A stretch of 38,534 bases of DNA from a virus (IMGVR_UViG_3300045988_049226); one strand, 5' to 3'; numbered from the stretch's first letter, positions 1 through 38,534 are shown. The notes: generated from the letters alone by a model not told the origin. Program-made: numbers and translations.

Positions 1-99
1 ATTTTTTTTGCACTCATTCCATAATCTTTTGCAATTACAGAAATTGCTACTAACGATTTGTTTTGAAGAACCAAGTCGTAGTATGTCGCTTTCGGCTGA
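1..99. repeat. Exact 99-bp terminal direct repeat (copy 1), identical to 38436-38534. Read as the overlap of a circular assembly.
   Basis: Base-by-base comparison shows attttttttgcactcattcc...gtcgctttcggctga at both window ends. One gene reads through the junction in frame. Confidence 0.95.
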
Positions 100-542
100 A
101 GCTCTTGGATAATTTGATTCTTTTGAGCCACTTCTTCCTGTGCTTTCAGACGTAGTTGTCGTTCTTCTTTTAGCTTCTGAAGTGCTGCGATTGCCATGTC
201 TGGATTCTCCAGCAGATCATCAATAGCATAAAGACCGTGTTTGCGGATAGCTGGCAAAACATCACTGGTCACCCAGTCTGTAAAAGCTTCCGCTTCTTTT
301 TTCTTACTCTGAAAAATCAATTTATATAGATTGCTTTCAGAAACAAATTTCATATCTTGCTTTCTTCCAAGGCCATCGATGACCTCATTTGTAATGACCC
401 CATCTTGTTTAAGCCTTTTCAAAGCTTGACTTGGATTGTTTATGTCTAAGATTTTACACACATCCGCATTGCTAAAATACGGATTATTATCAATAGTTAC
501 CGTACGGACCTCTTGCCCGTGAAAGTTAAAAACTTCATTCAT
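1..542 (-). CDS. Phage antirepressor, N-terminal Bro-N part. The gene wraps the window ends; the C-terminal part is 38207-38435.
   Basis: ATG at 542-540 with RBS AAAGGAG (reverse complement of 550-556). The translation MNEVFNFHGQEVRTVTIDNNPYFSNADVCKILDINNPSQALKRL has a Bro-N signature. There is no stop before base 1. Through the 99-bp overlap it is in frame with ORF 38207-38509, giving one 256-aa protein. Confidence 0.85.
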   Translation of the reverse strand, partial: MNEVFNFHGQEVRTVTIDNNPYFSNADVCKILDINNPSQALKRLKQDGVITNEVIDGLGRKQDMKFVSESNLYKLIFQSKKKEAEAFTDWVTSDVLPAIRKHGLYAIDDLLENPDMAIAALQKLKEERQLRLKAQEEVAQKNQIIQELQPKATYYDLVLQNKSLVAISVIAKDYGMSAKK

Positions 543-556
543 GGTACTTCTCCTTT

Positions 557-748
557 CTACTCAATCCCATAATCTTCAATAACCTGAAGAATAAAACTGT
601 TCGCTCGTGGACCTTTAGTCGTTCCACTAAGAATATTTGTCACTTCCTGTCGTTTAAAGCCATAAGCAACCGCTAGAGTTGTTTTTTTAATGCCCTTGTC
701 TTTCAAAAAAGCATTAACTTTCTCACGACCGTTTGCGATATCTGGCAT
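557..748 (-). CDS. Cro-like small HTH regulator, first gene of the early operon.
   Basis: 63-aa ORF with RBS TAAGGAGG (reverse complement of 756-763). It has an HTH-like core KKTTLAVAYGFKRQEVTNIL and is divergent from the repressor gene. Confidence 0.6.
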   Translation of the reverse strand: MPDIANGREKVNAFLKDKGIKKTTLAVAYGFKRQEVTNILSGTTKGPRANSFILQVIEDYGIE

Positions 749-1044
749 ATATGTTCCTCCTTATCCCCAATTTATGTAAATAAGAAACAACTAAAAATTA
801 AACTTTTTTGTGTTATTTCTTGACAAAATCTATAATAAAGTCTAAAATGAAAGCATAATAAAAACACTAATAAATCCACAAATACTGTTCGCCAAAACAT
901 TTTTATGATTTATTTTTTTAGTTGTTTTTTTAGTTGTAACTTACTTACAAAAACTATTCTATACTTTTTTCTAGATAATGTCAATACTTTTTTCTAGATT
1001 TTTTAGAATATTTTTTGTGACGTCATAGAAAGGTTGATGTATCA
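749..1044. promoter_or_regulatory. Genetic-switch intergenic region with divergent promoters and repeated operator-like sequences.
   Basis: 296-nt AT-rich gap between the divergent cro-like and cI-like genes. TTGACA (820-825), a 17-nt spacer and TAAAAT (843-848) lie on the plus strand. A tandem 12-mer ttttttagttgt is at 914-925 and 926-937. A 16-mer atacttttttctagat is at 961-976 and 984-999. Confidence 0.6.
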
Positions 1045-1425
1045 ATGTTTTCGACACTAGAAAAAATTAAAAAATTAGCAAAAAGTAGGGGTATTTCTTT
1101 AGCAAAGTTAGAAGAAAGTCTAGGGTATAGTACCAATTATTTCTATACCTTAAAAACGAAAACCCCAAACTCTGACCGCCTACAAGAAATCGCCGACTAT
1201 TTCAACGTGTCCACCGACTACCTATTGGGACGAACTGATAATCCACGGATTGCATCGGATGCTTCAATTATAGATACCGATCCTATAGAAGAGCAAACAC
1301 TCGTCATGTTTCGCAAAGAAACTGAAGATATGTCGGACGACGAAAAAGAGCGCTTCAATAAAGCTCTCATTAACATGATGAAGAATGCTCGTGATCTTGT
1401 CAAAGATGAATCTTTCTGGAAGTAG
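1045..1425 (+). CDS. XRE-family (cI/ImmR-like) phage repressor.
   Basis: 126 aa with an N-terminal HTH_3-type motif (LAKSRGISLAKLEESLGYSTNYFYTLK ... LQEIADYFNVSTDYLLGRTD). GAAAGG at 1028-1033 lies upstream. An ImmA-like protease gene follows. Confidence 0.8.
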   Translation: MFSTLEKIKKLAKSRGISLAKLEESLGYSTNYFYTLKTKTPNSDRLQEIADYFNVSTDYLLGRTDNPRIASDASIIDTDPIEEQTLVMFRKETEDMSDDEKERFNKALINMMKNARDLVKDESFWK

Positions 1426-1433
1426 GTGACTAT

Positions 1434-2195
1434 TTGAAACATTATACAAGACCCTCAAAAGAAACTTACTTACAATATCATGGAAACGCAAATAGACTAC
1501 TTATGGATATATCTGACCATTTTGGTATTCATATTTCTCAAATTACTTTCGAACTAATCATTGAATTTTTCGAAACTAAGTTTAATATTCTATTTGTCTA
1601 CTTTGAAGCGGATTTAATGTACAAATTGTTTCCAAACAAAAAACAAGAACTTAAATATAATTTAACTTCAAATAATTCTCTATTATTGGTTGATTTCAGC
1701 TTTTGCAATGTTTGTTCTGGAATGACAATTCCAGATTTTGAAAAGAATCGCTTTGTTGTTTACATCAATCAAGACGTAATCAAAGGGAGAGTAATGTTTA
1801 CAATTCTTCATGAATTAGCACATATATACTGTCACCTTATGAGTTCTGTTTATGATAAAGTTCTAGTATCTAAGACTTCGTCAAATTATAACGATTCCTA
1901 TCCAGCTGAAATCGCTCCACTAGAAAATGAAGCAAATACCATTGCATCAATTTTGTTTCTCAATGACTTTAAATTGCTTGAGTATATAAATTCTGGATTG
2001 ACGTTCAAACAACTTATTGAATTCAGTCAAATGTCAAAGCCTGCATTACATAATCGTTTGATGAACTTTCTAATGTATAATTGCAGTTGCCAAGAGTATT
2101 ATGCCCTCAGTATAGTCCAAGGATACAAAAATGACGAAGACTGGGCTATTTTGACTTTGCAACAATTTCAAAGAGAATTACAAGAAATTGCTTAA
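1434..2195 (+). CDS. ImmA/IrrE-family zinc metallopeptidase (anti-repressor protease).
   Basis: HEXXH motif in FTILHELAHIYCH. It sits immediately downstream of the XRE repressor, as in ImmR/ImmA pairs. The TTG start at 1434 is uncertain. Confidence 0.75.
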   Translation: MKHYTRPSKETYLQYHGNANRLLMDISDHFGIHISQITFELIIEFFETKFNILFVYFEADLMYKLFPNKKQELKYNLTSNNSLLLVDFSFCNVCSGMTIPDFEKNRFVVYINQDVIKGRVMFTILHELAHIYCHLMSSVYDKVLVSKTSSNYNDSYPAEIAPLENEANTIASILFLNDFKLLEYINSGLTFKQLIEFSQMSKPALHNRLMNFLMYNCSCQEYYALSIVQGYKNDEDWAILTLQQFQRELQEIA

Positions 2196-2218
2196 AATAT
2201 AAAGATTATGAGAAAAAA

Positions 2219-2500
2219 TTGATTATGAAATTAGGACCACGAACACCAAATATAAAAAAGAGAGTTTCAGCACGTACAACTGGATCAGTAACACGAAGGA
2301 TAAAATCAAGCACCTCTCCACTTTATGGGCAAAAAGGAATGGGGTGGGTTAAAGACCCAGAACGTGCAGCATACAATAAAATATACAACCAAACAACAAC
2401 TGATTTTGATTTAGCAGAAGGTTGCTCATACGGTTGCGGTTGTCTTGTATTTATTGTGATGATGGTTATTTTATATAACTTTTTATCGACAATACTATAA
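2219..2500 (+). CDS. Small basic protein with a C-terminal transmembrane anchor; lysogeny-module accessory gene.
   Basis: ORF of 91-93 aa; ATG at 2225 is the more likely start. The N-terminus is basic (KKRVSARTTGSVTRRIK) and the C-terminus is Cys-rich and hydrophobic (CSYGCGCLVFIVMMVILYNFLSTIL). Confidence 0.55.
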   Translation: MIMKLGPRTPNIKKRVSARTTGSVTRRIKSSTSPLYGQKGMGWVKDPERAAYNKIYNQTTTDFDLAEGCSYGCGCLVFIVMMVILYNFLSTIL

Positions 2501-2557
2501 AAAAATCCCCACACTCTCCGACCGCCAAGTTTTTGAGTGTGAGGAAATCATGTATAG

Positions 2558-2582
2558 TAAAAGGCATTAAAAAGCCCTTTTT
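2558..2582 (+). terminator. Imperfect hairpin plus T-run upstream of int.
   Basis: aaaaggc-attaaaaa-gccctttttt forms a stem with one bulge, followed by a T-run. Confidence 0.35.
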
Positions 2583-2619
2583 ACTATACCCATTTTAACA
2601 AGAAATGAGGTAAAAATCA

Positions 2620-3744
2620 ATGATCAAGAAATATTTAACCAAAGACGGAGAGACTAGATATATGCTCCAAGCATATCTTGGTGTTGATCCATTTACAGGC
2701 AAACAAAGGCGCACGACCCGTAGAGGTTTTAAAACGCAGAAGGAAGCCAAGAAAGCAGAACGGGAGCTACTGCTATCTGTGGAGGAAAACGGATTTACAG
2801 ATCACTCTAGCAAGCCTACGTTTAAAGAAGTAGCTGATCTGTGGTTAGAAAGCTATGAAACAACTGTGAAGCCTACGACCTACCAATGTACGAGTATGTA
2901 TTTAAAAGTTATCGTTAAAGATTATTTTAACGATATCAGAATAGAGAGTATATCTGTATCTATGATGCAGCAGATTGTACTTAAATTAAGTAAGAGATAC
3001 ACTCAGTATTCACTCTATCTGTCTGTGATTAATCGTGTGTTTAAATTTGCTCTATCGCTAGGAATTGTACAAACCAATCCGGTTGATAAGATCATACGAC
3101 CAAAACAAAAACAATCTCACAAAGCTAAAATAGCACTTACAAAAGAAGAGTTAAACCAATTTCTCACACTAGCCAAAGAAGATGCAAAACCATCTCTATA
3201 CGTAGCGTGGCACACACTCGCTTATACTGGACTGAGACGAGGGGAATTGCTAGGTCTTGAATGGTCTGATGTTGATTTTGATAATAAGATGATATCCGTT
3301 AATAAGACACTTGTCAAAGTTGGTGGTAAGTTGTCCACTCAATCTCCTAAAACCAAATGTAGCTTGCGGACAATATCAATAGACGATACCACTTTACAAG
3401 TTTTAAAAAGCTGGAAGTTGGAACAAAAGAAATTGTTTTTCAAACACGGCATCAAGTCTAAAAATATCGTTATCACAAATTCCAGCGGTAGTTATTTTGA
3501 GTTTTCCCATTTCAGAGAAGAATTGCTATACTTCCTTGGTAAGCACAAGCTAAAACAATTTAACGTGCATAGCCTACGACACACACACGCAAGCCTGCTC
3601 TTTGAAGCTGGTATAGAACCTAAAACCATATCAGATAGGTTAGGACACGCAAACATACAAACAACTCTCGATATGTATACACACTTAAATGATAACCAGC
3701 GGTCAGATGTTGCAGATCGCTTATTAAAATTTCTTGAAGCGTAG
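2620..3744 (+). CDS. int: Tyrosine recombinase (phage integrase).
   Basis: 374 aa. The C-terminal catalytic region HSLRHTHASLLFEAGIEPKTISDRLGHANIQTTLDMYTH shows the HxxR...Y pattern, and LRRGELLGL supplies the first Arg. attP-like repeats lie next to it. Confidence 0.9.
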   Translation: MIKKYLTKDGETRYMLQAYLGVDPFTGKQRRTTRRGFKTQKEAKKAERELLLSVEENGFTDHSSKPTFKEVADLWLESYETTVKPTTYQCTSMYLKVIVKDYFNDIRIESISVSMMQQIVLKLSKRYTQYSLYLSVINRVFKFALSLGIVQTNPVDKIIRPKQKQSHKAKIALTKEELNQFLTLAKEDAKPSLYVAWHTLAYTGLRRGELLGLEWSDVDFDNKMISVNKTLVKVGGKLSTQSPKTKCSLRTISIDDTTLQVLKSWKLEQKKLFFKHGIKSKNIVITNSSGSYFEFSHFREELLYFLGKHKLKQFNVHSLRHTHASLLFEAGIEPKTISDRLGHANIQTTLDMYTHLNDNQRSDVADRLLKFLEA

Positions 3745-3970
3745 TCAAAAACGTAGTCAACACACTAAAACCCTTGATACACAAGGGTTTTTACTTTTAT
3801 ACCACAAAACTAAATCACATTCTATTAGATATCCATTAGATGCGGTTGGTTGATTTGACTATGTTTTGGGTATGGTCAAATATCACTCAAACGAATAAAA
3901 ACGTAGTCAATTACGTATTCATTCGATTGCCGTTATAATAGACAATCTCGATAATTGCCGTTATAAACAC
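3740..3970. repeat. attP candidate region with arm-type direct repeats and an inverted-repeat core candidate.
   Basis: cgtagtcaa occurs three times (3740-3748, 3752-3760, 3902-3910), and the 14-mer aaaaacgtagtcaa is at 3747-3760 and 3897-3910. attagat is at 3824-3830 and 3835-3841. The inverted pair tttgac (3854-3859) and gtcaaa (3875-3880) flanks 15 bp. attgccgttataa is at 3926-3938 and 3954-3966. Confidence 0.55.
3767..3793 (+). terminator. Rho-independent terminator of int.
   Basis: Stem acccttg (3770-3776) pairs with caagggt (3782-3788), with a 5-nt loop and a following T-run. Confidence 0.75.
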
Positions 3971-3996
3971 AAAAAAGCCCCCTCGATTGAGGGGGT
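3971..3996 (-). terminator. Rho-independent terminator ending the late operon.
   Basis: Minus-strand reading is ACCCCCTC-AATC-GAGGGGG followed by CTTTTTT. The stem is 3978-3984 with 3989-3995. Confidence 0.8.
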
Positions 3997-4008
3997 CTGT
4001 GTGTCTTA

Positions 4009-4896
4009 TTATATAGTCTCTGGCCACGGGTCGTCCGTTACATAGGACATATTAGTAAACCGCAAGTCTCCGATATCCCGATCTGTTGGCACCGGATCAT
4101 CGAATTGTAGTCGAAGCTGATTGCCGTCACCCGGCCCGCCTAAATAAAATGTCCCAAGGCGCTTGCCCTTGTCATTTGTCATAATACCAAGTTTTGAGCT
4201 GGTCGCACGAAAACCGACGGGTATACCGCCAACGTTTAAGATAACAACGTTTCGCTCTCTGTCTGAACCTTGAGGAACGTAGCTGGGCGCACCTCGTCTC
4301 ACGATCCCAAACCAACCCCATGACAAACCGCCGAAGCCGACCTCTACTGTTGAGTTTATGCGTCTAAATTCTACGTATGCGTTGGTTTGATTTGAGTTGA
4401 TATTTCTTGGCTTAAATTTGACATCACCAAACAATACCGACCAAGCGTTAGATCCAGTTCCAGCGGTCTTTTTGATCCACTTAACGGCACCGTTCTTAGC
4501 CGTGGTATCAGTGTATATTGTACCGATATCAGCGTTTAGAGCGTATGGGAAGCCTTGACCTTTTAATTCTGTACTTCCACTATTAGCACCCGTTCCTACT
4601 TTGCGTTTGAGTTCTTCCAGATCATTCTTACTTGCAAGTTGGCTTGTGTCAATCGTTGGCAATTTTGACCGTGTAATAAACGGATCACCACCGTTTTGGA
4701 GTTTGGTGTCAATGAGAGCGTCCAGACCGAGGTCTACGTGCTTCTCCTTGATATTCGTGGTCATCTGCGCTTGTAACGTGGCATACGTTGGAAACAACTC
4801 GTAAGCTTTGGAAGTTTGCAACGCTCCGCCTTGATTAGCTTGAAGCGTCCCAATATCACGACCAATGGATTCTATAGCTTTCTTTAATTTATCCAT
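4009..4896 (-). CDS. Fibre-like or receptor-binding-like protein: coiled-coil N-terminus and beta-rich C-terminal domain. Function unknown.
   Basis: 295 aa with RBS TAAGGAGGTG upstream. The N-terminus is alpha-helical (MDKLKKAIESIGRDIGTLQ). The C-terminal 150 aa are Gly/Asn/aromatic-rich (GFGGLSWGWFGIVRRG ... FYLGGPGDGNQLRLQF). It is the last gene before attP. Confidence 0.45.
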   Translation of the reverse strand: MDKLKKAIESIGRDIGTLQANQGGALQTSKAYELFPTYATLQAQMTTNIKEKHVDLGLDALIDTKLQNGGDPFITRSKLPTIDTSQLASKNDLEELKRKVGTGANSGSTELKGQGFPYALNADIGTIYTDTTAKNGAVKWIKKTAGTGSNAWSVLFGDVKFKPRNINSNQTNAYVEFRRINSTVEVGFGGLSWGWFGIVRRGAPSYVPQGSDRERNVVILNVGGIPVGFRATSSKLGIMTNDKGKRLGTFYLGGPGDGNQLRLQFDDPVPTDRDIGDLRFTNMSYVTDDPWPETI

Positions 4897-4907
4897 TCAG
4901 CACCTCC

Positions 4908-5258
4908 TTAGAGGGTATTTTTAGCCGTTGTATAGATTTGTACGAAGTCAGTATTTTCAAGGTCAGTGAATTTTTGGCCAAGCTCTGTCATTTTAGACAC
5001 AATAGCTTGGTCTGCTGATCCTGCACCATTTGCGATACGGTCAGCGATCTCTTTGAGAGTATCTAATTCTTCTGGTACTCCATCGCCTAAAATGGCAGTC
5101 TTGACACCAGCGATAGCTGTGTCTAGTTGTTGTTGTGTGATTCCAGCTTGTCCAAGTTCTGACTTGTCGGCTTTATTTGCAAGTGTGGTTTTAATTTCCT
5201 TGATATCAGTCCCGACAGCTTGTGCGAATTGTGTTAATTTCTCTGTGTTTAAAGTCAT
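4908..5258 (-). CDS. Tail-fibre shaft-like coiled-coil protein.
   Basis: 116 aa. It contains PEELDTLKEIADRIANG, which resembles the (A)LDTL(N/K)ELA motif recurrent in phage tail fibres. Confidence 0.45.
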   Translation of the reverse strand: MTLNTEKLTQFAQAVGTDIKEIKTTLANKADKSELGQAGITQQQLDTAIAGVKTAILGDGVPEELDTLKEIADRIANGAGSADQAIVSKMTELGQKFTDLENTDFVQIYTTAKNTL

Positions 5259-5269
5259 GTTCTATCCTT

Positions 5270-5686
5270 TCAAATTTTAGCTAGATTATAGAGAGTGGTT
5301 AGATCTGGAATCTCTTCGCCTTGCTCACGCTTCCGAAACTCTTCCAAACTGTCCGCTGTGTATTCTTCCGTTGATTGTGTCACCTTGATTACTGTTGACT
5401 TATCCGATGGGAATACATAGTTACCGCAAGTGATTTCCACTTGGTAGATGCCCACTGGTAAAACCTTATTAATATTAAATTTAACCTTATGATCTGTGAC
5501 CGTACTGGTCAAACTGGTCTTACCGCTACGATTAGCAAGTGTGATCGTAGCTTCCTGACCTTCCAATTCGGTTACTGGATTGTAATTTTCATCTAGCAAC
5601 TCATAGCCAAAGAGGGAAGCTGTGTCACCTTGTTTAACGACTTCGCCCCCCTCGAATTGTTTTAAGTTTGTTGAATTGATCCGCAT
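5270..5686 (-). CDS. Ig-like (BppU-N-like?) structural-type protein.
   Basis: 138 aa with RBS AAGGAGGTGAACC upstream. The sequence has a beta-sandwich-like alternating pattern (GQEATITLANRSGKTSLTSTVTDHKVKFNINKVLPVGIYQVEITCGNYVFPS). Confidence 0.4.
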   Translation of the reverse strand: MRINSTNLKQFEGGEVVKQGDTASLFGYELLDENYNPVTELEGQEATITLANRSGKTSLTSTVTDHKVKFNINKVLPVGIYQVEITCGNYVFPSDKSTVIKVTQSTEEYTADSLEEFRKREQGEEIPDLTTLYNLAKI

Positions 5687-5697
5687 GGTTCACCTCC

Positions 5698-6450
5698 TTA
5701 TGAGAATGATCCAAAACTATTGATACGCTTACCATTCTCCGATTGTCCTACTGCGACATATCTGCGATTGCCAGAGCCTGCGATGTATGTGATCCAGATG
5801 TATCCATCATTATCAATCCAACCATCATAGTTGATAGTCTGACCTGCAGTATATACTGCTACGATCTCACCAGACAAACCTGCAGAAGCCCGTACATTCA
5901 GCGCAGAGACTTCGACTGTAAATGTACCAGTTTCCTCATTAAATGCGCTAGAATCGACTGTAAGAGGTTCTGATGGTTCGACATTAGTCACTTGTGCTGG
6001 TTGCCCGTCAACTGGGAAGTAGAACCAGCCTACAATACCGTTAAAATCACGGGTGTTATATCGTGCTGGACCACCGACATAAAGAGCATCTTCGTTACCG
6101 TCAATGTTTTGTTCAATAGTGCGCATGGTATATCCGTCACTATCTTCGATAACTAAACCGGTGTGACCGTAACTGTGACCGTAGATGTAAGTGGTATCCA
6201 TAACGAATACTGCCCCAGCCCGTGGCTTACTGTCGAGATTGCCTTCTTGATTGTATTCCACCTCATAGCCTAAATCACGGGCAGAATTGAGAAGATCAAT
6301 CGCATTTCCCCAAAGAGTTTTGCCAAAAAAGTAAGTAGAGATCGCATTAGGTAGTGCAGCACACTGCATACCCCACTTGCTCATAGATACGCCTGTTCCA
6401 GCATCTGCTAAGCCTTCGGCATATCCTAAAATATCATTTAAAGTAGCCAT
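5698..6450 (-). CDS. Endolysin with an N-terminal CHAP peptidase/amidase domain and a C-terminal SH3b-like wall-binding domain.
   Basis: Candidate catalytic Cys is in KWGMQCAALP and candidate His in YGHTGLV. The C-terminal NVRASAGLSGEIVAVYTAGQTINYDGWIDNDGYIWITY resembles SH3b. The gene lies immediately after the holin. Confidence 0.85.
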   Translation of the reverse strand: MATLNDILGYAEGLADAGTGVSMSKWGMQCAALPNAISTYFFGKTLWGNAIDLLNSARDLGYEVEYNQEGNLDSKPRAGAVFVMDTTYIYGHSYGHTGLVIEDSDGYTMRTIEQNIDGNEDALYVGGPARYNTRDFNGIVGWFYFPVDGQPAQVTNVEPSEPLTVDSSAFNEETGTFTVEVSALNVRASAGLSGEIVAVYTAGQTINYDGWIDNDGYIWITYIAGSGNRRYVAVGQSENGKRINSFGSFS

Positions 6451-6466
6451 TACTGCTCCTTTCTAA

Positions 6467-6501
6467 ATTCAAAAGCGACTACCCAGAAATAGATAGTCGC
6501 T
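6467..6501 (-). terminator. Hairpin plus short T-run between holin and endolysin; attenuator-like.
   Basis: 8-bp stem agcgacta (6474-6481) with tagtcgct (6494-6501). The minus strand continues TTTTGAATTT. Confidence 0.4.
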
Positions 6502-6513
6502 AGTAAGAATAGT

Positions 6514-6774
6514 TTAATCTTCGCTAGGTTCTTCATAACCTAATGCTCGTGTGCTATCGCTCAATCCTATAGTGGTTGGGTCATTGACGATCCCTACAAG
6601 CACAAGGAAGGCAAATAGTACATTGATAAATACAAGAACTTTATCAATCGTTTGGCCAAACTCCAATTTGATACCAAAAATATCAGCGAATGCTTGGAAG
6701 AGTAATGCAAGAGCTGGCACAAGAGCAAGCCAAAAGTTTTTGTTTTTCAAACGTACATTCCAGTTGATTTTCAT
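6514..6774 (-). CDS. Holin, phi-LC3/LL-H-like family.
   Basis: 86 aa beginning MKINWNVRLKNKNFWLALVPALALLFQAF, with two transmembrane segments and an acidic C-terminus (YEEPSED). It is directly upstream of the lysin. Confidence 0.8.
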   Translation of the reverse strand: MKINWNVRLKNKNFWLALVPALALLFQAFADIFGIKLEFGQTIDKVLVFINVLFAFLVLVGIVNDPTTIGLSDSTRALGYEEPSED

Positions 6775-6785
6775 AGTGTTACCTC

Positions 6786-7070
6786 TTAATTATTTTTATT
6801 TTGGATTAATGCTTTAAGTTCCTTCATATCCTCGCTCAAGGCTTTGACCTGCTCTGCGAGGATCAATAGAGACTTATTCTGTTCATCGTGGTTATCAAGT
6901 CGTCTCACTGCTGTAAGACGGAAGTCACGCATGTTTTCAATGTCTTTTTCGATCACGACCATGCGTTTCTCCTGAGCCACGACACTTCCTTTAAAATTTC
7001 CGTAAATTCCAAGTAAGATCCCGACAAATCCGACCATCATCGAGATATCTTCTGGTGTAAAGTGGATCAT
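6786..7070 (-). CDS. Single-pass membrane protein with a coiled-coil tail; possible lysis accessory protein.
   Basis: 94 aa with an N-terminal transmembrane segment (MMVGFVGILLGIYGNF) followed by a charged helical region. It is adjacent to the holin. Confidence 0.5.
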   Translation of the reverse strand: MIHFTPEDISMMVGFVGILLGIYGNFKGSVVAQEKRMVVIEKDIENMRDFRLTAVRRLDNHDEQNKSLLILAEQVKALSEDMKELKALIQNKNN

Positions 7071-7089
7071 AGATCACGCCCCTTTCTGA

Positions 7090-7746
7090 TTAAAGTACTG
7101 GTTGTGGTGTAGCTGTCGCCACTGGTTGAGTTTCAAGATCACCAGAAGGTTGTCCCGGCTTCTCTTCCTTCTCTTCTTTTGGTTTCGTCCACTTCCAAAT
7201 GCCAATCTTACCATTTTGGTAAAGGCTTGCGAGTTGTTCAAGGGTCTCTCCATTGTAAGTAAAGTCACTGTTTACTTGCACCATTACACGGTTGCCCTCA
7301 CCGTATGCAGCAGTATGGCTTGCATCTTCGAGTGTAAAGATTTCTTGTGATTTATAAGTCTTACCAGACTGTCCAAGGTCAACCAATTCAAGTCCACGCT
7401 TGTAGATTGTTGGGTCAAGTGGATTCTCAACATCGGTCACCCGTGCCAATACTGCCCAATCTGCTACGGCCTTAACTTCTGCGATCTTTGTGTCTTTTTC
7501 TGCGAGTTTTTGCTCGTAGTTTTCGGCTTGGTTATGCAAGTCCTCTTGCAATTTCTTCACACCGTCAGCAGGATTGAATTCAGTCGCAACTTGTCCGAGT
7601 ACGGCTTGGATCAATGCTTCGTCTGATTCGTTGGTGCGGTCCCCGATTAGTACACGGTCAAAGGCCGTATAAGGTGCGTCTTGTCGAATTGCTACGAATG
7701 TTTTACCAGCTTCTTGTAAATACTTGTTAACTACTTTAAATGTCAT
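7090..7746 (-). CDS. Hypothetical protein with a Pro/Glu-rich C-terminus, lying between the tail tip and lysis genes.
   Basis: 218-aa ORF contiguous with its neighbours. The C-terminus reads KPKEEKEEKPGQPSGDLETQPVATATPQPVL. Confidence 0.6.
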   Translation of the reverse strand: MTFKVVNKYLQEAGKTFVAIRQDAPYTAFDRVLIGDRTNESDEALIQAVLGQVATEFNPADGVKKLQEDLHNQAENYEQKLAEKDTKIAEVKAVADWAVLARVTDVENPLDPTIYKRGLELVDLGQSGKTYKSQEIFTLEDASHTAAYGEGNRVMVQVNSDFTYNGETLEQLASLYQNGKIGIWKWTKPKEEKEEKPGQPSGDLETQPVATATPQPVL

Positions 7747-7749
7747 ATA

Positions 7750-7932
7750 TTATCCTTTCTGTGCTACTTCATCGAATAGCTCTTTCAATGCTTCATCTGC
7801 TTCTAGTACGTTGTTGATTCGCGCTAGTTGTTGTTGTGTTTCTTCATAGAGTGCCTTATAGTTAGCGCACTCAATAATCTTATTCGCAAGTTGGACTGCG
7901 ACATCGTTGATAATTTTGTCTGTTGTGTTCAT
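7750..7932 (-). CDS. Hypothetical small helical protein.
   Basis: 60-aa ORF whose start overlaps the Tal stop in an ATGA-type junction at 7932. Confidence 0.5.
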   Translation of the reverse strand: MNTTDKIINDVAVQLANKIIECANYKALYEETQQQLARINNVLEADEALKELFDEVAQKG

Positions 7933-10900
7933 TAATTAATCCTATCCCCCCATCGTTCTGTACCGACATATCCCATGCGGTTGAGCATATCTTTCAAAGC
8001 CATCTTCAAACGTACACCGTTTAAGTAAATTTCGCCTACGTGCAACTCATGTAGTGGCTTATCTGACCGCCCGATTGAGTGTTTTTGCCCATTATCATTT
8101 GATGGTATCAATCTGTGATGGTCTTTGTTTGTTCCGGCTTTAAAAATCCAAGGACTACGTTCGTTGTTATTTGTATATAAGATGACCTGGTCACCGACTA
8201 ACTCGGTTAGTGTTTCATCTCGATTGTATACACGCATCCCTGCAAAACCGCTTACGTGTGTCAGTGCGTTTTTATCTCTGGTTGAGCCTAAAACCGTGAG
8301 AGTTGAGTATTTCTTACCAGTATTCGTGATTTGTGTATCGTCTACCATTCTCAAGATTTGAGTCGGCAGATTGGTTCCTTGCCTAGTGAGGCCGGCGCCA
8401 TTATCCAAAATATTCATTTGGCCGTTTTGCAAATCAATATTCATCTTACCGTTTAAGGCTTCGATCCGACCGCCTCGCATGGTCATACCAGTTAGCGTAC
8501 CAGCTAGTACGTTGCTTGCGTTTACGTTAATCACATTGACTTGACTTGCGTCAATCGTGCCACCAATGATTTTATCAGCGTTTAGGTTAGCAATCATACC
8601 ATCCTTAATCACTGCATTATCAATCTTGGTCTGGCCTGTGATATGCGTTAGCCGTCCATCTATTCGGTTCGTACCGTTAGCAAGTAGGTTGATAGAGTTG
8701 AGTACGTCGCCCGCGCTACTTAGATTTTTGACCGACCAAGAACCAGCGAGCTGGTTTACTTGTGTGCGTACTGCTTCGATAGGTTCTGCGCTATCGTCTG
8801 GGCTCGGTTGCCATAAGCGATCTGATGAACCTTCGTAAAAGTCCAATTCGGTCATAAATAGACCAGACCAGCCGTTAGGATTGCCTTGGTAATTAAATAA
8901 CAGATAACCTTCATCAAATGCCCCTGTGTTAAAGCTAAATGACTTCTTGACGGCTCTGTCTGAGTTAAATGCAGGAGAACCAGTCTTGTCAAAGATTATT
9001 TGCATTTCGTCGAAGTCATTCGTCGATCCTTTCCTACGCTTACAGAATGCAATTTTAAAGCGTGCTGTGTTAGCATCAAAAGCTATCAAATTAAGCATAT
9101 AATTTGTATTTTGCTTAATGATGAAACGTGGACTATGGACAAATGCTCCCGGTCTTAGAGAAAACATTCTTTTTTGACCGTTGAGGTAAAAATAGTGAGC
9201 TGTGAAGGTCAACCGTCCATTAGCTTCAGTCCAGTAGTTCAATCCGTCATCGGCTCGCGAATTTCGGAGCATATTCGGTCCACCACTAGTCGAATATTTC
9301 CCGACCTCTGTCTGGAAGATCTGGCTACTCATAACCAACCGTGAGAGTTGGTCTGGTGCGCCTGTTTCAGACGTGCCAAGGATACGTTCATAAAGCTTGT
9401 TGCTTTCAGTCAGCTTGTTAAATTCTACGGTTTGCTTGGCAATTTTATCAGATAGATTATTAACTCTATCATACACTCCATTAACTTCTGCTGTTGTAAC
9501 GAAATTAGTAGCAACTTTTGACACAATCTTACTATAGATCGTATCACCATTGTCCGCATTATTAAACGTTTCCGTGACCTTACGTGATAAATCTGGACTA
9601 TTTAAAATCAGCGTTTTAATTTGATCCGATAACGTAGCTGTGTCTGGAATCGTTCCAGCTTTAATAAGTGCTTCCTGTGCTTTTGCGTTTGCCTTCTCAA
9701 TCTCGATAGCAGTTGACTGCTTGGCTTGTTCAAGCTGTTTATCAACATCTTTCTTGATCTTATCGACATCTTCTGTGTCGATACGCTTTTCCCACTGAGA
9801 TCCGTTCCAGACATACATTCGGTCATAGATACCGTTCTTCTCAAACCAGATGTCACCGATTTTATGTTCTTTATCGTCTGGGTGGTTATACCAGACTTTG
9901 TTACCTTGCGCATTTAAGAGGTAGTCTGGTAAGCTGTTCTCAAAGCCTTGTTGAGCCTTAGCGATATCATCAACCCGTCCAGCTAGACCGCTTTGCATGG
10001 TTGATCTGACGTTCGTACCGATATCACCAAATTCCACGCTTTCGTTTCGCTCGTTGACAAAATCGTAAGTAACAGTCGTTACTTTCGCAGTCTCGTCCGT
10101 AAGCCCAATCTGTGGGTAGTAGATAGGCACGATATCACATAGCTCTAGTTCCTCGATCCAGCCTCGATCCGCATAGTCAAGTGTGCGTGCTAGATCAGCA
10201 TACTCGATTTTGATGTTGATCTTAGGCTTACCAATTTCATTGCGCTCCATATAATCATTAGCGATTTTACGCAATTTATCGGGTGTTGGGATATCCTTAC
10301 TCTTACTATCGCTCTTAAACTCGCTAGAAAAGTCTACGACCTTAATTCTGCGATGTGCGTAGAGAGCCTTATACTTACTATCTACATAATTCTCTGGTAG
10401 TGTGACCGTTACTGGATCAGGCTGGCTATCACTAGTGTCGCCCTCTGGTTTGTCTGGCGTATAAGTAGCGTATGGTAACACACTAGTGTATGCACTCTCA
10501 ATCGTTTCGTCAGATTCAGCAGATAAAATATTTCTGCCATACTCTAATACGGTTGGTGCAGTACGCCCTAACTGCTTATGCAGTCGAACGGTCATATTGT
10601 CAAATTCATACTCACCGCCATAAATATCAAGGATCGATCCCTCAACACCACCAAGGGCAAGACGGGCATTCTCCATTTTAGAGATATCAAACACACCCTT
10701 GCCAGTCGTCTGGATATCAGACCAAACATCAAAACGTAGATCACCAATCGTTGCATTGTGCCAGATTGCGAGAGCAGTAAAGGCAGAACCACTAAAGGGC
10801 CTGCCATTCACTAGCCCCATGTATTCCAGCTTATGACTGATATGCTGACCGTAGATTTTAACGATGTTACTGCTATCTTTTACGATTCGCGAGATCTCAA

Positions 10901-11111
10901 AGGTTTGGTTCTTGGTACGTAGTCCAGCATCAGCCTTGAGCTTCATTTCTTTCTCAAGGGTTGCAACCATTGGATCGTTCGTGGGAATTTCTGAATATAG
11001 CGTATAATTTCCGTTGCGTTCACGGGTTACAGTCCCCTTGGTAACGTTAAGTTCACCCAGACCGTAAGTGTCAAAAGCCGTCTCATTTTTATTAAACAAA
11101 ATAGGTCTCAT
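7932..11111 (-). CDS. Tail-associated lysin-like / minor structural protein (Tal, putative anti-receptor).
   Basis: 1059 aa. The N-terminus MRPILFNKNETAFDTYGLGELNVTKGTVTRERNGNYTLYSEIP matches the prophage-tail/minor-structural N-terminal family. It lies downstream of Dit. Confidence 0.8.
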   Translation of the reverse strand: MRPILFNKNETAFDTYGLGELNVTKGTVTRERNGNYTLYSEIPTNDPMVATLEKEMKLKADAGLRTKNQTFEISRIVKDSSNIVKIYGQHISHKLEYMGLVNGRPFSGSAFTALAIWHNATIGDLRFDVWSDIQTTGKGVFDISKMENARLALGGVEGSILDIYGGEYEFDNMTVRLHKQLGRTAPTVLEYGRNILSAESDETIESAYTSVLPYATYTPDKPEGDTSDSQPDPVTVTLPENYVDSKYKALYAHRRIKVVDFSSEFKSDSKSKDIPTPDKLRKIANDYMERNEIGKPKINIKIEYADLARTLDYADRGWIEELELCDIVPIYYPQIGLTDETAKVTTVTYDFVNERNESVEFGDIGTNVRSTMQSGLAGRVDDIAKAQQGFENSLPDYLLNAQGNKVWYNHPDDKEHKIGDIWFEKNGIYDRMYVWNGSQWEKRIDTEDVDKIKKDVDKQLEQAKQSTAIEIEKANAKAQEALIKAGTIPDTATLSDQIKTLILNSPDLSRKVTETFNNADNGDTIYSKIVSKVATNFVTTAEVNGVYDRVNNLSDKIAKQTVEFNKLTESNKLYERILGTSETGAPDQLSRLVMSSQIFQTEVGKYSTSGGPNMLRNSRADDGLNYWTEANGRLTFTAHYFYLNGQKRMFSLRPGAFVHSPRFIIKQNTNYMLNLIAFDANTARFKIAFCKRRKGSTNDFDEMQIIFDKTGSPAFNSDRAVKKSFSFNTGAFDEGYLLFNYQGNPNGWSGLFMTELDFYEGSSDRLWQPSPDDSAEPIEAVRTQVNQLAGSWSVKNLSSAGDVLNSINLLANGTNRIDGRLTHITGQTKIDNAVIKDGMIANLNADKIIGGTIDASQVNVINVNASNVLAGTLTGMTMRGGRIEALNGKMNIDLQNGQMNILDNGAGLTRQGTNLPTQILRMVDDTQITNTGKKYSTLTVLGSTRDKNALTHVSGFAGMRVYNRDETLTELVGDQVILYTNNNERSPWIFKAGTNKDHHRLIPSNDNGQKHSIGRSDKPLHELHVGEIYLNGVRLKMALKDMLNRMGYVGTERWGDRIN

Positions 11112-11824
11112 AGCTTAACCCCCCAGTTCGGGATTGTAAACACTTCAAAATTCCCGTCCCAACTAATCAAGTTACGGCCGTAGTCAAAGTAAGGCATCTG
11201 AAATTGAGGAGAGCGAACCACCTTATCCCAGGCTTGCAAGTTACCAGAGAATACCTGGTTAGCTTGCATATCCAGCGTGATCTTACCTTGGACATCTCTT
11301 AACTTAGTTTTGCGTCCGTTAATAGTAAGTGTACAGTCACCCGATCCGACAAGTGTGATGATAGGTTTTGCGTTGACATTGCCCATACCATTCACGGTAG
11401 CACCATTCATTAGTTTCTTGGTAGTACGACCCTGCTTATAAAATTTGACTGGATAACACACAAAATTAATGGTTGTTTTACCAAACTGCCGCATGGTTTC
11501 TTCAATACTAAATGTTTCAAGATAGGCAGCACGATAGATAAAATCTGGATCGTAAGAGATCGTTAAATCCTTATAACCTGCCACGTTGAGCCATTCAGAA
11601 ATTTTATAAACTTCTGTAGCAATTAAGCCCTTTTCTTTTACAAAATTTACAGGAAAACTCAATTCAGCAGAATTAAGACGGTTATTACTTATTAGCAAGT
11701 CACCATCTCTCCCTGCTACCGTCACGCGCTCTACATCAAGGCTGGAAGTAGTGATCTTCTTGCCTTCTGCTACTTTTAAGCCGAATTCAGTATTTTTCTT
11801 TCCGTTGAAAGTAAATGTCGTCAA
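11108..11824 (-). CDS. Distal tail protein (Dit, siphovirus tail component).
   Basis: 238 aa immediately after the tape measure, with a 4-nt overlap on both sides. The N-terminus is MTTFTFNGKKNTEFGLKV. Confidence 0.75.
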   Translation of the reverse strand: MTTFTFNGKKNTEFGLKVAEGKKITTSSLDVERVTVAGRDGDLLISNNRLNSAELSFPVNFVKEKGLIATEVYKISEWLNVAGYKDLTISYDPDFIYRAAYLETFSIEETMRQFGKTTINFVCYPVKFYKQGRTTKKLMNGATVNGMGNVNAKPIITLVGSGDCTLTINGRKTKLRDVQGKITLDMQANQVFSGNLQAWDKVVRSPQFQMPYFDYGRNLISWDGNFEVFTIPNWGVKL

Positions 11825-14800
11825 GCTAATCCCCTTCCTTCCTGATTAGTATAGTATGCTAGTTCACGCATTAAGCGCTTCATGAACTCTGGTGTCAAAT
11901 CTTGTCCAGTGCTATTTCCATGCACATTCAATGTGTAGTTTTGGTTTGGCCTTTCGTCACGATTGTTACCACGTTTAACCTGGTCAATCAACTCTTGGAT
12001 AAACGGTACAAGATCACGCTGTTCATTGTTCCGTTTCCATTCATTAACATTCTTGATTCGTTGTGTAACGTTCGCAACTTCCGAACGTTTCCAACCTACA
12101 CCGTCTGCAAAGTTCGGTATACCTAATTCACGCATAAAGTTTTTAGTCAAACCAGCGCGCATGACTTTCGAACCTCTTGGAAGATCAAGGATCACGTTAC
12201 GGCCCTCTGGGATAAACGATGATCCGTCCGGTAGTGTGACCATTTCTTTGTAGAGCGTACCACGTTGGTCATTGACCATTGCAAGTCCACCTTCGTGGTA
12301 GTCTGTACCATCTTTAAAACCAATCGCGGCTGCTGCTCCACCAATCATCCGCCTTACGACATCAATGTATACTGTCTTACCTTGAACGCTATTGATATTT
12401 GATTGAGCGCTCCATACAGGGCCTGCAGTATTATCTTGTGCATTGATGCCCTTGATAGGACTTGGAGTGCTATTCCAAGCGTTTTGATTTTCAATAGCTT
12501 GCCGTGCAGCAGTTATCGCACCAGTTGGATCACCCAACTGCGGTTTAACTGGACTAGGTGTACTATTCCACTCTTGCTGTTTAGCAATTGCTTGGTTAGC
12601 AGCGTTAGTTGCGTTACTTGCATCGGCAGTAAATTGTTTTGTAGGTACTGCGAATCCGTTATACAATCCCAAAGCGCCCATAGCTTGGTTAGTCCCAAGC
12701 GTTACACCGTCTGGAGTTGCAATCAAGTCCGTCTTATGGTCTGTAGGTAGTGTTAAGATGCTAGACATCGCACTAGCGATAGCGCTCTTGGTCTTGTCTT
12801 CTGCATCCAAGTTGACTACGTGAGCCATACCAGTTAACGAATCAACTGCTAGTCTAACACGTTCAGCCTTATCACTTGCAGCATCTTTTAAGATCAGTTC
12901 TTTCTGCTCTGGTGTGAGTGTATTCCAACGCTCAATGATCGCAGTAGCACGTTCACCCGATGATAGGAAGTCAGTATTCTTCATCAAGAGTTCTTTGACT
13001 TCTGCTGGCATTGCATTGTACTGTTCCAGCAATGTCTTGCTATCAAGGACGGCTTTCATACCTTGATTGTTACCGACTACTAACTCTTTCTCTTGTGGGG
13101 TTAAGCTATCCCACTTGCCAACCTCAACCAGTGCTTGTCCGATCGTCATCTTAGCGTTAGTCTCAAGGTTTGCGTGCTTGAGGATAAACTGCATATTCTC
13201 CCAGCCATTTTCAGCTTGGAGCGCTTTAGTTACTTCCTCTTGTGCATTGGTCTTGACTTGTCCAGTCTTAGGATCAAATACTAATCCATTCCAGATGTTG
13301 TTGGCATCTTTGGTCTCCTGCGACATATTTTGCACGCTCTTAGCAACCATACCAGACGAACGACCCACGATGTCGGCGAATTGGTCTGCCTTAGCCATCA
13401 TCTTGTCGTAATCAAGGCCAAGTTCTGCCCAATCCTTGCGCATCTGATCAAAATACATCTTACGTTGTTCGTCGTTACCGAAATTAAGAGGTACTTTCTT
13501 ACTCCATTCCTTTTGAAGAGCAGCATACTCACGGCCAAATGCTTCCATCTTGGACTTGTGTTGGGCATTTAGTTTTTCCATTTCCTTGTTGTATTCGGAC
13601 TGGCTATAAATCCCCTTTTCGTGAGCATCTTTCAATGCAGTCACTTGCTCATCATAGAGCTTCTGTTCCTCTTTGAGCCATTTAGCTACAACTCCCGATC
13701 CTTTACGTAACTGCGTTTCATTCAGATCACTAATCTGACCATTCATGGCTTTCATGATGGCAGTGCGTTCATCAGCAGAATATTTCTGCAATGACAATTG
13801 CTTATCAATAAATTGATTTTCGTAGTCGTAGATAATCGCTTGTTCTTCGCGAGTGATCTTTCTGTGTTGATCGGATGCGTTTTGATAAATCTGTACAATC
13901 TCATCTGTCATGGATTGCACATTCTTCTTTTGCTGTTCTGCTTGAGCTACAGCACGTTTTTGGATTGTTTCACTTGCACCAACTTTTTCAAGACCTTTAA
14001 GAGTCTTTTCAAGGTCTTTGTCAATCGCTTTTTGGATATCATCAGCAAGACCTTGCACACTCTTACGGACATTCTCAACCGCTTGCGCTCCACCTTGGCC
14101 AAAGCCTACGGTAGCCTGATGAACTTCATCTACTTTAGATTTCAAACGTGATAGCTCTTGGTCTTGTAGCTTGCTTACACTCGTTCCCCAAGTCTGAGTA
14201 CGTTCGTTTGCATCCGCCATTTCTTTCGCAATGATCCCGATGCCTATTAGTGCAGCACCACCAGCAAGGACACCCCAAGTAACTGGATTACCTAACAACC
14301 CAACTGCTGTACTCCACAATCCTGTACTTGCAGCCGCACTCTCTGCAGCAGTCCCAGTAGCAGTCATACCAGTGACCATTCCTTTTAAGCTGTTGATAAA
14401 TCCATTACCCTCAGAAACAGATTTTAGTACACCGCTAAATTTACCAATTCCTCTAGCGACTGTACCCAAAGTCTTCGAAAAGCCACTAATAATTCTTGCA
14501 CCACCGCCTAATATTTTCATCGCTGGACCAATTGCAGCAGCAAAACCAGCCCATTTTAAAATGCTCTGTTGTTGCTCTGTTGACATTTCACTAAACTTCT
14601 TAGCCATGTCTGATAACGTTTGTAGCCAAGGTTTAGCAGCGTCCAAACCACTGTTTAACGCTTTTAGTAGTGGCCCACCAAACTCAATCGCAATATCAGT
14701 AAGTTTGTTCTTGAAGATTTTAAGTTGTGATTCTGTAGTTTCATAACGCTTGCTTGCTTCGTTTGTAAGTGCGTTATTTTCTTTCCAAGCGGTATTAGAG

Positions 14801-15252
14801 CGACTAACTGCCTCGCTCATCTTATCTGATGCTGATGCTAGAGATTTCAGCATATTCCCTTGACGAATACCTGTCATTCCAAGTTCATCAAGGATGCCAT
14901 CCATATTCTTGCCTTCGTCATGCGCACGTTGTAAACCTTTAATAAATGATTGTAAGGCTTCCGCTGGTTTCTGTTTCCAAGCAGTAGAGAATTGTTCTGC
15001 AGTCATTCCTGCAGTTTGTGCGATGACTTCTAGTTTCTCTTTCGCACCTTTACCTACACCAGCTACCGCCTTACCGATACCAGTAAGGGTCTGGTTCATC
15101 GCAGTTCCCCCTGCTTCGGCTTCAATACCCACACTACTCATAGCAGTAGCAAGGCCAAGAATTTCTGGGGTAGTTAAACCAGCAAGTTTACCGCCTGCTA
15201 CTAAACGGTTGGTCATTTCGACAATATCGCGTTCTGTCGTGGCAAAATGGTT
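11821..15252 (-). CDS. Tape measure protein, exon 3 (1143 codons plus stop).
   Basis: It begins NHFATTERDIVEMTNRLVAGGKLAGL..., which continues the TP901-type core. It contains a Gly/Ala-rich hydrophobic segment and repeated motifs. Confidence 0.85.
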   Translation of the reverse strand, partial: NHFATTERDIVEMTNRLVAGGKLAGLTTPEILGLATAMSSVGIEAEAGGTAMNQTLTGIGKAVAGVGKGAKEKLEVIAQTAGMTAEQFSTAWKQKPAEALQSFIKGLQRAHDEGKNMDGILDELGMTGIRQGNMLKSLASASDKMSEAVSRSNTAWKENNALTNEASKRYETTESQLKIFKNKLTDIAIEFGGPLLKALNSGLDAAKPWLQTLSDMAKKFSEMSTEQQQSILKWAGFAAAIGPAMKILGGGARIISGFSKTLGTVARGIGKFSGVLKSVSEGNGFINSLKGMVTGMTATGTAAESAAASTGLWSTAVGLLGNPVTWGVLAGGAALIGIGIIAKEMADANERTQTWGTSVSKLQDQELSRLKSKVDEVHQATVGFGQGGAQAVENVRKSVQGLADDIQKAIDKDLEKTLKGLEKVGASETIQKRAVAQAEQQKKNVQSMTDEIVQIYQNASDQHRKITREEQAIIYDYENQFIDKQLSLQKYSADERTAIMKAMNGQISDLNETQLRKGSGVVAKWLKEEQKLYDEQVTALKDAHEKGIYSQSEYNKEMEKLNAQHKSKMEAFGREYAALQKEWSKKVPLNFGNDEQRKMYFDQMRKDWAELGLDYDKMMAKADQFADIVGRSSGMVAKSVQNMSQETKDANNIWNGLVFDPKTGQVKTNAQEEVTKALQAENGWENMQFILKHANLETNAKMTIGQALVEVGKWDSLTPQEKELVVGNNQGMKAVLDSKTLLEQYNAMPAEVKELLMKNTDFLSSGERATAIIERWNTLTPEQKELILKDAASDKAERVRLAVDSLTGMAHVVNLDAEDKTKSAIASAMSSILTLPTDHKTDLIATPDGVTLGTNQAMGALGLYNGFAVPTKQFTADASNATNAANQAIAKQQEWNSTPSPVKPQLGDPTGAITAARQAIENQNAWNSTPSPIKGINAQDNTAGPVWSAQSNINSVQGKTVYIDVVRRMIGGAAAAIGFKDGTDYHEGGLAMVNDQRGTLYKEMVTLPDGSSFIPEGRNVILDLPRGSKVMRAGLTKNFMRELGIPNFADGVGWKRSEVANVTQRIKNVNEWKRNNEQRDLVPFIQELIDQVKRGNNRDERPNQNYTLNVHGNSTGQDLTPEFMKRLMRELAYYTNQEGRGLA

Positions 15253-15545
15253 CATTTGTTATCACAAAGGCTTTTTATCCTCTGTTTCTCATAGTTTCCT
15301 ATGAGTTCGGCATATATTTTCACCTTCAACTTCACTTGTTAAGGTGACGGCCACTCGTGGGAAGATTGTATTCTACGCTTTTTGAGTAAACAAAAAGCAT
15401 AGGTTCACTTCCTATGCTCTACGGTGATTGAGTTTTTTTAATCACTCAATTTACCTCGGTATTAACTTATCTTTAGACTTAGTTTTCACCGATTTTGGCC
15501 GTTATTTTAAGCTACTAATTTCTTAGTAACTGGGCAACCATACTT
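15253..15545 (-). ncRNA. Group I-like intron 2 in the tape measure gene (293 nt, ORF-less).
   Basis: The 5' exon ends in U (15546) and the insert ends in G (15253). Guide GCCCAG pairs with exon UUGGGU (P1), and AUGGUU pairs with 3' exon AACCAU (P10). It has hairpins capped by GAAA. It is homologous to the insert at 15856-16122. Confidence 0.7.
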
Positions 15546-15855
15546 ACCCAAATCCACCACGGCTGACCCAAAGTGTCCAGACCATGTGCCAAGGTCCTTA
15601 CCAGACACTTGCATGATGTTACCGATTTTAGCGATTGACGATGCAGCTTCTTCGGAACTTAGGTTAGTAGACACTCCCAAATTAATCATGGTTTTGGAGA
15701 AGTCTTTAATCGCACCAATAGGTACACCTAATTGCCCTGCTGCTTCTGCTACGTGTGCGATTTCTACCGCACTAGACGGCATTTCTTTAGCCATCTCGCG
15801 AATACTGGTAGATAGTTGGGCAAATTGCTGCGGAGTTCCGTCCACTGTTTTCTTT
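15546..15855 (-). CDS. Tape measure protein, exon 2 (310 nt).
   Basis: It encodes (V)KKTVDGTPQQFAQLSTSIREMAKEMPSSAVEIAHVAEAAGQLG...SAVVDLG. Joining the exons restores frame and the conserved core. Confidence 0.8.
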
Positions 15856-16122
15856 CAATTTTGTTATCGTAAAGGCTTTTTATCCTTTACTTCTTACAGT
15901 TTCCCGTAAGTTCGGCGTACATTTTCAACCTTTATTGTAAGGCTGTCGAACACTCGTGGGAAGATTATATTTATTCACTCCCTACGCTCTACACTACTTA
16001 CCAGCCTTTCGCAATCTGATAAGTTAGCACGGTATTAGCATATACTTTGTAAAGTACTTAGCTTTTACCGTTTTTGCTCGATTTAATTACTCTAATATTA
16101 CTATTAGAGAGGGCAAAGATTT
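15856..16122 (-). ncRNA. Group I-like intron 1 in the tape measure gene (267 nt, ORF-less).
   Basis: The 5' exon ends in U (16123) and the insert ends in G (15856). Guide GCCCU pairs with exon GGGGU (P1), and UCUUU pairs with 3' exon AAAGA (P10). The P2 hairpin is CUCUAAUA-GUAA-UAUUAGAG. Confidence 0.7.
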
Positions 16123-16706
16123 ACCCCAGCGAACGCACTCTCATAATCAATCGCAGCCTTAACCGCAACCCCAGCGCCAGCAAGTAGTGGTACAGTCAGA
16201 CCTTTTGTAAGCGTTGATCCAACACTTTGCATACTCTTTCCAATACCCTGCATCTTTGAACCGAATGAATGCAAGCTGTTTCCAACTTGTGTCCATTTAC
16301 TAGACTGGATATTGATTTCTCTTGTGAGGTCAGCATATCGCCCCCTCAAATCTGATAAAGTCGTAGCAGTCTGCAACATCGCATTACGTGCGCCTAGCAA
16401 ATCTTCTTTGTTTTTCGCACTCGCACTACTCAAATCACCAATCTTGGATTTTAGATTATTGTAGTGTTCTGATTGTTGCTTTAAAATGCCCTCATAAGCT
16501 TTAATGCTGTTCGCAGTCTCACCTAAAACGGTTTTCATTCCCGTTAGGTCCTTACCGCCTTTACCAACATTTTTAAAGGATTTTTCCATCGCAGATAAGG
16601 AACGATCCAGACCACGCATATATGAGCTTAATTGCTTGGTATTTCCAATAAATGGTTGGATGTCCAGCGATGCTGTTGCTACTAATTCACCTAAATTACT
16701 AGCCAT
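16123..16706 (-). CDS. Tape measure protein, exon 1 (584 nt).
   Basis: ATG at 16706 with RBS AAAGGAGGATAA. The exon ends ...AAIDYESAFAGV. The remaining codons of ORF 16104-16706 (NLCPL, then stop) are intron sequence. Confidence 0.8.
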
Positions 16707-16719
16707 TTATCCTCCTTTC

Positions 16720-17249
16720 TTAACCAAATAAAAGCGGAAATGCTTTATCAAGCGTGGTCTCTTTCTCTGCTTCCTCTTTCTTCGTCTCAAAGGCTTTCAC
16801 CATCAAATCAAAGTCAGAAAGTCGCATCTGTTTAATTTCAAGGATTGTATATCCCTGTTGCATCAGCTCTTGAAACCAGATTAAGAGATTATCACGCGCT
16901 TCTTCTGGGCTTATCCCTTTTTTTCGTCTTCACCCTCAAGGTCTTCGATCACTTCTTCTTTAATTCCAAGCGCTGCGAGATAGATTTTTTCAAGTGTTTT
17001 TAAAATCGTGATATCTGCTTGCTTCAAATCTTCGACTTTAAACTGACCGCCAAACATATCAACGAACATTTTTAGATATGCTTCATTTAGTTTGCGATTT
17101 TCTTTTGGATCATTCGCTTTCTTAGGGTCTTGGATAAGCGCTGATTGTCGCACGTTTTGCTCAGTTGCGAGGAGATTATCTTCTACATTGATATATTCCT
17201 TAGTAAATTCTTTATCAATTCCACCAATTTTTAGCTTGATTGTGTACAT
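16720..17249 (-). CDS. Tail assembly chaperone G-T fusion produced by a -1 programmed frameshift.
   Basis: After a -1 slip at 16923-16917, the frame stays open for 65 more codons (GISPEEARDNLLIWFQELMQQGYTILEIKQMRLSDF...) to TAA at 16722-16720, just before the tape measure RBS. Confidence 0.75.
16911..17249 (-). CDS. Tail assembly chaperone (gpG-like).
   Basis: 112-aa acidic protein between the major tail and tape measure genes. It ends at a slippery A AAA AAG site. Confidence 0.8.
   Translation of the reverse strand: MYTIKLKIGGIDKEFTKEYINVEDNLLATEQNVRQSALIQDPKKANDPKENRKLNEAYLKMFVDMFGGQFKVEDLKQADITILKTLEKIYLAALGIKEEVIEDLEGEDEKKG
16917..16923 (-). promoter_or_regulatory. Slippery heptamer A AAA AAG (-1 PRF site).
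   Basis: The sequence GAC GAA AAA AAG GGA TAA carries an X XXY YYZ heptamer in the zero frame, 2 codons before the G stop. Confidence 0.75.
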
Positions 17250-17260
17250 TTCCTACTCCT

Positions 17261-17298
17261 TAAATAAAAATAAAAAGCATGGAAATAGAATCCATGCT
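17261..17298 (-). terminator. Rho-independent terminator or attenuator after the major tail gene.
   Basis: 8-bp stem 17276-17283 with 17291-17298. The minus strand continues TTTTTATTTTTATTT. Confidence 0.7.
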
Positions 17299-17343
17299 TA
17301 GAAAGTTGTTATCCTGCGCCTACAGCACTAGCTGGTGCGGCGC

Positions 17344-17895
17344 TTACGACTTTGGGAAGACTGCTGCACGGAATTTCTCCAAGTTAAACGCTGGGTTATC
17401 TTCACGAGCAATGATCATTACATCACCGTTTTCATCGTCACCACGCGCAACGAAGTTACCTGTCACGCTGTCTTCTTTAGGTGCTGGTGAACCGTCTTTA
17501 GTTTCAGTTTCCATGCCCGGAAGAGAGAATTTACCTTTAAGGAGACCGATCCAGATAGCCTTACCATCTTCTGTGGAAGTACGGAAGCAACAAGCCACGT
17601 CTTTAGGTGTGAGGTTCTTGTTGTACACTTCCATACCGTCTTTTACTTCGATTCCGTAAAGAACTTTACGTGCTTCTGTAGAAATGTCGAGTACAGAAAT
17701 ATCCAATTGTGTACCTGTGATACCAGATGACAATACTACGTATGGGCCATCATCAGCAGCGATTGTTACAAGTTCGTTTGTGATATCAATCTTAGCAGAT
17801 TTCATCCCCGGCAATTTCATAGTTGTTGGGACTTTATTTTCAGCGTTAACTTCACCAAATTCAAATCCACGCAATCCAAATTTAACTTTAGACAT
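17344..17895 (-). CDS. Major tail protein (phi13-like family).
   Basis: 183 aa beginning MSKVKFGLRGFEFGEVNAENKVPTTMKLPGMKSAKIDITNE. It lies upstream of the G/GT chaperones. Confidence 0.8.
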   Translation of the reverse strand: MSKVKFGLRGFEFGEVNAENKVPTTMKLPGMKSAKIDITNELVTIAADDGPYVVLSSGITGTQLDISVLDISTEARKVLYGIEVKDGMEVYNKNLTPKDVACCFRTSTEDGKAIWIGLLKGKFSLPGMETETKDGSPAPKEDSVTGNFVARGDDENGDVMIIAREDNPAFNLEKFRAAVFPKS

Positions 17896-17898
17896 TCA

Positions 17899-18348
17899 TT
17901 AATCCTCGTTTCTTAATTTTTCCAGTTGCCAATCAAAAAAACGATACTTTCTTACATTCACCAGTAAGTCAATATCGTTATCTCTGTATCTTGGCAGTTC
18001 GTTTGTTGTGTAACGGTCAAAGCCATTACTTTCTAAAATCTTATCCATCAATTCAGCAATCTGTTCAGACTGCTTGGCATTCACACACCAATAGTTGATT
18101 GTGATCCTGTGTTCAGTCGAGATGGCTTTATCATCTGCAAACTCAACATCATTCTCATATGTTGGATAGATACGCATAAAGGGCGCTAAATCTTTGCTTA
18201 GCGCATTAGTCGGGCGCTCTGGAATGTCGTAGGTAAAGATGCCTTGCTTAAATCCAAGACCAAATTTCTTCCCTCGTAACTTATCGAGTAAGCTATTCAG
18301 TTCTTCATCGTTGCTTAATAACTTATAAGCTATTGTTTCTACAGTCAC
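17899..18348 (-). CDS. Tail completion / tail terminator protein (assigned by position).
   Basis: 149 aa between the HK97 gp10-like gene and the major tail gene. Confidence 0.55.
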   Translation of the reverse strand: MTVETIAYKLLSNDEELNSLLDKLRGKKFGLGFKQGIFTYDIPERPTNALSKDLAPFMRIYPTYENDVEFADDKAISTEHRITINYWCVNAKQSEQIAELMDKILESNGFDRYTTNELPRYRDNDIDLLVNVRKYRFFDWQLEKLRNED

Positions 18349-18722
18349 AATCCCAATCCCTCCTTTACTTTCGTAGCGTATATTTCTTTAACAATTGGTG
18401 TTGCTTCATTAATTGTCTTTTCTTCAAATCCTTGCGATTTCTGGTATTTCGTACCATCGTCTGGAAAGTGTATCCGCCAGCCTGTAGCACGACCAAAGCC
18501 AATATCTTTTGATATCAAACCGTGGTCACCACCTTTAAAACCTGTGACTTTCGTATCATCTTTGGCATGGACACCATCAAGTACGAAGTAAACTGGTGTA
18601 TTTACTTCCAAAATCTTCTCGACTTCATCCGCTCCTTCTCCTACTGCTGCTCGTGCAGCCTTTGGAGCTTTCACTTGCAGTTCGTTTAGTCGTGATAAAA
18701 TCTGATCCAGACCTTTTGTCAT
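18345..18722 (-). CDS. HK97 gp10-like head-tail joining protein.
   Basis: 125 aa; position and the N-terminal helix LDQILSRLNELQVKAPKAARAAV support the call. It has 4-nt overlaps with both neighbours. Confidence 0.6.
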   Translation of the reverse strand: MTKGLDQILSRLNELQVKAPKAARAAVGEGADEVEKILEVNTPVYFVLDGVHAKDDTKVTGFKGGDHGLISKDIGFGRATGWRIHFPDDGTKYQKSQGFEEKTINEATPIVKEIYATKVKEGLGL

Positions 18723-19075
18723 GTCCGCCTCTTGATGCTGATCTTATCCATGTCAAATGATGATTCATCCACATCGACCGATACGATATCATATTCAAAC
18801 CCGTTAAATTCAACATGATCTGAGCTATCAAATGGTCGTTCTGGATTGTGACGAATATACAAGGTTTTTAATTCGCTCGAAGAAACAATTCCTTTAGCTT
18901 TCTTGTTGGCAGTCTGGTTCGCCCCCTCTTGAAAGTCTTTCAAGGAAGTTTTAGCAACCTCTGCCCAACAAGTATAGAGGTTTTTTCGAGATGGAGAGAC
19001 AACCTCACCATCTTCGTTCTGACCTCCGATTTCACGGAAGAATGTTACTCTGTGATTCATCTTTCTTGTTATCAT
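18719..19075 (-). CDS. Head closure / head-tail adaptor protein (SPP1 gp16-like).
   Basis: 118 aa; MNHRVTFFREIGGQNEDGEVV...YTCWAEVAKTSLKDF is typical of this family. Confidence 0.65.
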   Translation of the reverse strand: MITRKMNHRVTFFREIGGQNEDGEVVSPSRKNLYTCWAEVAKTSLKDFQEGANQTANKKAKGIVSSSELKTLYIRHNPERPFDSSDHVEFNGFEYDIVSVDVDESSFDMDKISIKRRT

Positions 19076-19367
19076 CGAGTTCCCTCCGTGTTCTTAATTG
19101 ATGGATAATATTAAGTATACCGTTAGCCAGTCCATGACGTTGCGTGTCAGCAGACAAGCCACGATGTTCGTATTCCTCTTTTACTTGCTTTTTAACGGCA
19201 AGTGTAAACTTAGCATATTTAGCTAAATCTTGAGGGGTTACATCATTTCCGATAGCAAAACAGATTTCATCTTCTGCAGCATCAATCATTTCTTCAAGCA
19301 TTTGATCCTCAAAGTCAAAATCAATCTTACAGTATAATTTCACATCTTCTAAATCCGTTACAGCCAT
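19032..19367 (-). CDS. gp6-like head-tail connector (QLRG-type DNA packaging protein).
   Basis: MAVTDLEDVKLYCKIDFDFEDQMLEEMIDAAEDEI...IIHQLRTRREL. ATG at 19367 with GGAG upstream is preferred over TTG at 19382. Confidence 0.65.
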   Translation of the reverse strand: MAVTDLEDVKLYCKIDFDFEDQMLEEMIDAAEDEICFAIGNDVTPQDLAKYAKFTLAVKKQVKEEYEHRGLSADTQRHGLANGILNIIHQLRTRRELDDNKKDESQSNILP

Positions 19368-19513
19368 ATCATCACGCTCCAATCAATGCAAGTAGTTGCT
19401 CTTTGGTTTGTGATGCGCTGTACGTGATTCCTTTGCTATCGAGATAAGCCATGATGTCGGCTTTGGTGCTACTTGCGGTTGGTACTACTAGAGTTACCGC
19501 TGACCGTGAGACA

Positions 19514-19530
19514 CCCCCACTCGTTGGGGG
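19514..19530 (-). promoter_or_regulatory. Stem-loop 4 nt downstream of the capsid stop codon.
   Basis: Minus-strand reading is CCCCCA-ACGAG-UGGGGG. No U-run follows it. Confidence 0.6.
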
Positions 19531-19534
19531 AGTA

Positions 19535-20704
19535 TTAGGGCATAGTTACGAAATAACCAGCTTTCGCATCTGCTTTCTTCACGTCAAAGCGTACAACTGC
19601 TTGCAAGTATTGACCGTAGATTTCGTTGTCAGTCCAACGTAGACCCAATTCTTGACGGTCTGCAAAGAGTACAGCGCGTTGGATATCACCGATAAACGCT
19701 TTAGCATCACCATCTACGCCAAGCGTTGTATCAGCAACTACAAATACTGGATGTCCAAGAAACTCTTTTCCAGAAGCAGATGTGATTGAATCTTGAAGAA
19801 GGTAACGGTCATTCTTATCTTTCAAAGTGTCCAATTTTTGATAGAATGATTGAGAAACCACGAATGATACGTTATAAGCTGGGTCAAGATCTTTGTTCAA
19901 GATGTGCTTGATTTCGTCAAGGTTTGTAGCGTTCTTAGCTTCAAAGTCTTTCAAAACAGTTGCAATAGCTTTGTTTGTAGTATTAACCTTGATTTGGTTT
20001 GCTGCTTCTGCGACAATTGCCAAAAGGTCAACATCTGCATCGTCAATGGCTTCTTGAGACAATGGAATCGCACCGCGGTAAGTCTTAACTTTCCAATCTA
20101 CGCTTGTAAATTCTGGTTTAGCAAGAGCAGGGTTTTTTTCCAATTCTTCAACACTTACCATTTCTGATGTTGCACGTTTGAGAATTGGGTAAGAGCCTTC
20201 GCCCTTAGATGCTTTGTGGATTGTTGTGAATTGTTTCAAGTCAAGAACTGTTTTCACTTCACGAATTGGTGTAGTTACGATTTCTTTGCTAGTAACCTTT
20301 TCAGTTCCATCTTTCTTCAATCCGTCAGCGGTAGGGTTAACTGCTACGTTCATTGGAACAAGCACATCTTTTCCGTCTGTTTTAAGTTGGCTATCTACTA
20401 CCGCACCTTTAGTACGAATGTACTCACCTACTGCTTCACGCATAGTTTTAGTTTCTGTTGCTACTGCATGAGTTTCAGCAGTTTGTGGTTCATTTTTTAC
20501 TTCTTTAAACAAATTTAATTCCTCCGTCAATGTGTTCAAAGTTTCTTTCTTAACATCGATAGATGCACGCATTTCTTTCGCTTCATTAAGATCAGCGTTT
20601 GCACTATCTTCCAACATAGCTTTTAAATCGCTTGTAGCAGTTTCAATTTCTGCCTTAGTTTCAGCGATTTTAGCTTCTAATTCTTTGATTTTTTCATCAA
20701 TCAT
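19535..20704 (-). CDS. Major capsid protein, HK97 fold, with an N-terminal coiled-coil delta domain.
   Basis: 389 aa. The N-terminus MIDEKIKELEAKIAETKAEIETATSDLKAM resembles a scaffold-like delta domain. It follows the ClpP-like protease. Confidence 0.85.
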   Translation of the reverse strand: MIDEKIKELEAKIAETKAEIETATSDLKAMLEDSANADLNEAKEMRASIDVKKETLNTLTEELNLFKEVKNEPQTAETHAVATETKTMREAVGEYIRTKGAVVDSQLKTDGKDVLVPMNVAVNPTADGLKKDGTEKVTSKEIVTTPIREVKTVLDLKQFTTIHKASKGEGSYPILKRATSEMVSVEELEKNPALAKPEFTSVDWKVKTYRGAIPLSQEAIDDADVDLLAIVAEAANQIKVNTTNKAIATVLKDFEAKNATNLDEIKHILNKDLDPAYNVSFVVSQSFYQKLDTLKDKNDRYLLQDSITSASGKEFLGHPVFVVADTTLGVDGDAKAFIGDIQRAVLFADRQELGLRWTDNEIYGQYLQAVVRFDVKKADAKAGYFVTMP

Positions 20705-20725
20705 TTAGGTATATTCCCCTTTCTT

Positions 20726-21412
20726 TTAAAGACCGTTTAAGATGGTCTCTTTTTCTAGCTCAAATAACATCGCTTGAGCTTCTTTTGTGTTCGATTTCTT
20801 CCGTGAGTAAAAGTCATCGATGACTGCTTGCGGTAACAATCCACTTTCGAGGCTTGCTACTGCGCCTAAATCTTTCTCAAAAGTCATGAGTTCATCAGCA
20901 AAACCTTTTTCAATCGCTTCATTCGCAGACATAAAGGTTTCATTCTTCATCATTTCAAAGATTTCATCTTCTGATAAACCAGTCTTTGAGACATACGCAT
21001 TAATAATCGATTGGTCGCTAGACTTGAGAGCATTTACTGCTTTCTCTAAATCATCGCTATTTCCAGATGCACGAGTAAGTAGTGCTTTGTGGATCATAAT
21101 TTGTGCAGTTGGACTCATTTTGACCGTATCCGCACCCATAATCGCAACACTAGCAGCACTCGCAGCCATTCCTGTCACTTCCACTGTGACGTGGCCTTTG
21201 TATTCTTTAAGAGCGGTATATATTTCGCTTCCTACTGTCACTAGACCACCGTTGGAATTGACTTCTAGCGTGATATCCTCGTTGATATCTTCTGGAAATT
21301 GATCTGTAATCGACTTTGCGCTGACCGCCTCTAGTCCAAAAAACTCATACACTTCGTACTCGTTATTCGAGATCAGAGGCCCTTTCATCTTGATTCTCTT
21401 TGCCATTTTCAT
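20726..21412 (-). CDS. ClpP-like (S14) head maturation protease.
   Basis: VNSNGGLVTVGSEIYTALKEY...TGMAASAASVIAMGADTVKMSPTAQIMIHKA. ATG at 21412 after AAAGGGGGTGAGA is preferred over GTG at 21418. Confidence 0.8.
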   Translation of the reverse strand: MKMAKRIKMKGPLISNNEYEVYEFFGLEAVSAKSITDQFPEDINEDITLEVNSNGGLVTVGSEIYTALKEYKGHVTVEVTGMAASAASVAIMGADTVKMSPTAQIMIHKALLTRASGNSDDLEKAVNALKSSDQSIINAYVSKTGLSEDEIFEMMKNETFMSANEAIEKGFADELMTFEKDLGAVASLESGLLPQAVIDDFYSRKKSNTKEAQAMLFELEKETILNGL

Positions 21413-22592
21413 TCTCACCCCCTTTCAATGTCTGATATTCCTCTTTCTTATCGAGGAACACATAGTTCAGACTGGATTGATAACGATCCATATTAGGATC
21501 AGACGAACGCTCTTTCCCAAGTTCCACGCGCCCCTCGTTGGGTGTGATAACCTGGTTAATAATCAACTTCGTGATTTCATCTACGTTTCGACCTGTCACG
21601 CTTCGAGTGTCGAAGTCGATCTTGTATTTCTTACGTTCTTCATCGCCCAATACTTTAAGGGCAAGCTCGCTAGTGATTGCGTCAAAATAAAACGGCAAGT
21701 CGTTCGCGACATAATCCTCAGCCAACTGTGCTACTGACTGGTTAGGACTATTCACACCTAGCTTATAACTTGGCACTCGCAAGGCTTTCGCGATCTGCGC
21801 AGTCGTAAAGTTATTAGATGTAATCAACTGCAAAACGTTCGTATCAATTTCAAGTGGTGTATACTCTTGTGTATCGTCAAATACTAAAGGACTGCCACCA
21901 GTCGAACCCTCACGCATCTTCTCAAAGTCCATACGGGCTTTCTTGCGTGCCTCACCGTTCAGTTGAGCGCCTTTTAGCTTGATAATTCCGCTAGAAAATC
22001 CATCACGGAAGAATTTAATCAAGGTATTCAGTCCACCGTCTTGCAAGCTGATCTCGCTACCAAGTGACAGTAGTGGAGATCGTCCTAAAATGGTATCGTG
22101 ACTAAAGAATTTCCAGTGAATGACATCTTCCGCTTTACATTCAATCGCCTTACCCGTTAAACGGTCACGGAAAGTATATATCAGTCTGTGGTCGTTCGTT
22201 TCCTCTACAGTCGTTTCAGACGGTCTGTAGAATTGAAATTGAAGTGCTTTTTCAGTCTTAGGGTCTCGTAAGATTCGAGAAAACGAATTCCCTGTTAGAA
22301 TCGCGTTAACGGTCATTGCGAACTTCCATGTCCGTGCTGACACGTTACCAGTCGATTTAACGTTTAAGAGATAGTTCAAATCCGCATCTTGCTCGATGTT
22401 CCCAGTAAAATCTTTCTTTAATAATGGGAATCGTGCGATATCTCCAGCGATGATGGTGACTGCCGTTAAGATATCGCTGTTCTTTAATGCAGAAATTCCT
22501 GTGTACTCTGGGGAGTAGTTGCCAGATAACACGGAAGAAATGTAATCATCATAAGAGGGCTTGGTTGATCCCAATGGTTGAAAGAAACTCAT
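21363..22592 (-). CDS. Portal protein (HK97 family).
   Basis: 409 aa with RBS GAAAGGAGGTGAG, positioned between TerL and the protease. Confidence 0.8.
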   Translation of the reverse strand: MSFFQPLGSTKPSYDDYISSVLSGNYSPEYTGISALKNSDILTAVTIIAGDIARFPLLKKDFTGNIEQDADLNYLLNVKSTGNVSARTWKFAMTVNAILTGNSFSRILRDPKTEKALQFQFYRPSETTVEETNDHRLIYTFRDRLTGKAIECKAEDVIHWKFFSHDTILGRSPLLSLGSEISLQDGGLNTLIKFFRDGFSSGIIKLKGAQLNGEARKKARMDFEKMREGSTGGSPLVFDDTQEYTPLEIDTNVLQLITSNNFTTAQIAKALRVPSYKLGVNSPNQSVAQLAEDYVANDLPFYFDAITSELALKVLGDEERKKYKIDFDTRSVTGRNVDEITKLIINQVITPNEGRVELGKERSSDPNMDRYQSSLNYVFLDKKEEYQTLKGGENENGKENQDERASDLE

Positions 22593-22622
22593 ATAATCTC
22601 ACCTCCTTTCTATCCATTGAAA

Positions 22623-22775
22623 TCAATGTTTCTTATGTTTATGTTCAAGTCGTTTGATTCGATCTGCTAAAACCTCAATAACATCTACTGTGTCTTGAGT
22701 AAATTTAAAGAGATCATTCTCTAAATACTCAATACGCTCCAGCAACTCGTATTTCTTCTTGATTCGTTTCTTCAT
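22623..22775 (-). CDS. Small charged helical protein (50 aa), below the ORF-track size threshold.
   Basis: ATG at 22775 with RBS GAGGGGGTG. The translation is MKKRIKKKYELLERIEYLENDLFKFTQDTVDVIEVLADRIKRLEHKHKKH. Its ATGA overlaps the stop of the preceding micro-ORF. Confidence 0.55.
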   Translation of the reverse strand: MKKRIKKKYELLERIEYLENDLFKFTQDTVDVIEVLADRIKRLEHKHKKH

Positions 22776-22930
22776 TGCGCACCCCCTCGATCAATGTATA
22801 TGGCTAAAATAATTAGGATCAATCCAGTCGAGATAAATCCAACCACTGGATTTACCAAGAAAAGACCGTAAATTAAAAATCCTATGCCGATAAGCAATAG
22901 GATTGTGTGTATATATTTCAGTAAGATCAA
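22772..22930 (-). CDS. Small two-transmembrane membrane protein (52 aa), below the ORF-track size threshold.
   Basis: TTG at 22930 overlaps the TerL TGA (TTGA), with GGAGGAGG 9 nt upstream. The translation is LILLKYIHTILLLIGIGFLIYGLFLVNPVVGFISTGLILIILAIYIDRGGAQ. Confidence 0.5.
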   Translation of the reverse strand: MILLKYIHTILLLIGIGFLIYGLFLVNPVVGFISTGLILIILAIYIDRGGAQ

Positions 22931-24678
22931 AATAGGCTACCTCCTCCCAATATTTTCTCGTTGGTCCAATATCCAGACCCGTCAAATGGTTCAAGGTAGC
23001 ATACTGCATAAGCATCTAAAAGGGCATCTAGTGGGTCAATTTTATTGCTATTTTTATCCTTATCAATACGCATACCGTTATTATCAACCTTGACACGCGC
23101 ATTATTGATGGCCATTGTAAGTAGTTGATTTCCAGCGTGCTTGATTGTGCCTTTCAAGACTTCATCACGTAGCTGTCTGGTTGGCATATTCAAGACCATT
23201 GTATTTTGTCTCACTTCGATTAGTGGCCATTCTGGATGTCGTTTTTCAATCATCGCAATTAATGAGCTAAATTGGTATGGGTCGAAGCATATAGCTTGTA
23301 ACTCCCACTCATTCATATAGATCATTTCTTCCAACTTCTCAAGTACACGTTCATCATCAATCACACCGCTTTCGAGTGTTGTGATTTCACATTCGCCCAT
23401 ACGCTCTAAATTCGTATAAGAGACACCGTCACGTTTCTCTTTAGCGACTAGCCCATACTTGGTAGCTACAAACGAAAAGCTATCGCAAAACCAATAATCG
23501 TCCATCTGGACCATCGTGGAGATGGCAAATAAGTCGTTAACCTTACCAACATCGACACCAATCCAAACCCTACGCTTACGTGTGTTTGGCTTTTCATCGA
23601 GTTTAGCTTGTTGCCAGCTCGATTTATCCATATATGAGCTTTCTGATGATTGTCTCCACATATTAAAGTTCTTAACCAGCACCTCATTAACTGTGCCAGT
23701 TTCAAGTGATACTTTCCTACGTGTTCTTAAATAGTCAATCATGTTATCGTAGAGTGCTTCAACTTCTAAAATAGGGTTTGATTTAATCCAGTTTGCTTCA
23801 TCTTTGATTTCTTCTTCATTGTCTTGTTCTGCGATAAAAGCAAAGTAACCATCATCCGTAATTTCATCATTTAAAATCCGTTCAATGTATGGATACTCGA
23901 TTGTATGCATCGGTACGTTTAAATCAAATCCAGCGGTTGAAATAATCAAAATCAATGGATTGTCTAACTGTCCTTGACCAGACGCGAGCAGTTCAAGCAT
24001 TTCATTTGTTTTTGATGCTGCAAACTCATCTAGCACACCAACATACGGTTCAAATCCATCGACCGCCCCTGTATCTCTGGAAAGTGGTCGTATATAGGAT
24101 TCATCTACCAAATTACGCAATTCCTCACGCACTCGTTTAGTAGCCTTGCGCACGTCTTCATCTTGCGCCCTTAAAGCGTCCAGTTGCTTCCGCGCCATGT
24201 CGAATGATATCTTTGCCTGACTTTTGTCATTGGCCGTGCAAAACAATTGCCTACTCATCGCTGGATTACGCCCAAACAGAAATTCATAGAGCAATATACC
24301 AGCTACAAGAATTGTCTTACCATTTTTACGAGCCAGTGAGATCATTGCTTTTCTGAATCGTCTGATTGTGTTGTCTGATTTTCTTCTCCAGCCATACAAA
24401 CTAGCGATGATGAATTTTTGAAATTCCGCTAGTGGATAAGGCTTGCCAGTTTTTACATCCGGGAGGATTTCAATAAAATCAATCGGGTTCTTTGCCATAT
24501 CTGGAAAGTAGTCGTAGTCGCTGTTGGGAATATTCTCCAAATCTCTCATGTGTCGCTTGCAAGCCTTATAGACTTTCGCACTCACTCTACGCTTACCTTC
24601 CAGTACTTCTTTAGCGTACCTATAAGCCACATCTTGATATTTCTTATCTACGATTGTTTTCATCCTCCTTTCTGACAA
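22927..24678 (-). CDS. terL: Terminase large subunit.
   Basis: 583 aa. A Walker A-like motif is in ARKNGKTILVAG, and the C-terminal half is nuclease-like. ATG at 24663 is an alternative start. Confidence 0.85.
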   Translation of the reverse strand: MSERRMKTIVDKKYQDVAYRYAKEVLEGKRRVSAKVYKACKRHMRDLENIPNSDYDYFPDMAKNPIDFIEILPDVKTGKPYPLAEFQKFIIASLYGWRRKSDNTIRRFRKAMISLARKNGKTILVAGILLYEFLFGRNPAMSRQLFCTANDKSQAKISFDMARKQLDALRAQDEDVRKATKRVREELRNLVDESYIRPLSRDTGAVDGFEPYVGVLDEFAASKTNEMLELLASGQGQLDNPLILIISTAGFDLNVPMHTIEYPYIERILNDEITDDGYFAFIAEQDNEEEIKDEANWIKSNPILEVEALYDNMIDYLRTRRKVSLETGTVNEVLVKNFNMWRQSSESSYMDKSSWQQAKLDEKPNTRKRRVWIGVDVGKVNDLFAISTMVQMDDYWFCDSFSFVATKYGLVAKEKRDGVSYTNLERMGECEITTLESGVIDDERVLEKLEEMIYMNEWELQAICFDPYQFSSLIAMIEKRHPEWPLIEVRQNTMVLNMPTRQLRDEVLKGTIKHAGNQLLTMAINNARVKVDNNGMRIDKDKNSNKIDPLDALLDAYAVCYLEPFDGSGYWTNEKILGGGSLF

Positions 24679-24693
24679 AATAAAAAGGAGGTG

Positions 24694-25161
24694 TTATCCT
24701 CCGAATTTATCAAATATACTGGTTTTCTTCTCTTCCACTTGTGGCACATACAGCTTCATTCGGCTGTCCACGGTCAGACCAAGCTGTGATGCTGCTCGTG
24801 TTAAGTTAGTAGTCGCACGTTCCAGACTATAGAGCATTTTATTCGGTAATACTTTACCGCTACTAGTCTCGTATACGTATCCCTCTTTCTGCAATCCACG
24901 AGAGATTTCTTTATAGACCGCATACCACGTACAATAGGTTTCTAAAATCGCTCGATCTAAATTTCTGAGGGGTAGCTTTCGTAGGTCATTAATCACGCGC
25001 TTATATTCTGCTTTAGCAATCGCATCAAAGTGCCTTGGTGGTGTGATCTGCAATGCTTCCAAACCATCAGAAGCCTTGTCCTCAATCTTCTTACGTGCGA
25101 TCTTCTCTTCTTTCGTCAAATGGCTTTTAGCAGTCGCTACCAGCTTCATTTTTCGCCCCAT
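24694..25161 (-). CDS. terS: Terminase small subunit (P27 family).
   Basis: ATG at 25161 with RBS AAAGGAGGTG. The translation begins MGRKMKLVATAKSHLTKEEKIARKKIE...APPRHFD-like...CTWYAVYKE. The upstream extension in the ORF track lacks an RBS. Confidence 0.75.
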   Translation of the reverse strand: MGRKMKLVATAKSHLTKEEKIARKKIEDKASDGLEALQITPPRHFDAIAKAEYKRVINDLRKLPLRNLDRAILETYCTWYAVYKEISRGLQKEGYVYETSSGKVLPNKMLYSLERATTNLTRAASQLGLTVDSRMKLYVPQVEEKKTSIFDKFGG

Positions 25162-25358
25162 ATTGACACCTCCTTTACTCAAATGACTTTTCAAAAACGG
25201 AATTTTTCGCACAAAAGAGGCCGCGTCCTTTGAATCACGAACCATATAGCCCCGTTCATAAAATAGTGGGGGTAAATTCCGAACATTAACCCCATTTCTT
25301 TTTATCTTCGTTCACCCAACACCCGCAGTCGGGTTCGGTTGGTTGACACGAATGACAA

Positions 25359-25697
25359 TCACAATAGATTGTTCCGATAGAGAATTGCTCTCTTATCATT
25401 ACATCTTTTGCAACTTGCTTTCAGATTACTTCTATCTAATCTTCGATTCCAATCAGCTTTCAATGGAATCACATGATCTGACATTGTAGCTTCGTCTCCA
25501 CAATATTCACACACATAATCATTCTCAAGTAGAACCAATCTCGACAATGCTTTCCATTCTTTCGAATTATAAAATGCTTTGGCTTCTCGATCGTACTTCC
25601 ATCGCATACGATTGTACTCTTTATACTCGTCTTGCCTTGATCCATAATCAGATAAGACTCTCTTACCTCTTGACATCGTTAACTTCTGTGGTCTCAT
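25359..25697 (-). CDS. HNH endonuclease (packaging-associated).
   Basis: CEYCGDEATMSDHVIPLKADWNRRLDRSNLKASCKRCNDKR. ATG at 25697 follows AAAGGTGATAAC. It is adjacent to terS, as in cos-type HK97-like phages. Confidence 0.8.
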   Translation of the reverse strand: MRPQKLTMSRGKRVLSDYGSRQDEYKEYNRMRWKYDREAKAFYNSKEWKALSRLVLLENDYVCEYCGDEATMSDHVIPLKADWNRRLDRSNLKASCKRCNDKRAILYRNNLL

Positions 25698-25844
25698 GTT
25701 ATCACCTTTTAAAATAACAAAAGAGATCCACAAAGCTATTGCAGATCATTGGTACTAAATAAGGAGACAAAACAATTAGGCTTGCGAACGTTTCTGCTGC
25801 CTTACGGATCTCTTTCTGTATACTATATTATCAGCTTATGTGTA

Positions 25845-26261
25845 TCATTTGTTAACGTTTGGTTCAATTCTTAAATGCTCAATCGCTTTCGCTCTTGCTC
25901 TTTGGATTGTCGCATGAGAACAGTTTAATTCTCTTCTGGTTTCTTGCCAAGAGTAGCCATTAACGTACATTAATCTCAACACGATATTTTCCAGCGGGTC
26001 ATCTAAATCCTCGATGGCATTAATAAGGCGCGTGCGTTCTTCCATAAGCTGGTTAATCTCAGCACGAATCTTTTCCGCCCCGTCTATGATTTTAATATTT
26101 AAATCTTCCGTAGCATTTCCACGCTTGCTCCCCTTTGGTTCATCAGAATATACCTGCCCCTTTAAAATAGCAGACTTGAGATTTTCGATCTCCTGCCGTT
26201 TGGATTTGATTTTGATATCAATATACTTTAATGCAGATAGTCTACTTGCTATGTTCACCAC
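25845..26261 (-). CDS. Late-gene transcriptional activator (ArpU/RinA-like, with a sigma-70 region-4-type HTH).
   Basis: 138 aa. The C-terminus LRLMYVNGYSWQETRRELNCSHATIQRARAKAIEHL is HTH-like. It is the last gene before the packaging module. It uses a GTG start. Confidence 0.6.
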   Translation of the reverse strand: MVNIASRLSALKYIDIKIKSKRQEIENLKSAILKGQVYSDEPKGSKRGNATEDLNIKIIDGAEKIRAEINQLMEERTRLINAIEDLDDPLENIVLRLMYVNGYSWQETRRELNCSHATIQRARAKAIEHLRIEPNVNK

Positions 26262-26490
26262 TTACCTCCGTTTTGAATTCCGAGAATTTAATTTCAGTCA
26301 TCTCAAAATCATTCATGAATTTATCATAGCTGGTAACGTACTTCTGACCACTCTTGATAACTTTATAAATAATCATCGTGCTGTAATCAAAGTCATATCT
26401 TGCGTTAAGAATAACACGTACAAGGGTTTCATCGTTTTTCTTCTTCCATATAGTATGTGGTATTGGTATTTCCATATTAAACCTTACCAT
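26242..26490 (-). CDS. Hypothetical protein.
   Basis: ATG at 26490 lies one base after the upstream stop, with GGAGTGGGTGGA upstream. 82 aa. Confidence 0.5.
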   Translation of the reverse strand: MVRFNMEIPIPHTIWKKKNDETLVRVILNARYDFDYSTMIIYKVIKSGQKYVTSYDKFMNDFEMTEIKFSEFKTEVSGEHSK

Positions 26491-26491
26491 G

Positions 26492-26767
26492 TCATCCACC
26501 CACTCCATTCAGATCTGCCACCTCTTTCAACTCTTCTGCACGCTGTTTCTCTCGCATCTGGTACTCGCTGTTTAATTTATTTAAAATCACATCCTGCGCA
26601 TTATTCTTTTCTGCCAACCGCTGGATAGACAATTCATGCTCTTGTACTGTCCATTCCAGATCGCTCACACGTTTATTAAGACTTTCAATCCGTGAGTTTA
26701 AGTTAATACACACGATCAGAAATACCAGTGATACTGATGCGAGGATCGTATAAAATAGTTTAGTCAT
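26492..26767 (-). CDS. Membrane-anchored coiled-coil protein.
   Basis: ATG at 26767 with RBS GGAGGATAAGC. An N-terminal transmembrane segment (LFYTILASVSLVFLIVCINL) is followed by a heptad-like region. Confidence 0.55.
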   Translation of the reverse strand: MTKLFYTILASVSLVFLIVCINLNSRIESLNKRVSDLEWTVQEHELSIQRLAEKNNAQDVILNKLNSEYQMREKQRAEELKEVADLNGVGG

Positions 26768-27005
26768 GCTTATCCTCCACTTCCAGAATACGATCAATGA
26801 TATCCTTTAATTCTCGTAGGTCCGAAAAAGTAGGACATGATTCATAAAGATCATCAAAATAATTTTCAGTAATAAAGAATGGATCATAGCCGTATTTCTC
26901 TCCGATGTTTGACAATACAGCAAATTCTAAACGATTATTTATCTGAGCGATTGAAAGCACCTTATCTCCATCAATTGGTATATGTACATTATCCAAACTC
27001 ATCAT
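26760..27005 (-). CDS. Hypothetical acidic protein.
   Basis: 81-aa ORF whose ATGA overlaps the upstream micro-ORF. Confidence 0.5.
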   Translation of the reverse strand: MMSLDNVHIPIDGDKVLSIAQINNRLEFAVLSNIGEKYGYDPFFITENYFDDLYESCPTFSDLRELKDIIDRILEVEDKHD

Positions 27006-27103
27006 TTCCCCTTTCTATTTTTAAACGCAATCACACCAGCCCAGATCAAGCCAGAGAGCCAGACCAGTGCGAATAGTAAGTATATAAAGTTTTGTAGGTT
27101 CAT
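27002..27103 (-). CDS. Micro-ORF encoding a 33-aa single-transmembrane peptide.
   Basis: ATG at 27103 with GAGGA upstream. The translation is MNLQNFIYLLFALVWLSGLIWAGVIAFKNRKGK. It has overlapping start/stop codons on both sides. Confidence 0.45.
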   Translation of the reverse strand: MNLQNFIYLLFALVWLSGLIWAGVIAFKNRKGK

Positions 27104-27282
27104 TAGTCGTCCTCGTCATCGCATACTACGAAAGAGACTAACTCCTTTGGGTTAATATATAACCCATTAACACGCATTAGATGCCCGTTATTAAATTGAC
27201 TAGCTAATCTAATTACATCTTCTCCGCTGCACCCGTGCGCTTCAAACTTATGACCATTTTTCAGATGAAATAAAATCTTCAT
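27103..27282 (-). CDS. Hypothetical 59-aa protein.
   Basis: ATG at 27282 with RBS AGGAGAAAC. The translation begins MKILFHLKNGHKFEAHGCSGEDVIRLASQFNNGHLMRVNGLYINPKELVSF. Confidence 0.5.
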   Translation of the reverse strand: MKILFHLKNGHKFEAHGCSGEDVIRLASQFNNGHLMRVNGLYINPKELVSFVVCDDEDD

Positions 27283-27413
27283 TGTTTTGTTTCTCCTGTA
27301 ATTCTATTTCGTTCATTTCTTATTTTAAGGTAATCTTCATCACCAAGACATATTAGCGTTGTTTCTTCTTCCCATTGATTTTTAGTATATGGATATCTGT
27401 TTGGTCGTGTCAT
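27279..27413 (-). CDS. Hypothetical 44-aa protein.
   Basis: ATG at 27413 with RBS GAGGTGGTAAT. The translation begins MTRPNRYPYTKNQWEEETTLICLGDEDYLKIRNE. Its ATGA overlaps the next gene. Confidence 0.45.
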   Translation of the reverse strand: MTRPNRYPYTKNQWEEETTLICLGDEDYLKIRNERNRITGETKQ

Positions 27414-27414
27414 A

Positions 27415-27753
27415 TTACCACCTCATATATAAATATTTCGTATCAATATCCTGTTCTAAAACACACTCTTTCAACGACTTCAAAGCTTCCAATGCTCCGC
27501 TGACTGTCCCCCATTTGTTTTCAGGTTCATACTGAGTATACTTCTCTGGATACCGTTCTAACTCAGATATACCACGGGAGATATTTTCTAAAATTTCAGC
27601 AACATTGTATGTTGTGTTTTGGTTAAAATCCCAATTCATGGCAACTCTGAACATTCTTCCAAGATTGTAGGTTGGAGAACTATATTTAGGTTCCGCAATG
27701 CAAATATAATCTCCATTTTCTATTTTTGCTAATATTTCCAAATCATAACTCAT
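27415..27753 (-). CDS. Hypothetical protein.
   Basis: 112-aa ORF with RBS GGAGGTAACAGA. Confidence 0.55.
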   Translation of the reverse strand: MSYDLEILAKIENGDYICIAEPKYSSPTYNLGRMFRVAMNWDFNQNTTYNVAEILENISRGISELERYPEKYTQYEPENKWGTVSGALEALKSLKECVLEQDIDTKYLYMRW

Positions 27754-28157
27754 TCTGTTACCTCCAACAATTCGGGATTTTCGTAGACGTTGCCGATGAT
27801 TTCAAAGTGATAATAAGAGAGATATAGTGGTTGCCATTCTGTTGTTCTATTTTGCAATTCGTCTACAAATTCGTAGATAAAACTTGCATAAGACCCATGC
27901 CATTTAACAATAGCTTTTCTGCCGTTATAATCAAGAATGTCTTTTTCAAAGATTTCCTTGCCATTCTTATCAAATAGCCCTGTGGATTGCATGAGGATAA
28001 CATCTTCCCCGTTTCTCTTATCTTCAAATTTTAATGGAACTGATGTAGAGCCATCACTGAACTTCCCGATGATCTCCTTTCTGACAAATGAAATCATCAG
28101 TATTTCATTGATCATTTCTTCCGCCAGCACATACCACGCTCTAAATTTTGGAATCAT
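27750..28157 (-). CDS. YopX-family protein.
   Basis: MIPKFRAWY...QSTGLFDKNGKEIFEKDIL...EIIGNVYENPELLE is the typical YopX pattern. Confidence 0.75.
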   Translation of the reverse strand: MIPKFRAWYVLAEEMINEILMISFVRKEIIGKFSDGSTSVPLKFEDKRNGEDVILMQSTGLFDKNGKEIFEKDILDYNGRKAIVKWHGSYASFIYEFVDELQNRTTEWQPLYLSYYHFEIIGNVYENPELLEVTE

Positions 28158-28630
28158 TCTTCCACCTCCTCAAATTTTACAAATGTCATCCAATGAGTCG
28201 TCCCTCTTTGCTGTCCAAATAAGGGCTTAAATGGTATTGACTCTAGTATTTTATTTACATTTACCTGGCAATCGGACCATTTAAAAACTAGTGTACCTCC
28301 AATTTTTAGAACTCTCATACATTCCTCAAAACCCTTGGCTAAATCTTCTGACCATGTGATTTTGTCTAGCTGACCATACTGTGCTTTCATTATCGAATTA
28401 GGTCCAGCCCATTTCAAGTGAGGTGGATCAAAAACAACCAAATTAAAAGTATTATTTTCAAATGGCATATCACGAAAATCGCCGATAATATCAGGGTCTA
28501 CGTTGACCTTTTTCCCATGGATATCAAACTTTTCTTGTCTGATATCCATAAAAGTTGTATGACTCTCATGTTTATCAAACCAAAACATACGACTGCCACA
28601 ACAAGCATCTAGTATCCTTATATCTGTCAT
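28154..28630 (-). CDS. Small SAM-dependent DNA methyltransferase (amino-MTase type with a DPPH motif).
   Basis: Motif I-like ILDACCGSR and motif IV-like VVFDPPH. 158 aa. Confidence 0.6.
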   Translation of the reverse strand: MTDIRILDACCGSRMFWFDKHESHTTFMDIRQEKFDIHGKKVNVDPDIIGDFRDMPFENNTFNLVVFDPPHLKWAGPNSIMKAQYGQLDKITWSEDLAKGFEECMRVLKIGGTLVFKWSDCQVNVNKILESIPFKPLFGQQRGTTHWMTFVKFEEVEE

Positions 28631-29355
28631 TTCCCAACCTCCTCAATATCAATCCCCGGACAATCAAACACCCAGTCAAAACCCGCTTCTTCAAGTTGTT
28701 TGAAGGTGAATTGAGTAGCTAATTCTCCCAAAGAAAAGAATAGTTTCTTTTCCAGACTGTTATAAAATAGCGGTTGATTTGTTGTTCTCATTTTTACTGT
28801 ATACCGCTTCTCTTCCTCGACCTCGTAGCCGTCAATCCAAGCTCGTGCAAAGAGTTCTATATTATTGTTAAACCATTTTCTGAGATCTTTATTATCTTCA
28901 TAAGCCACGTCGTCCATCGCTTCTTGTAGATCCCATTCAGCATCTTTAGTATATTTGATATAGTCTGCAACGATCTGCGGTACTGTTGGCTTATTTAACT
29001 CTTGCCGAATTTTTTCAGCATCTTTTAATTGCCGACCAACCCATTCACCCTCTAGTTTTCCTTGCTCGTAACCTGCTTTATATTTCAAAGTCCCATAGTC
29101 GCTACCCAATTCATTCAAAATTTCGTTGAGCCAAACTTTCTGAGTGCCAAGATCTAGCTTCTTAATTCGTGCGATAACGTCTTTTAATTTTAGTTTATCT
29201 TTTTCAATGAAATCACTTGCATTTTTTACAAAGCATCTAAGAACTTCTACTTTCTCACCATTCTCTAAAACCAAATATAAATTGTCATCGCCAAGGGTGC
29301 TTCGGCTAAACCCGTCATAAGTTCCATATAAAATAAATTTATACCATGGTTCCAT
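28627..29355 (-). CDS. DUF1642-like phage protein.
   Basis: 242 aa. The C-terminal half PTVPQIVADYIKYTK...ELFARAWIDGYEVEEEKRYTVK resembles DUF1642 proteins of Lactobacillales phages. Confidence 0.55.
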   Translation of the reverse strand: MEPWYKFILYGTYDGFSRSTLGDDNLYLVLENGEKVEVLRCFVKNASDFIEKDKLKLKDVIARIKKLDLGTQKVWLNEILNELGSDYGTLKYKAGYEQGKLEGEWVGRQLKDAEKIRQELNKPTVPQIVADYIKYTKDAEWDLQEAMDDVAYEDNKDLRKWFNNNIELFARAWIDGYEVEEEKRYTVKMRTTNQPLFYNSLEKKLFFSLGELATQFTFKQLEEAGFDWVFDCPGIDIEEVGK

Positions 29356-30007
29356 CTTCCAAATCCTCCTCTTTTACAAAGCTACCCTCGACCCAGCGAC
29401 CTTTCCGGTCCTTGATCTCGTTGTACGCTAGCTCAAAGCAATCTGCGAAGTCGTAGTTGAGTGCCTTACTAATAGATTTTAAGTAAGCCACCGCACGCAC
29501 TAGATTGTGGCGACACATTTCTTTACTTGCTAAATCTTGAGATAGCTGGAACTCACTGATATTGGCATTCAGCAATTTAAAACTTTCCATTGTTTCTTTT
29601 GGTCTAACACCATCTTCGATCTTAAAGATACTGTGTACGTCTACGTCAATCAAAAGAGCAAGACCTACGATCACTACCGCACAATCACCGATGCTATCCT
29701 TGGTTAGCTTTTCATTTTGTTTGAGGTATCCAGCGCATAGCTCACCGAATTCCTCGCTCAATTTCAAAGCCTGCTTGTCTAACCGTCCACCGTGTTCGAG
29801 GTCACGGTCGATAAACCATTTCTTGGTTAACGTTACTAATTCCTTTTCTAATGCCATAATGTTTTTGTTGATCCTTTCTTTAATTGCCCGTGATCGTCCA
29901 ATCACTGCCGTCTTACCGATGTTTTTTTGTATAAGCAGGTCACTGCTTGTGTCTTGTAGTCGCTGTCGATCCAGTCTGATTGATTGCTTGATTAATTCAA
30001 TATCCAT
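29339..30007 (-). CDS. MazG-like nucleotide pyrophosphohydrolase with an N-terminal extension of about 70 aa.
   Basis: LKLSEEFGELCAGYLKQN...DSIGDCAVVIVGLALL...AYNEIKDRKGRWVEGSFVKEEDL shows the all-alpha NTP-PPase pattern. Confidence 0.7.
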   Translation of the reverse strand: MDIELIKQSIRLDRQRLQDTSSDLLIQKNIGKTAVIGRSRAIKERINKNIMALEKELVTLTKKWFIDRDLEHGGRLDKQALKLSEEFGELCAGYLKQNEKLTKDSIGDCAVVIVGLALLIDVDVHSIFKIEDGVRPKETMESFKLLNANISEFQLSQDLASKEMCRHNLVRAVAYLKSISKALNYDFADCFELAYNEIKDRKGRWVEGSFVKEEDLEDGTMV

Positions 30008-30029
30008 ATTATTCTCTATCCATTTTACT

Positions 30030-30055
30030 AAAATAGGGGAGTTGCTCTGCTCCCC
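30030..30055 (-). terminator. Rho-independent terminator closing the non-coding region.
   Basis: Minus-strand reading is GGGGAG-CAGAGCAA-CUCCCC followed by UAUUUU. An A-run lies upstream. Confidence 0.75.
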
Positions 30056-30597
30056 TTTTTCAGAAAAACTAGATTAGAGGGCCTTTCTAAAATTATAGTG
30101 AGCAATGGCCAGTAGATGGAGTTGCACCACCCTGTTTACTACAACTGGCCAGCTATCGGGACGGGTCGATAGCGTGAAATAAAAAATGTATCATAAGGAG
30201 TCCTATTCCCGTCCTAAATCCTATAGAGGGAATCGAACCCTCTGAGGTTTTCCAAGCCTCATACCAATCTAGGACGCAATGGATCAACGGCATTGCTATG
30301 AATTATCATTATTTTGTTGATCGTTTGGAACGTATATCAGATTCCGTGTATGTAAATTCTTAAAGAAAGGACTCTCCTTTATTTATTTATAGGTTGATAT
30401 ACATTGTTTTGAATCGTGTGTTAAGGCATAAAACCGATAGTTTTATCACGATTCGGTTGAAGCGCCCCACTCGCTTCGGTATCAGTGTATAATATTTTAG
30501 TTTGTGAGGTTATGACTGACAGACCTGTTACAATCTGCCAGCCTTAATTCAAATTCCCAGCGCCCACGCACGTTCCAGATGCAGTTGAGACGATAGC
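30056..30597 (-). ncRNA. Candidate large structured non-coding RNA (possibly ROOL/GOLLD class). The 5' end is undefined.
   Basis: No ORF longer than 16 codons was found on the minus strand, and no ORF of 60 aa or more is listed here on either strand. It is the largest non-coding gap in a tightly packed genome. A terminator lies at its 3' end, it contains a canonical T-arm, and it has many complementary segments, including a pseudoknot-compatible pair. Confidence 0.5.
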
Positions 30598-31377
30598 TTA
30601 AATGCAAAAATTTCTATACACCTCCTTGAAGATCGTCTTAACTAATTTCTGTGGTATATTGGAACGTTCATTGTAAGATTTCGAGAAATGTTTCCATTCT
30701 ACATCTTGCTTGATGATGTCATTTTTTAATTTCAAATCAATGTTGCTAGCGAATTTTGTAGGTTTCTGTAGCGGATAATCGTAGTTGTTATACCTTGTTA
30801 TGTTTAGATATGGCAACTTAAAATCCATCACATCCTCAATATATTTCCACAAACGCCCACTAGCTGGATTTTCTATGATGAAATATTTAGGGTTATACCG
30901 TTTGATGATTTCAATAGTATTAAAAGCACAAAGCTCTCCGTTTACCCTCTTCATAAATTGACGGTCATACTTGTAGTTGTTGTAGGCCTTCTCATAGTCA
31001 GAAGCATTTCTGATAGTAAACATGCTAGCTTCTCTTTGAGGTTTAAAAAGGCTATCCGAGAGATCTTCTTGCTTCCAACAGGCATTACCCTCACACATAG
31101 CACTTGCATTACTCCAACTTTCGCAAGGTGGGCTTGCTATAATCAGATCTGGCTTTGGTAACTTATCCAGAGTATCAAACAAGGTATTATCACCAAACAA
31201 ACGACTATAATCAGCAAGGTTTAAATTTATAAAGTGATCATTCTTATGTTCAATATCTATTCCTATTGGATATATTTCGATATTAAATTCACCATCTTCA
31301 TTCAGCGCTTTGACACCTTTCGTATAACTTCCGTTACCACTATCAAACAATGCCCATACAGTCATTCTTCGCATCAT
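30598..31377 (-). CDS. Mini C5-cytosine-methyltransferase-like protein with divergent motifs.
   Basis: Motif I-like ALFDSGNGS, motif IV-like ASPPCESWS (PCE instead of PCQ), motif VI-like IIENPASG, and C-terminal SNIPQKLVKTIF. Only 259 aa. The start may be one codon downstream of 31377. Confidence 0.6.
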   Translation of the reverse strand: MMRRMTVWALFDSGNGSYTKGVKALNEDGEFNIEIYPIGIDIEHKNDHFINLNLADYSRLFGDNTLFDTLDKLPKPDLIIASPPCESWSNASAMCEGNACWKQEDLSDSLFKPQREASMFTIRNASDYEKAYNNYKYDRQFMKRVNGELCAFNTIEIIKRYNPKYFIIENPASGRLWKYIEDVMDFKLPYLNITRYNNYDYPLQKPTKFASNIDLKLKNDIIKQDVEWKHFSKSYNERSNIPQKLVKTIFKEVYRNFCI

Positions 31378-31394
31378 TCACCCCCTTCACCTAT

Positions 31395-31667
31395 TTAAAC
31401 GTCATCGTCATTCGTAGCAACTCCCGATTTGTTTGAATCGTTGCTTTGGCTTCCTGCTTCTGCATTTGTATCTTCAGCAGTTGGTTGTTTAATGTCTTCC
31501 GTTGCTTCATTTTTTTCTGTTCCAATTCTTCCAGCTCCTGCAGTTGTAACTGTGCTTGCGCTATTTCCTGCTGTAACTGTTCCTTGTACTTCATCTGCAT
31601 ATACTCCTTGTGCTGTTGCGACTGCTGCGATTGTTGCGACTGTTGCTAAAATGATTTTTTTATTCAT
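31395..31667 (-). CDS. Secreted low-complexity acidic protein with a Sec signal peptide.
   Basis: RBS AAAGGAGACAAACC. The signal-like N-terminus MNKKIILATVATIAAVATAQGVYA is followed by DEVQ and a T/A/G/E/D/N-rich mature part. Confidence 0.6.
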   Translation of the reverse strand: MNKKIILATVATIAAVATAQGVYADEVQGTVTAGNSASTVTTAGAGRIGTEKNEATEDIKQPTAEDTNAEAGSQSNDSNKSGVATNDDDV

Positions 31668-31983
31668 GGTTTGTCTCCTTTACGATTGCCAGCGCATCTT
31701 CTACGCTACGTGCAATACCTGCAAGTGCGCCACGCGCTTTAACTGTTTTGATAAATTGTTTCTGTTCTGGTCTCGCTCGACCGTTTGCGTTTTTTACTTC
31801 GATGTAAAATATTTTCCCATCGGGTCTAAAACCGTATAAATCTGGATGGCCTTTCGGTAATCCCGTATCAAACCATCTGCCATCTGCGGTTTTTACTTTT
31901 CCGACATTTGCCCGAAATACCGTATAGCCATTTTCGGTTAAGGCCACCCGTATTTCATTTTGTATAGTATGTTCAGTTTTCAC
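31660..31983 (-). CDS. VRR-NUC domain nuclease.
   Basis: GHPDLYGFRPDGKIFYIEVKNANGRARPEQKQF shows the PD-(D/E)XK pattern. GTG at 31983 after GGAGGATATT is preferred over TTG at 31995. Confidence 0.75.
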   Translation of the reverse strand: MKTEHTIQNEIRVALTENGYTVFRANVGKVKTADGRWFDTGLPKGHPDLYGFRPDGKIFYIEVKNANGRARPEQKQFIKTVKARGALAGIARSVEDALAIVKETNHE

Positions 31984-31995
31984 AATATCCTCCAA

Positions 31996-32255
31996 AATTT
32001 ACCGTTTCTGTTTTTTAAAAGGTAAACTCTGTTTGCCTTACAGCCCCAAAGGTTTGACACTACTTTTTTTATAAAATTTACCGTTAACCTTACCGTTTCT
32101 CTTTATATATATTTTTATTATTTATTTATTTATTATTTTAATAGTAATAGAAAGGTTAAAAGGTAAATAAGGTAATGTAAACCCTTGGTATATAAGGCTT
32201 TAAGGTGTTTACCGTTTGCGATTTTAAACGGTAAACAAACGGTTAACGGTTAATT
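31996..32255. repeat. Putative replication origin with TTACCGTT iterons in both orientations flanking an AT-rich block.
   Basis: tttaccgtttc is at 31998-32008, tttaccgttaa at 32077-32087, cttaccgtttc at 32089-32099 and tttaccgtttg at 32208-32218. Inverted copies aaacggtaaac (32226-32236) and aaacggttaacggttaa (32237-32253) follow. Bases 32101-32160 are almost entirely A/T. Confidence 0.6.
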
Positions 32256-33790
32256 TTTTCGTAACCCGTTGTAATGATTTTATTTTCATCATCACCCCAT
32301 GAGAAGCCTATATAGTAAGGCGGTACATCTACGGACGGGATGAATTTTCCTAAAGGCTGGAACTTTTTCTTAACCCATTCGGGAGGGATGTTTTTCGCCA
32401 ACTGATTTTCGAATTTCCGTTTAGTCAGCTTCGTCACTCCCTCATCCTTGCACCATTCCTGATACAGCCACCACAAATACCTTGACGGGAGGCGGGTGGA
32501 TTCGAATTTATTGAACCATTCTATGACGAACGCTTTGACCGTGTCATTAGATTCTTTAAAATCTTCGAGGGCTTCAAGTGATGCTTTCGGTTCGATAAAC
32601 CGATCGAATGAAATTTCAAGTGCTTTCTTCAAAACGTATTCCAGCACTTCCTCACGATAGATGTAATCATCTTTGATCGCCCAATTATCATCTTCACTTG
32701 AGAATGATTTTTTAAATGGGATAATCGCAAACCGTCTATATGTCCCGTTAGTTTTATTTTTAAACCGTGGGAGTTCGTTGGTAGACTGGATCACGGTTTT
32801 TTTAAATACCGTAGTGTATGGCTGTTTATTTTTTTCTTCAACCAGTACGGGTTCACCCGTTACTACGCTATTAAAGTTTGAAGATTCGTCTACGTAGATA
32901 CCAGCCTGTACATCATCACCAATCACGACCGTTTTTCCCTCAATCATTGAGAGCGAGAAACGTTCTGCGAATTGATTGATTTTTAGACTGGCCACGTTTT
33001 TCATCCCGACCACATTAGTGATTAACTGCTGGACTGTACCCTTACCATCGTTCCCCTCACCAACAAACCAGATCGACTTGCGGTATGAATAGTTACCGTT
33101 AAGACTTGCTGAAATAACTTGCCAGATGAGATGTACCAGCTCTTCATCACCACTCATTAAATCCAGTAACCAATCATCTACGTTCCAACCGTCAATCGTT
33201 GGAGATTTCGCAAAGTGATTGTATTCAGTTGCAATCGTTGAGAATGCTACGAATTCGTGTGTAAATCCTGTAAGAATTTTTCTTTTCTTATCATAGATAC
33301 CGTTTTTTACTAAGATAAAACGCTTAGGGTCTTTGTATTCCCCTGTTGAGAAGTTACATGAGAAATGCTCATGTTGGTTAACCCGTGGGGTCGCTGCAAG
33401 CATAAAGAGTACGTTCTTTGCGCGTGCCTCGCTAAAATTCGGCTCTAATAGTCGAATGATTTTATAAGCATAGCTGGGGTCTTTGTGGTAATATCCATGA
33501 TCTGGATCATAGACCGCTACACGATCATTCGAGAGATTGACGATGTAAAGAATTTCTTCCATTCCTTGCGCCACTGCCAATTCAGTAAGGCGCGTGGGGG
33601 GATTCTTCTTTGGGGTTACCGTGTTCGTCACGGGATCATAATCATTCTTATGTTCTTCCAACCAGCGTTCACGATAGTCACGACACGCTAGCCGAATTTC
33701 TCGCCAATCGTTTGGTTTTTCAATGATTTCTATGAGGTGTCGTTGCTTTTGCATTTCTCGATACTGCTGTTTTAATAATTCAAGATCCAT
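32243..33790 (-). CDS. P4/D5-type primase C-terminal domain with an SF3 helicase (VirE-like).
   Basis: Walker A in IWFVGEGNDGKGTVQQL. ATG at 33790 with AAAGGA upstream overlaps the prim-pol stop. Confidence 0.75.
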   Translation of the reverse strand: MDLELLKQQYREMQKQRHLIEIIEKPNDWREIRLACRDYRERWLEEHKNDYDPVTNTVTPKKNPPTRLTELAVAQGMEEILYIVNLSNDRVAVYDPDHGYYHKDPSYAYKIIRLLEPNFSEARAKNVLFMLAATPRVNQHEHFSCNFSTGEYKDPKRFILVKNGIYDKKRKILTGFTHEFVAFSTIATEYNHFAKSPTIDGWNVDDWLLDLMSGDEELVHLIWQVISASLNGNYSYRKSIWFVGEGNDGKGTVQQLITNVVGMKNVASLKINQFAERFSLSMIEGKTVVIGDDVQAGIYVDESSNFNSVVTGEPVLVEEKNKQPYTTVFKKTVIQSTNELPRFKNKTNGTYRRFAIIPFKKSFSSEDDNWAIKDDYIYREEVLEYVLKKALEISFDRFIEPKASLEALEDFKESNDTVKAFVIEWFNKFESTRLPSRYLWWLYQEWCKDEGVTKLTKRKFENQLAKNIPPEWVKKKFQPLGKFIPSVDVPPYYIGFSWGDDENKIITTGYEKINR

Positions 33791-34562
33791 CCATATCCTT
33801 TCTAAGCATACTTTCAAACGTGCGGTCTAATTCGCTCTGTGAGAGACTTTCGGGTGTGTAGTGATTCGCTAGTTTTGCAAGCATATAAATCGCATCTACT
33901 TCAACCCCTCTAAGTAGTAGGCCACCGATAAAACTTGCAAGTGCGTTATTTCTACCGCCCTTGTCACCCAGACCGAATACGACCTGTTCAAAAAGTTTTG
34001 CTGTTTTACTTGAATACTCACCTTTCTGATAATCCGTGGTGAAGTTAACCTTGGATTTTTTCTTTTCAGTTTTTAAGATTTCTAAAATCTCTGGTGGACA
34101 TTCAGCGATAGGGTGCTTATTCTTCCACTTATACTGACCTTTAGAATTATTGCTAGGCGGTACTAAGATGTAATTGTTTTTGTTTGCCTTAATATCTATA
34201 CCAGCTTTGATCCGTATATCTTGACTTATTTCAATTCCTTTGGGTTTCTTTAAGTAGATATGCTCTCCGCCGCTTGGAGTGGTTACTCTGAGAGTTTCTG
34301 GTATATACTGTGATAATTCCCAATCATTTAACGACTGGTAGCCGTTTTCGGTTTTATTGACATCTATATCAATGACAAAGAAGTCTACTGTTCTGAGCGC
34401 TATATTCGCCTCTGGTTCTTCGTGCCAAAACCGTTTGATATCGTCAGCGTTAAAGGTGCTATCTTTAAATTTAGTGATAGCACGCTTACTACGCTTGTCG
34501 ATTGGAATGACAGAAAAGCCGTTAGCTTGATAATTTAGCGCGTAATCTACCATTCCTACCAT
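33780..34562 (-). CDS. Bifunctional DNA primase/polymerase (prim-pol) domain protein.
   Basis: NGFSVIPIDKRSKRAI...FFVIDIDVNK...TPSGGEHIYLKKP is typical of the prim-pol N-terminal domain. Confidence 0.7.
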   Translation of the reverse strand: MVGMVDYALNYQANGFSVIPIDKRSKRAITKFKDSTFNADDIKRFWHEEPEANIALRTVDFFVIDIDVNKTENGYQSLNDWELSQYIPETLRVTTPSGGEHIYLKKPKGIEISQDIRIKAGIDIKANKNNYILVPPSNNSKGQYKWKNKHPIAECPPEILEILKTEKKKSKVNFTTDYQKGEYSSKTAKLFEQVVFGLGDKGGRNNALASFIGGLLLRGVEVDAIYMLAKLANHYTPESLSQSELDRTFESMLRKDMDGS

Positions 34563-34566
34563 AGTC

Positions 34567-35046
34567 TTAGAATGGCAAATCTAAATCTTCGATCTGTTGA
34601 TTCGTAGAGGGTTTGATCTCACCAGCGAATGCTGGCAATTCTGATTGCTCCATCTTCGTTACGTTCAAATTCTCGTAAGTCTTACCGTTATATTCTGATG
34701 TAATGTTTTTAACGGTTACTTTGAGTGACTTACCACGAATTAATTCAAGGAATTGGTCAATAGAGTTTACTTCAATTCCCTCTGGGATTTTGACCGCTTT
34801 GGCATAGCGTTGAAGCGCCCATGTTGGATATTGAAGTGTTTCTTTTGAAATCCAGATTTTATCAAAAATCAGATTGTTGCGGAATTTCTGCTGGAAATCA
34901 TCACGAATTTTAAGGCGGATGTCCAGAAAATCTGTACCGTTCTTGCTTGCGTTCTGCTCCGCCTGTGAGACGAATACCTCATACGTTCCATCTGTGATAG
35001 ACGCGAATTGTTCTGCTGCTTCGTAGTTTACTGAAAATAGTGACAT
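34567..35046 (-). CDS. DUF669-family (SSB-like) protein.
   Basis: MSLFSVNYEAAEQFASITDGTYEVFVSQAE... It occupies the conserved position in the AAA_24 / helicase / DUF669 module. Confidence 0.65.
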   Translation of the reverse strand: MSLFSVNYEAAEQFASITDGTYEVFVSQAEQNASKNGTDFLDIRLKIRDDFQQKFRNNLIFDKIWISKETLQYPTWALQRYAKAVKIPEGIEVNSIDQFLELIRGKSLKVTVKNITSEYNGKTYENLNVTKMEQSELPAFAGEIKPSTNQQIEDLDLPF

Positions 35047-35052
35047 AGTAAG

Positions 35053-36468
35053 TTACCTCCAAATATTTAACCGTTTTTGTTGAAACCATAACCAACCGTT
35101 GGCATATCCTTTTAAATTTCGGAACGCTTTTAATTCGGCTAGGTTCTGACATTTTGTATATTGCTTTCCATATTTTTTAACGCGACAATATACCATCGCT
35201 TCATCTTTTCTGACCTCGATTTCTTCACCGTTCACATTGATGAATACCATTTCTTGGTCTATCTTTGTAAGCTCAATTTCTGAACGTTTGTCATCTAAAT
35301 TAATGACGATCTTTGGTTGAATGATAACCGCTCCACAATACGGACAGCAATTATCTTTCATCTGTTCCCTCCAAAATGTCGCAAAGCATTGCTCACAAGT
35401 TTTCGGAGATCTTTCGGCTGGTTTTTTCGTTTTTGAAAGTCCAGTTAACTTCCAATCCCTGTCATCGTTTGGTAATCCATGTCTTAAATGATTACCAACG
35501 TGATCGATTAGAATTGCACGCTTCCCCTCTCTGGGGTTGAGTGGTCGCATTGCGAATTGCAAGTATAAGGATAATGATGCTGTCGGTCGTAGCATGATAC
35601 AGACATCTACGTTTGGCAAATCAATTCCTTCCGTAAATAGATTCACATTGACCATGATGGTTATTTCACCATTTCGAAAGGCTTGCATATATTCTTCACG
35701 CGCCTTTTTATCTGTTTGGCCAGTTACAACTACTGCACGATAACCGTTATTATTAAATCGTTCTGCGACTTTGTCAGCGTATACTACGCTATGGACATAT
35801 ACGATAGCTTGTTTACCATCCGCCAATCGCTTGTAGTGGTCGATAAAATCACCGTACTCGCCTTTGAAATCAAGTGCATCATCTATGGAGCTGTTAGTAA
35901 ACTCTCCAGACCGTTTTCTTAATTTTTTTAAATCGAGGAGATTGACAGAATAATAATCAAACTCTGATATGTTCCCGTGTTCCTGTAGCCATCGTATAGA
36001 TTTACCGATCACTAGATCGTCTGCTAGATCATCGAACCCAGCCCCGTCTAATCGTATTGGTGTTCCTGTGAAAAATAATTGAGTAGCATTTTTGAAATAT
36101 TTCAAAATCGTTTGATATTGCTTTGCTTTAATATGGTGGGCCTCATCGACTAATACCACGTCAAATTTGGGGAGGGTGTCCAGTTTTCGGACTAGACTGC
36201 CAACCGTACCGATGGTTACATAATCAAGATTGACTTCACCACGTTTAAAGGTTTCTTCGACCTGCTCATTTATTTCTTTTCGATGGCTGAAAAATAGTAC
36301 GTGTTTTTGCTTGTCAGTCGCATTTTTAGCGATGTGCGACATCACGACAGTCTTACCAGATCGTGGTTACGGGGGCGATTGAACCATGATTTTTTTATGT
36401 CCATCAATCATAGATTTTTTAATATCCATGATTAATTCTCTTTGATAATCACGTAATTCAAACACCAC
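35053..36468 (-). CDS. SF2 (DEAH) helicase interrupted by an in-frame UAA inside motif I.
   Basis: GTG at 36468 (RBS GGGGGTGA), then VVFELRDYQRELIMDIKKSMIDGHKKIMVQSPP, then TAA at 36369-36367, then PRSGKTVVMSHIAKN...VLVDEAHH... in the same frame. The ORF track only lists 35053-36345. Confidence 0.7.
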
Positions 36469-37154
36469 TAATCATCACCCCCTTTAAATAACTCTTCGAC
36501 CTTACAGCCTTTCCGATTATCTAAACGATTCTTAGCATACACGCTGGCAGATGGTTGTAAGATAAATCCACGGACTTCCTCACCATCATCTGTTGTTTTC
36601 TTAACCAGACGGGCGACCACATCAGTCAGTCCAAGGAAGTTATTTAAAATTTTAGGGCGAATGTCTGGCATAGCACGGTTGTAGATCATACCGTTTTCGT
36701 CCGTCCATTGGTCGCTCGCCTCCCACGCTGTGAATACGATACGTTTATTAAGTTGTAATAATGCCCGTAAGCTATCTAAAATCGTAAAATCTACTCGTTG
36801 GTAATCCGCTTGCGATGGCACTCGATAGTTTTTACCATCACGACCAAGGTTTGCAAGACACGCTCGAAATAACTCCGAAACGTTATCGACTACAATTGTG
36901 TCGTATGCTTCACCAGCTCCGTTTAACAATTCCTTAACAACTGTTAACCATTCATCCCAAATTTTATGTGTATCAACATCTGCAATATCAATGTTTTCGC
37001 ATCCTGCTAAGACCTTAGCAGACTTGTCGATATTAATGACTAACGTTTTACCATCAATGTATTTAATCGCACTGGTCTTACCAAATCCTGGGTTTCCGTA
37101 GATTAAGTAGCACGCATCATCATTCGTGATTTTCGTCGCTTGTGTGATCTTCAT
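36468..37154 (-). CDS. AAA_24 / Sak4-like ATPase (RecA-fold recombination or replication protein).
   Basis: Walker A in LIYGNPGFGKTSA and Walker B-like IVVDNVSE. 228 aa. Confidence 0.7.
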   Translation of the reverse strand: MKITQATKITNDDACYLIYGNPGFGKTSAIKYIDGKTLVINIDKSAKVLAGCENIDIADVDTHKIWDEWLTVVKELLNGAGEAYDTIVVDNVSELFRACLANLGRDGKNYRVPSQADYQRVDFTILDSLRALLQLNKRIVFTAWEASDQWTDENGMIYNRAMPDIRPKILNNFLGLTDVVARLVKKTTDDGEEVRGFILQPSASVYAKNRLDNRKGCKVEELFKGGDD

Positions 37155-37437
37155 TTATCTTTCCTCCATCCATGTACTCGCTCAGAATAGCGCTCGTATC
37201 GCACATCATTCGCACTTGTCTCTTGCGTTCTTTAAACAATTCTTCGACTAATTCCTTTGGAATCGCGTGTCGATATCGTTTTAAGACTTCATTGACTGCC
37301 AGATTGATTTCATCTTCTAGCATATTGGTATACGTTCCAGTGTTAATCAGTAGAGAATCTGCTGTAACGTTCCCAAATTTGTCGTGATAGTCTGGAGCGC
37401 ATACCAGCTCGTATTTTGTGTTAACGTAAAATCTCAT
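37120..37437 (-). CDS. Hypothetical protein.
   Basis: 105-aa ORF with RBS GAGGTATAACA. Confidence 0.5.
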   Translation of the reverse strand: MRFYVNTKYELVCAPDYHDKFGNVTADSLLINTGTYTNMLEDEINLAVNEVLKRYRHAIPKELVEELFKERKRQVRMMCDTSAILSEYMDGGKINEDHTSDENHE

Positions 37438-37439
37438 TG

Positions 37440-37535
37440 TTATACCTCATCATCATCGCCTAACCAGCGTTTGAATGATCCCGATCTTAACCATAAATCT
37501 GGATCGTTATAGTCAATTTCTTCGTTTTCGTCCAT
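37440..37535 (-). CDS. Micro-ORF (31 aa, acidic).
   Basis: ATG at 37535 with RBS GAGGGTG. The translation is MDENEEIDYNDPDLWLRSGSFKRWLGDDDEV. Confidence 0.35.
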   Translation of the reverse strand: MDENEEIDYNDPDLWLRSGSFKRWLGDDDEV

Positions 37536-37627
37536 TTAATAGCACCCTCAAAACATTCGTATGTTCGATGTCTCTTTTCTTATAGATTTCTAAGAGGCTT
37601 TCCAACTCTTTAATTCGTCTTGCTTTT

Positions 37628-37885
37628 CTAAAGAACATCTGCCATGCTCCAATCATTGTCAGAGTAAGAATGTTTGCGAGCTTCTGCGAGATCGATAAAT
37701 GATGCTCGATAGCCCTCGTTGAATTTCTCTTGTAGATCTTCCTCGTACTGTTGCATGATCGCGTCCTGCTTCGCCAGACGGGCTTTCTTCCGTTGCGCAC
37801 GTTTGAAATCCCAAACCGCACCTGCGAAGCCTGCTGCAAAAAATGTTCCTGCGATTGTCATGCATCCTAAAATTTCGTTATACAT
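37628..37885 (-). CDS. Small membrane-anchored protein.
   Basis: 85 aa with RBS AAAAGGAAA. An N-terminal transmembrane segment (GCMTIAGTFFAAGFAGAVW) is followed by a charged tail. It is preferred over two ORFs that overlap it in other frames. Confidence 0.55.
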   Translation of the reverse strand: MYNEILGCMTIAGTFFAAGFAGAVWDFKRAQRKKARLAKQDAIMQQYEEDLQEKFNEGYRASFIDLAEARKHSYSDNDWSMADVL

Positions 37886-38123
37886 GTTGTATTTCCTTTT
37901 CTAGTTCCAAAATCTCATGTACATCGTTTAGATCGTACATAATGTATTTTCCTTGTTTGCGAAATTTCAAACCTTTGCGCTTCAAGCGTTTTAGATATTC
38001 ATTGCTAAAACCAAACATTTCTTGCAATTCTGCTTGGCTTACTGGTAGCAATTCTTTCTTAGCTTGCTCTTTCGCTTCAAGATAGATTTCTCTGATCTGT
38101 TCTTTGATTAGTTCTTCAATCAT
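37878..38123 (-). CDS. Excisionase-like / MerR-type HTH DNA-binding protein.
   Basis: 81 aa. LPVSQAELQEMFGFSNEYLKRLKRKGLKFRKQGKYIMYDLNDV resembles excisionase-family HTH proteins. Confidence 0.45.
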   Translation of the reverse strand: MIEELIKEQIREIYLEAKEQAKKELLPVSQAELQEMFGFSNEYLKRLKRKGLKFRKQGKYIMYDLNDVHEILELEKEIQHV

Positions 38124-38171
38124 TGTCTATCTCTCTATTCTGTGTTATAATTAATTTAGTTAAATTTCATG

Positions 38172-38204
38172 AGCGCTTCACTCCACTGTGAAGTGCTTTT
38201 TTTG
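38172..38204 (+). terminator. Strong hairpin with a plus-strand T-run, giving an intrinsic terminator in the plus orientation.
   Basis: 10-bp stem 38172-38181 with 38188-38197 (one G.U pair), followed by ttttttt. On the minus strand only an A-run precedes it. Confidence 0.55.
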
Positions 38205-38206
38205 CT

Positions 38207-38534
38207 TTATGCCACATCTTTTTGCTCAATCAGTGGCAAAATTCCTTTTTTATTTTTAAGTAAATCGTAAAGGAACAAACGTCCTTTTTGAGTCCAGTAA
38301 GTATGCATCTTGCTATAATCTGCATCGATTGTATGAGTTTTTGATTGAGTATAACCCTTGCCAGCGTACTTTTGATACAAGAGCCAGGTTTCCCCCTGTT
38401 TGAACTGTATTTTCAATTCATGTAGAATCTTATTCATTTTTTTTGCACTCATTCCATAATCTTTTGCAATTACAGAAATTGCTACTAACGATTTGTTTTG
38501 AAGAACCAAGTCGTAGTATGTCGCTTTCGGCTGA
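38207..38534 (-). CDS. Antirepressor, C-terminal KilAC-like part (same gene as 1-542).
   Basis: LVAISVIAKDYGMSAKKMNKILHELKIQFKQGETWLLYQKYAGKGYTQSKTHT... matches the KilAC pattern. The frame stays open to the window end and continues into 1-542 through the repeat. Confidence 0.8.
   Translation of the reverse strand, partial: QPKATYYDLVLQNKSLVAISVIAKDYGMSAKKMNKILHELKIQFKQGETWLLYQKYAGKGYTQSKTHTIDADYSKMHTYWTQKGRLFLYDLLKNKKGILPLIEQKDVA
38436..38534. repeat. Exact 99-bp terminal direct repeat (copy 2).
   Basis: Identical to 1-99. Confidence 0.95.

Follow-up and report, generated by a model that had tools for sequence, protein, structure and literature searches.

The window (the whole stretch of viral DNA analysed, 38,534 nucleotides) looks like a complete temperate siphovirus genome of ~38.5 kb. 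It encodes an integrase on the plus strand (2620-3744), and on the minus strand the large terminase, portal, major head and major tail proteins, tape measure, Dit and Tal, with the tape-measure gene lying in the canonical late module of major tail protein, tape measure, Dit and Tal. The nearest database relatives are oral-streptococcal prophages, with ~82-84% identity over parts of the genome. A megablast search of the region against phage records retrieved no close phage, i.e. seven records each covering no more than 10% of the query. The host is very probably an oral Streptococcus of the mitis/oralis/parasanguinis group, and we take this as part of the best explanation of the locus.

An ORF scan gives three consecutive minus-strand ORFs in the tape-measure region, at 16706-16104, 15845-15507 and 15255-11821. 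The first reads ...IDYESAFAGV and then NLCPL-stop, its product ending ...GVNLCPL; the second reads ...SAVVDLG and then KYGCPVTKKLVA-stop, the last residues of this read-through product being ...LGKYGCPVTKKLVA; the third opens with an ATG contributed by the final three bases of the intron and then reads NHFATTERDI. Excising 16122-15856 (267 nt) and 15545-15253 (293 nt) joins the segments 16706-16123, 15855-15546 and 15252-11821 into one ORF of 584+310+3432 nt, i.e. 1441 codons and a terminal stop, with the frame open throughout. The spliced protein reads AFAGV/KKTVDG and VVDLG/NHFATTE at its two junctions (a slash marks the splice site), the junction peptides being AFAGVKKTVDG and VVDLGNHFATTER. 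The parts of the interrupted gene are the following.

16123-16706, minus strand: tape-measure exon 1, 584 nt, with its ATG at 16706; it ends ...GCUGGGGU, in phase 2 inside a Val codon
15856-16122, minus strand: predicted group I intron 1, 267 nt, no ORF; it starts AAAUCUUUGCCCU and ends ...AAAAUUG
16104-16106, minus strand: in-frame stop UAA, nt 17-19 of intron 1, ending the exon-1 read-through inside P2
15546-15855, minus strand: tape-measure exon 2, 310 nt, from AAAGAAAACAGUGGAC... to ...GAUUUGGGU
15253-15545, minus strand: predicted group I intron 2, 293 nt, no ORF; it starts AAGUAUGGUUGCCCAG and ends ...ACAAAUG
15507-15509, minus strand: in-frame stop UAA, nt 37-39 of intron 2, ending the exon-2 read-through just past P2
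11821-15252, minus strand: tape-measure exon 3, 3432 nt including the stop

An earlier reading of this DNA made from the sequence alone (the sequence-only reading) had described these three ORFs with their junk tails, the frame regained by the two excisions and a TP901-type core shared among the ORFs, and all of this was recovered. The spliced protein matches TIGR01760 with 217 bits (cut-off 28.8) over residues 172-541 and PF10145 with 79.1 bits; the TIGR01760 match, above cut-off and contiguous over both exon junctions, identifies it as a tape-measure protein of the TP901 family. Comparison with intron-less homologues, which that reading had proposed as a check, supports the insertion points. 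The tape-measure genes of the Streptococcus phages Javan310 (S. mitis) and Javan374 (S. parasanguinis) are uninterrupted and colinear with the spliced gene, and a 350-aa query over both junctions aligns to each as a single tblastn piece at 85% identity. In the nucleotide alignment with Javan310 and Javan374 intron 2 is inserted exactly at GGU/AAC, between ...GAUUUGGGU and AACCAUUUUGCC, and the site of intron 1 lies within GCUGGGGU/AAAGAAAACAGUGGA, the Javan310 counterpart of which is GCAGGAGUCAAAAAGACUGUAGAU. These sequence comparisons confirm the three ORFs as one TP901-type tape-measure gene that two putative introns interrupt.

One could instead read the ORFs as three separate tape-measure-like proteins, or as parts joined by translational recoding, with the inserts being intergenic structured RNAs, and gene callers and GenBank do annotate comparable cases as separate CDSs. 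We regard this as scarcely credible. The second ORF lacks both a genuine start and a ribosome-binding context: the GTG listed as its start (15845) codes for a Val inside exon 2, and the frame of that exon continues from the Val codon that intron 1 splits. The uninterrupted homologues are exactly colinear, and the inserts match a catalytic-intron model, obey the U/G boundary rules and carry guides matched to their own exons, as set out below for the reading of one gene with two introns.

Both 5' exons end in U, and the inserts end in a terminal G at 15856 (intron 1) and 15253 (intron 2). AA/AAA repeats at the borders allow a slippage of 1-3 nt, and the boundary proposed in the sequence-only reading is the sole choice that satisfies both the U and the G rule. 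The same reading had called the two inserts homologous and ORF-less. They are 79% identical and share the 16-mer AATCTTCCCACGAGTG at 15352-15367 and 15951-15966, and neither holds a sense-strand ORF of at least 30 aa except for the exon read-through. The Rfam group I model Intron_gpI (RF00028) matches intron 2 in full length (model positions 1-253) with 66.9 bits (E 5.2e-15) and intron 1, also in full length, with 41.5 bits (E 2.1e-7 for the whole window). The proposed covariance-model check thus returns a significant match for both inserts, but only intron 2 lies above the RF00028 gathering score of 50 bits and intron 1 falls below it (41.5 vs 50); the orthologue of intron 1 in the relative L056 scores 43.5 bits. 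Searching the whole window with Intron_gpI gave no match beyond the two inserts, both on the minus strand. Against dinucleotide shuffles the folding z-scores are -5.8 for intron 1 and -7.5 for intron 2, and the unconstrained minimum-free-energy fold of each intron alone recovers the nested group I helices from P1 to P9.1. A group II intron, an intein, programmed frameshifting and a transposon insertion were also considered, and none of them fits the U/G boundaries, the matched guides and the Rfam match.

The helices of the two predicted ribozymes are located as follows, each region on the minus strand.

16110-16127: intron 1 P1/P10 region; P1 pairs exon GGGGU (16127-16123) with guide GCCCU (16114-16110), with a U.G wobble at the splice site, and P10 pairs UCUUU (16119-16115) with exon-2 AAAGA (15855-15851), 5 bp
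15993-16081: intron 1 P3 5' strand (16081-16076) and P4-P6 domain, with P4 (16071-16066 with 16034-16029), P5 (16062-16061 with 16039-16038), P5a (16057-16052 with 16047-16042) and P6/P6a (16028-16016 with 16004-15993)
15914-15989: intron 1 P7, G(A)GCGUA (15989-15983) with UACGCC (15919-15914), pseudoknotted with P3; inside it P7.1 (15982-15978 with 15963-15959), the P3 3' strand (15951-15946) and P8 (15945-15939 with 15932-15926)
15869-15910: intron 1 P9 (15910-15904 with 15899-15893, GAAA loop) and P9.1 (15890-15884 with 15875-15869)
15530-15551: intron 2 P1/P10 region; P1 pairs exon UUGGGU (15551-15546) with guide GCCCAG (15535-15530), and P10 pairs AUGGUU (15541-15536) with exon-3 AACCAU (15252-15247), 6 bp
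15423-15502: intron 2 P3 5' strand (15502-15497) and P4-P6 domain, with P4 (15492-15487 with 15461-15456), P5 (15483-15482 with 15466-15465), P5a (15478-15476 with 15471-15469), P6 (15455-15453 with 15425-15423) and P6a (15450-15445 with 15432-15427)
15309-15419: intron 2 P7, G(A)GCAUA (15419-15413) with UAUGCC (15314-15309); inside it P7.1 (15412-15408 with 15364-15360), the P3 3' strand (15352-15347) and P8 (15346-15341 with 15326-15321)
15373-15402: a 12-bp inner hairpin inside P7 of intron 2 (15402-15391 with 15384-15373), extra relative to intron 1
15264-15305: intron 2 P9 (15305-15299 with 15294-15288, GAAA loop) and P9.1 (15285-15279 with 15270-15264)

A programmatic check found all the pairings that had been proposed for P1, P10, P2, P3, P8 and P9. 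The P7 helix, which the sequence-only reading had left unassigned, could be assigned and covaries between the two copies, with a compensatory change from G-C to A-U. Both copies show the classical arrangement of a bulged A and then a G-C pair, and by analogy with group I introns of known structure we infer that this pair would be the guanosine-binding site. P7.1 (GGGAG with CUUCC in intron 1, GGAAG with CUUCC in intron 2) lies between P7 and the P3 3' strand, an arrangement typical of subgroup IA. For P5a of intron 1 a helix of 7 bp was rejected, as it would leave a 2-nt loop, and 6 bp with a UACA loop was taken instead.

We examined covariation in an alignment of 20 sequences made of the two window introns and their relatives (MAFFT, alignment A3); an earlier MAFFT alignment (A2) misaligned P1/P2 between the introns of site 1 and site 2, and A3 was used. 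Its members include IMG/VR orthologues, with endonuclease inserts taken out where present, the introns of phiJH1301-1 (S. suis), Javan355 (S. oralis), TPWB06 (an Arcanobacterium phage) and BMBtp13 (a Bacillus phage), and eight introns from other genes. Standard pairs occupy 93.3% of the cells; sliding the 3' partners by 1-3 columns lowers this to 36.5-41.9%. The tested structure was derived from one aligned sequence, and the P1/P2 columns are only ~81% paired. Compensatory changes had been claimed to keep the helices, and this holds across the alignment: 61 of the 76 pairs are changed on both sides, and none of the 500 shuffles reaches any observed measure. Pairing is 99% in P3, 100% in P4, 100% in P7, 93% in P8 and 97% in P9. 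Double changes are seen in four of the six P7 pairs, all 20 sequences keep the G-C that follows the bulged A (columns 155/262), P7.1 is 100% paired with covariation in 4/5 pairs, and the U.G column of P1 is present in 17/19 aligned relatives. An independent RNAalifold prediction from this alignment gives P2, P3, P4, P5, P6, P7.1, P8, P9 and P9.1, with 45/54 pairs compensatory. This supports the full P1-P9.1 architecture, including a P3/P7 pseudoknot core kept by compensatory change.

The spliced frame itself is under purifying selection. We compared the window over 345 codons spanning both junctions with five relatives that are ~10% diverged at the nucleotide level (L015, L023, L041, L073 and L056), and counted 75-90 synonymous versus 4-14 non-synonymous differences, a synonymous excess of roughly 6-19:1. 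Spliced ORFs of 1437-1441 aa are intact in the window, L015 and L023, and those of L041 and L073 are open to the end of the locus; removing two introns from L056 leaves a stop at aa 358, where a third intron is located. Since the exon differences across both junctions are mostly synonymous, the data argue that splicing is functional in vivo. The introns are conserved at 94-99% versus 83-93% for the flanking exons, which fits recent horizontal spread, strong ribozyme constraint, or both. The covariance-model matches, the 61/76 covarying pairs, the colinear intron-less homologues and the selection on the spliced frame together support the structural and functional reading of the inserts as group I introns, which by their P7.1 helix are of the subgroup-IA type.

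An alternative hypothesis could be that the introns are relics that no longer splice, with the tape-measure gene reduced to a pseudogene in a prophage undergoing decay. It draws on the fact that splicing of both introns is predicted here from sequence, on the score of intron 1 below the Rfam gathering score and on the lack of an endonuclease gene in either window copy. Every core helix is nevertheless intact and covarying, with an invariant G-binding pair; the five relatives keep their exons in the spliced frame with the synonymous excess given above, and the phage genome otherwise looks complete. We consider decay very unlikely.

We assign a probability of about 0.9 to the mechanistic reading of two group I introns. 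The late tail operon would be transcribed through both introns, and each of them would fold into a P3-P9 core. The guide would pair with the last 5-6 exon bases (P1), placing the U.G wobble at the splice site, which exogenous guanosine held in P7 would attack; the terminal G of the intron would then take the P7 pocket, P10 would align the 3' exon, and the exons would be ligated. After two such events the mRNA would encode one tape-measure protein of 1441 aa. Phage group I introns are known to have in-frame stops ahead of the catalytic core, and here ribosomes leaving exon 1 or exon 2 would halt at the UAA in or just past P2 and be kept out of the core. One ribozyme lineage would have been re-targeted through P1 and P10 to two ...GGGU/ sites. 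This pathway follows established group I chemistry; that splicing takes place, and the way in which the introns have spread, are both inferred.

Partial or alternative splicing might serve to yield additional products, such as a 200-aa exon-1 read-through protein or an RNA in which exon 2 is skipped because the 5' splice site of intron 1 is used with the 3' splice site of intron 2. The two introns are homologous and close, separated by an exon of 310 nt, and there is a precedent for skipping in Twort orf142 and in a Bastillevirinae polymerase gene (PMC11878797). Loss of the 310-nt exon 2 would however shift the frame, P10 of intron 1 (UCUUU) matches exon 2 and not exon 3, and the read-through tails are short, so that we find such products most unlikely.

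Relatives of the interrupted gene and its two putative introns were collected by an IMG/VR scan with the shared 16-mer, tblastn with the spliced protein and blastn with the introns. The same introns are found at the same sites in ten loci (L015, L017, L023, L028, L031, L033, L037, L041, L056 and L073). Site 1 only is occupied in L015, site 2 only in L028, L031, L033 and L037, and both sites in L023 and L041; intron 1 is at the same site in L015, L023, L041, L017, L056 and L073. The same sites are also used in L014, L034, L025 and L017, the tape-measure genes of which are only 43-47% identical. Across the related streptococcal phages the occupancy is none, one, both or three. The same ORF-less pair is present, at ~90% nucleotide identity to the window, in Streptococcus parasanguinis P430801 (L073) and in an uncultured Streptococcus MAG (L056). 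L056 has one more group I intron (94.4 bits) at a further site, EAEAG/GTAM, which is unoccupied in the window:

15108-15109, minus strand: third intron site, GCAGGG/GGAACUGCG in the window; L056 has GCGGGU/.../GGAACUGCA

A 16-mer scan of bacterial genomes gave 50 loci, and nhmmer confirmed a full intron in two of them, both Streptococcus, a count that says nothing about prevalence. Further away, TPWB06 and related Staphylococcus phages have an intron at the homologue of site 2 (VNLG/NNMAAQE) with the same UUGCCCA guide, and in the GenBank record of Bacillus phage BMBtp13 the tape-measure gene is split by two introns.

Many relatives have an intron of ~1.2 kb at site 1 or ~1.45 kb at site 2, and forms with and without an endonuclease gene are found. 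At both sites the extra DNA lies precisely in the P5a loop. At site 1 it separates nt 72 from nt 73 of intron 1 and holds a 265-aa HNH/NUMOD3 ORF. At site 2 it follows nt 74 of intron 2 and holds a 380-aa ORF with a DUF2726 C-terminus, the product of which looks like a DUF2726/PD-(D/E)xK-like endonuclease. The window introns contain no homing endonuclease ORF, so the window copies taken by themselves would not qualify as mobile introns. As orthologous introns in relatives hold an endonuclease gene in the P5 loop, the window copies represent mobile homing introns in their endonuclease-less state, as deletion derivatives or as forms that were never invaded. They look like introns from which these cassettes were cleanly removed or in which they are simply absent.

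Several known systems resemble this locus. The td, nrdB and nrdD (sunY) introns of T4 are the textbook self-splicing IA introns of phages, with early in-frame stops and optional endonucleases in peripheral loops; unlike the window introns, they interrupt genes of nucleotide metabolism, in a virulent phage of a Gram-negative host. In Staphylococcus phage Twort the tail tube gene orf142 has three group I introns and is like the window in carrying several introns in one tail gene, and both its splicing and exon skipping have reportedly been shown experimentally. Twort is however a virulent myovirus and the gene is a different one, and splicing is experimental there and read from sequence here. 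Lactobacillus phages LL-H/JCL1032 and Staphylococcus siphophages have introns that are direct relatives of the window cores by sequence, with 71-83% identity in the 3' half, but these lie in the large terminase gene and have different guide sequences. In the lysin intron of S. thermophilus phages, endonuclease-bearing forms and shorter deletion derivatives without the endonuclease gene coexist as they do among the window relatives (Foley et al. 2000, as cited in PMC3952083); unlike the tape-measure introns, it lies in the lysin gene with one site per gene.

The sequence-only reading had correctly stated that several group I introns may occur in one phage gene, Twort orf142 being a classical case (PMC11878797). 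It had also said that it was aware of no twin introns in a tape-measure gene, and a claim of novelty on this point does not hold. The computational study of Tourasse & Kolstø (NAR 2008; PMC2504315) describes B. cereus-group prophages whose tape-measure genes hold group I introns at three sites (IVS1-3), some of these prophages having two introns in one gene. According to that study, TMP-IVS1 and IVS2 are ~80% identical, belong to subclass IA2 and have a P1 fitted to each site, and homologous introns of the set were invaded by different endonuclease families. Our analysis, likewise computational, finds a similar situation of IA-type introns at several tape-measure sites, mostly without an endonuclease gene as in that set (PMC2504315); the host is Bacillus there and an oral Streptococcus here. 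Sequence kinship between the two groups is suggested indirectly, through BMBtp13, the HNH-containing tape-measure intron of which is 97% identical to the window lineage in the P9.1 region but lies at a different site. No paper in the literature searched was seen to report tape-measure introns from phages of Streptococcus. Tape-measure introns have thus been known since 2008, and the window is a further example, in oral streptococcal prophages.

A more speculative reading, which we consider rather unlikely, is that the conserved core of the TP901-type tape-measure gene serves as a hot spot where group I introns insert at several sites in the siphophages of oral streptococci. It has at least three such sites, each after ...GGGU, and relatives hold between none and three introns. 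If this reading were true, one lineage at sites 1 and 2 would hop through small changes of the GCCC guide, possibly by reverse splicing, ORF-less copies would be mobilised in trans by the endonucleases of co-infecting or co-resident relatives, and intron occupancy would act in phage competition instead of being neutral baggage.

The prediction that gene callers would break such a gene into three fragments was sound, as the same error is present in the GenBank records of Javan355, phiJH1301-1, TPWB06 and BMBtp13. Split annotation of the essential tail-length ruler distorts pangenome, protein-family and tail-length analyses. The understanding of how group I introns function is unchanged by this finding, which extends the known range of tape-measure introns to prophages of oral streptococci. 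Its main value lies in the correction of annotation and in a natural series on intron mobility, with 0, 1, 2 or 3 introns and with or without an endonuclease gene, in which the homing cycle and the re-targeting of guides can be studied.

ORF finders place the start of the third tape-measure reading frame (15255-11821, minus strand) at 15255 because intron 2 ends in an AUG (window 15253-15255, minus) that is in frame with exon 3; that exon itself begins at 15252. No obvious Shine-Dalgarno sequence was seen upstream of this AUG. The split tape-measure genes in four public phage records, phiJH1301-1, Javan355, TPWB06 and BMBtp13, are annotated as two to three separate CDSs, with the labels 'tape measure' or hypothetical. 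The intron in Javan355 and phiJH1301-1 is related to those of the window but occupies another site (TEAI/EDLGINV) in another tape-measure family, and its Javan355 copy encodes a GIY-YIG endonuclease.

The tape-measure gene of an uncultured Streptococcus MAG (L056) has three group I introns in total, the third being at 3946-4227 (minus strand) with an Rfam score of 94.4 bits. Its likeness to the window introns is confined to the 3' part (P8-P9.1). Introns of the same family as the window's also occur in tandem in L007 (IMGVR_UViG_3300029288_000138), near a gene start. The two locations are:
Window 15109/15108: equivalent of the third-intron site of L056 (EAEAG/GTAM junction), unoccupied in the window.
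L007 ~8030-8563: two tandem group I introns.
The two L007 introns are separated by a 16-nt micro-exon (ACUCACGAAAAAAGGU), and the predicted removal of both preserves the frame, giving MGFLDPSTQVIDAVLTKKGRELLSKGEQSF... All four intron boundaries follow the rule that the 5' exon ends in U and the intron in G.

Two further features were observed in the window outside the tape-measure gene:
2501-2584, minus strand: match to the S. pyogenes small RNA Spy779816, sub-threshold in Rfam (43.7 bits against a gathering threshold of 67, E 3e-4).
16720-17249, minus strand: two small ORFs of 112 and 47 aa, between the major tail and tape-measure genes.
The first adjoins the integrase gene within the lysogeny region. 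The two ORFs, the first of which has the PHROGs label 'head-tail adaptor', lie at the position of the tail-assembly chaperones, a pair usually joined by a programmed frameshift.

The endonuclease cassettes of related phage contigs (L041 8722-9659 and the site-2 inserts of L023, L028 and L033) have extended -10-like motifs of their own, TGTTATAAT and TGATATAAT. A terminator-like hairpin forms the end of the HNH cassette, and the site-2 endonuclease ORF runs with its final codons (DKLIPR-stop) into the 3' strands of the ribozyme P5 and P4.

The ORF-less introns at site 1 have two forms of the P5a loop. The loop of window intron 1 (16042-16057) is GUACUUUACAAAGUAU, the same as the flanks of the HNH-containing form, whereas the loop in the phage contigs L015 and L023 is GUCAUACAGAU or GUCGUACAGAU. 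The existence of two forms suggests that the endonuclease gene of the site-1 introns was gained or lost independently.
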